A stretch of DNA of 64,000 nucleotides from assembly GCF_009914755.1 (NCBI RefSeq), contig NC_060940.1. The stretch is one strand, 5' to 3'. Every line of letters begins with the position of its first letter. Positions within the stretch are counted from its first letter, which is position 1. The notes under the pieces are model-generated. The model saw only the letters and a program-made list of their open reading frames with translations, was not told the origin of the DNA and searched no databases. Positions 1 through 64,000 of the stretch are shown here, in pieces. The stretch is from the human T2T-CHM13v2.0 reference genome, Homo sapiens. Both the position numbers and the translations under genes were made by a program.

Positions 1-2427
1 GAGTGGATGAATATATAGATGGGGGGAAAGATGAATATATCCAGAGGATGAGCCCAAGCAGATTCCTCAAGGAGTAGAATTTGATTTATGCTATTGATCT
101 CACTGGGGTGGTCATGTGATGATAAACAAGAGTTCAGGGCAAAGAAAACACACCAGGTTAAAGTAGCATTGAGCATAGAAAGAGTAGATCTCAGGGCGGG
201 ATGGGGGAGTATAATTTGCTTTACTTTTTTTTTTTAACCTAAAAATATTTTTATTTAGTGTTTCAGTAAATTAAATCAATGACAGTCTTTTCCATGATCC
301 TACTGCCAAGATAGATTTTATTGAACTTTTAAGTATAAAAATAGTGCACAGACAGATAATAATAGGAGAAAATAAGGAATAAAATGAAAATGTTCTTCCC
401 AACCAGTCTCTCTATAAAGATAACCACAGTAACTACGTCTTGTTTATTTGCCATTATTCTTGGGGGGATTTTCTATGATTTGTGAATATGTGTCTGCCAT
501 GCTCTTTTTTAACGAGTGCCTGTTTGTTCATTGCATAAAGTTAACACCACTTAACTGTTCCTCACTGAGGGGGACATTTAGCTTTAGGCTGTTTCCAACA
601 GAACTGCAATCTCTTTAAAATACCTTGTGAGTATATCCATAAGGTAAATTATTTGAAGGAAAACTGCTGGGCTAATTTTTTTTAATGTACATACACTTAT
701 ACATTTTGGTAGATGTTCCCAGATGCCCTTCCCCAAAGTTTGCACCACCTGATGTTACCATGACTCATTTTTATTGCTGTCAGTCATTTAGTGTGGGTGA
801 GGCACCCTTGTTAAAAGACATAAGGTTGGAGCACATAGTCCAGTTTACTTCTGAACATCAGTAGGACATTTCAAAAAAAATGAGTCCTGCTATTCCCTAA
901 TTTATAATAAATTCTGAGAGCGGGGTGGAGATGGCTTCTTTACCCATGAGCTATGCACATTAGATCAAAAAATGGGGGAGAATCCAGAGATGTTGAACTC
1001 AAGCGTGATTTGAAATTCTGTCCATTTTCTTGCCCTCAGTGGATGTTTTTAAAGTAGAAGAGACAGGAAAGGTTAAGACTTTCAGTCTCTTTCCCTTAAG
1101 AGTGATGTGTGATTCTCTACTGTCTGGGAGCTCCAGGGCCTGACCCACAGATTGGCTGTCACTAATGCTGGGAAGAGGTGTCACTAGTTTAGCAACCCTT
1201 CATTCTATGCCATTTCCTGCTTCCATGGGTCAAATGTCAGCACCGTTCAACACGGGCTGAAGAAGCTGACAAAAAAGGTGCTTGGGACTGGATCTTTCAC
1301 AGAGTACAAATGAGGTAGTAGTGGAACAATTGGTGAACACACTTTAGTATATATTTGACACAATTTAGCTGCTATGCCTGGCATCTCTCCTTCAGCATAT
1401 CCTGCCTGGTAGTTATCATTAAAAAATCGAAGAATATATAACATGTTTATAATTTCTTCTTTTTATCCATAGTTCAAAGGGAGAAGCATAGCTTCTCTTT
1501 TAAGAGATAGAAAGATATAGACATAGACTTAGATGTATGTCATTATTCTCCTTTAGGATAAAAGGTGGCTAGGGCTTTATAAAATTTCAGTGTAAATACA
1601 TGGAGTACCATGTATTTACCAAATTACCAAATAGTAATTTGGAGGAGGGGATCTTCGTCAACAACATAAACTTGCCATTAACAGTAATACCCTCTTGCAG
1701 TGTCACACACGAGTCTTTATAACTTAACTCATTTGGAAGTCAATTCTTTCCAGTGTGGCTGAACTATAAGTCTGAAACCAGTGTTATGAAACTTGCAAAG
1801 AAAAGATTAAGTTATTCTGATATGAAAATCTTTATTTTAGAATGCGATATTTATGCAGTACACAGTGCAAATATACAACATAGCGTTTACTGTGAAACGC
1901 CTCCTTCCACTTCTGTCCCCAGCAATTCAGTTCTTCTCCTCAGAGACTGCACTGTAGCTATTTTTGAGCATTAATCCAGAGGCAGTCAATTAATAAACAA
2001 GCATATTCACACAAATAGTAGCATGTGATCATATGACAGGAAAACCAAGTTCCCAGACTATGGCAAAATTGTTTCACTAAGGATAAAAGTTACAGAAAGT
2101 ATACTTGTTTGGCAGAGTTTATTAGATAATATTATTAGATAAAAGTGTTAGCAGGATAGGATGAATTCATGGAAATGTGGGATTTCTCTTATGTATGTAT
2201 TGCTTTATTAAGAGCAAACGCAATATTAATATCACAGGTTTAGACGTCTGAAAAACATACAGGGATTTGGCTATGCCTTTCATAGGCTATGCCTTTTATA
2301 GGCTGTGTGATGTCAGCAAGCTCTCCATTCCTCTCAACCTCACAGTCCTTATATTCAAAAAGCAGAAGAATGTCTCTGTCCAAGGGTTGATACAAACGAT
2401 GAATAGCATTAGATTAAAAGGATCTCC

Positions 2428-2710
<283 letters not shown>

Positions 2711-2873
2711 ATATATACATATATATATATTTATATATAATGTTATATATACATAGTATATAATATATATTTTATACATTATGTATTCAAGGTCCTTTAT
2801 ACATAATATATATGTATATATGTTTATATATGTACATATGTATTATATATATAATATATATAAAGGACCTTGA
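2711..2873. repeat. (TA)n-rich low-complexity tract containing a 15-bp inverted repeat
   Basis: tcaaggtcctttata 2787-2801 and tataaaggaccttga 2859-2873. Confidence 0.9.
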
Positions 2874-3337
2874 CTATAGTAGTATTTAGCGAAAGCAGTT
2901 TGCTTGTTTTCCTCTTTACCTGCTACCCATATTATGAGTTACAGGAGCAGCTCCTCAAACAGTAATATCTTGTTGTGCTTTATATGGCTAAATTTAATGG
3001 TTAAAAAAGAAAGAGAGAGAATATGGTGGAATCAAAGAGTAGTTTCTTCTGATTTACTAGTATGCTCCCTCCCCAACCTCCACTTCTTGGCTGTGTTCAT
3101 ACATGAATGGAGTGTGTAGACATTCATTCTCATCTCCTAATTGCTTTCTTCATAGACAATTCTAGTGATTACAGGGACATTGATTCTAGGGGATGTGCCA
3201 AATTACCTAAGTGCCATCCAGCTCTCAAACTTTTTGTAACCTCCCTCAAGCACCTTTTGAACTCTACCTATTAACTGGCAAGCAATCGAGACGTTATTTA
3301 AAAATCAATATTATCTTTTCATTAAAAACAGCCCCCC

Positions 3338-3670
<333 letters not shown>

Positions 3671-3850
3671 TTATGCTGCTGAGTAAATGGCCTCTTCTCA
3701 CCTTTTTGTGTTCCCCAGTGCACTTCACCTTCACTGTGAAGGTCATGTATTCATGCCTCTAATGTTTTACAATTAAGGATAGCATCTCCACTTTGGTGAA
3801 TTTAATGAGACTTGGCAGTGACCCCAGTGACCTGGTGAACAGCCAACTAT

Positions 3851-3947
3851 TTAGGCTGGTGCAAAAGCAATTACGGTTTTTGCCTTTTTATTTTTAAAAT
3901 GGCAAAATTAAAGTGGCAGGACCGCAATTACTTTTGCACCAAGCTAA
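3851..3947. mobile_element. MADE1 (Hsmar1-derived MITE) with ~17 nt of extra internal sequence
   Basis: TIRs ttaggctggtgcaaaagcaattacggtttttgcc and accgcaattacttttgcaccaagctaa; TA dinucleotides at the flanks. Confidence 0.9.
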
Positions 3948-3949
3948 TA

Positions 3950-4190
3950 TTAAGGAGCCTGGCTCTAAAGTCGGACTGGCTTTCATCCCTTATTACTTGT
4001 GTAACTCTGGGTAAGTTACGAATATGCTTTCCCTTTCCAGTTCTTAATTTTTCTTCTGTAAAATGGGCATAATCGTAGAACTGGACTTCTAGAATGTCTG
4101 GTGAGGATTAGATGAGTATAAAGCGTTCACCATGAGGGTTCTAATCATTTAGCCACAGTAAGCATTCTTTGTGTGTTGGCTGTTACTGTG
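3950..4190 (+). mobile_element. MIR fragment
   Basis: MIR core-like ctgggtaagtt...ttcttctgtaaaatgggcataat...gtgaggatta. Confidence 0.7.
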
Positions 4191-4568
4191 AATGCCATTT
4201 AGTTACCTGAATCCATTCATCCACTTCGTCTCATATATTTTCCAATATTTATGGAGTGCCTGTGTTGGTCAAAGCACCAATGCAGAGCCGCCATCTTTCC
4301 CTTTGATTTTTGAATGTCCCAGGATGGTACTCTAGATGGTTCCACACAATCCAGCTGTTGATAACAAAGACAGGTTGTTCACCAAATCAGAGAGTCTTTG
4401 AGAGTTCAGAAGAGTTTAAAAGAGACAGATGGGTGCCTCTTTCATGGCCCCGAGCTTTTCTGTAGAGGTTGTCTTTCACGTGGAGACATCTCTGTTCCTT
4501 TTATTTTCTGTTGACTCATAGCAACTCGGGAGGGAGATTATTCAAGAACAAAAGGGAGGAGTGTGTAG

Positions 4569-4942
<374 letters not shown>

Positions 4943-5286
4943 AGGATGGGCATTCTTGTAGAGAGAGATAGCTAAGATCATGTTTCTGGCATCCAAGCTC
5001 TTGGTTATAACTCTGGGTTTGCTGCTTGCCACATGAATGGCCTCGGACAAGTTATTGAACCTATCTGGGCCTCAGATTCCCCATATGAGAATTTGATTGT
5101 GTTAAAGTATTAGGGTAGCTAACAGAGCACCTGAAAGTTATTAATTTGAATATCTGTTGGTAACAGATTATAAAGTTGTGAGGTAGCATTTATTTGGTGC
5201 TTACTATGTCCCAGGAACTGGGGTAAGAAGTTCACATCATGTCTGGCAGTGTAGTAACCTGCAGAAGAGCCAGTAGAGTAAGACAT

Positions 5287-5603
5287 TATTTTATTTTATT
5301 TATTTTTTATTTTTGAGACAGGGTCTCACTCTGTCACCCAGGCTGGAGTGCAGTAGTTCGATCATGGCTCACTGCAGCCTCAGCCTCCTGAGCCCAAGTG
5401 ATCCTCCCACCTCAGCATCCTGAGTAGCTGGGACCACTAGCACACATCACCACACCCAGCAAATTTTTGTAGTTTTTGTAGATACTAGAGATGCTGTTTT
5501 GCCATGTTGCCCAGGCTGGTCTTGAACTGCTGGGCTCAAATGATCCTCCCACCTAGGCCTCCCAAAGTGCTGAAATTACAGGCATGAGCCATAACTTCTG
5601 GCC
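5287..5603 (-). mobile_element. AluJ
   Basis: Antisense Alu with J-type features (gagacagggtctcact, tgggctcaa, gatcctcccacct). Confidence 0.92.
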
Positions 5604-8441
5604 TAGTCAGAATATTTGTTTGAATTCTTACCCTCACAATTACAAGCTGTGGCCTTAATCCCTTTCCTTAATGCTTTCTTGTCTTCAGATCCTCCATCTG
5701 GAATACGTGAAGATTTAATGAGATGATATCTATATAACACGCTTTGAAAAATGCCTGACACGTAAAGATCACTTAATAAATGTTGGTTATTCTTACTGTA
5801 TTAAACATCCCAATTATTAGATGGTATAACTTGCCCAGGTTCACACAACTCAGAAGATACAAGAGGAAAACTTGAGTTGGTTTTGTCAGCTCTTTTGCAG
5901 ACGTAGGGGGCTAAATGAGTAACATTCTGAAATGAAGTCTTCGGCATCTCCAAGGGATAAGGATGCCTGGAAATTTCACCTTTGGGGCACATTCTATAAA
6001 CTGTACAAAATTAAATCCCTCACTTCATTTCCCCAGAAAGACCCCTCTGAAGCATTGCTCTGTATCCTTGCAAATCTGTACCACGAGACAAGGGGATGTC
6101 AGTAGGATTTGGTCTCCCCACAAAATCCCTGCAAAGATGTATGAGGCTGCATATAAATTGCATTGAATGGGCTAACATTGCTTTTATGCTGAATATCGGC
6201 AAAAAGTATGAAATGGAGATTACATTTTCAATTCTGGCTTTTTCCCCCAAAGCTTTACCAAGCTGCCCTCATCCTCACCCCTCCATCATAGTGCAATTGC
6301 ATTGGTGTGGAGTCCTAGCTCTCCTTTCCTTGCTGGGAAGTGTACCTAACACTTGCTGTCAGGCTGGAACCGTGGGTAACATGTTCCTTAACAGCAAGTT
6401 TCTTTATTTTCCTTCCCCCACATCTCTGTCCTTTTTTTCTCACTACTTTTTGTTGTTAAGACCTGTCACACATGAGAATCACAAAACCAACTACAAATAA
6501 ATGGCATTCTTGTGGATGCTAAAATCGGTATATCTGTCTCTTGGGTTGTTCAGGGTAGAAATAAGACATCGATGCAAATATGGTTCATCCACCGGCAATG
6601 AGACACAGGCTTATTATTTCTTCCTGAAATACATATATTCATATCATCTATTTCAGTTTGTATCTCCAAACAGCCCTAAATCATTGTGAGGACCTGGGCT
6701 CCAGTTTGGGTCTATGAAAAGAGGGTTTACCCGTGGGGGGTCGGGGGGTGGTTGTGCATCTGGTTTTACATCAGCATTAATTCCGATATTTCAACAGCCC
6801 CTTCCTGCCCACATTCCTTGCCTCTCCCTTCTGCCCCCTGAATATTATTGCCTGGCTGACTCCCCAAAGAGAAAATGTACTAAGCGAACTTGACAGATTC
6901 CGGCTGGCTCCATATGGCAAGGCCTGAGTTTCGTGTTCCTGGGACCCCCAAGCTGCTCTCACCTTATTACGATGGTAGTAACTACATGCAAGTCAAGTCC
7001 ACTGCATTGGTTTTAATTCCTTGGGCCCTGGGGACTAGCCTCAGACTTCAAGGTGGCATTGGATGCAACATCATCCACTGCAAATATGACCTTTCCCTTC
7101 TCTTCCCATAACCACACAGCTGGGGGGAAGGTAGGTGGAAAATAGACCCTGAGTCTAGGAAAATCTTCGAAAAATGCAGAGATAATATCAGAGGGCTTTG
7201 CTAGGGCTGGCAGCAGAGTCTAACAAAGACATCTTAAAGCATCTTGTTGTTTATTGCTTGATCTGAACCTTTGCACTCCCACACATAATTGAGACTTTGA
7301 CTTTGATTCATAAGTATATAATTTGAATTCCTCCTTCTCTCTACACTGTTTTAAAGCCATGGAGAAAATTAACTCCAAATCGAATAAGTGCATTTCAAAT
7401 GGATAAGCACTTGCAACCCGATGATTAAGGAGTGCAGTTGAATCCCATATGTTTTTAAATAATCAGAATTTGTTAGAATGCATCTGTAAAAGAAAGTTTT
7501 TTGACAGCTTTTCACTTCACCCAGAGTATATAGAAAATGTTGCTACCTTCATGTAATGTAGTCTTCCATATTCTGACAGAACTATCATTGCGTAGAATGA
7601 AGAGAACACAAAGAGGGCAGAGAGTCACCTTGTTCAAATAGCTAAAAGGGATAGCAAGAGGAAGATAGACTTTACTCCAGGTGGCCCAAGGGAAAAAAAT
7701 ACATCTAAAGGGAAAGATTTTTTAAGGGAGTGAGGAGTGGGAGGAGAGTTAGAGAAATAGTGTAGCAATCTGAGCTGCTGAAGAGAAAGTGCTTTAGTGT
7801 TCACAGTAGGGGCTGCAGTTTGCAGAGGCTAGAGAGGGGGAGTCCCTGGTACCATGTCTGAAGTTCCTTCTAACCCTGAGGTCCTTGATGCTGGGCATTG
7901 GCACACCTCACAGTGAGATGATTTCTGACACAAACTGGATTGGTCACCATTATAAATGATTCAACTTATTTCAGAAGCCACTTTTGCCAGCTTTCCGCTA
8001 TATGCAACAAAAACCTCAACCTCTGAATATGAAAAATTCAATCCATTTGCTTTCCTTTTAGCTAAAAGGAACCCAAAACTGACTCCGCTTATTGCTGGAT
8101 TTGTATGCTACTTGCTAAATAAATGGATCTAGTCTAGATGCCAACAATACCCTGAGGATGTAGAAAACCTCCTTTGCTTGAGTCGAGCGCCTTGAAATAG
8201 CTCTGTTGCATCTTGAACGGGGCTAGTTTGTTAATTCGATGAGTAAAGGGGAGAGTACCATCATTTCGTTTGTTCCCGTGCGGACCGAACACGGTATTAG
8301 CCTCTCTGCAGATACAATCTCACTTAGACGTACCAGCCACTGTGAGAGTGTAGAAGAGTTTATCCCGAATCCACAAACAGGAAAGTGGAGTCATAGGCAG
8401 GAATGCACTCAGGTAGTGGTGGGAAGTGGATCAAAACCCAG

Positions 8442-8761
8442 TTTTGTTTTTTTTTTTTTTAATTTTAATTTTAGGGACAGGGTCTCGGTCTGTTGCCTAG
8501 GCTGGAGCGCAGTGGTGTGATCTCGGCTCAGTGCAACTTCTGCCTCCCGAGTTGAGGCAACTCTCCTGCCTCAGCCTCCCGAGTCGCTGGGATTACAGGC
8601 ATGCACCACCACACTGGCTAATTTATTGTATTGTATAGTTTTGTAGAGATGGGGGTCTCACTTTGTTGCCCAGGCTAGTCTTGAACTCCTGGGCTCAGTG
8701 TATCCTCTGGCTTGGCCTCCCAAAGTGCTGGGATTACAGGTATGAGCCGGGGTGCCTGGCC
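8442..8761 (-). mobile_element. AluJ-like, inserted in a MIR
   Basis: Antisense Alu; TSD aaacccag. Confidence 0.92.
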
Positions 8762-11027
8762 CAAACCCAGGTATTTTACTCTACAATGCTTGCCCTTTTC
8801 TCAGCCCTTCCTTGCTTGCAGGACACCTGAAGTCCCTTGAGCTGCTGTCTATGGGAAAGGACTCAAGAGCCTGCCTTTTCCCGGGTGAAGGTAGCTGGTT
8901 GGGCCTGGGGTGTGAAGCATGAAACAGGTACTGTGCATCTCACCACAGCTCAGAGATGGAAGGATGCAGCTTCTTCTGCTTTTGTTCCACTTCAAGTCTA
9001 GCCCCTCTTGGGGCTGCTTCTCTCCGAGGGGAAGTGGGGCACCTGGAGGGGGGGCAGGTGTAGGTGATTGGAGCTGGAATTTCTCTAGTGTGATAGTGGC
9101 ATCAGCTCCACATTCTCCCCAGCATGTCGAATTTGTAACAAAGCTAGATGTGAAGAGTCTTCCCCAGAACATCCCTCAATAATTTGTTTTAATAATAGAC
9201 ATTTTCAGCTTAAATGTGAGTTTTTATCGGAGATTTCCCCCTTCCCAATTTGTGTCAGCAACCGTTATTAAATTCCTAGGAAAATTCAAATGTTGGGGCT
9301 TGGTCAGAAGTGAGGCCGACGTATAGGTGCCAGTTCCAGCCTGATGTTTCCCACCGATGTCCATGTGCTGACTCAGTAAACAACTGCCTTTCTTCTGAAT
9401 GGTCTATGTGAGCTGTTGATTATCATGTTCTTAAAGAAGGCTGAATATCTTGTGCCTTTCTTGTTAAGCCTGTGTGTCTTGGGACAGCTACACACACTCT
9501 CTAAGTTACAGTTTTCTGAGCTTTGGGTGAGGGGATGTTCGTCTTGTTCTGCCTGCAGCACTGGGCCTCGGGAAGCAACTTAGGGTTTTGGCTAGAGCAA
9601 GGACAGATCTGACATCTAGTCCTTCTTCTGTGTTTTCTGTCAATCCCAGTTTCCCTCTCTTTCAACCTGAGCTGGTAGCACTATCCTTTTACTGTTTAGA
9701 GGGTTAAGAGAGATAACACCTAGTATATAGTAGCTGCTCAGAAAATTTCTCGTTTCCACAAATGAGAAAGTGAATGCAATAGACATTTGAGAACAGTAAA
9801 TGTGTAATAGAATTATTAGTTCTTTGTTCTAATTGTCACCGGCTCCGTTTAAAAAAATACATATATGGTATTTACTTTGGGAAAGCTGCAAGCCCTGTCT
9901 CCATCACCTCCTTTTTTCAAGCGTGGACTCATTTTCATCTGCGGATTCCCTCTTGCCTGAAGGCCTTGGTGCCGCATGAGCAAGTGCAGTGCTGAGAGCT
10001 GTGTATGGAGCTGGAAGCACAGGCCACTTTCTGCTGCCGAGAAATCTTCTGCCCTCCGAGGGCACAGGCTTGACTGCAAGGGGATGTGGGAAGCCATTTG
10101 TGAGAAGTCGTAATTAATGATCTGCTGGGCCTTGGCACTTATGGAGGAAGCAGAAAGCAGCTGGGAATTGAAACAGCCTCTTGGATAAAAGTTGTCCTCC
10201 TGGGGCTGCTTCCCTCTGAGGGGATGCGAGGGACCTGGGAGGGAGGGGCAGGGCTAGGGGTCTCTGTAGTGCGAATTACTCAATGCTACTGTCTTTTCCA
10301 CAGCTTATAGGGCTGCTACCTGCCATGCATGATATCCAAGTGATATGGCCAAAGAACCCTAGCTCTTGAGACAAAACATCCTGGGCTTGAATTCTAGCTC
10401 TTCCTATTGCTCCTTACATCTGGACAGTTGCCCTCCATCTCTGAGCCTATTTTTTTCATTTGTTCAATGAGGATGGTGCTACATACTCCGCAAGGCTGTC
10501 TGGATTAGAAACTGAGTAACATAAATGGAACAGAGTAAGGACTCAGAAGTACTTGGGATAAAATATACAGCAAGAAACATAGAGCCCCCGTCTTCAGGGT
10601 GCTTACGGTTTTGTGGATAATAGAAATCGCATTATCTATATAATGTGTAAACTTGTGGATATTTCTGTAGATATTGCTGTAGAATGTATGCACATATGTC
10701 AGGTGATATTAGATATAAATTGCTGCTAAATTATTCAGATACTTCTCATAATATAAATTGTTCTTCTTTGGTGGAATATTGGGATGCCTCTGTAGTGCAA
10801 ATTACTCTCTTTTGGTGAGTTAGCAAGAATCTATCATACCTTAATTTGATCTTACTTGCTGCTAGGCTGATTTGAAAGTTAACTTACCCTTCAGATGACT
10901 AAGGGCTATTAAATCCCTGAAGGAACCTTGCAGATAACTACAGCAAATAACAATATCTTCTATTGAAAACATATTTGGTATTCCTTGTACCAACCTTATA
11001 AGAATGCTTTGAGTATGACATGAACTA

Positions 11028-11375
11028 CAGATACTCCTTGACTTAGGATGGGATCATACTGCAATAAACCCATCATAAGTAGAAAACATAATAAGTCAAA
11101 AATGCACTTAACACCCCTCACCTACTCAACATCACAGCTTAGCCTAGCCTGCCTTAAAAGTTCTCAGAACACTTATATTAGTCTGTAGTTTGGCAAACCA
11201 TCTAACACAGAGGCTATCTTACAATAAAGTGTTGAATATCTCATGTAATAATTGAATGCATTACTGAAAGTGAAAAACAGTATGGTTATTATGAGAACGC
11301 GAGATACGGTTTCTCCTGAATGATTTCACTTTCACACCATTGTAAAGTCGAAAAGTCTTGAGTCGGGGCGATCTG
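11028..11375 (+). mobile_element. MER47A-like TcMar-Tigger DNA transposon
   Basis: cagatactccttgactta...agtcggggcgatctg termini, TA on both sides (11026-11027, 11376-11377); paralogous to 63035-63365. Confidence 0.8.
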
Positions 11376-11801
11376 TATTGCCTACAAATCAAGCCGTGCA
11401 GCGTCCACACCTAGCAAGGGCTAGTGATGGTTATCATAGCAACAAGTCCTCCTGCTCTATAGTCATAACAATAATATTTTGTAGCATCTATTCCATTGTG
11501 TTGCATGAAGGGTTACAGAATCTAATATATGCAGAACGCTGGGCACAGTGCCTGGTGCATTGCATTGTAAGAGCTCAAACAGTGTCAGCTGCAATCATCC
11601 TCATTAATTCTATCTTCGCAGTAACTCTGTGAAGTGCTTTAGGGAGGCGTTACAGTCCCACTTTACCGGTGAGAAAAATGAGGCTCAAAGAGGCTTGTTC
11701 AGTCCGCACAGCTGACAGTGATTGCTGCGTCAGGGCCAGCTGTAGCCTTATTCCTGAATTTCTCCTTATACCTCTTCAGCCCCTCCTTCCATTTCATCCC
11801 A

Positions 11802-11827
11802 GTTGTTGTTGTTGTTGTTGTTGTTGT
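11802..11827. repeat. (GTT)n microsatellite
   Basis: Direct reading. Confidence 0.9.
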
Positions 11828-11868
11828 TTCTTAAATCAAGAGTTTGCATGCATCTTCCCTTTGATTGC

Positions 11869-11900
<32 letters not shown>

Positions 11901-13189
11901 GGAAAGCAGTCATGAAGATATTGCCTAGCCTCGGGTACACAAATTCTGGATCTGCTTTCCAAGAGAACCCAGGAGGAAGAAGATGCTGTGACAGGCATTT
12001 CTTATCAGGGAGAGGCTCCCCTGCTTGCACTTCGAATCCACAATGATGAAGGAATTTTCCTTCCTGGGCGTATTTGCTTATGTTCTTGGATGTGCTGGTA
12101 AGCCCCTGCCTACCCACCTCTATGTAAATGAGTCCTCCCACAAGCTCGGGATGTTCTGTCCCCAAATCCTGAACACCATGTACAGGAGATGGGCTTAGAT
12201 GTTGCAGAAGCAAAGACTGAGAGGGGGGCAGCTTTTGGCTGCAATTAACTCCCTTTTTGACTTTATCCTGGGTTGGAAAAGACCTTCACCTGGCTAGGAG
12301 ATCTGAAAATGTGCCTATGATTGTCAGCTGATTTTCCCAGGTCATGAACCTGGGCCCCTCAGCCTGGAACACCGTGGGAGGAGAGGGAAGCCACCCTCGT
12401 CACTAAAAGGTGCTACCCTTTTATTCACCTTCCTCAAGTTAGAAGAACTGTTTCTCCAGCTGTACCAAGGCTGTGCTGGAATTGGGATCGCAGAGCAGTG
12501 CAGAATATTTATTAACCACCTACTATGTGACTGCGGAAATAGACTCATCAAACTATTTTGGGTCCCTCCTGGATGCTGTGAGAGACCTAAAGTAAATCGT
12601 TGCAATACTTGGGTTCTTGACGAAGAGCGTTGGCTTCACAATCTGGCAGACCTGTTGTCCTATCCCAGATCAGACTTACTGAACCTGTGAATTGGGGCAA
12701 GTTATTTATCTCTTCTAGATTCATTTCCCTTACTTGTGAAAGATGGTAATAATGTGTGTCATGTAAAAATATGAGGATATTAGATAAGCACTTTGTGGTG
12801 TCTTGGACCTAAAAAGCAGTTAGTGTGTGGTGGACATTGTATATCTTTAATATCCAGACCTTTCCTGGGATGCCAACCTTGTTATCTACAGACATACTGC
12901 CTGAGGGTGGAGGTTTGAATTGAGGATACAGATAGGACAGTGTTCTTATTGGGGTGGCTGATAATAGAATAATTGCTTATTTATCTTATAGGTTGGGAAA
13001 TATTGGTATTTTAAAGGTGGGTTTTCCAGAGTTGGGTATAAGTTCAGCTACCCAAGACAACAGGTTACTGGGGCTGTATGGCTTTGCATCCAGAGTTAAA
13101 AGCCAGGCCTGGGAATAATTAAAATACTTTTCATCCTGGGAAATTCTGCTTTAACTGGTTTATAGCAGAGGCTGCGCATCAGATGTTTT

Positions 13190-13790
13190 CAAAATTAAGT
13201 GATGGTTTATGTACAATCTAATTCATCCGCTTAAGTGTACAGTTTGAATTTTGATGATTATATACAATCTCACAGTCTCCACTACAGTTCCTTGACCTTA
13301 AGTTTCCTTACGCTTTATTTTCAGTCTATTCTGCCCCCCCATTCCCTAACCCCTGGCAAGTATTAATCAGCTTTCTGTCCCTGTTGTTTTGAATTTCATA
13401 ATAAATGGAATCATACTGTGCAGAGTCTTTTTTGTTTGAGTCCTTTCCCTGAGCATAAAGTTTTTGAGATTCAGCCATAATTGTTGCACATATTAACATT
13501 TTGTTCCTTTTCATTGCTGAGTGGTACGTCACGGTAGGAATATACCAAGATGTGTTTATCCATTCACCAGACCAATTAATGGACATTTGTTTCTAGTTTT
13601 TGGCTATTAAGAATGCTGTGGAATTTGAGTACATGTCTTTATGTGGACACATGTCTTCATTTTGGGGAGATAAATCCTTCAAAGTAGAAATGCTGGGAGA
13701 CATGGTAAGTTCAGATTTAACATTCTAGGATACCATTATTGTTGTTATCCAAAGTGGCTGTGCCATTTTGCTTTTCCACTGGCATTGTAG
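13190..13790 (-). mobile_element. Old L1M 3' fragment
   Basis: Typical antisense L1M 3'UTR motifs (ccctggcaa, ataaatggaatcatac, tttatccattcacc, ccaaagtggctgt). Confidence 0.75.
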
Positions 13791-13802
13791 CATTGGGTAT
13801 TT

Positions 13803-14095
<293 letters not shown>

Positions 14096-15169
14096 GGCAT
14101 TGGGTATTTTTCGCACAGCTCCCAGATGTTTATATTGTTATGTATCTAACTAGCATGGATATCCTCTGGGCTCTGTTTTTTCTGATTTAATGGCCACCTT
14201 TGGGCTATCAGATGAATAAGGATATTGTCAGTATCAGGAAAGTAAAGAAGACATTTGTCCCAACCCATATGCCCCAAGTTGTTCAAAACTATTGAGGAAA
14301 GAGATACTGTCTGGGTTTTCATAACTCAGTTGCATTTTTATGTCTTGCATATCAAAATTTGTATGCAGGGTTACGTTCCCCAACATTAATCCACTTTTTT
14401 TTTTTTTAATAACAGAGGACTTGACTTAGATAAAGAGAAGTCTTATTCCCTCAGGTAGGAAGTTGTTTCCACCTGCTATAGACACATTAGTTAATAATCA
14501 AGGGACAGGTGTGTTCACTGACCTACCTGTTATTTTGTTTTACAACTATAATGACTAGTTCTGTTTATGCATGCACACACAGCTGCACCCTCGCGTGTTG
14601 CTTTTCCCTCATGTTTCCAGGCAGACCACGCAGTGACTATTTAATGCTTTGCCTTGCTATGCGCTGTTGCTTATACATTTCTGGAAGACATTTTCCCATC
14701 CTCTGCAGTTTACCTTGTACTTTTATTTTCTCCTTGTTGAATTACAAATAGATTAACACGCTCAATAGGTTTTCCTTGAATCCAGCTGAATGCTTCAACC
14801 TCCCACATGTGCTTTTTTTAGTTTTGTAACATGACAGGGAATGAGGTGAATGAGCTGAGGATGTGGCCTTTGTCTTGGGCTGAAGCAGTTCTCAACCCCC
14901 AGATGGCTTGTCCCTACTCCCCCAGGCAAGAGCCCATACCTCAAGATTATAAAGAGAGGTTTTAAATAGAAGATTGTTCTATCTAAACATGTGCCTAACT
15001 GACATCTATTTTGTTATTATGTGAAACACATCCATATATAATGTATATGTATCCATAATGTATGTACATATATGTATTTCCCAACTCTCTCATGTCTGAA
15101 TATTACATCCCTTGACTATCTTCTGTGGCTCTCCGAGTCCACTTGGCATTTGGTTATCAGCTTATACTT

Positions 15170-15378
15170 AACAGCAAGTGTCGGTCTGCAGGCCCATCAC
15201 CTATTTTTGTAAATAAAGTTTTATTGGCACATAGCCACACCCATTTATTTACATATTGTTCATGGTTGCTGTTTTGCTACAACTGTGAAGTTGAGTTGTG
15301 TCAACAGAAATGTATGCCCCATAGAGCTGAAAGTGTTTCCTGTCTGGCTCTTTACAGGAAAACACAATTTCTGATCCT
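15170..15378 (+). mobile_element. MER58A-like hAT-Charlie element
   Basis: tttttgtaaataaagttttattggcacatagccac core; similar copies at ~43665-43875 and ~62241-62462. Confidence 0.75.
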
Positions 15379-15448
15379 TCTTCTGTGCTACCACTTGGTG
15401 TGTTTGCAACTTCACTGTGCTGTCTGTGGGTATTTGTGTGTTTGTGTC

Positions 15449-15767
15449 TTTTTTTTTTTTTTTTTTTTTTTGAGATGGAGTCTTGCTTTGTTGGCCAGGC
15501 TGGAGTGCAGTGGCGTGATCTCAGCTCGCTGCAACCTCTGACTCCCGGGTTCAAGTGATTCTCCTGCCTCAGCCTCCTGAGTAGCTGGCATTACAGTCCT
15601 CCTGAGAACCTGCCACCACGCCTGGTTCATTTTTGTTTTTTTTGGTAGAGATGCGGTTTCACCATGTTGGCCAGGCTGGTCTCGAACACCTGACCTCGAG
15701 TGATCCACCCTGTCCCCCGGCTTCCCAAAAGTGCTGGGATTATAGGTGTGAGCCATGGTACCCGGCC
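15449..15767 (-). mobile_element. AluS with small internal insertion
   Basis: Antisense Alu; TSD ttgtgtctttt. Confidence 0.95.
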
Positions 15768-16104
15768 TTGTGTCTTTTCTACGTGGACAGTTAGATTTGT
15801 CCAGTTAATCTTACCTTGGGCCAGTCACTTAACTTCTCTCGGTTTTATGTCTACATCCATAACTTGGGCATAATAACAGCATCTCCCCTGTAGAGTGGCT
15901 TGAGGATTCAGGGGAAGGCGAGCAAAGCACCTGGCATTCACAGTGTCCAGTTCACATGACGAGCTCATTTAATGGCACCCAGGCTTGATAGAAGGTATGT
16001 GTTATGATCTGGGTGGTATCTCCTGCCATTTTGGAGCAGATGCTAAGAAGCAAGTCATTCAGCTGAGGTCTAGGGGAATAGACAGAGATCCAGGCCGTTA
16101 CTAG

Positions 16105-16856
<752 letters not shown>

Positions 16857-17659
16857 ATTCCTTAAAGTGGGAATGTCTTTCCATGTTTCAGAATTCTCAT
16901 CTGCCATCTCTCTTCCCATGCATGAAGATAAGCAGTAGACTATCCACTCCTGCACCTGTTCATATACATATAGAAACACGCACTGAGACCGAGCACCACA
17001 CGCACAGACACTCACACACACACATGCATTCAAACCTCTCCATGCAGACACATTCTCTGGAGCAGTCTGGATGCAGCTTGTAAAAGTGCCTCCTCATTCA
17101 GCACTTGGACAACCTAAGAGCCTCTTCAGTAAGATCCTGATAGCTTTATTGGAGAGGTCTTGGGTAGAAAAAAAGCTGCAGCTTAATGAAGGCCTTTTAA
17201 CAGTCAATCTCAATTCCAAGAAAAAGCAAATCTATTACCAGCGTCCGATAATTTCTGCTCAGGGATTCCCACTCTTGGAATGGATTTTTTTTTCCAGGGC
17301 CTCTTTTCTAATTAACTCTGGAGCGTAGATTACAAGAGGCCGGCCTTGTGAATGAAGGGGGCACCTCGGCGGAAGTAATCACTGGAGGTGATGTTTAATT
17401 AAAGAGATGCTGTTAGAGGGAAAAGACCTGAGCAGGCTGGAGTGCTAATCCTCTTGCCGTGCTAGTGTGTCCCTGCGTGATTGTGATTGATGAGCTGGTC
17501 CTGCTCACATCTTCATCTGCAGCGTGCTCATCCCTGCAGGAGGGGCTTCAGCTCCCTCCACATACATGCTTAGCCTGGTGTTGTTCTGGCATGGTGAAAG
17601 GGATGGCTGTGCAGTTTCCCTTTCTCACTCTGCATTTTTCTCCTTTTCTTTTTCTCCTT

Positions 17660-18370
17660 TATTATAGCTAGATAGTTGGATAGATATACATTTAGATATA
17701 CAACTATGTACAGATATATATGGACCTCTATATCTATCTACTGTCTGCCTGTCTATCTGCTATCATTCTATCGTTCTGTTTGTCTATCATTCTATCACTC
17801 TGTACATTCATACATTCATTATCCATATATACATTCATCCATTGTCTACCTATCTACTATCTACCTGTCATTCTGTCTATACATACATCAATCCATCATG
17901 TTTATCCATTCTTACATCATCTATCTATACGTTCATCCGTTACACACCTATCTACTATTTACCTATCACTCTATTTGTCTATACGTACATCAATCTGTCC
18001 ATCATCTATCCATCTATCTATACATTCTCACATCCCTTATCTAGCTATACATTCATCTATTATCCACCTATCTACTATCTACCTATCACTTTATTTGTAT
18101 ATGTATACATCTATCTATACATATCCATACATTAATCTATCCATCCATCTATCCATCTATACATTCTCACATCCATTATCTATCTATACATTCATCCCCT
18201 ACTTATCTACTGTCATTTTATCATTATGTTTGTCTATACGTTCATCAATCCATCAGTCTGTATACTTCACATGTCCACTATCTATGTATACATTCATCCA
18301 TTATCTATCTCTCTAATCTCTCTATTGCTCTGTCATTATATCTACCTACCTATGCATCTATCTCTATCTT
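17660..18370. repeat. Degenerate (TCTA/TCCA/TCAT)n tandem repeat with ~100-135-nt higher-order units
   Basis: Anchor acctatctactat(c/t)tacct(a/g)tca recurs at 17848, 17946 and 18066, with a degenerate copy near 18201. Confidence 0.88.
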
Positions 18371-18819
18371 TATAAAATCTTGCTGTGAATCTCAGCGTCT
18401 CTGTCTCCCCATGTCTGTGTCTGGCTTTGTCTTCATTTTTCTCATTCTGTCCAAATCTCTCTGTTTCTCTGCCTCTGTCTGTCTCTGTTTCACTGTTTGT
18501 CCTTTTGTTTCTCCTAGGTCTGCCCTATTAGGTAATTTTAGGGAACGTGTAACTGATACCTTTTTTTAAATTCAAGAGTATTAATGGTTGAGTAATGTAA
18601 AAGCAAGTTTTTGGTTAAGCATTTACTAAATGACAGGAACTGCCTGAGGTACCTTTTGGCAAGTATTTCATAATTGTTCTTAAAATAGCAAATATTAATC
18701 TCTTAATATGTGCCAGGTCCTAATGCCAAGTACTTTATGTATTAATCCCATTTAATCTTCAGAATAGTCTTATGTTGTAGCTTCTTTTGCTGTTCCTATT
18801 TTGGAGATTAAAAAACTGA

Positions 18820-19169
<350 letters not shown>

Positions 19170-20723
19170 TAATCCACACTTTCGCACACCAAGATAACAT
19201 TTTATTTCCACCTTTTAATGATGCATGTACAATGGTTTTAAAAGTTAAGGTGAATTTTCCTTGGTCAGAGTTTTTAAAAAATGTCATTCTAGGGATCTTA
19301 CTTCAGATGTGTCTCTCTCCAAAATGCTCCTTTTGAATGGACAGAAAGGTAGACCTGTGTCTCCCCATGTTTCTCTGTGATTGCTCCCCCTTTAAATCTG
19401 TGTCCCAGCTACATTTAGTGAACATCTTTGCCATGTGGCTTCTGAATGGAGGAGGCTGCAGAACTTCCTTCAGTCTTCTGAGCCATAATAAATTGGCAGA
19501 AATGTCTGATTTGACGTTTTCCCCCCCTTGTTCAAGGCAGATGCTTTTCTCATTACTGAGAAAAGAATGACACTTTGTCTCTCCAAGAGCTCAGGCGTTC
19601 ATAATAGATAAGTGTGCAGTTTCTGATCTTGGAGCTGCTAGCTCTGCTAGACTAGGGGAGGCTCAGCTCTATCAGGGCTCTATCCCTGGCGAGATTAGGT
19701 TTGCAGAATCTCTACTGGAGCTTGTAGCTACTCACTAGAGTGGATTGGTCTATGATTCTAGTTTCACTGTTTATAGTTCAAAATTTTCCAGCCAGCCAGG
19801 CTGTCTTCTTAATTAGAGGGGTTGAGTCTGACATGGAAGGAGTGGATAATGTACCTTTACTCCCCATTTTCATCTATCAATGGAAAAGAATTAAAATAAA
19901 TTCAACTGTGACTTGTTTAACTCCCACATTAACTTGGGTTAGCAAATTCTACTTTGTGGAAGGAACCATGAGGAAGAAAACAGATTGTAACTATGGTCTG
20001 TACTAGTTCATAAGTCCAAGTTCAACTCTGGTTGAGGTGGGGGTGTTGATAGCTTTCACTAAACCTCAAATTGTTCATTATCTTCTAGTCTTGGTGAAAC
20101 AAGCTTTCCCATGTCTCAAAAAGACCCACCTAATAAATATAATCAAGTCCCATCTTACCCAGAAACAGCACCTGCTGTTACTCTCTGATTCTCATTGTTT
20201 TGCTCTGACGTTAGGGTGTCTTTATCAGCCTAAGGATACATAGATTCTTAGACTGTTTCAATCTCTTATCTTCTTTAGGTGGCCTAAAATCTAACACTGG
20301 AGATCTCTTCATCATAGCACCCTTGGAAAACTCTGAAAGCTGTCATAGGTCTAGAAATCCATCAACTCCAGATTCTAAAGAGACAACCAAATGGCTCACA
20401 CTTCTTACCGTACCTGCACCCACAAATCTGGCTCTTAAATAAAGTCATCAGCCCTCTAATTATACTAAGATATTCAAATCATGAGATTCGCTCTGAAGCC
20501 AATTCTTCAACCACCCACTTACCCATCTTTGCTTTCCGGGCATTGCCACATCCCTTTTTCTTGGGGTTTCCTCCGCAGGAACACTCCTTATCTGCGACTT
20601 TGGTTGACTGTAAATCTTGCACTGTTGCTTTGCTATTTAATGCAACTTGTCATCTTGTTTTTGGCCTTGATTTGATATCCTAGTAAGGGACTCTTCTTGG
20701 GTTTTGCTTTAAGATTCAGTCTG

Positions 20724-21079
<356 letters not shown>

Positions 21080-21263
21080 CTAGACACACCAAACATCAGC
21101 CAGACAGGTGATGTGATCCCTCTGATTTTCAGAATTCCTTTGAGAGATCACTTGGCCCTTCCCTGCTGATCTTTGGGCTGGAGTCAAGGCAATCTTTTGA
21201 ATTAGTTCTGTCTCTCTCTAAATTATTTGCTTTATGTAATAGGAACATGCCTCATTTGGGCTC

Positions 21264-21437
21264 TTTATTTTATCTATTTTATTTGAAACAGGGTCTTGCT
21301 CTGTCACCCAGGCTGGAGTGCAAGTACATGATTGTGGCTCACAGCAGCCTCAAACTCCTGGGCTCAAGCAATCCTCCTGCTTCAGCCCCCTGAGTAGCTA
21401 GGACCGCAGGCACATGCCACCATGCCCAGCTAATTAA
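21264..21437 (-). mobile_element. AluJ/FRAM-like monomer
   Basis: Single antisense Alu arm followed by (TA)n. Confidence 0.85.
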
Positions 21438-22200
21438 TATATATATATTTAAAAACATGTCCTTGTATTTAACAGAATTTTAAGGAAGAATTTGATTTTT
21501 AGTAATTTACAACTTCTCTGGCCAATCTTCCAAATCTGGCTAATTTTCATTGTACCACTCCGTGTGTTCCTTTTTTGTCATTCTGAATATTGATGATTAT
21601 AGTCTATGTTCCTAACGCCTAGGCTGATAACACTCTACTCAGCCTACTTTGTTCACATTTCCAGCATCAGAATCCTGTGTTCCATGCTTGTATGTTGTGG
21701 AACGAGCTCAATTTTCAGCATTAAATTTACCATGCCAAAAGGTGGAAAAAGACTCTGCAATAAACAGACTACTTAGCATGATTTTGTCTGCCTTCTGCAT
21801 TTGGAATTCCCAACATAACCTAAGCAGGCATAAAATTCAGTTCTTTAAGATTCGTTTACCAATAAGAATGTTGTAAAAATTCAAATAAAAGGAATGCAGA
21901 TTAGCAGAGAGAATGCTAAGCAAGTTTTTTGTTTCTGTCCTTGGTGCTGAAAAAAATGGGGGTCAACTTTTCTACCTTAGTGAATTTAACGATGTGGTGA
22001 TTGTATTTAAATGACTATGTGACAAGGGATCAGATACTTCCCTATAATCATTCTTTAGTTTCCTAGAACTGTAGAAGCTTGGTGGCATAATGAGAGCTGC
22101 CTGTCACCTACCCTAGAACTGTCCTGTCTCATATGACAGCCACTAGCCACATGTAGCTACTTAAAACGACACTAAATAAAGTTAAAATTCAGTTTCTTAG

Positions 22201-22875
<675 letters not shown>

Positions 22876-23008
22876 CTCAGTCAGACTGTCTACCTTTCAG
22901 GTGCTCAACAGCCACACGTGGCTAGAGTTTCCTGTGTTAGACAGTACAGATATGGAATATTTCTGTCATCTCAGCAAGTTTTATTGGACAGTCTTCCCCT
23001 AGAATCAT

Positions 23009-23495
23009 TGCAATAGACTCAGTAACGCCCACAAATCTGTCCACATCATAATCACTGGAACCTGCGAGTGTTACTGTATATGGAAAAAGGACCTATGCAG
23101 ACAGATTTAAGTAAGGAGAATTATTTCTTTTGAATTGGAGAGATTATTCTATAGTATCCAGATGAGTCCAGTGTAATCACAACAGTACTTACAAGGGGGA
23201 ACACAGAGGTGTAGAGTCAGAGTCAGAGAGGAAGAAAATGTAATAACAGAATCAGAAACTGGAGTAATGCATTTTGAAGTTGGAGAAAGAGACCACAAGG
23301 TAAGGAATTAAGGTGGTCATTAGAAGCTCAAAAATGGCAAAGAAACCGATGATCCTCTCAGAGCCTCCAGAGCCCTGGTGACACCTTGACTTTACGTCAG
23401 TTGAGAAATCAGAACTAAAAGAGAAGATGTTTGCATTGTGTGAAGCCACAATGTTTCTGGTAATTTGTTATAACAACAACAGAACGCTGATAAAA
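23009..23495 (+). mobile_element. MLT1 (MLT1D-like) MaLR LTR
   Basis: tgtccacatcataatcactggaacctgcgagtgttac...gtaatttgttataaca pattern. Confidence 0.75.
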
Positions 23496-24489
23496 TCATC
23501 ATTATCATTGTCATCATCATTATCGTCATCCCAGTAGGTGCTTGGTTTTAGTTTGGGTTCTTATAATTTTGCATTCTCAAATAGAAAGTCAAAACAATTT
23601 CTTAGTTATTTGAAGAACCACACTGATAAGCAATGGCACCTTTTATTTTTTGAGATTTTCTTATTGGCTTGTGAATGATTTCTTCTCTGAGAGTGGTTAT
23701 GGAGGCTTAAACAGTATGTCATGAGTTAGCAATGTCTAGTGGGGGAGCTATAATAGATAAAGGTGAGAAGAGATAATTCACATGGCCCCACTTTCTGATT
23801 TTTTTGGACTGGGATGTTTGTCAATTGCAATTCTCGTTTTGAGCATGGTGGTCAGATGAGATTGGCCTTGCTGAAGCACAGGCAAGCATCCCATTAAATG
23901 CTTTTAGGTGATTCAGAACCAAAGCTCAATTCAGTATTTTAAAGGCGCCCTTTGGGGAGACCATCTCTGGCCTTCCTACCATTGGCGGCTAGTGTGTTAT
24001 TTTCCAAGCCCGCTGTGTGATGATGGGTGTGATGTGTCACACTCCTTCTCTGCTCCCTCAACATGCTCCTTTCCTCCCAGGCTGGGTTTGATGGATTATT
24101 TTTTCTGGAAAATTTTCCTAACCCCCTGCACACTGCCATCCAAGTCACTTCGCTTAAATAACAATAACAGCAATAATAGCACAGAGTTGTTCAGCATAGT
24201 GATAAGAAATTTACTTTCATGACCTAATTTATTGTAGAAATAATCCTATGAAGGGTATGCAGTTTTTATCTCTCTTATGACAGAGAGGAGCCAACACTCA
24301 AAAAGGTCATGATACTTACTCAAAGCCATATACCTGGTAAGAGGCAAAGCCAGCATTTGAACAACAGGCCTTCTGAGTCTGGAAGTGGCTTTCATTCCGA
24401 AACTCAGCAGAAGTTTCTCCTTCCCAAATGCTTGAGCTCCTTAATATCAGGAACTGTGTTATCTACTTTTTTTTTTTTTTTTTTTTTTT

Positions 24490-25295
24490 GCACTATAAAA
24501 TCTTCATTCTTTATTTTAGATACAGGAGGTACATGTGTAGGATTGTTACATGGGTATATTGGACCAAGGTAATGAGCATAGAAGCCAACAGGTAGTTTTT
24601 TACTCCATTCCTTCCTGCCATTTTAGTAGTCCCCCGTGTCTGTTGTTCCCTTATTTATGACCGTGTGTGCTTGATGTTTAGCTCCCACTTATAAATGAAA
24701 ACATGTGATACTCGTTTTCTGTTCCTGCATTAATTCAGTTAAGATAATTGCCTCCAGCTGCATCCATGTTGCTGCAAAGACATGATTTCATTCTGTTTTA
24801 TGGCTGCATAGTATTCCATGGTGTATATATACCACATTTTCTTTATCCAGTCCACCGCTGATACACACCTAGGCTAATTCCATGTCTCTGGTGTTGTGAA
24901 TATTACAGTGATTAACATACTTGTGCAGGTGTCTTTCTGAGATAACAATTTCTTTTCCTTTGGGTATTTCCCCAGTCATGGGATTGCTGGATTGAAGAGT
25001 AGCTCTGTTTTAAGTTCTTTGAGAAATACTCAAACAGCTTTCCACAGTGGCTGAACTAATTTTACACACCCACCAAAAGTGTATCAGCCATCCTTTTTCT
25101 CTGCAGCCTCACCAGCATCTATTGTTTTTTGACTTTTTACTAATAGGCATTTTGACTGGTGCGAGATGGTATCTCATTGTGGTTTAGATGGGCACATATT
25201 TCCCTGATGATGATTATAAGCATTTTTTCGTATGTTTGTTGACTGTGTTTATATCTTCTTTTGAGAAATGTCTGTTTGTGACCTTTGTCCTTTTT
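24490..25295 (-). mobile_element. L1PA/PB (older primate L1) 3' fragment
   Basis: tttagctcccacttataaatgaaaacatg, gtattccatggtgtatatataccacattttctttatccag, gagatggtatctcattgtgg. Confidence 0.9.
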
Positions 25296-25371
25296 TTTGC
25301 ATGTGCAGAATTTATTCAAGTTTTAATATAATTCCATCTTTAAGTCTCAGAAACCTTTTTACATTTATTTT

Positions 25372-25507
25372 AAGACTACACATTGGGTACAGTACACACT
25401 GCTTGGGTAACGGGTGCACCAAAATCTCAGAAATCCGCACTAGAGAACTTATTCATGTAAGCAAACATCACCTGTTCCCCAAAAACCAATTGAAATAAAA
25501 AATAAAT
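25372..25507 (+). mobile_element. L1PB-like 3' end
   Basis: cattgggtacagtacacactgcttgggtaacgggtgcaccaaaatctcagaaatc...aataaa. Confidence 0.85.
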
Positions 25508-25774
25508 TACTTTTTTTCTTCTCCATTCAAAGATACTAGACTATTTTTTTGAAAATCAGCAGAATTTCATTGAAGTTCCTCATTTAAATTTATGTTTGAA
25601 TCCTGTAGATTCTTAATAAGTACTTCCATACAGAGAAGAAGCTAATAAGAACGTTCCAGAGAGATCCTACAGAACGTGGTGTGGTGGGAAGATACTAGGC
25701 TGGCTCCACATTCTGTCTCTATCAGCAGTGAGTCAGTGCACACATCCTACCTTCTGGGCATCAGTTTCCTCACC

Positions 25775-26082
25775 TTTTTATTTTATTTTGTTTTACTTTT
25801 GAAGTAGGGTCTTGCTCTGTCTCCCAGGTTGGAGTACAGTGGCATGATCTCAGCTCACTGCAACCTCCATCTCCCAGTTCAAGTGATTCTCTTGCCTCAG
25901 CCTCCCAAGTAGCTGGAATTACAGGCATGTGCCACCACATCTGTCTAATTTTTGTATTTTTAGTAGGGATGGGGTTTCATCATGTTGACCAGGCTGGTCT
26001 TGAACTCTTGACCTCAAGTGATCCACCTGCCTTGGCCTCCCAAAGTGTTGGGATTAGAGGGGTGAGCCACTGTGCCTGGCCA
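25775..26082 (-). mobile_element. AluSx/Sz inserted in a MIR
   Basis: Antisense Alu; degenerate TSD agtttcct; MIR core resumes at aaatggggatagtgata. Confidence 0.93.
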
Positions 26083-28034
26083 AGTTTCCTTATCTTTCAA
26101 ATGGGGATAGTGATATCTAACTCAGAGCCCTTATGGGGATGTAATGAGGTAATAGATGTCAGTCACTTAGGGTGTATACATGAGTTTAATCATCATCATC
26201 ATCATCATTAATACCATTTCTCTACCCCCAGAGTGTGTGTTCAAGTACTTGTCCACATTCAGTGGTCATAGCAAGGCCTCAGTTTACTTGAATGTATTTA
26301 CATTCCAACAATGTAAACCTTAACAAAGACTTTTTTTTTTTTTAAATTTGACCACTGCAGTGTTCTCATAGAAAAGACTACAGAACAGAAAAAAAAAAAA
26401 AAAACAGTTTGCATTGTGTAATTGCTCCAAATTGTATTTTCTTTTAGAAAATAAAAAATAAATCACTAGAATCCTATTTAAATACAAGTTTAAAAATGAA
26501 TTATTTTGCACTAGACACAGAATGGACTGAAAAAATTAGGATTAGAGCCATTGGTACCCATACAGATGTGAAGAAGTTGTCCTGAGAGTGAGCCTCTGGT
26601 TTCATCTGTGCTTCTCTGTCTCCACTTGGCTTTGTCACGTCTCCCATAAATGACCACAGTCATTTTATTGCCTCTCTCCATGTCCCCACCTTTTCCTGTC
26701 TCCAGCCTACCAGCCATTTAGTGGCCAGCGTGGTCTTTCTAAGACAAACCTGACCATGTGAATCCCATGCCTGGAACTCTTCAATGGCCTCCCGTTACTT
26801 AAAGGATCAAATACAAACTACTTTATGTGTCATTTTCTGATTCTCTTCCTATGCCCACAACCTTATTTTCTAGCCCCAGTTCCTGCTAAATCTTCACCAC
26901 ACCTATACTCCAGCCATATTATCCTGTTTTCTGTGTTCTTTTATGCCCTGATGCTGAGTGTGTGCTTTTCCTCTTCCTTGAATTTGCACCTAACTCACTC
27001 CATCATCTCCTCAAGATTCCTCTCAACTGCTACATCCTTTAAGAAGCATTTGATACCTCCTGTCTCTGAATTGAGAGCTTTCTTCTTTGCCCCCTATAAT
27101 AATTTATACTTATAAAATCCATGACACTTGCTTTGATCATCGATTTTTTGGTATCTCTCTTTATCCAGATCTTAATCTGCATGAGAGCATGACTATTTTC
27201 TTATCTCTGAATGTATTTTATATTAATGCAAAAACAAATGCTTATTGTGAACCTACTGGGGACCAGACACAGTGGATAAAGGTACCTCTAGTGCATTTCT
27301 AAACATAGTCAAAAACTACATTTCGAATGAATTAATGAATGCAAGATATCCTTCCATGTGTCACTGAGACTTTTAAAAAGAACTAGTTTCTTTCTGATCA
27401 AATTCAATGGATAACCTTGCAGAGCAAGATCTAACTCAGAATGTCTACGGATGCCTTAAGCATTCTGCATACTGGAGCGTTTTCAAGAGCCCTTCTCTGA
27501 CCTCACACACAGCGAATGTCTGAGCTCTGTAGGCTATTTGTAGAGAGTTTATTTCATCTTTGCAGAAAGCTGCCCAGTATAAATATTAGTCAGTTGATTT
27601 CACACAGAGTAAAAACAAGCTTTTAAAAGCTTTTACCTCTCCTGTCCCCAAATAGGTGCTTTAGACAGATTCTCTGAGCCTTGGGAGCTTTGTTGGATTT
27701 GGTAAAGTGAAAGTTATGTTCTGTTCCGAAGCAGCCTTCTGTGAAGACTGTCTTGGGGTTGATGCTGTAATTGTGCAGAAAGGTAAAATGAAGAATAACA
27801 AAGGTGGCGTGTGGGGTGGGATGGAGATCAAGCTTCCCTGTTCTGGATATATCTCCATAAGTCCATTTCAAAAAATGTTCACGCTTGGTGCCAAGGTGGT
27901 CACTTGGTATTGTAAAGGAGTGGTGGCTTCAAATTTAAATAGTCTAAGTTCAATCTTAGCTCTATTAATGAACTAGCTAATGGTGTACATGGGTCTCACT
28001 CAGCCTCTATGACACCTGAACCAATGAGTATAGC

Positions 28035-28410
28035 TAGCATTGTCCAACAGAAATATAACCATGGTCACAAATATGAATCACATATGTAGTGGGTTTTTTT
28101 TTTATACTTTCTGGTAGCCATATTAAGGCAAAACAAAATGCGTGATTTTAATTTCAATATTTTATTCAAGCAGATATATCCCAATATATAACCAAGCATA
28201 ATTTTATTTACCCAGTATATCCAAAGTGTTACCATTCAACATGTAATCAAACTGACACTACTAAAGAGATATGTTGCATTCTTTCTCTTGTATGACGTCT
28301 CTGAAATCTGGCGTGCAGTTGCCATGTACAGTACGCCTCATTTCAGACCAGCCACATTTCAACACCCAATGACCACACATGGCTAGTGGCTACCATGTTA
28401 GGACAGCAAG
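28035..28410. mobile_element. MER33-like hAT-Charlie element
   Basis: tgtccaacagaaatata...ccagccacatttcaa...catggctagtggctacc...ggacagca. Confidence 0.7.
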
Positions 28411-28697
28411 GTGAAACTACAATGCTTAAGCTGATCTAGCAAGCTCTTAAAGCTCTCTGACTAGGATTACAATATCTGCTTCACAGAGAGCATATGAGAT
28501 CGCATGAAAATTGTCATGCGCCCCAACTTTCTCCTCTGAAGTGTTAGTGTATAAGCAACAGATTAAGAGGATAAGGTGTCACAACATCCTTAGCTGTTTA
28601 CCTAATTGTTGCATTTCTATCACTGGACCTCAAACTCCATGAAGTAGACAATGACATCACTCAATACTAGGTCTTCCGTGACTAGCACGTAATAGAT

Positions 28698-29143
28698 GTA
28701 TTAATTTCCCAGGGCTACGAAAACAAAGAACCACAAACTGGGTGACTTGAAATAGAAATTTACTGGCTCACAGTTCTGGAGGCCTGAAGTCTGAGACAAA
28801 GGTGTGGATAGGACTGGTTCCTTCTGAGTGCTGGGAGGACAATCTGCCCCATGCTGCTCTCCTATCTTCTGGAAGTTTACTGACAATCTTTGGCATCCCT
28901 TGAGTTGTAGAAGCATCACCCATTCATCTTCAGATGGTATGCATATCTGTGTCCACACTTTCCCATTTTATAAGACACAGTCATATGGATTCAGAAGCCC
29001 ACCCTGCTCGCTACTCAGGCATGACCTCATCTTAACTAATTACATCTGCAGTGACCCCATTCCCAGATTAGGTTACATTCTGAGATACTGGGAGCTGGGA
29101 CTTTAGTATTGGAATTTGAAAATAAGACAATTCAACCAATAAC
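28698..29143 (-). mobile_element. MLT1 (B/C-like) MaLR LTR
   Basis: tgtattaatttcc...cacaaactgggtgactt...ctcacagttctggaggc...ttcaaccaataaca. Confidence 0.8.
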
Positions 29144-30421
29144 AGTATGTGTTCAATAAATTCAAGTCAGATATATGAAAAAATAAAAATTGAGTATAAA
29201 GATAATTTTTGGCTACATTGACTGGATTCCAAGAATCTTCCATTCTGTCTAAAGAAGATAGACACGTTAAAAATCAAACGAGAAAAAACAGTAAGTGAAG
29301 AGGATGAATGCAGCCAGTGGGTAGTTAGACTATGCAAAAACAAGTGCGCCAGAATCACAACTCAACATATATTAAGGCTTTCATTTGGTGGTGTTTTGAA
29401 TTAGAAATATTTAATGTCGATCAGCCTCAGTTTCCTTAGCATTATCTACTTCGCAGTTGTTGAGACAATTAACTACAATATCCTAAGTTGCACACAATTA
29501 TTGGGCCAGACTTCTACACTGTGAGTATCTGCAAAAAAAAGAAAAAAAAAAAACATTGTTCACTGCTGTGCTTCTTCCCTCTGATTTACCAATAAGGGAA
29601 ACATCTTCCATATTTCCAAAAACCCCTGGTTTTCCTTGAGTACACCTTGACATCATGCAAAACCTCTTCTTCCTCAAGTCAGCCAGGCCCTGCTGTACTC
29701 TAAGCTGCAACCCACTGGGCTCAGCATTCAATCAGGCAGACGTCCTTAAAAGATCACACATCCTTAGCTACGGAAGAATAATATTTATGCACTGCTTAAT
29801 CATGTGAAGAAGCACAGACTCTCCAGTCTCAAGTGGAGACATTGGGTGATGTATAGGCTTAGAGATCCTCATATTGGGAAAGAGTCAGTTACTGATCTTG
29901 GCTCTTCACTTGCCAAGATGGAACTGTTTGGTTTCAATTCTGTGAACATACTTACAAAGTAGTAGGAACTTCAATACTGTGTGCTTCTGCTTAGTTGGGT
30001 TGTACTGAATTTGTAAGTCCAGTGAGGTTGTATTTTCCCTTTGTTCTGATGAGAGGTCTAGCCACTTTGTGTTTCAACTGTTATAATGTCCATATTCAGT
30101 TTTCTTATTCCCCCATAAAAGTTCATGAGATAGAAATGGAGGAAACGTAGATATGCATCATGCATCTAAGCCTATTGTTGTAGCTAGACTTGTCGGGTCA
30201 TATGGATGAAAATATCTTAGGGAACAGTTTGATGCATTGGAAATACCTCTAGGGTTCATATCACTAGATATGATTTGGGCATTTCACTGAGTTACCTGGC
30301 TCTCAGCTTCTTCCACTAAATAGATGTGAATGATACCCATTCTGACTTTCTTTCAATATTGTATGTAAGGCTTAAAACGATTATGTTTAAATGCTCCCAA
30401 TAACCTTTACAACCTATCCCA

Positions 30422-30793
30422 TGATATGGTTTGTCAGTGTCCCCACTCAAATCTCATCTTGAACTCTAGTTCCCATAATCCCCATGTCTCGTGAGAGGGA
30501 CCCGGTGGGAGGTAATTGAATGATGGGGACAGTTACCTCCATGCTGTTCTTGTAATAGTGAGTGACTTCTCATGAGATCTGATGGGTTTATATGAGGCTT
30601 TCCCCCTGCTTTGCTCGGCCCTTGTCCTTCCTGCTGCCATGTGAAGAAGGACATATTTGCTTCCCCTTCCACCATGATTGTAAGTTTCCTGAGGCCTCTC
30701 CAGCCAGGCTGAACTGTGAGTCAACCTCTTTCCTTTATAAATTACCCAGCCTCAGATATGTCTTTACTTGCAGTGTGAGAACAGACTAATATA
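30422..30793 (+). mobile_element. THE1 (C/D-like) solo LTR
   Basis: tgatatggtttg...ccatgattgtaagtttcctgaggcc...gaacagactaatata; TSD tccca/accca. Confidence 0.9.
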
Positions 30794-32225
30794 ACCCAGC
30801 TGAGATATTTTGATGACGGTGATGGAGAAGAGAATGATCATTTGTCCTATTTACCTAAAGTGACTACTTGTTTCCTCTGCTTATTTCTTCTATTTCAAGC
30901 ACTAGAGTTACTTCCATTGAGAAGGTAATGTCAAAATGTAGCTTAAATTATCAGCTCTCTCTCTGTTCTTACCCTTCCTCTTTCCTTCCATTCATAAGAC
31001 AAAGGAATGCATAAGACAGCTTTATCTTGGCATGTATCATTGTTGCATTTACTCTTTGATTTAATCAAATCGTGTTTGATCATTCACTCTGTGCTTGCCA
31101 TTCCAATAGTGCTGGGGATATGCTGTCCTATAAGACAGACATAGGTCTCTGCTTTTGAGAGCTTTACAATCCAGTAGCCTCCAGGTCTTCAGCCCAGCTC
31201 TATATTTTATAGGTCCTATGTCTCTGTGAAAATGTCCTCATTGCTTTCTTCTACTTTGTTTTCTTTGATTCTGCCACTCAGACTATCAGATATTCTGTCC
31301 TAACATTTAGCATTACAATTGGCCTTTCTACATATTGTTTTGTCAGTCTGTATCCTACCACCTGGCTGCTTCCTGCTCTTCAAGAACATCAGGTTAGACA
31401 TCAGTTCTTCTGGAAAACCTTACCTGATAAATCATTTTGTTTCTTAAATGTATCTTCTCTGGGCACGTACCCTATTGCACTGTAAATCTCTAGGCTATTC
31501 TATGACTCCTGCCAGCCTGTAGCTATAGAGGTACCTGGGCTATGTCTACCTTATTCACCACTGTAGCCCCCAAACATAGCACAGTCCCTGACATCCAACA
31601 GATACTCAATACCTAACTCCTGAAACAATTGCGTGAGTATCATGCTCTTGCCCATTTGGACAGTTCATTGCCCTTGCTTTCTGGCAATCTCTCCTAATTT
31701 CATTTCTTCCAAGTCCGACTATCATTCATTTTATGACAGCCTTTTTTTTTTCAGCTGGCAAACTATGAGAGGCTAAAACTTATGCAACACACAATGAAAG
31801 ACAAGGTCATATTTTATCGTCTTTGCCTGTTGCAGTAACCAGATTAGACATCTTTCTACAAGTGAGGCGAATGCAAGCCAACCGATATCTATCATGTCAA
31901 ACACCTGATTACTATGTGCGGAAGAAAAAGAGGGAACCATTAAAGATACATGGACAAGCACCTGCCCTTAAGGAGCTTACAACATTGTGGGAGGTCTCTG
32001 GTTTCATGTAAGAAAATCGAATAATTAAAAATACAGGCAGATGCTTGGCTTTGTGCATTCTTTATAAACAATGTAGGGGTGGCAGGTGGTTGCTAAGTTT
32101 TCACCATATCATGCCTCCACAAAGCCATTGGGTTGTTTAGACTATGTTTACGTACCCAGCTTTGAAAAGGGGCTGAAGAAGAAATAGAAGATATGTTGAT
32201 TCATGGTAGTGAGGCATAAACTTTT

Positions 32226-32318
32226 TTGTTTGTTTGTTTGTTTTGTTTTTTTAATTATACTTTAAGTTTTAGGGTACATGTGCACATTGTGCAGGTTAGT
32301 TACATACGTATACATGTG
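32226..32318 (-). mobile_element. Extremely 5'-truncated young L1 (L1PA2-like), ~65-nt body plus tail
   Basis: attatactttaagttttagggtacatgtgcacattgtgcaggttagttacata; perfect 17-bp TSD gtgaggcataaactttt at 32209-32225 and 32319-32335. Confidence 0.92.
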
Positions 32319-32387
32319 GTGAGGCATAAACTTTTATGATGGGTAGAAAACTTTATAATGTGTTATAAGAAGAAATGATTCTGAATT

Positions 32388-32739
<352 letters not shown>

Positions 32740-34355
32740 TTATCTAGAATGTTTATTTTTCTCTTCACTAGAACATTCTGTCATCTGTAACCTAATCCCA
32801 TTGGGGAGAGTATTTGATTATCCTTTCGTTAGTGTGACTTAATGCTGCCAATTTTCCAAATCTAGCAAGAGATCCTTGGTGACATTCTTAGTGGGATACC
32901 GTAGTCAGCAACGTTCACGGCAGAGTTGCTGTCTCTCTAAGCGATTTGGTTTTCTTTGTATGTATAAGGACTTCCTCTCTTACAAAGAAAGTTGTGTCAC
33001 ATTCGATCGATCAATTTCCTCCTTTAGAAGCAGGCAGAGAATACTCTGGACAGCTATGATGGAATAAGTCACACAGCGATATTATCTCAAATTATATCTG
33101 TAGGGTAACTGCAAGTCAGGTATTTAAGGGGACAGAATCCATCCTTCTCCCCTTGTGGATTTGGTTAAATGTAGTAGTATTAGCAATGGCACAAGTCATC
33201 TAAATTTATCTTGAATGTGAATTTGACACTGATGTTACTCTGGTGGTAGTAGCAAGAACTTTTCCCCCTTTAGAAAAAGTGGGCTGGTGAAAGGAGATGG
33301 ATTATGAAAGTCTGTTCAGGATTGAGGCTTCCCGCATACCCAGGAGGTGGAGAATCCCTATTGAATTAAAATTCAAAATGCATCTGTCTGTTCTTTCCCT
33401 TACAAAAATTCACTTTTGCCAATGTTTATTTGCATGGTTTGATTTTCTGCTTGTCCATATGCCCTTCTGTCCATACAAGTATATCTGTGACAGTGATGGG
33501 CAGCCCCATCTGTCACTCAGGAATGGATGGCAGTGGTGATGGTTGGTTGGTATTGATAGCCAAGTACTTACTACAGCTGAGCTTTCTGGTCTTGACTGTG
33601 TATTATAGTTATGCAAGAGGTTATCACGGGGAAAAATGGATGAACGGTGCCCAAGATCACCTTCTACATTTTTTGAAACTTTCTGTATAATTATATCTCT
33701 ATGATTATTTGAAAATAAAAAATTAACAATAATGGCAGTCATAGGCTAGGCTCTGGGTTCAGAATTGGGTTGGTACAAATTTCTTCATGGAACCATCATG
33801 ACCTGAGATAATTTTCTTAGCGTCTCAGAGCCTATTATTTATGAAATGAAGATAAAGTCGGTGCCCGTATCATCGGGCTGTGGGTTGCATTGATGGAAGT
33901 TCTATTTATAGAACATTTAGGGCAGTGGCAAGCATGTGGTTTAAGCCCTTCTAATTGTATTATTGTTATTATCAAGAATGTTATAAGTAACACTATCATC
34001 ATTAACGTGATTAATCTACCTGGGTTCTGGATCTTAGGGTGGCAGGAACATGGTCTTGTGCCTTTTTGACAACCTCTAATTTTGCCTAGGATACTAAAAG
34101 ACTTTGTCAGAATGTCTCAAAAATATTTTATGGTGAATTGTTCCACCATAACTCTCACAAATATCACCTCTTATCTCAGCCCACAAAAAAAGGTCAATTA
34201 TAGATAAAGGAAAGGACCTCATTGTTGCCGAAAGACTTAGATATGAGGTCTGGATTTGCACTTATTCACTTCAAGACTTTATGTTTCCTTATCTGTGAAG
34301 TGGGTGTGCTGAAAATGAGTTTATTACTCTAGCTCCTGTGGAGATGAAGTGAGAT

Positions 34356-34395
34356 TATATATATATATATATATTTTTTTATATATATATATATA
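34356..34395. repeat. Interrupted (TA)n
   Basis: Direct reading. Confidence 0.85.
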
Positions 34396-35479
34396 GTGAC
34401 TAACATTGTCTGATACTTAGAAGGTGCTGGAAGAATACCAGCTGTTCTGGCTGTTAGTTTGTATTAATAACAGGCAATAATACGGCATTTGAAGCAATTT
34501 CGCAAACAGACAGGTGAAGCCCTACGCAGCATGCCTTTCCAGCGCGAAATGCTTCAGTGCAATGTTAGGATATTCCAATGGGGAAACTTTTTTCAGTAAT
34601 GCAGGGCAACGGTGGATGGTTTTGACCTTGCTCTCAGTGCCCCGAGGTGCTGAGTGAGTCAGAACATGTCTCAGTACTACTAAAAATGAAGAGACTAGCT
34701 TGGGATTCATTTTTTATTCAACAAAACATTTTGAATGCTTTTGTACATGTGTGTGTGTGCTCGCATGTGTGTGCACCTCAGACACTGTTTGAGATGATTG
34801 AGGCAACAGTGATGGACCAAAAAAAAAAAAAAAAGGAAACCAGACAAGGTTCCTATACTCATAGAGTTCACAGTCCAGTTGGAGATGGACACCAAAATGT
34901 GTATATAATGTCATACTTTGACAGAGGTTTTCAGTGGCAAGACAGGGTCCTCTGAGACCCTGGAAAAGTGAGAAACTCCATCTTCCTAAGTGCTTGATGC
35001 CGTTGGTTGGGAACTTCACTTGTTCTGGATGTCGCTCATTTTTTAAGGGCTAAGCACATATTTCCCTTTGGAATTATCACCTCAGAAGTGGCCATATCCA
35101 GGTCTCTGACTTGTACAGAGTACCATAAATATTTTATTGTCAGTGACTTTTAAAGAGTTGAGAAAAACAGCCTCTCCATTGCCTTCTGTAACTCCAAATG
35201 GAAAATCAGGATGGAACATTTTGCAAACATGACACCTCCTCACTGCAAGTCGACCGCCCACTCGGTTGGCTTGTGTTTCTGAGGCTGGTGTTTGTCAGCC
35301 ATGGCAAGATGGCTTCCATCCTCTCTCTGTGCTTCCCTACTGAGCCGGAGAAGTGAAATGAGACAAGTAGCTTTGCTGGAATCTGTAACATGGATTCTGT
35401 CATCTTTGTTGTTTGTTGGATTTTATGAATTATGGCTTCAGCACAACTTTAGAGTTCTTTGTTCAAGAGATAATTTTCT

Positions 35480-35849
<370 letters not shown>

Positions 35850-36119
35850 TCAGATCTGAATTCATCTCCAAGTATTTAAGAATATACAATGTAGGATTCT
35901 GACAGATTTGGGTACCTGGCACTAACAAGTTGTGTGAGCATGAGCAAGTAATCCCACCTAGCTTGAAAAAGAAGATAAAAATATGCGGTGTGTTGGATTC
36001 TTGTTAAATGAGGTAATGTAGGCAAAGCTACTTTATTGAATTTTGTATGCTTGGTGCTTAGAACAATAATCAGTTCATAATTGGTGTGCAAGAAAAGATT
36101 TCTTTTCCTCGTTACCAGA

Positions 36120-36195
36120 CATCGTCATCACCATCACCATTATTACCATCACCTTCATCATCATCATCATCATCATCATCACCACCACCACCATC
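36120..36195. repeat. (CAT)n/(CAC)n compound repeat
   Basis: Direct reading. Confidence 0.85.
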
Positions 36196-37105
36196 TTTGC
36201 TTTTATCTTCTTATGGATTCAGTAACAAGAATTCTTCAATAAGACTCATAATAAGATTGTGTTAAAATTCGGGTTCTTTCCCTTACTAATGTACGAGATC
36301 CATGTGTTGGAAAGTGTTTTCCATTTGTTTAGCACCTCAGTTTTCTTATCTGCCAAAGGTACCATAATGAGGTATGTGATCTGCCAAAGGTACCATAATG
36401 AGTTTAGTATTCACTGAAGTAGGTTAGAGTCCAACACACATCCCTTCTTCCTGGGTTCTCCAGAGGAAGAACTTCACTGGACTGGAAGGAGGATCAGTTT
36501 TATCCCCACAGTGGGACATATGTGCATACAGGACTTTCTAGATTATAAAATACATTCCAGTAGATTTTTCCCTCTAAAGCATCGTAAGAGTCTCACTGTG
36601 AAGAATAATATATATTACTATTTATATTTTATGAATAAGGAAACTGGGTCACATAAAGGTTGAATGACTTGCCAATAGTTTCACCATTATGCTCTTGATG
36701 CCTCAATATTTGACTTTGATTTCATAGTCACAGCATTAAAAGGTTAGATAGTAACACTAGAAATTACCTGGCCTATCATAGTGTTTTTCCATTTATTTAT
36801 TTTTACCCCAATTCATAAAAGATTTTACACTCTGAACCCATTCCTCCACATAAAGTTTTCATGAAACAATATAAACTCTTAACTATTTTATTCTTCTCTC
36901 ATGTGTGTAGATTATTTCATTTAAAGAATGTTGGTATGATGATCCCCTACATGGGTCTTACAGCCTAAGAGATCAGACTGACAGAATAAAAAACACAGAA
37001 CATTTTTCTCCAGGATTGTGTATCAGAACTATCTGGGGCAACTTTTGACAGTGCCCATCCCTGGATCCCACCCTCAGAGATTCTGAGGCAGTAGGTCTGG
37101 TGTGA

Positions 37106-37440
<335 letters not shown>

Positions 37441-37535
37441 GGAATCTGTTATTTTTAAAAGAATACATAAGGAGCTCATGCTCCACTGACTAAGGACCCA
37501 TGTTCTGTTGCATCTATCTGATTGTTTCCAGCTGA

Positions 37536-37856
<321 letters not shown>

Positions 37857-38966
37857 GTTGTTTTGTTGTTGTTTGTTTTTGAGTATTTTCTGCGTTATTC
37901 CCTAGGACATTAATGCTTTCACCAGGGAATTGTCCGTCTTGGTCTTGTCTCTCTTTCCAAGGTTGAAGGACAGAAGTTGGCCTCTCAGTTGAGGACAAGA
38001 GCTTATGGTTTGTGCGAATGGCTGCTGTCCTCGCATACTGAGCTGGAGTCTTGTGAGACGGGGCCTCTTGTCCTCTGTGTTTATGTGGTTAGAGAGGGGA
38101 GCTGACACATCCTTTTAAAGAAACTGAAAGGGCTGCTTGTTTTAACTCTCACTCTGTGATGCATTGCAGAGATCCCCAAGGTATGATTGGAAATGGAAAC
38201 GTAAGGACGGGCACAAATACTATGTATCCAGATTTTCTTTCCAACCTTGTAGAGCTGGGAATTAAAAAGAAAAACCTCGCCCAGGGGCCACCTGAACTAG
38301 AACCTGCAAAACAGACAAGCAGAAAGGTTGAATTCTTCCAGGCGGTCTCTTCCACCCTCACCTCCTCCTCTGTTATACAATTTAATTACAACTTTATTCA
38401 CTTCAGAAACCCCATCCATTCCTTCCAGTAGGGGAAGATCTCTCTTTCCATAGCAAGGAGCCTTGGTGATAAGCAGCTATCTGTAGGAACGGTGCATGGG
38501 ACTCACAAAACCTCTCCCTTGACAAGCAAGAAAGACATGAGCAAATAATAACTGAAATTATTTTGACATTTCACTCTGGTTGTTGTAGTTTTCATAATAA
38601 AGGAAGAACAAAGTACTTGCAGCTTTAAATAAAGAGGCTGCCTTTGGCATTGATGTGGGATTTCACTGGGGAATTTTTTGTATGAGTTCTTGTTTTTGCT
38701 CACTGGGAGAGAAAAGAAAACGATAAGCCATGAAAAGACAAAAGTCCAAGGAAAGGAGAAAGCAAGACCCCTGTACTTTTTCTTGATAGCATTTGTCACC
38801 CCTGGAATATTGCGGTCATCTTAGTATTTATTTTTTGTTTCTTGAAGTCTGCTGCTGCACTTGACTGTAAGGTCTATAGGGACAAAGATGGTTTTGGATT
38901 TTGCTTACCGTTGCATTAAATGTGAATGAATGAATTCGTTTACATAATGTGTACTAGGAGCCAAGC

Positions 38967-38968
<2 letters not shown>

Positions 38969-38997
<29 letters not shown>

Positions 38998-39024
38998 CTG
39001 TGTCTGTGTCTGTGTCTGTGTGTG
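38969..39024. repeat. (TG)n then (TCTGTG)n microsatellite
   Basis: Direct reading. Confidence 0.92.
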
Positions 39025-39499
39025 GTTTTTGGTGATGTGATTTTTAATTAGATCCTTACAATAATATGGTGAAGCTACTCATCATTGGTCCCATTAAACA
39101 GAAGCAAAAACTAGTGCTTGGAGTATCACAATAACTTGTCTAAGATTACACAGCCAGTCTGCAAAAGAGCTGGATTTCAAAATCTTCCAAGTCATCATCA
39201 GTTATGGTATTTTTAAGATCGATTTGCAGTTAACCACACAGCTTTATTACAAATTCATGCTCTCTTGATGTACTCACAGTATTTTTCAAAATTTACCTAT
39301 TGCTATCTCTCTATCTCTTTAAACTTTTTTCATCCATCCTCTGTATCTTCCCTTTTATCCCTGAATGTTTGCCCTCCCCTCTTAAGAAAAAATAAGATAG
39401 TAGCAAGCTCCCTGCTGGATTTTATAACTTTGCATACCATATATTTAGTTTAGTAATGAAAAATTCCAGCTCCAGGCGATGCATAGAATCGCATTTCTA

Positions 39500-39852
39500 A
39501 TGTTTTTTAAACAGCTATTAATGTGGTCGAGCAGTGGGTTTTTTTTTTTTTTTCCCTTCCTCCTCTATATAATCATCTGCTCAGTGGTGCGCTGTGAAAC
39601 TGAGAGTAGGAGCCAGAGGAGGAGCAAGCTGTGATTGATGGGCCAGGCCTTCCTGGCAGAAAAAGTGCCATCTGGGTTGGTTTTGGGAGCAGTCAGATGT
39701 TGAGGGGGAGGTCAGCCAGGCGGCCTCAGCCCCCCACCTTCCTCAACACCCCGATCATCCACACATTGCACAGCGCGCACACCCTCGCTCGTAATTGAGG
39801 CGTGCTTGGGGCAGATGCTTTGTGGTGTGGGACAAGAACAGCTGCTAAGTTT
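39500..39852 (+). promoter_or_regulatory. Putative internal promoter and 5'UTR of the alternative first exon
   Basis: TATATAA 39566-39572; E-boxes CATCTG 39574-39579 and 39669-39674, CAGATG 39694-39699 and 39812-39817, CAGCTG 39839-39844; C-rich box near 39729-39738; TAATTG 39792-39797; locally raised CpG and no recognisable interspersed repeat. Confidence 0.55.
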
Positions 39853-39885
39853 ATGGAGGAGAAAGGAAGCAGGATGGTGCAGCAG
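39853..39885 (+). CDS. RBFOX1: Coding part of an alternative first exon of RBFOX1 (MEEKGSRMVQQ), splicing in phase 0 to 47723
   Basis: ATG at 39853, 11 codons, then CAG|gtattt donor (GT 39886-39887). In-frame TGA upstream at 39796-39798. Joined peptide MEEKGSRMVQQ-GNQE parallels the recalled RBFOX2 start MEKKKMVTQ-GNQE. Confidence 0.78.
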
Positions 39886-40039
39886 GTATTTTTGTTTTTT
39901 TTTCCATTTAATCTTTCACTCAAAATTGCGATTTGAATGAAGCTGAAAGCTTTTCTTGTGTTAAGTCCGTGCTGTCGGTGACACGTAGCTTGCTCCTTGA
40001 ATCATGCCCGGGGAAAGGAGAGGAGTTTTGGTGAAGAGA

Positions 40040-40109
40040 GTGTGTGTGTGTATGCGTGTCTGTGTGTGTGTGTGTGTGTGTGGGCGCGCGCGCACGCGCG
40101 CACGCGCGC
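40040..40109. repeat. (TG)n followed by (CG)-rich alternating tract
   Basis: TG run 40040-40082, then GCGCGCGCGCACGCGCGCACGCGCGC 40084-40109. Confidence 0.92.
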
Positions 40110-42552
40110 TTTCTGCTTGATGTGTGGAACTGAGCTGATCTTAGAACCAGCAGGTTAATGGTGTCCTTTTGCATTTTTCTTCTTTGTTTGAATGCCCCTA
40201 GGGCATGATGCAGTTTAGCTCAATTCACTTCTGCACAAGAGGGTTTCTCTGAATATGCGCGATTTCTTGCCAGAGAAGTGGTGTAGACCATGCTCCTAAA
40301 CTAAAGTAAAACAAACTGTCAGCAAGACTGAAAACTGCAAGCAACCATCAAGAATGGATAGTTTTCCTCCAGTGAGTCCATGCTGGTGGGGGGTCCCACT
40401 GCAGGAGCCGCTGCTTTCCTGGGCTGTGTGGGCATATGTGATCAGCTGGCTTATTAGGTTTTGACAATTCCTGTGCATGTCTTCATTATAAGGGTTGAGT
40501 TAAGGCCAGAGGAGGTTCTCCACAGCAGGAAATAAACTGGGGACAAGTTAATTCCAGATGCAGAAAGGGAGGGTGTGCTCAAGAAGTTTGACTATAAAGG
40601 TGGGGAAATACAGGCGTGTGAGTGTGCACACACACATACCCACACAGGAAAATGCTTGCCTATTTTAAAGTCCACCTGGACGGCTACGAAAGCTGGTACT
40701 TTGCCTTCTCAGTGAAAGTCAGGTAGTTACATGGAAAAGAATAGACCCATTTCCTGTTCGGCCACTTAAAGATTCTTTTTCAGTTGAAATACGGTTTACC
40801 TTCAATTTTGAGCCAAAAGGTTTTGCAAACCCTGACTGGCTACCACTCTTGTTTCTCTTGTTAGTTTCTCAAAACTACTTTATTAAACCACTCAGGGCAA
40901 CAAATGGGAGAAGGGCAATGTCTTGGGGAAAAAACAACGACAACAACAAAACTCTCTCATCTTATTTTCTCTCTGACTCTGTCTCCTGAGTCCACTTCAG
41001 AGAGAAAATTCAGGGTTCAGGATATTTCAGGGACCAAAGAAATTCTCTGAGCATCAGAAGAGTGGCCCTCTTATTGCATGCATACAAGAGTCAACACACT
41101 ATGCTAATAGTCAGATTACAGTGTTTGTCTTAAAATAGCAATGATAGCCAGGCTATTTCATGCTTCAGTAAAATATTTAAATTGAAATGACTTTTTTTTT
41201 TGCTTTTATGAATCAGACTTGGTTGCATTTTAATAATCCTTTTGCTCTTGGTAACTGGAGTGAAAGCTACACGTTGGGGTGTCTTAAGTAATGACAGGTT
41301 TCCATCATCCTGCTGTCGTTGAGTTGCTCTCGTTGACTGAGAGGTTTGGTGACTGAGGACAAGGAAGTTTCTTCTCTGTTTATCCTAATAAATGTTGTTT
41401 ATTTCAAGCTTCTAGTCAGTTGTGCAGCAGCAATAGTGGGTCTTAAAGCGTGAGATCTTGGCCTTCTTTCATCCTCCTTTTGTGTATTGAGCAACAACTC
41501 AAGAAAGTCCAGGCACTGAAATTAAACGTTAAGTTTGCAAAAGCTCCTGAAGCATTTGCTTGATGATGTGGGGAACACTTGTGAGGCAGATCATCCTGCT
41601 CATCAACTAGGAACACCCACAAGCACCCTGACTCTGCAGATATCAGAAGCTCTCTCTGATCATTCCACTTATTTAGGGAAAGGTGGGGGTTTGGCATTGG
41701 AGTAGAAGAAAGAAGGCAGCTTCTGCAAATGAGGGAATGTCTAGCCAGAATGCTCCAAATAATTTTGCCTGTCACTGTCCCCTACATGAAGTTGGCTTCA
41801 GCTTCCAACCCAGGAGCCTGTTCGCGTGCCTAGGATTTGCTGTGACCTGGAGTGGAAAAGGTGCCCTTAATGTCAGTGTATTTTTCCAGAAAATACATTT
41901 CAGCCAAGCTAAGAATCCAGGAATGTCACTAGGGAGGAAACAAAGACATCTCTGGAGCCATTTGAAGGTGAAAAATAATTCCATAGGAAGTACAATGGTC
42001 TTAATTAAATATTAGCTGTAATTAGCCTAAAGTGCAAATGTTGGGAATATTAATTAGGGTCTCTCTGGAACGGCTGTCAGTGTTAATAAGTAACTGTAGG
42101 GGGTCCCACCAACATCTGTTTGAGAACTCCAGGTACAGGATGAAATCTGGAGTCCCATGTTCCTGGATGCTAACTGCAGGCTCCTTGGCTACCATGGACT
42201 CAGTCCCTAGAGCATGGTGCTCTGTGTTTGCCAGAATTGCACAACTCATGGTAGAGGTGGGTGGCTTGCTTTGGCACCAGTGGTGCCCCCAGCTGGCCCT
42301 TGCCTTTCCTTGGATAGCCTCAAGGCATTTCAAAGTCAGGCGTCAGGCTTGAGGTAGTGCAGAAGTTTCCCAGGCTGCTGCCCCACTCCTTTCGAATGGT
42401 CACCCACCCAACCTGGCCATTGGAATTGCTGGCATATTTGAATCAAATACCCTAGTCCCTGGCTTCCTCACAGGGAGTAACACACCAACAGCTAAACACA
42501 GGTCCATGGTGTATGTGATAGAGAGGGAACTGCTTATTTAAAAATGGGAAGT

Positions 42553-42862
<310 letters not shown>

Positions 42863-43050
42863 AATGAATGAATGAATGAAGTGAACTCCCCACCAGGTGA
42901 TTCTCTTGCTAGATGAGAAATGCCTTGGTTTAACTCTTGGCTTCCCTAACAACTACCTGTGACTGTGGCCTCGAATAATTATTTCCCAGCTTTGGTCTGG
43001 AGCATCTTTGATGACAAGGTAAATTGAGATTAGAGATGCATTGCATGAAA

Positions 43051-43265
43051 AGTAGGGATTCTGGACCTTGGCACTATTAACATTTGGGGCGGGACAGTCT
43101 TTTGTGGTTCAAGGTAGTCGTATACTCTGTAAGATGTTTAGCAGCATTCCTGGCCTCCACCCACTAGATGGCAGTAGCACATCCTCCCTCATTTGTGACA
43201 AAACTGTCTCCAGTCATTGCCTAATGTCCTGTGGGGAGCAATCACACCTCTGTAAGAACTACCGG
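43051..43265 (+). mobile_element. MER20 (hAT-Charlie)
   Basis: ccttggcactattaacatttgggg...aagatgtttagcagcattcctggcctccacccactagatg...tgtctccag..attgcc. Confidence 0.88.
43161..43174 (+). promoter_or_regulatory. CTCF core motif inside MER20
   Basis: CCACTAGATGGCAG matches the CTCF core CCASYAGRKGGCR. Confidence 0.55.
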
Positions 43266-43664
43266 TATGAGGCGCCCAGCACAGTGCCTGCCACCTATTA
43301 GGTTTTCTTCTGAGGACCAGTGAGGAGAAGGGGCTGCTTTTCATGGAAGTCTGAGGCCATCATGAACCTTCTGCTCATAAGCCCACTTATGCAGATTTAA
43401 AGCCTGTGTGCCTGTGAGTTTACAGGTCAAAGATCTGCGGATGGAAAGTAAATTCCCCAAAAGATTCTGACCCACTGTTTTTGCACCATTTTCAATATTG
43501 CCAGTCTCCAAGTCTAGCTATCACCCCTCTTTGGTTTGGAGAGTATACAGGCCCTTTCTCTCTCTTTCTACTTCACTGCCTGCTTTATTTCCTGCCCAAA
43601 CTACTTATGCAATAATGGCTTCTTAACTGGTGATCCCATATCTAATGACATTCTGCCACAGCTA

Positions 43665-43875
43665 TTAGAAAACATTTTCCACAAAGGACCAGATGATAGA
43701 TCATTCAGTCTTGGTGGGCTGGGCAGTCTCTGTCACAGCTATCCAACTCTGCCTTTGTAGTACAAAAGCGGCTACAGACAGTAAACAAATGAGCATGGGT
43801 GTGTTCCAATAAAACTTTATTTACAAAAACAAAATTTGGGCCAGGTTTGCCTCATGAGTCGTTTGCTAGGTCCTC
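43665..43875 (-). mobile_element. MER58A-like
   Basis: gtgttccaataaaactttatttacaaaaac, reverse complement of the 15170 copy core. Confidence 0.75.
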
Positions 43876-44894
43876 TCTTCATCCCCCTACCCTATCTCCT
43901 GCTGCCAGACTAGGCTTTACAGAGCCCAGAGGTCATTTTTCCAGCACATATTCACTTGGCAAACATTTATAAATGTCCACTTTGCAGCTAGTATGCTGTT
44001 GGACCATGGAGATGGGACAGGGAATGTGGCACAGTGTCCTGTTTTCAGGGAGCTCACAGACAAATAATCAGGCTGTGGCAGTGCTTGGTGCTGTGTGAGC
44101 TGTGGCCACCAGCTGCAGTGGAGCAGAGGGGATGGGCAACTGACCAGGTTTCAGCATCAAGGAAAGCCTGCTGGAGGAGGGACTCTTGATGCGGACTGAA
44201 GGAAGAGTAAGGACTAGTTGGGCAAGGGGGTAGGTGAGGCTTTCCAAGCTGAGGGGCAGTAAATGTGAAGACTTGATGGGGTTGAGAGGATGGAGCTCTT
44301 CTACCTTAACTGACCATAAGCTTCTGGAGGGCATGACCCTTCTCTCTTCAATACAGAGATAGCTCGAAGTCTACAAGGAGCCTTAGCTCTTTTGCAAGAA
44401 CTAGTAGGAATGGGCCACTTTTCCTGAGCTTGCTCTGCACTGATGAAAAGCCCCAGGGTTATATATGTTCCTGGTGAAAGTATCTTCTGCTGGAGGTGGA
44501 GGAGGGAAACCTTTGTCTTCATATGATCATTGTCTGTACCACTGCTTATGTGATTATTCTGTGCTTCCCTGTAAGAGTTTACACAAGTCTGCCTTTCACT
44601 TCAGAGATGGGCCAGGTAGAAGGTTGAGGAGGCAGAAACAGACCTTTGAGCAGAAGCTGCCTCTGGCACAATGAATTTCTCATCAGATGATTCCCAAGAT
44701 CCCAACATTTCTGGGGCTTTTCATCACCCATAGAGAAGTGGCATCGCTATGAAATTTCTGTACAGAAGGATATGTTCCTTGAACAGCCCAGAAAAAGAAA
44801 AGATGCTAGTTTAGTTATAAAACAGCAGAAGTTTTTTTTTTTTTTAATTAGTCAAGACCCTTTTGGTTGTAAGTAACAGAAAAAGTAGCTTAAA

Positions 44895-45041
44895 AAATGA
44901 GACAAAGGGTACAAAGTGTCAGTTTTGCAAGACAGATACATTCTGGAGATTTAAGTACAGCATGGAAACAAGAGTTAAAAATACTGTATTATATACTGGA
45001 AGTGTGCTAAGAGGATAGATCTTAAATTAAATCTCTCCACA

Positions 45042-45075
<34 letters not shown>

Positions 45076-45216
45076 TGGAGATCATGTAGAAGTGATGGAT
45101 ATGCTAATTACCTGGAATGTGGTCACTTCACAATGTATACATATGTCAAAACATCAAGTTATACACCTTACATGTATAATTTTTATGTTAATGGTATCTT
45201 AGTAAAGCTGTTAAAA
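44895..45216 (+). mobile_element. Old L1M 3' end containing (CA)n at ~45038-45073
   Basis: gggtacaaagt...ttctggagat...gtacagcatgg...caaaacatcaagtt...aaagctg. Confidence 0.75.
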
Positions 45217-45301
45217 TATGGGACATTTACTGACTTGTGTAACTACAACAAACAGGGATGGTGCTGACTGCGGGTAAAGCTGGATTCAACACTTCAAATG
45301 A

Positions 45302-45745
<444 letters not shown>

Positions 45746-46706
45746 TGATGTTTTTACAGCTGCCCATCACCGTGGAAAGAGAACTTCTTCCCCAAAACTA
45801 CAGCAAAATCCCAGGGTGACTGGGACTCAGTGGTGTGACTAGGGCTTAACGCACTAACGGACTCACTAGATAGATGTGCATGAACGCAAATCCATGGGAC
45901 TATCTCAGTGGGACCATCTGATTGGCCAGGCTGATGTCCTATGGCTCATCTCGTAGCGACTGGGAGCTGGGTTCAACTGTATCTGCACCATACAGGCTGA
46001 AAGTGGGACTGTCCCCCAAAAGGAAACTGGGGCTTTGTTGAAGAAACAGGAGTGGAGACAGACCAGCAGTATCACTGCATGTCTTCTTTGGCTTCCCAAG
46101 GATGGACAAGGTTAACTGCTCATGGATAGCAACTCAGCCTCAACATAGGCACACCCTCCATGGCCCCAGTGCTATGGGAAAATGTTAGAAAGAGAAAGAA
46201 ATGCTCGTGCCCTTTTGTTTCCAGTGGCACAGACATTTGGCGAAATTTGTCTGGAGGAGGGAAGAGCCTGATGGGAATGATTTACTTGTAAAATGTTTAA
46301 ACTTATCCTAAGCTTAGTTCTCTTCCAAGTGTCATCTTTAACATTCTAATTAAGGTCCCTTCTAAACAAATGCACCAGCTCCGTGTGCTGCTCTGAGAAC
46401 AAACTTTTTTTTTTTCCTCTCTTCTTTCTGTCATCATGTTTTTGCTGCACTCAAATTGCTTTAGAGAAAGAGGATTTCGGATGTTGGTGGCAAGTACTGA
46501 AGAGATAAGGAGAAATTCTGATATTTTTGCCCTAGTATCATTATATGAGGGCCAAAGTCACATCTAATTGACCACAGACAATAGGAGAGGCAGCTATTTG
46601 GTGTGCCTAATTGCTAAGTTTTTTTCCTCGCTCTGTCTTTCTGACTGTGTGATCCCATCTCCTGAGACCATGGAAAGTTTAGACCTTTGGGTTACCATTT
46701 CTTATG

Positions 46707-46708
<2 letters not shown>

Positions 46709-46768
<60 letters not shown>
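46709..46768. repeat. Perfect (GT)30 microsatellite
   Basis: Direct count. Confidence 0.95.
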
Positions 46769-46769
<1 letters not shown>

Positions 46770-47110
46770 GTGGTAGAACTGTGGAGGAGGAGGTAAAGAG
46801 AGAGAGCTGTTTCCTGAAATGGAAGCATTTGTATTCAGGTTTTTGTTGTGTGTGTTTTTAAAATTCTTCTGAGTTGGCTGTAATTGTCACACTGCCTGTT
46901 TTGCCTAGATCTGAAGAATGAATTGTTATATAATACTCTGTGCTCATAAAAAAATAAGGCAGGGAGGGAGAGGCATTGACTAATGAGACTGAGAGTTAAA
47001 TCCAATATTTTTCAGAAATGCTTAAAATGGGGATGTCAGAGAGGACAGTCTTTGTCCAAATTAGGCCCTGAATTTGTATCAGCTGCTTCATTTTGGCACT
47101 GGGGACATCA

Positions 47111-47175
47111 TACACGCATACACACACACAGACACACACACACACACACAACATAACACACAACCACACAGACAC
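47111..47175. repeat. Imperfect (CA)n
   Basis: Direct reading. Confidence 0.88.
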
Positions 47176-47666
47176 TGGGACCATTAAAAGGATACTCCCT
47201 ATTCCCATTATGTGAGCCAAGTCACATAAAACTTTGATTAAATTCAAATGCTTACATAAATTGTCTCTCCTCTCAAGAACACACACGTTCAATTTAGTCT
47301 CTCTTGGCACTTTAAGTATCAAATCAAGGTTCTGCTGTCACTGCAGACAACTAAATGCTCACAGCTTCCAAAATGGGAATGAAATAAAAAGGATCTGCCA
47401 AAAAAAAAAAAAAATCAATCTAGTAAAGCCACAGACCCTCATGTCTTTGAATATTAGGCTGGGTGGCTTGGAAAAAGCGACTTTATCTTTATCTTTCCAA
47501 GCCTCGGTTTCTGCATCTGTAAAATGGGGAGAAGTGATGGTTACTGTTTCCTTATAGGGTCTGGTGAAGATGACCTGAGATTGGTCCATCTCAGGCTGGT
47601 GGCACCATGGTGACCCCTAGAAAGTACGCGGGGCACGATCGTCCTGGGATCTGGGAGGAAGGTTTC

Positions 47667-47672
47667 TGCATG
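47667..47672 (+). promoter_or_regulatory. UGCAUG RBFOX-binding motif ~50 nt upstream of the exon, next to the probable branch point (tcatgAc, A at 47686)
   Basis: Exact TGCATG on the sense strand; function is inferred. Confidence 0.5.
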
Positions 47673-47686
47673 GTGGCTCCTCATGA

Positions 47687-48022
<336 letters not shown>

Positions 48023-48312
48023 TAATGGCAGCGGGGGTGCACCCCCATCTACCCAGGGACTCTGGGAAACAGATCAGTCCCTAAGCCCACCCTCATCATA
48101 CCAGCTTCCTGAAGTTTACCTCATTTCCATGCATTCATTCTTAGCGTTCATTTAAATCAACGGATTATTAATTAATTTCATTTATTTGTAAAGGGGCACA
48201 TTTATCAATTTTCTATTCCTATAGTTTTGCCTTTCTAGAATGTCATCCCAATGAAATCTCATTTTTTTGGAAAAAAAAAATTTGATGTAAGATAATTTTT
48301 CTTCAAGTCTTA

Positions 48313-48617
<305 letters not shown>

Positions 48618-49447
48618 TCTTTGTGGAATTATAATTTACATACCTTAAAATTAGTATATTTTTAGGTGTACAGTTCACTGATTTTTAGCATATTTACGGA
48701 GTTGTGCGATGATTGCCGGATGCATCTAATTTCGGAACATTTCCATCAGCCTAAATACAAATCTTGTGCCCCTTTGCAGCCACTCCTCATTCATACCTCA
48801 GAGCTCTGAACCTCGCTTCTTTACCTTAGCCTAATACATTTGAGATTCATCCAGGTTGCGGTGTTTGTCCCTGGTTTCTTCATTTTTATTGCTGGACCAA
48901 AGGGCAGGGGCTAGAAAGAGGCAGGGTGAGAGAATTTTGATGAATAAGGGAACTGTCCTGTATCTTAATGGTGACGGTTACATGACTTTATACGCCATAA
49001 AGAGTAAATTTTATTGCGTACAAATGATGAAATGGATTAGAAACAGGCATGTAAACAGAAACATTTTATCATCACTGTAAATGAAAACTGGTGTTTTGAT
49101 CATTAATCAAATATAACTCTAAATGAAAATATTTATCATAAAATTAAATAATGTTCATTTGTGTGCCACCTAAAGTAATCATGCATACCACAAAACCTGT
49201 ATGGAACATGCATTTGGGAACCTTTTTCTGCAGAATTCTTTAGAAGCTTGGGAACCCCAATCCTGTCGTCTGGAACATTTTTTGAGTGTAAGGCAATTCT
49301 GCCTCTTCGTCCTGTCCCAAGACCTCAGGAAAGCAAGTATTTGTGAAGAAGTTTATGGCTTTGAAGCATGATACATTTCCTGTGATAAAAGAAAACACTG
49401 ACTAACTTTGCTACTTGCCACCTCATTCATTTGGAGGCTAGTTTTGA

Positions 49448-49760
<313 letters not shown>

Positions 49761-49822
49761 TAGTTTTGAAGATTTTTTAAAAAAATGGTATACATTCTGA
49801 AATTTTTAGTTGCCTTCCTCCC

Positions 49823-50210
49823 TTTTTAATTTATTGTGGTAAAATACATATAACATAAAACTTAACCATTTTAATCCTGTACACATTTCAATAGCATTCA
49901 GTGTATTCACAATGTAGTGCAAAACCACCACCATTATCTAGTTTGAGAATGTTCCTAGCACCCCAAAAGGAAACCCCATACCCACTAAGCAGACACTCCC
50001 CATTCTCCCTCTCCCCGGCCCCTGGCAACCACCAATCTGCCTTGGAGATAGCTTTTTGTGTCTGGCTTCTTTCTCTTAACACGATGTTGTCTAGGTTCAT
50101 TCATGTGGAGTACCCCACTGTATGGATAGACCGTGTTTATTTATTCATTAGTCCATTGATGGATATTTGGGTTGTCTCCACATTCTGGTTCTTCTGAACA
50201 CTCCTGCTGC
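49823..50210 (-). mobile_element. L1MB-like 3' fragment
   Basis: ttattgtggtaaaatacatataacataaaa...cccctggcaaccaccaatctgc...gatggatatttgggttgt. Confidence 0.8.
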
Positions 50211-50451
50211 CGACTTTTTTGTATTTAGTTGCTGTGCCTTAGGCATGGGCCTTTTAAATGAGTTTGCTGGTTCAGCAGGTGTTTGTTGCTTTTGCGCTGA
50301 CTACCAGGTAGTAGTGATGGGGATGTTGTTTACTGTTTGTTGGCTATTTTGTGACAATTAATAGTAGTAATGCCTGGATAGGTTATTTTCAGATTTTGAA
50401 AAAAGATCCAATCAGACATTATTTATTAAGCTAACTGCTGTGGAAATTTTA

Positions 50452-51000
50452 CGTATTCATTTATTTATTCACAAATATTTTTTAAGCTTCTATTAGGGCC
50501 AGGATTCATACTAGCTGCCATGGTTGAACAAAACAAAATGATCTTTACCTCTTGTAACTTAGTATGAGAGGCAGAAACTGAGCATGTGGCAAATAGCATG
50601 TGTGATAGATGTCTTAAGGAAAATATGGGTACCGTAGGAAAATTAAAAAAGAACAGAGGTGCTACCTGCAAACGTGTAGTCTTGAGAGCATTTCTTCAAG
50701 GAGATGATGCTTAAGGTGGTAAGACAAAGCAGCCCAGGCAGAGGGAATACCACAGTCAAAGGTCCTAAAGTTGGAAAGATCTGGGCTCACTCAAAGTCCT
50801 AAGAAGAGGCCAGTATGTTTTGGGCATGATGAAGGGGATTTGGAGGTGATGTGGCAAAAGATGAACTGGGAGGAATTAGCAGGGATTTGACATCCTACAG
50901 ACCTGGTGGGTCCAATAAGGAGTTGAAATACCACGTTATAAGCAATGGGAAACCATTAAAAAGAGTTTAAGCCAGAAGAGTTATGAAATGAGACATAAAA
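50452..51000 (-). mobile_element. L2 fragment
   Basis: ttcatttatttattcacaaatatttt start and purine-rich L2-like body. Confidence 0.6.
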
Positions 51001-52404
51001 AGAAAGGGTTAGTGATGCCTAGCTTAAAGGAAATTTAATCTAGTTGGGGAGTTGAGATGCTCCACATCTTTGCCCTGCAAAAAGAACACTTTAGAGATCA
51101 ACACAATTGAATTTAAATAGCGTGTTGGGTGTCCACAGTGCCCCAGGCACTGCAGCAAGATAATCTGATGTGCAGACAAGCTCTCTTTCCTTGGAGAGCC
51201 TTAGGAGAATATAGGATTTGTTTTCTGTTAATTATGATAACGTGCCAAATTCTAGCATATAGATTTTCACAGGTTTTATCTATCATAATGACAGTAGGAG
51301 AAAACATTTTCAAAATCATAGTCAGAGGGTTATACCTTTCAGAGACTTCTGGTTACAGGAAAGAGAAAACTCAGTAGGAAGCATGTTGGCCCATACAATA
51401 AAAAGTCCAGGCGGAGGGTGGACACAGCCTGGTTTTTGGAACGTGTCCATCAGCTTCTAATGGGAAACCATCCTGAGTTGGCTTCCTCGTCCTCACCTCA
51501 GCTCTCTGGCTCTGTCCTGCAAGTTCAGGCTCCAGTCACCACCTGTGAAAAGCTCTTGGATTCATCCCATATAAGCCCTCTCGTGGGAATCAATCTCCAT
51601 TCCTGGCTTGTGTGGTGTTATCTTCATTCAGTGGCTGAGGCTGGTACTGAGTGTCCCAGCCCTGGGGTCACTGAGGAGCTTCATATCCAAATACATGGAA
51701 TGAAGACCATTTCATCAGAGTTCATGATGAGATGCCTTCAGAATAAATCATTAAAGAAACGAAGTAGACAGAATCTTGTCCGAGCTAAAGGTAGCATGGT
51801 GAACCTTTTGTACAAAGAAGCTTGAATTGGTGTTAATCAAGAGTAGGGAGTGAAGAGAAAGACAAGGACAGAACATTGGAGAGCTCACGGGGTGGGGTTT
51901 GAAGGAAGAGGAACTATTGAGTAAGACATCAATGGGATGTTCAGATTGGGCATTCAACCAGTTGAATGTTGGGCTATACAGCCTGGAGGGTATAAACTGA
52001 GAAGACATTATTGAAGTGACAGTTTGGATGTCTTTAAAGACCTAGAAGACAATAGTTTTGCTAGAGTAGTGGAGAGAGATGCAGAAGGGACAAGAGTTGA
52101 GGAATAACTGTGATATGTTGGAGTGGGTGGGCATTGCCCGTTATAAATATTTGGAGTGATGAGGAGAAAGAAGAGATTGCATCTGAGAAGCAAAGAAGTC
52201 AGAGAAAGCAGTTGGTAGGATAGTTGATTTAGATTCAACTAATTTATGCCAACAAGGTCCCTACGTGGGGCACAAAAGACAGGAAGCAAGAGATAGGGAA
52301 TAATGGTGCAGGAAAGAAAGTGATGAAGTGTTTTATAGGCGATAAGAAGGAATAGGATCAAGAGTATTCAGAAATAGTAGGTAGTCTAGGAAAAAAGAAA
52401 CCAC

Positions 52405-52850
52405 TTTTTAACAGCTTTGTTGACATACAATAAACTGTATATATTTAAAGTATACACTTTGATACATTTTTACAAATGTACCTGCATGCACAACCATTAC
52501 TGCTATCCAGATAATGAATCTGTCCATTATCTCAAAGTCTTTTCTTGCTCTTTTTTGATCCTCCCCTCCTCCTCCTTGCCTCATCCCCAGGGAACCAGTG
52601 GGTCTGCTTCTTTTGCTATAGCTTAATTTGCAGTTTCTAGAATTTTATATCAGTAACCTCAAACATTATGTGCTCTCTTTGTCTGGCTTCTTTTACTCAG
52701 TATCATTATTTTTAGATTCATCCATATTGTTGCATGTGGTTGTAGCTCCTTCCTTTTCATTGCTGAGTACTGTTTCTGCATGGATATGCCACAGTTTATT
52801 TCTCCATTTACCTACACATGGGCATTTGGGTTGTTTTTCATTTTGGGTAA
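52405..52850 (-). mobile_element. Old L1M 3' fragment
   Basis: tttaacagctttgttgacatacaataaactgtatatatttaaagtatac...gggcatttgggttgttt. Confidence 0.75.
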
Positions 52851-55519
52851 TGGAGAAATAAATCTGCTGACATTTGGAAGTACTTCAATTTTGAAACAGA
52901 AGAGAAGGAAGGGTGAATGTGTGAGGATGCAGAGAAATTTTCAAGTCAAGAGATAATGTGAGGAGTTCCATCTACATTGCCTTCATTTTTTCCATGAATG
53001 GAGGCAGCATCATCAAAGGAAGGATTCCTGAACTTGGGCAAACATGTCAGAAATCTGCCTTAGATAATTCCTAGAGTATTTGAATGGCAATGGATGCCCG
53101 AATTTGGAGAATGTAAATGTATGGTGGACCGGTTAGCTGTCTACTCTGTCTTCTCCAGCAATGTTTGGATGGTACACACTCTTAGAGGTAGGATTTTAAA
53201 GGAAAGACAGCCATTAGGGGCTGAAGCAGGTGGGCTTTGGGGCTGATCCTGAAGGAAGTTTTAAGACTTATATTCTGAACTGGTATTGGGTAAGTGCGGG
53301 AATCATAAAGGGGCTGTCTCGTTTTTTGTTACAAACAATTACATCTGTATACTCATCTCTCTTTGGCCAAAAAGGAGATGTGACTTTTCAGTTATCCTTT
53401 CCTGATCTACACCAGCAGAACGTGGTCTATGACAAGTTTACTTCAAATTGTCTCTGCCTCCTCCTACATTTATTGGGTGTACCTTGTCTTCACTCCAGGT
53501 TCTGAATTTCCTGTGGAACGAATTTAACCTCAAAGTGGGTCAGAACTATGGTTCTCCCCACCCTATATCCATGACCCTGTATTTGCACAAAAAGTTACTA
53601 TTGTGAGATACCTAGGTCATTCCCCATAGGATAGTGCTGTACCTGGAATAGCTCTAACTCTTCTTTGACATATGTATCCACGATGCTTAATATCATTCTA
53701 AGGACATCGTAGAGGCCATTATTTCTTTGAGAAACTAAGTACTTTTGGGTAAGAGAAACCAGCCATCCATCTGGTGGCCTCCAAGAACATCTAATATATG
53801 CACATGATTTAACACAAAGTGCAGAATCTGTAAAAGGGAAGGAGGATGCACCCAGAGCTCCCAACCAGAGCTCAGTAAAATGCAGACAGAAAAGACTTAC
53901 CAGGTCATCCTTTTAGTTCCCCACAGGCTGAGATGAGTCCCTGCAGGCCTTTTTTTCTGCTGAATTTCTATTTCATGTAGGCCTCCAAACATATCACGGA
54001 TCACATTGCTGACAGAGCCAATACTGTATTATGTTAGATACTGTTCCTGACAAGGTATTTTACTCTTGACATATTATCATTAGAGATTTGCAAGTGGTGA
54101 ATTCTCCATGTATCTCCAACAGCAACTTAACTTCTATTTTTAACGCTTCTGCAGTCTGTTGAAATGGCTCCCACCACTTTCCCACTAGCTCTAGGCCCTG
54201 ATTGGAGAAGGAATGTGGGTGCCCCAGCTAGGTTCCTGAGCTGGAGGCTCTACTGACAGGGAAAAGAACTATTTAGAGAGCCAGGTTCTTCTTTGGCCTC
54301 AGCCGCTTCCCACTGAAGTGTTAACTGCGCCTCCAAATTTCCTTAATACTTTTAGGAAGATAAGGTATTGGTTGGTGATGGTGTCCTGTTCTTAACCCTT
54401 TCCATGCCAGTTCTGATTTTGAAGCTGATGGAATCACTAAGGTATAGGAAAAACTTGTTCAGGGCATTCCTTTTGACTAACTAGCTATTATTATTATCAT
54501 CATCAAAGCAATTCAGGCTTGGGGTTTAAAAAGCCAGACATTGGAAAAGGATATAAAATGAAAACTAACATGTCCTAATACCCACAACCCAAATTCTTAG
54601 TCTCTGTGCCAGAAATGAGTTACTAATACCTTATATTTCCTTCCAGAAGTGTTTTATGCAAATGCAAGCATATGCCTGCTTGTCCTCTATCTCTATCTTT
54701 ATCTCCCTCTATCTCTATCATCTGTCTCTAATTCAATCTTTATATCTTATAAGTACTCACTATTTCCATTCTCAAAATTACAGAATTGAAATCTAAACAC
54801 CTACTTTGGCACCTGCTTTATATCTCAGAGATTATTCTGTATCATATTTAGGGGTTCAGTCACTATTTTGTGTGTGTGTGTGTGTGCATTTTTATGTACA
54901 GAAGTATCCTAATGATGGAATTTAGGTTGTCTCTGGGTTTAATCTTGCACTGTTGATATTTACCATCAGGCTACAGTACAGAGCTAGGTACAAAGATTGC
55001 TGTCCATCTCTGTTTGCCTCTGGGTGTGAATGGCTAAAAGGTACATGGACTTAAGATGTGGACATTGATCAATTACCCTACAGAGAGCTTGCACCGATTT
55101 GCACCCTCATGGACAGAACCTAAGAAGGCCTGACACCCACACCCTTGCCCAACCCAATGTGCTAGCCAACTCTTGGCTCATGTCCCTGCGGACTCTGTGT
55201 GTTTGGGTGTGGCTTTCCCTCTCTCTGACAAAAGAAAGTACTTTTAGAATTGTAGGGTGTCCTGGAGAAGAAAAATTGAGGTGTGCTGCCATTGCTTGAG
55301 GCCTCCTGTGGTCCAAAGATCATGCTAGGCCCTCTTTTGGTCGCCATCTTGTTTTGTTACATCAACCTTTTGAATGCTGTTAGAATCCCACCAATAAAGG
55401 GAGAAAGAGGTTGAAGATGTTTTGAGTTGGGAATGGTGCAGTTGAGGTCGTCACCCACATCTTGTCTGCCTGATGTTAAAGTCCAGGCTGTTTCCCCAGT
55501 CTCCAGCTGTCTTCTAAAA

Positions 55520-55854
55520 TAGGGGTACCCAACTCCCAGGCCACAGATCAGTACTGGTCTGTAGCCTGTTGGGAACTGAGCTGCACAGCAAAAGGTGAGT
55601 GGTGGATGAGTGAGCATTACCACTTTAGCTCTGCCTCCTGTCAGATCAACAATGGCATTAGATTCTCAGAGAAGCGTGAACCCTATTGTGAACTGTACAT
55701 GCGAGGGATCTAGATTGTGTGCTCCTTATGAGAATCTAATGCTTGATTATCTGAGGTGCAACCATTTCATCCTGAAACCATCCTCCCTGCCCCACTGTGG
55801 CCATGGAAAAATTGTCTTCCACAAAACTGGTACCAAAAATTTTGGGGACTGCTG
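55520..55854 (+). mobile_element. MER1B-like hAT-Charlie element
   Basis: aggggtacccaac...gagcattacc...gcattagattctca...tggaaaaattgtcttccacaaaactgg...ttggggactgctg. Confidence 0.85.
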
Positions 55855-57923
55855 CCCTAGAGGATCTCTTGACCAATGGCTTAGAATTCTCATGAAGATT
55901 GGTTTCTTCGTGGCTGCCCTCTAGCTTAGACAAACAGGTCAGTTAAGGCCTGGCCTCTGGACTTGACAAGATTTGACCCTCCATTCTGCTTACAAGCGGA
56001 AGGAGCTCAAGCTGACCATTGAACCTCTCTGCTCTTATTTTTTCTATAACTCCCTTCCTCAGCTGTGACCCTTCTCCAGATCTCCTCCCTTTTTTCTTCT
56101 AAACAACTATCAGACGATGGATTACAGAACAACAGAGTTCTTTTCCTTTGAGGAGGGTTTACGCCTCATGTACTTACATTGAAAGTTTGGCAAAATAATT
56201 GAAGGTTGCCGTCTAAAAATAGGGTGAATAGTTACATCGAAATGAGAATCAGGAAAAAGTCTCAAAAATCATAACTTTTGCTCATTGACTGTCAGACTAT
56301 ATTTTAAGCACTTTCCATGCACAATCTCAACTAATCTTGGCCCTCGCCACCACGTATGAAGTGTTATCGTCCCATGTTACAGAAGCAGAATCTAAGGCAA
56401 ATCACTTACTGAAGGTCACTGTGGCTGAGAAGCAGGAGTCAGAGCTCAAAAACAGGCATGTCAGACCAAAATTCTTAAGGGCTGGAAGCCCAGAAGGCAT
56501 CCCCCAGGCATGCCCAGCCACACTGGCCTCTTTTCTAAATAGGTTGCTGTTGCAGAAAGGAATTACTCATTTCACCCTGGGGAGGGCCCCAGCAGACCCA
56601 AGCCTGTGCAACATTACAGACTTCGAGTGTGCTCTTGTTTGAGACCTGCGCCTTGAGCAAACTCCAATAACATGTTTCGGTGGCTTCAAAATTGTCTTTT
56701 CGGATGACAGTGTGACTGAGCTGTTTTGTCAATACCAGTTCTATTTTCCTAAAATTCACATTTAATTTGAAGACATGGGTACTGTCTCTTGTTTCCTTAG
56801 GAGCCTGAGCACTATGCTTCTCACTCCCATGTATTCTCTGCAATACATGGCCCTTGGCTTTCAGGATAAACTAAAGACCTTTATTACCCAATACTGTGCC
56901 TGTTTTATTATTTTAAAGACCCTGGTCATCAAAAACTGTCTAGTCCTGGAGAGCCAAAATGAATGATTTATCCCAACTTAGGATAACTTGGCCAGGAACA
57001 GGATATCTCTGAGCATCAAAGACCCATGTGTTTGACGTTCTTTTTTGGACTGGGGTTTCAGCCTCGGATTTTGGCAGAATTGGAGGTTGTTATGACAGGT
57101 GAAAAAAAATGGCGTTGGTTAAATATCTTTAGATATTATCGGGAGAAGCAGAGTAGAATCTAGGTACAGAGCTTGACATTTTCATTCCCATTCTGTCTGA
57201 CCCAGAGTGGGACCATAGGCACGTTACATAACTTCTCTGAGCCTGTTCTTTTTTATATGTGAGGCTTAGAGTTGTTGTGAAATCCTAATACAGTAATGTC
57301 TATGAAGGTCTTAGCACAATGACAAACACATAGTAAACATTCTACCAGATCGACCATCCTAATTATGAAATAATTACAGTACCCATAATGAGAAATCAGA
57401 GCGGTCTCCTTGGTTCCGAGTTCTTCATTAAAAATGTTTTATCCAGGAGAATACATTCATCATAAGAATTGTGAAATTTCCCGTTTCAAGTGCCAAACTA
57501 AAACTCCAATTCCGAGATTTATTTTAAAGGTAATTTTGTATTTAATGATTTATAGACAAATAGTTTTCAATCACTCATGTTTTAGTACAAACTATCAGTA
57601 CAAGCTGTTCTTGGTCTAAGTCTAGGTCGTGGGCAAACAAAGTGAGATTCATTAGAGAAGGAAATGACTGAAGTTTTGTTTTTAAGACCCAAGGACATCT
57701 TGCTTTTGCTAAATGAGGAATGCTCAGGCATATTCTAAGGGTTTGATTTAATGTTTCCTTAGGGGGCTTCACTGGCTTATTTCCATTGCAAATATTAGAG
57801 CCATCTGACAAGTTTCATCGTGACTTTGTCCTCATTTGGTGCTTTGTGCTTATTCACACCTGTATTTATTGTCATCAGTTTACCCACTCAGGATGACTAA
57901 GCAGTCTCTATCTTTATTTTTGG

Positions 57924-58012
57924 TTAGGTCCTTCAAACACCCAAATCCATCCTTTCTGTAGCTCATAGAGACTGCTAGACAAAGGACTGATGTAAGTGTT
58001 TGAAGGACCTAA
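57924..58012. repeat. Imperfect ~89-nt palindrome with perfect 17-bp terminal inverted repeats (possible unassigned MITE)
   Basis: ttaggtccttcaaacac 57924-57940 and gtgtttgaaggacctaa 57996-58012. Confidence 0.85.
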
Positions 58013-58045
58013 TTCCCTCTGCATAGCTGATTGCCCCATTAAGCA

Positions 58046-58234
58046 ATTTTATTTTATTTATTTATTTATGTGAGAGAGGGGTCTCACTCCATCACCCAGG
58101 CTGGAGTGCTATGGCACCATCTTAGTTCACTGCAGCCTGAAACTCCTGGGGCTCCAGTGATCCTCCTGCCTCAATAGCAGGGTACTGAGCTCAGTAGCTC
58201 AGTACTGCCTCCTGAGTAGCTGGGACTACAGGTG
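58046..58234 (-). mobile_element. AluJ right-arm fragment with ~33-nt palindromic insertion
   Basis: Antisense Alu arm; extra sequence ~58174-58206. Confidence 0.85.
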
Positions 58235-58554
58235 TTTTCCAGTGAACTTAGAAATAGGCATTAATCTATTTTGTGGGCAGTATTTGGGTCATGCATTAGT
58301 CAACAGTCATTTTATGCCCTTAATTCATGGTCATATAGTCTTTAGGTGCATAGTAAGTTCCTATGAATTCCATGCAATTTTTGAATTCAAGGCTGGAAAA
58401 AGAAGTTGGCTATTCTCTGTTGACAGAAGTTTCAGGAATGGCTCAGCCAGAACCTTGCAATGCTAGAGCTGGGAGAGCCAAAGAGTTCATCTGCGCTATC
58501 TTCTCGTTGCACATATTTAAAAAGATCACATAAGTTATGGGTTGGAAACGGAAG

Positions 58555-58862
58555 GCCAGGCACAGTGGCTCACATCTGTAATCCCAGCACTTTGGGAGGC
58601 CAAAGCAGATGGATCACTTGAGGCCAGTGATTCAAGACCAGCCTGGTCAACATGGTGAAACCCTGTCTCGACACAAAAAGTACAAAAATTAGCCAGGCGT
58701 GGTGGCGGGCACTTGTCATCCCCACTGCTCGGGAGGCTGAGGCAGAAGAATTGCTTGAACCTGGGAGGCGGAGCTTACAGTGAGCTGAGATCATGCCACC
58801 ACACTCCACCCTGAGTGACAGAATCAGACTCTGTCTCAAAAACAACAACAACAAGAAGAAAA
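58555..58862 (+). mobile_element. AluS
   Basis: Sense Alu dimer with (CAA)n tail. Confidence 0.93.
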
Positions 58863-59303
58863 AGAAAACTCAAATACTTTCACATCCAGGCAAGTAACAT
58901 CCATGCTTAGAGAGATTAACTTATGTTGGAGACATTGGCAAAATAAATTTTTAGTTTTCTCCATTAAGGTAGGCATTACAAAATTACAAGCGTGATGGTA
59001 TGCAACCCTTTGGTGGGGACCCTGTAGTAATTTAGCAAACAAATTTCCTGTCCACAGGATGTGGTCCCTATCCATCCATCCAATCATTGCTATTTTGGAT
59101 TGTTAAACCACTATTATAATTTCATTGACATATTTCCACTGCAAATGTTTAGATTTCTTTCTTCTTAAGAATAGCAGCAATTTTTATTTTTCTGGGTTCT
59201 CCTGTTCACTACTATTTTATTCATTTTTGTTATCTGTCCAGCCTCTGAAGATACTGAATTTACAACTTCTGACTTAATCTTGGAAACTCAAGAGGTGAAT
59301 TTA

Positions 59304-59626
<323 letters not shown>

Positions 59627-62240
59627 TTAAGGGAGACTGTATTTCAGGTTCATAAAAGAGACAGCTTGGATGCTTCAGTGTGACAGTGCAGAGATTCATA
59701 GAATGTTAGAGCTTGAGATGACTATCTTATCTTCCTGCTTCATTTACGAATGATGCTCAGGTTCAGAGACAGAAAGTGACCTGCCTGAGTCACACAGTGA
59801 GTATCACAGCAGAACCCAATGTAAGGATGTCCTAAGAGAAAACTCCCACTGTACCATGCCCTTCCTCTGTCCATCTCCTGGATTCTACAGCCATTTTTAA
59901 AATACACATACCCGGGGTTATCTCTGCATTGAAATAGACAAAGTCCCAATGACACTGCCTTTAGAAGCACGCTGAGCTGTACACTGTAAGTCTCTGTTTC
60001 TCTTTGCTATCCTATTTTGGTTCCTAGCCAGAGGTTTCAGCCACAAGTGGGCCTTATTCTCACAAAGACTTCCAGACTTCTTAAAAAAAAAAAAAAAGTC
60101 TTCATTTTATCTAGTTCTCTCCTGCTGCTCCTGGTGGTTGTATCAATGGGTCTGTGTGAATTCAGCAATGTCATGCGTTCCTGCCAGCTCCAGTCCCAAT
60201 CATTACTTCTGGGTCAGGACACTAACCAGGGGGTCTGGGTTTCTTCCTTTGTATCCCCGAAGAATGTGGAGCCTGCCAAATTGTCAAATTATAGCATTTG
60301 ATGTAGAGCTAGGTCCAAGTGACTGTACAATCTCTGCAGGAGTTCAGAAGCTGGCTTCTGCCCCTGGTAGAAACATAACCAGACTCTCAAGAGACAGTAA
60401 GCCAGACAGTCTGGAGATCCAGGGAGATGCTCATGGGTTCTCTGGCTTCTGGGCCATGGGGAGAAAGTCATCACCACCCAGAAAATAAGCCTTCACCCTG
60501 ACAGCAGCAGCAGAATGTACCTGGGCTTGAGGACCTGACTTGCATGCCATCTCAGTGTCCTTAGGACAGAAGTTCCACGGGCAAGTTCTTTCAGCAGTAA
60601 ACCAAGGTTTTCAGCCTGTACCACTCAAAACAAACCAGACCATCAGGACCAGTTAATGTGAAGGCTTAAATGTTGCAGATTTGTTTTGAAAGTGAAAAGG
60701 CAATTTTCTTGTAAAAATAAAAAAAAATATGTAGAGTTGCAAATCATACAATCCAAACAATATGGGCTGCCCTGATCTTTTAAAAGGGAGAAATGTAAAT
60801 GCCCATTCTGATTGTCAGATGAGGAACATCAAATAGAAACTTCTTGGGCTGAAAGGAAGTTACAAAAGAGGAAGCAGCGATCATTTATGGATAATGTATG
60901 GTAATGATCACTAGCATTTAGTGAGCTCATACTGGGTACCCAGTGGAAATGGTACTACCAGCTTTCTGTGGACAATCAGATTGAATTTTTACAGCATCCA
61001 GAAGAGGCAGGGACTATAATTAACCCCTTATGGCCTAGATGAGAAAACCAGAACATAGAGAAATCAAGGATGTTGCCCAAGGTCACAAGGCTGATAAGGG
61101 CAGAGATGGGATTCAAAGGCAGCCACGGTCCACTGTCTTACCCAGTCCATGCTGGGGTCTTCCATGAGCCATGCACTATGTTGTGTATTTCATTGACATA
61201 ACTCATCAAGAAATAGGTGTGATCATACCACGATTACGGATGAGGGAACTGAGGCACAGGTATGAAGCAAATGTAAACATAGGCCTGGCAGATTCCAAAA
61301 CCCATTTTGTGTGATTACCCCGTTAGTAGTTTATTTTACCTAAATGACATTCCCTGCTAACTATTTCAATTATGATAATATCATTACAGGCAAATATCTT
61401 AACAATCCTGCAAGTCTGTAGAGCTCTCAACTCCCTCAATTTATACAACTAAACCCACACACATCCTTCCCATCCCTAACCCATCCCCTTCCCCAGTGGC
61501 ATCCAGTGGCCCCATAGAGTGAAAGAGGCCTTCAAACCATTTGGCAAGCTCACAAGAGGAAGCCTGGATTTCCCAGAGAAACGTGCTACAAGGAAATTGC
61601 TATAATTATAACCCAAATTGTATTTGACTTCTGCATTTTTGCTTTATATTGTTACACTATAATTTAAATAGATTGTTCTCTGGCCTTTTTTAGGGGGAGA
61701 AACTAGCTACCTTTTTTTTTTTTTTCCACTAAGAAAAGCAACGGTAGGTGTAGCATTCCAATGACAGGAGGTGGGTTTCGTCCCCCCTCTTCCCTCTAAT
61801 TGGCTTGCAAGTGGGAGTTGGGTTAGCAGTTATGCCGGGAGTTGCCTGGGGTTCCAGGCGGTGACATTCATCTGGTGGCTCCACAAAAGGGGAAGAGACA
61901 ACAGTGGGTGGCGCCAGCTTCGGGGAGATGAGCCCCAGAGAGTTTCTGTGACTCCAGAAGGCAGATGTTGGGGACGAGGGGAGATAGGGTATATTAATCA
62001 TTGGATTTGGGAATTTTTCCTCTTTTGAGACATTGAAGCTCTTGACAGAGAAGACCAGAGGGGACCTAGTAAAAGGGAGGACGTGAGTTGGATGCGCACC
62101 CTGGAATACAGGGCGTTGGCCATCTTTCTCCTTGCCTAGTCTAGCTGTGGATGGGGCCCAGAGCCCCTTAGCAGCTCTTCCTTTTCTCTCTTCTCTCCAG
62201 CCTTCTCCAGGCTTTTAACATCAGCAGAAGTAGCAAGGCT

Positions 62241-62462
62241 AGGAGTTGGCAAACTGTAGCTCGTGGGCCGATTCCTGCCTGCGATGTTTTTGTCAATAAA
62301 GTTTTATTGGAACACAGTCACACTAACTGGTTCACATATTGCCTATGGCTGCTTTTGCATGATGACAGCAACTTTGAGTAATTGTGACAGAGCTCGATGG
62401 CCCACAGAGCCAAAATTATGCTTATTGTTTGACCCTCAACAGAAAAAGTTTGGCAACCCCCG
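62241..62462 (+). mobile_element. MER58A-like
   Basis: ggagttggcaaactgtagctcgtgggcc...aataaagttttattggaacacag...aaaaagtttggcaacccc. Confidence 0.8.
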
Positions 62463-63034
62463 ATCTAGGCCAAAGTGTACATATTGTTGGCCTGCTGGCT
62501 GCATTCAGGCATCGGGCCATTTTATTGGACTCACATTAATTAATTGCCTGCATTGTAAAATGGAAGTTTTCACAAAATAAGCTGGCTTTGATTAAAAAAT
62601 GGAAAAATCTAACAAAACATGGCAGCTAATGTTGGGGATGTGTCATCCGTCCCCTCTGACTATTTGTCATAGTCGCCAGCACTGCCTGTAGGGTTTTACC
62701 AAGTGTACCCTTTTACCTGCATGGACTGGTCCTCATAGGCACTTGAGTATGATACTCTTTCAGGTCGTCTGGGTTGTTTTTAATAAAAGATTTGGTATTT
62801 CTTACTGGACTGATGAATTACATTTTAAAAATTCTTTCCATCAAACTGGACTTCCCTGTGGAACTCCAGAAAGAAAATGAAAAATGTGTTTGTGTAATGC
62901 CAGAATTTAGTGACTGCCAGAGTTGTTATATCAGAAATACAACATTTTCTTCCACCTTGAAACACCCATACACATACACACAGCCCTGCATTTTTTAAAA
63001 AAAAAATCCTTTAAAATTGAGACCTATGTCACTG

Positions 63035-63365
63035 CAGATGCTTCTTGACTTATGATGGGGCTATGTCCCAATAAATCCATCACAAGTTGAAAATGCATTT
63101 AATACACTTCCCCTACTGAACATCATCACTTAGCCTAGCACAACTTAAAGATACACAGAACACTTGTATGAGCCTACAGATGGGCAAAATCATCTAACAC
63201 AAAGCCTCTTTTATACTGAAGTGTCAAATATCTCATGCACTTTATTATGTACTGTACTGAAAGGAAAAACAGAATGGTTGTATGGGCACTCAAAGCATGA
63301 TTTCTACTGAATGTGTATTGTTTCCACATCATTAAGTTGAAATATCGTAAGTTAGGAATCATCTG
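63035..63365 (+). mobile_element. MER47A-like TcMar-Tigger element
   Basis: cagatgcttcttgacttatgatgggg...atcgtaagttaggaatcatctg followed by TA; similar to 11028-11375. Confidence 0.8.
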
Positions 63366-63592
63366 TACTGACCTTGATTTAAACAAAAGCAGGATTAGTA
63401 AATACTACATTCTTCTTCAGTCAAAGAATGAGTTTCTCAATTGTTATTATTAATAGAGCAAGTAATAATGGTGTTGGGCAATATATTAATGATTTAAGTC
63501 AATTAATTCTAAAACCAATGGTGGGCGATGTTACCTCATTTTAAAGATAAGGAAAAGAGACTCTAAACGGTTGTGTAAATTGTTCCAAATAG

Positions 63593-63997
<405 letters not shown>

Positions 63998-64000
63998 TGA

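What the first reader, a model, noticed from the sequence alone, without database searches (positions are those of the whole stretch)
39853..39891. Hidden 11-codon alternative first exon (MEEKGSRMVQQ) that splices in frame onto the RBFOX1 exon
Seen: ATG GAG GAG AAA GGA AGC AGG ATG GTG CAG CAG|gtattt, 33 nt ending at phase 0, with an in-frame stop upstream (39796). It is too short for the ORF track. Joined to 47723 it reads [23 protein letters not shown]. Recalled: RBFOX1 uses several first exons (MNCEREQLR, MLASQG...) that join at GNQE, and RBFOX2 has MEKKKMVTQ-GNQE. Inference: this is an ancestral paralog-shared proximal first exon. With only a 7.8-kb first intron it would give a much shorter transcription unit than the distal promoters and would survive deletions of the 5' exons. 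It may already be annotated as a minor isoform.
Basis: partly seen in the sequence, partly recalled or inferred. Interest (0 to 1): 0.85.

Follow-up and report, generated by a model that had tools for sequence, protein, structure and literature searches.

The report
Known proximal RBFOX1 first exon
This 11-codon stretch is the coding end of an already annotated alternative first exon of human RBFOX1, conserved from sharks to humans and shared with RBFOX2, so it is real and old but not new.

Summary
ATG at 39853 opens 11 codons (MEEKGSRMVQQ) that end at a CAG|GTATTT donor (39885/39886). An in-frame TGA lies at 39796. Splicing to the acceptor at 47723 keeps the frame into GNQE....

It is not hidden. 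The hub's RefSeq table already lists first-exon variants 39596/39602/39695-39885, with exactly this donor.

The same 11-residue N-terminus directly before GNQE/GNQD opens 37 of 120 listed database proteins. Their sources name them RBFOX1 of placentals, a marsupial, birds, turtles, amphibians, coelacanth, sturgeon, cyprinids and sharks.

In the same genome, RBFOX2 has a homologous exon, MEKKKMVTQ|GTAAG, 30 kb upstream of its own GNQE exon. That N-terminus opens 29 of 120 listed RBFOX2 proteins, including human entries. No counterpart was found within 100 kb upstream of the RBFOX3 exon.

A TATATAA box lies 30 nt upstream of the annotated start 39596, and there is no CpG island.

Still open:
- which AUG is used (39853, 39874 or 47756);
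- the tissue of use;
- which published exon name (E1E or E1F) applies.

Interest is low.

The parts
39566..39572 (+). TATATAA box, 30 nt upstream of annotated exon start 39596 and 36 nt upstream of 39602
   Evidence: It is the only TATAWAW between 39000 and 40000. There are 63 on the + strand of the whole window, so about 0.013 are expected in any 13-nt slot. That it acts as a promoter element is inferred.
39596..39885 (+). Alternative first exon of RBFOX1, longest annotated form. Annotated alternative starts are 39602 and 39695. GC 0.57, CpG o/e 0.31, so not a CpG island.
   Evidence: Hub RefSeq table ('exons of other transcripts 39596-39885, 39602-39885, 39695-39885'); composition.
39638..39703 (+). 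Upstream ORF 1 (21 codons plus stop; T at -3, G at +4). Present only in transcripts that start at 39596 or 39602.
39697..39798 (+). Upstream ORF 2 (33 codons, same frame as the main ORF, ends at TGA 39796-39798; C at -3, T at +4).
39815..39817 (+). Out-of-frame upstream ATG (C at -3, C at +4). Its ORF overlaps the main start and, after splicing, runs 77 codons into the next exon.
   Evidence: The aligned RBFOX2 position is CTG, not ATG.
39853..39885 (+). Coding part of the first exon: 11 codons, MEEKGSRMVQQ, phase-0 end. The first ATG has T at -3 and G at +4. The second in-frame ATG, at 39874 (M8), has A at -3 and G at +4.
   Evidence: orthologous N-termini
39886..47722 (+). Intron of 7,837 nt. 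Donor CAG|GTATTT matches 7 of 9 positions of the CAG|GTAAGT consensus. Acceptor is a pyrimidine-rich tract followed by cag|G.
   Evidence: The consensus is established knowledge.
47723..47965 (+). Common coding exon [16 protein letters not shown]... (81 codons, no K or R). The third in-frame ATG, at 47756 (MAQPY), has A at -3 and G at +4.
   Evidence: hub table (coding exon of NM_018723.4)

Best explanation
The 33 nt at 39853-39885 are the coding 3' end of an annotated alternative first exon of RBFOX1. It is the first exon nearest to the common GNQE exon.

How it most likely works: a TATA-type promoter without a CpG island starts transcription at about 39596/39602, with a second annotated start at 39695. 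The exon is spliced from CAG|GT at 39885 to the acceptor at 47723 in phase 0. This replaces the N-termini made from distal promoters (MNCEREQLR and others) with MEEKGSRMVQQ. The rest of the protein, including the RRM and C-terminus, is unchanged.

The exon's main role is therefore promoter choice: a separate switch that gives a transcription unit of about 203 kb instead of about 2.5 Mb. A small, conserved change at the protein's N-terminus comes with it.

The exon predates the RBFOX1/RBFOX2 split, because RBFOX2 keeps a homologous 9-codon exon in the same position.

Shown: exon boundaries, frame, annotation, orthologous and paralogous N-termini, and the TATA box position. Inferred: promoter activity, use of the first AUG (leaky scanning to M8 and to MAQPY is likely, given the contexts), and tissue specificity.
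For: - Sequence, frame, stop, donor and acceptor.
- The hub RefSeq table lists three first-exon variants ending at 39885.
- Orthologues: 37 of the 120 proteins listed begin with an 11-residue ME.K.S.MVQQ-type peptide directly before GNQE/GNQD. A further 7 of the 120 carry it internally behind a longer upstream ORF. In one search, 3 of 120 begin with it.
- Names given by the sources cover primate, seal, ruminants, pangolin, marsupial, pigeon and a passerine, turtles, frogs, salamander, caecilians, coelacanth, sturgeon, zebrafish/carp/minnow and three sharks.
- The peptide is 11 aa long in all 38 distinct N-terminal cases. Column counts: E2 37/38, K4 33/38, G5 33/38, S6 31/38, R/K7 36/38, M8 36/38, V9 38/38, Q11 38/38.
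- Paralogue: MEKKKMVTQ|GTAAGATT lies at C22:36299939-36299965(-), 30.2 kb upstream of the RBFOX2 GNQE exon. The alignment shows an identical GGTTTATGGAG block, a 6-nt in-frame indel, and ATGGT...CAGGTA.
- 26 MEKKKMVTQ plus 3 MEEKKMVTQ starts occur among 120 listed RBFOX2 proteins, including rows that sources name Homo sapiens.
- TATATAA lies at -30 of the annotated start.
- No other known RBFOX1 N-terminal first exon lies in the window. The MQHPL...FMYLQQ exon maps 214 kb upstream of the GNQE exon.
Against: - No transcript, CAGE, ribosome-profiling or peptide data could be consulted, so use of the exon in human tissue rests on the annotation alone.
- Database proteins are mostly automatic models that start at the first in-frame ATG by rule. 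M1 in 38/38 is therefore true by construction, and species in which the ORF is broken would not appear at all.
- The first ATG has T at -3, and up to three upstream ATGs precede it. The two downstream in-frame ATGs have A at -3 and G at +4.
- Casanovas et al. 2020 (PMC7214753, sections 3 and 16 read) describe most alternative first exons as non-coding. They state that transcripts from the proximal exons E1E and E1F start translation 'in exon 8'.
- No row named Mus or Rattus is among the 38. Clustering at 90% identity could hide them.
- No row named Homo sapiens carries the peptide in the lists.
- Exact MEF2, CArG or MCAT motifs are absent from -600..+50, so a muscle/heart promoter is not supported by motifs.
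Confidence: 0.82

Rival explanations
1. The exon is real but functionally a 5'UTR exon. Ribosomes mostly bypass ATG 39853 and start at the MAQPY ATG (47756) in the next exon, so the product lacks any exon-specific N-terminus. On this view the 11-codon extension is conserved for RNA-level or promoter-proximal reasons.
For: ATG 39853 has T at -3 and is preceded by up to three upstream ATGs, one of them overlapping and out of frame. ATG 47756 has A at -3 and G at +4. Casanovas et al. 2020 (PMC7214753, section 16 read) say that transcripts from proximal first exons E1E/E1F have their start codon in exon 8. In the same genome the RBFOX3 exon also carries ...AMAQPY. That MAQPY is the usual RBFOX3 start is recalled, not tested here.
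Against: The length is a constant 11 residues in 38 distinct N-termini from shark to primate, with conservative replacements (E/K/D, R/K). The indel against RBFOX2 is 6 nt, a multiple of three. The frame between the acceptor and MAQPY is kept open in RBFOX1, RBFOX2 and RBFOX3. All three upstream ATGs have poor contexts.
Confidence: 0.12
2. Translation starts mainly at the second ATG (39874, M8), giving MVQQ followed by GNQE.... Residues 1-7 would then be leader sequence.
For: ATG 39874 has A at -3 and G at +4. The M-V-x-Q core is the part shared with RBFOX2 (MVQQ against MVTQ). V9 and Q11 are invariant in 38/38.
Against: Two of the 38 peptides (named Marmota and Ictidomys by their sources) have R at position 8 but keep M1. 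Positions 2-7 are also conserved: E2 37/38, K4 33/38, G5 33/38. The ATGGAG start block is identical in RBFOX1 and RBFOX2.
Confidence: 0.05
3. A chance short ORF next to a GT, with no biological use.
For: Short ATG...GT stretches are common in any 64 kb of sequence. No expression data were available here.
Against: The donor coincides with annotated RefSeq exon ends (hub table). Orthologous N-termini occur in 37 of 120 listed proteins. A homologous exon lies at the equivalent place in RBFOX2. A TATA box lies at -30 of the annotated start.
Confidence: 0.01

Closest known systems
RefSeq RBFOX1 transcripts with first exon 39596/39602/39695-39885 (hub table, T2T-CHM13 annotation RS_2025_08)
   Same: Identical donor at 39885, and the same exon. 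The finding is the coding end of this exon.
   Different: Nothing differs in the sequence. The table does not show where those transcripts' coding regions start, so the ATG assignment was checked only through orthologous protein models.
RBFOX2 proximal first exon encoding MEKKKMVTQ (own genome C22:36299939-36299965, minus strand). Proteins P0235 and P0236 are named Homo sapiens by their sources; UniRef calls P0235 'Isoform 4'.
   Same: Position upstream of the homologous GNQE exon, phase-0 CAG|GTA donor, the ATGGAG start in an identical GGTTTATGGAG block, and the M-V-x-Q end.
   Different: 9 codons instead of 11. The intron is 30.2 kb instead of 7.8 kb. The donor GTAAGA is closer to consensus. 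The RBFOX1 upstream ATG at 39815 is CTG in RBFOX2.
Other RBFOX1 alternative first exons (N-termini ...MNCEREQLR, MLASQG...GLIQ, MQHPL...FMYLQQ) and the published names E1A-E1F (Casanovas et al. 2020, PMC7214753; Kuroyanagi 2009, PMC2777236)
   Same: All join the same GNQE exon in phase 0 and reflect alternative promoter use.
   Different: They lie outside the window. The FMYLQQ exon is 214 kb upstream of the GNQE exon, and a more distal coding exon maps to C16:6684621-6684686. I could not decide which published name fits this exon. Figures are not held, and Damianov & Black 2010, Underwood 2005, Nakahata & Kawamoto 2005 and Conboy 2017 are not held.

Membership tests
Annotated alternative first exon of RBFOX1 | 3' end coincides with an annotated exon end and a GT donor | tested here: met
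   Hub table lists exons ...-39885; CAG|GTATTT
Annotated alternative first exon of RBFOX1 | Splices in frame to the common coding exon | tested here: met
   Phase-0 donor and acceptor, with an open frame across the join. Database proteins carry exactly this join, for example P0010.
Annotated alternative first exon of RBFOX1 | Own promoter (a first exon, not an internal one) | tested here: inconclusive
   TATATAA lies at -30 of the annotated start, YR dinucleotides sit at 39595/6 and 39601/2, and there is no CpG island. No CAGE or chromatin data were available. There is no AG acceptor-like requirement to test.
Annotated alternative first exon of RBFOX1 | Transcript evidence (junction reads or full-length cDNA) in human tissue | not testable with these tools
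   No expression data are held. This rests on the RefSeq annotation only.
Protein-coding N-terminal mini-exon | Peptide conserved in sequence and length among orthologues | tested here: met
   37 of 120 listed proteins begin with it, all 11 aa long. Caveat: gene models are selected for an intact ORF.
Protein-coding N-terminal mini-exon | Codon-level signature of purifying selection, or direct evidence of initiation at ATG 39853 | not testable with these tools
   No vertebrate genome DNA other than this genome is held. The only DNA-level hint is the in-frame 6-nt indel against RBFOX2.
Paralogue-shared RBFOX proximal first exon | Homologous exon upstream of the GNQE-type exon in RBFOX2 | tested here: met
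Paralogue-shared RBFOX proximal first exon | Homologous exon upstream of the equivalent RBFOX3 exon | tested here: not met
   There are 0 strict hits, and only chance-level loose hits, in the 100 kb upstream of C17:80010704. No RBFOX3-like representative among 150 starts this way. Range and sensitivity were limited.
Heart/muscle-specific first exon 'E1E' of Damianov & Black 2010 | Identity of position with the published exon and muscle/heart-restricted use | not testable with these tools
   The paper is not held. Casanovas 2020 gives names but no coordinates in the text or in supplement 1. Exact MEF2, CArG and MCAT motifs are absent from -600..+50.

The most novel reading that the evidence does not exclude
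The proximal mini-exon may be the ancestral start of vertebrate RBFOX1 and RBFOX2, built as a graded initiation module. It has a deliberately weak first AUG (T at -3, inside a GGTTTATGGAG block that is identical in both paralogues). Two strong in-frame AUGs follow (M8 and MAQPY), and upstream ORFs precede it. One promoter would then yield three nested N-terminal proteoforms whose ratio is set by scanning conditions.

The literature I could read treats proximal first exons as non-coding. Tryptic proteomics is blind to this region: K4 and R7 are followed by no K or R until residue 115. Such proteoforms would therefore have gone unseen.
Probability: 0.2. Interest if true: 0.35.

Novelty: already known. 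Interest (0 to 1): 0.15.

Why it matters
The practical value is modest. RBFOX1 copy-number deletions in neurodevelopmental disease cluster in the long 5' region and remove only some promoters (Casanovas 2020, introduction read). A proximal promoter 7.8 kb from the first common coding exon would be spared by them, so knowing where and when it is active bears on how much RBFOX1 remains in carriers.

The comparison also shows that this is the oldest recognisable RBFOX1 start, shared with RBFOX2 and present in sharks. It shows too that the choice of AUG on these transcripts is unresolved, and that ordinary trypsin-based proteomics cannot resolve it.

None of this changes the classification. The exon is already in RefSeq, and equivalent isoforms are annotated in many vertebrates.

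Tried and rejected
- blastn of window 39400-40100 against the 100-kb paralogue regions gave only microsatellite and poly-T hits. It was uninformative and was replaced by regex scans and a pairwise alignment.
- tblastn of six other RBFOX1 N-terminal leaders against the window gave no hit better than E = 0.29, so those exons are not in the window.
- Looser regexes for an RBFOX3 counterpart gave one unrelated hit (MEITAHSPQ) on the sense strand against 2 on the antisense strand, which is chance level.
- Exact muscle-type motifs (MEF2, CArG, MCAT) are absent from -600..+50. One E-box and three GATA-like sites are at or below the window-wide expectation.
- The sigma-70/terminator scan is a bacterial model and does not apply here. 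I disregarded it.
- Rfam at gathering thresholds found nothing in the window.
- ORF listing on both strands of 39000-40600 gave only short, low-complexity ORFs, and none on the minus strand looks like a gene.
- Papers: the strings MEEKGSRMVQQ and MEKKKMVTQ occur in 0 papers of the searchable library. 'Rbfox1' + 'muscle-specific promoter' + 'heart' gave 0. 'Rbfox1' + 'exon 1E' gave 1 unrelated retina paper, seen in the listing only. In the passages read from two CNV papers (PMC6882836, PMC3765197), the deletions are described only against curated variants 4-7, at upstream non-coding 5' exons, and this exon is not mentioned.
- Not held: Damianov & Black 2010, Conboy 2017, Underwood 2005, Nakahata & Kawamoto 2005. 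Table_1.pdf of Casanovas 2020 could not be read and may give primer positions for E1E/E1F.

Full report
**Observation.** The window reads ATG GAG GAG AAA GGA AGC AGG ATG GTG CAG CAG at 39853-39885, followed by gtattt. Translating 39796-39885 gives a stop (TGA 39796-39798), then 18 codons, then MEEKGSRMVQQ. The next annotated exon starts behind tttttgatttttcag at 47723 and reads [16 protein letters not shown]... for 81 codons. A script that joined the annotated exon to 47723-47965 confirmed that the frame from 39853 stays open across the join. The intron is 7,837 nt.

**It is already annotated.** The hub's RefSeq table lists 'exons of other transcripts 39596-39885, 39602-39885, 39695-39885'. 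The exon is therefore in the current RefSeq annotation of this assembly. The table does not show where the coding regions of those transcripts begin.

**Orthologues.**
- I searched the large protein database with the GNQE exon (P0001), asking for longer proteins. Of the 120 best listed, 3 begin with MEEK[G/A]SRMVQQ directly before GNQE. The rest carry other leaders, and ...MNCEREQLR is the commonest at 101 of 120.
- I then searched with residues 1-40 of one of the three (P0010). Of the 120 listed, 37 begin with an 11-residue peptide of this type directly before GNQE or GNQD. Another 7 carry it internally behind a longer upstream ORF.
- The names given by the sources span primate, seal, ruminants, pangolin, ground squirrels, a marsupial, pigeon and a passerine, two turtles, frogs, a salamander, caecilians, coelacanth, sturgeon, zebrafish, carp, fathead minnow and three sharks.
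- Over the 38 distinct N-terminal cases the peptide is always 11 residues. Counts are E2 37, K4 33, G5 33, S6 31, R/K7 36, M8 36, V9 38 and Q11 38.
- Two caveats apply. Most rows are automatic models that begin at the first in-frame ATG by rule, so M1 in 38 of 38 is true by construction. Species with a broken ORF would simply be missing.
- No row named Homo, Mus or Rattus carries the peptide. The database is clustered at 90% identity, so this says little.

**Paralogues.**
- The window's own genome could be searched. The GNQE exon has counterparts on C22 (RBFOX2; GNQEPTTTPDAMVQPF...) and on C17 (RBFOX3...DQDATAPPEAMAQPY...).
- In the 100 kb upstream of the RBFOX2 exon, a regex for ATG...ATG-GTN-NNN-CAR|GT finds one site: MEKKKMVTQ|GTAAGATT at C22:36299939-36299965 on the gene's strand, 30.2 kb upstream.
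- Aligned, the two mini-exons share an identical GGTTTATGGAG block around the start codon, a 6-nt (two-codon) indel, and ATGGT...CAGGTA at the end.
- Among 120 listed proteins found with the RBFOX2 exon, 26 begin with MEKKKMVTQ and 3 with MEEKKMVTQ. These include rows that sources name Homo sapiens; UniRef calls one 'Isoform 4'.
- Looser patterns gave only chance-level hits upstream of RBFOX3.
- Among 150 representatives of a search of the 50%-clustered library, five start with such a peptide: four RBFOX1-like and one RBFOX2-like. No RBFOX3-like representative does.
It is not shown for RBFOX3.

**Position among RBFOX1 first exons.** None of six other N-terminal leaders found in the database maps into the window; the best tblastn E-value is 0.29. 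The MQHPL...FMYLQQ leader (a row named Mus musculus isoform 17) maps to C16:7335664-7335780. That is 214 kb upstream of the GNQE exon and outside the window. A more distal coding exon maps to C16:6684621-6684686. The exon studied here (C16:7541596-7541885) is thus the coding first exon nearest to the common exons. From 39596 to the gene end in the hub table is about 203 kb, against about 2.48 Mb for the whole gene.

**Promoter and translation signals.**
- TATATAA lies at 39566-39572, 30 and 36 nt upstream of the annotated starts 39596 and 39602. It is the only TATAWAW between 39000 and 40000, and about 0.013 would be expected in a 13-nt slot.
- The region is not a CpG island: CpG o/e is 0.31-0.58 and GC peaks at 0.59.
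- Exact MEF2, CArG and MCAT motifs are absent from -600..+50. I therefore cannot support, from sequence, the idea that this is a muscle or heart promoter.
- ATG 39853 has T at -3 and G at +4. ATG 39874 (M8) and ATG 47756 (MAQPY) both have A at -3 and G at +4.
- The longest exon form carries three upstream ATGs, all in poor contexts: 39638 (21-codon uORF), 39697 (33 codons, in frame, ending at the TGA) and 39815 (out of frame, overlapping the main start).
- The donor matches 7 of 9 consensus positions, missing +4 and +5.
- Leaky scanning to M8 and MAQPY is therefore plausible. Which AUG is used is the real open point.

**Literature.**
- Casanovas et al. 2020 (PMC7214753; abstract, sections 3 and 16, passages and supplement 1 read) describe many alternative Rbfox1 first exons in mouse. 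They say most were thought to be non-coding. They state that transcripts from the heart- and muscle-specific E1E, and from the novel E1F exons downstream of it, have their start codon 'in exon 8'.
- Kuroyanagi 2009 (PMC2777236, section 7 read) reports multiple first exons for Fox-1 and Fox-2 and a functional difference between Fox-2A and Fox-2F.
- I could not map E1E or E1F onto this exon. Figures are not held, and Damianov & Black 2010, Underwood 2005, Nakahata & Kawamoto 2005 and Conboy 2017 are not held.
- The peptide strings occur in no searchable paper.
- In the passages read from two CNV papers, deletions are described only against curated variants 4-7, at upstream non-coding 5' exons, and this exon is not mentioned.

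**Verdict.** The feature is an annotated, anciently conserved alternative first exon of a well-studied gene, and its RBFOX2 counterpart is a listed human isoform. It is already known. What remains open is which start codon is used, in which tissue, and which published name applies. Those are ordinary follow-up questions. One practical note: after K4 and R7 there is no K or R until residue 115 of the isoform, so tryptic proteomics cannot tell the N-termini apart.

Noticed in passing
window 47667-47672: TGCATG, the RBFOX binding hexamer, lies 51 nt upstream of the acceptor of the common GNQE exon. Further copies in 39000-49000 are at 40474, 41075, 43042, 45877, 46076 and 48467. The + strand of the window holds 24 in all, so this is not clearly enriched. 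It is a possible autoregulatory site.
   Followed up: partly
window about 40033-40082 (also 39540-39555): A (TG/CA)n microsatellite lies about 150 nt downstream of the donor, and a T-run lies just upstream of the TATA box. They caused all the strong blastn hits and the THTHTH antisense ORF.
   Followed up: no
G000 C16:7335664-7335780 (outside the window); protein P0354: Another RBFOX1 first-exon leader, MQHPL...MCPQLSCALTFMYLQQ, resembles the leader of an RBFOX3-like representative (MLPHSLPCPPAFLYLQQ before GNQDATAPPDAMAQPYPPAQY). A second first exon may therefore be shared between paralogues, this time RBFOX1 and RBFOX3.
   Followed up: no
L002 (G000 C17:80010459-80010710, minus strand): The RBFOX3 exon keeps an open frame upstream of MAQPY, reading (S)DQDATAPPEA behind the acceptor ccacag. 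It could thus accept a coding first exon in phase 0, although none was found within 100 kb.
   Followed up: partly
G000 C22, about 36309353 (minus strand), 9.4 kb upstream of the RBFOX2 MEKKKMVTQ exon: MDYQYPVVQ|GTAAGC, found by the loose regex, matches the ...VYCMDYQYPVVQ leader of 2 of 120 listed RBFOX2 proteins. It is another annotated RBFOX2 5' exon.
   Followed up: no
window 39815 against L007 (alignment A1, columns 170-185): About 40-60 nt upstream of the start codon, RBFOX1 and RBFOX2 share GAGG.GTG and CTGCTTTG blocks. The RBFOX1 upstream ATG (CAGATGCTTTG) is CGGCTGCTTTG in RBFOX2. With only two sequences, chance cannot be excluded.
   Followed up: no
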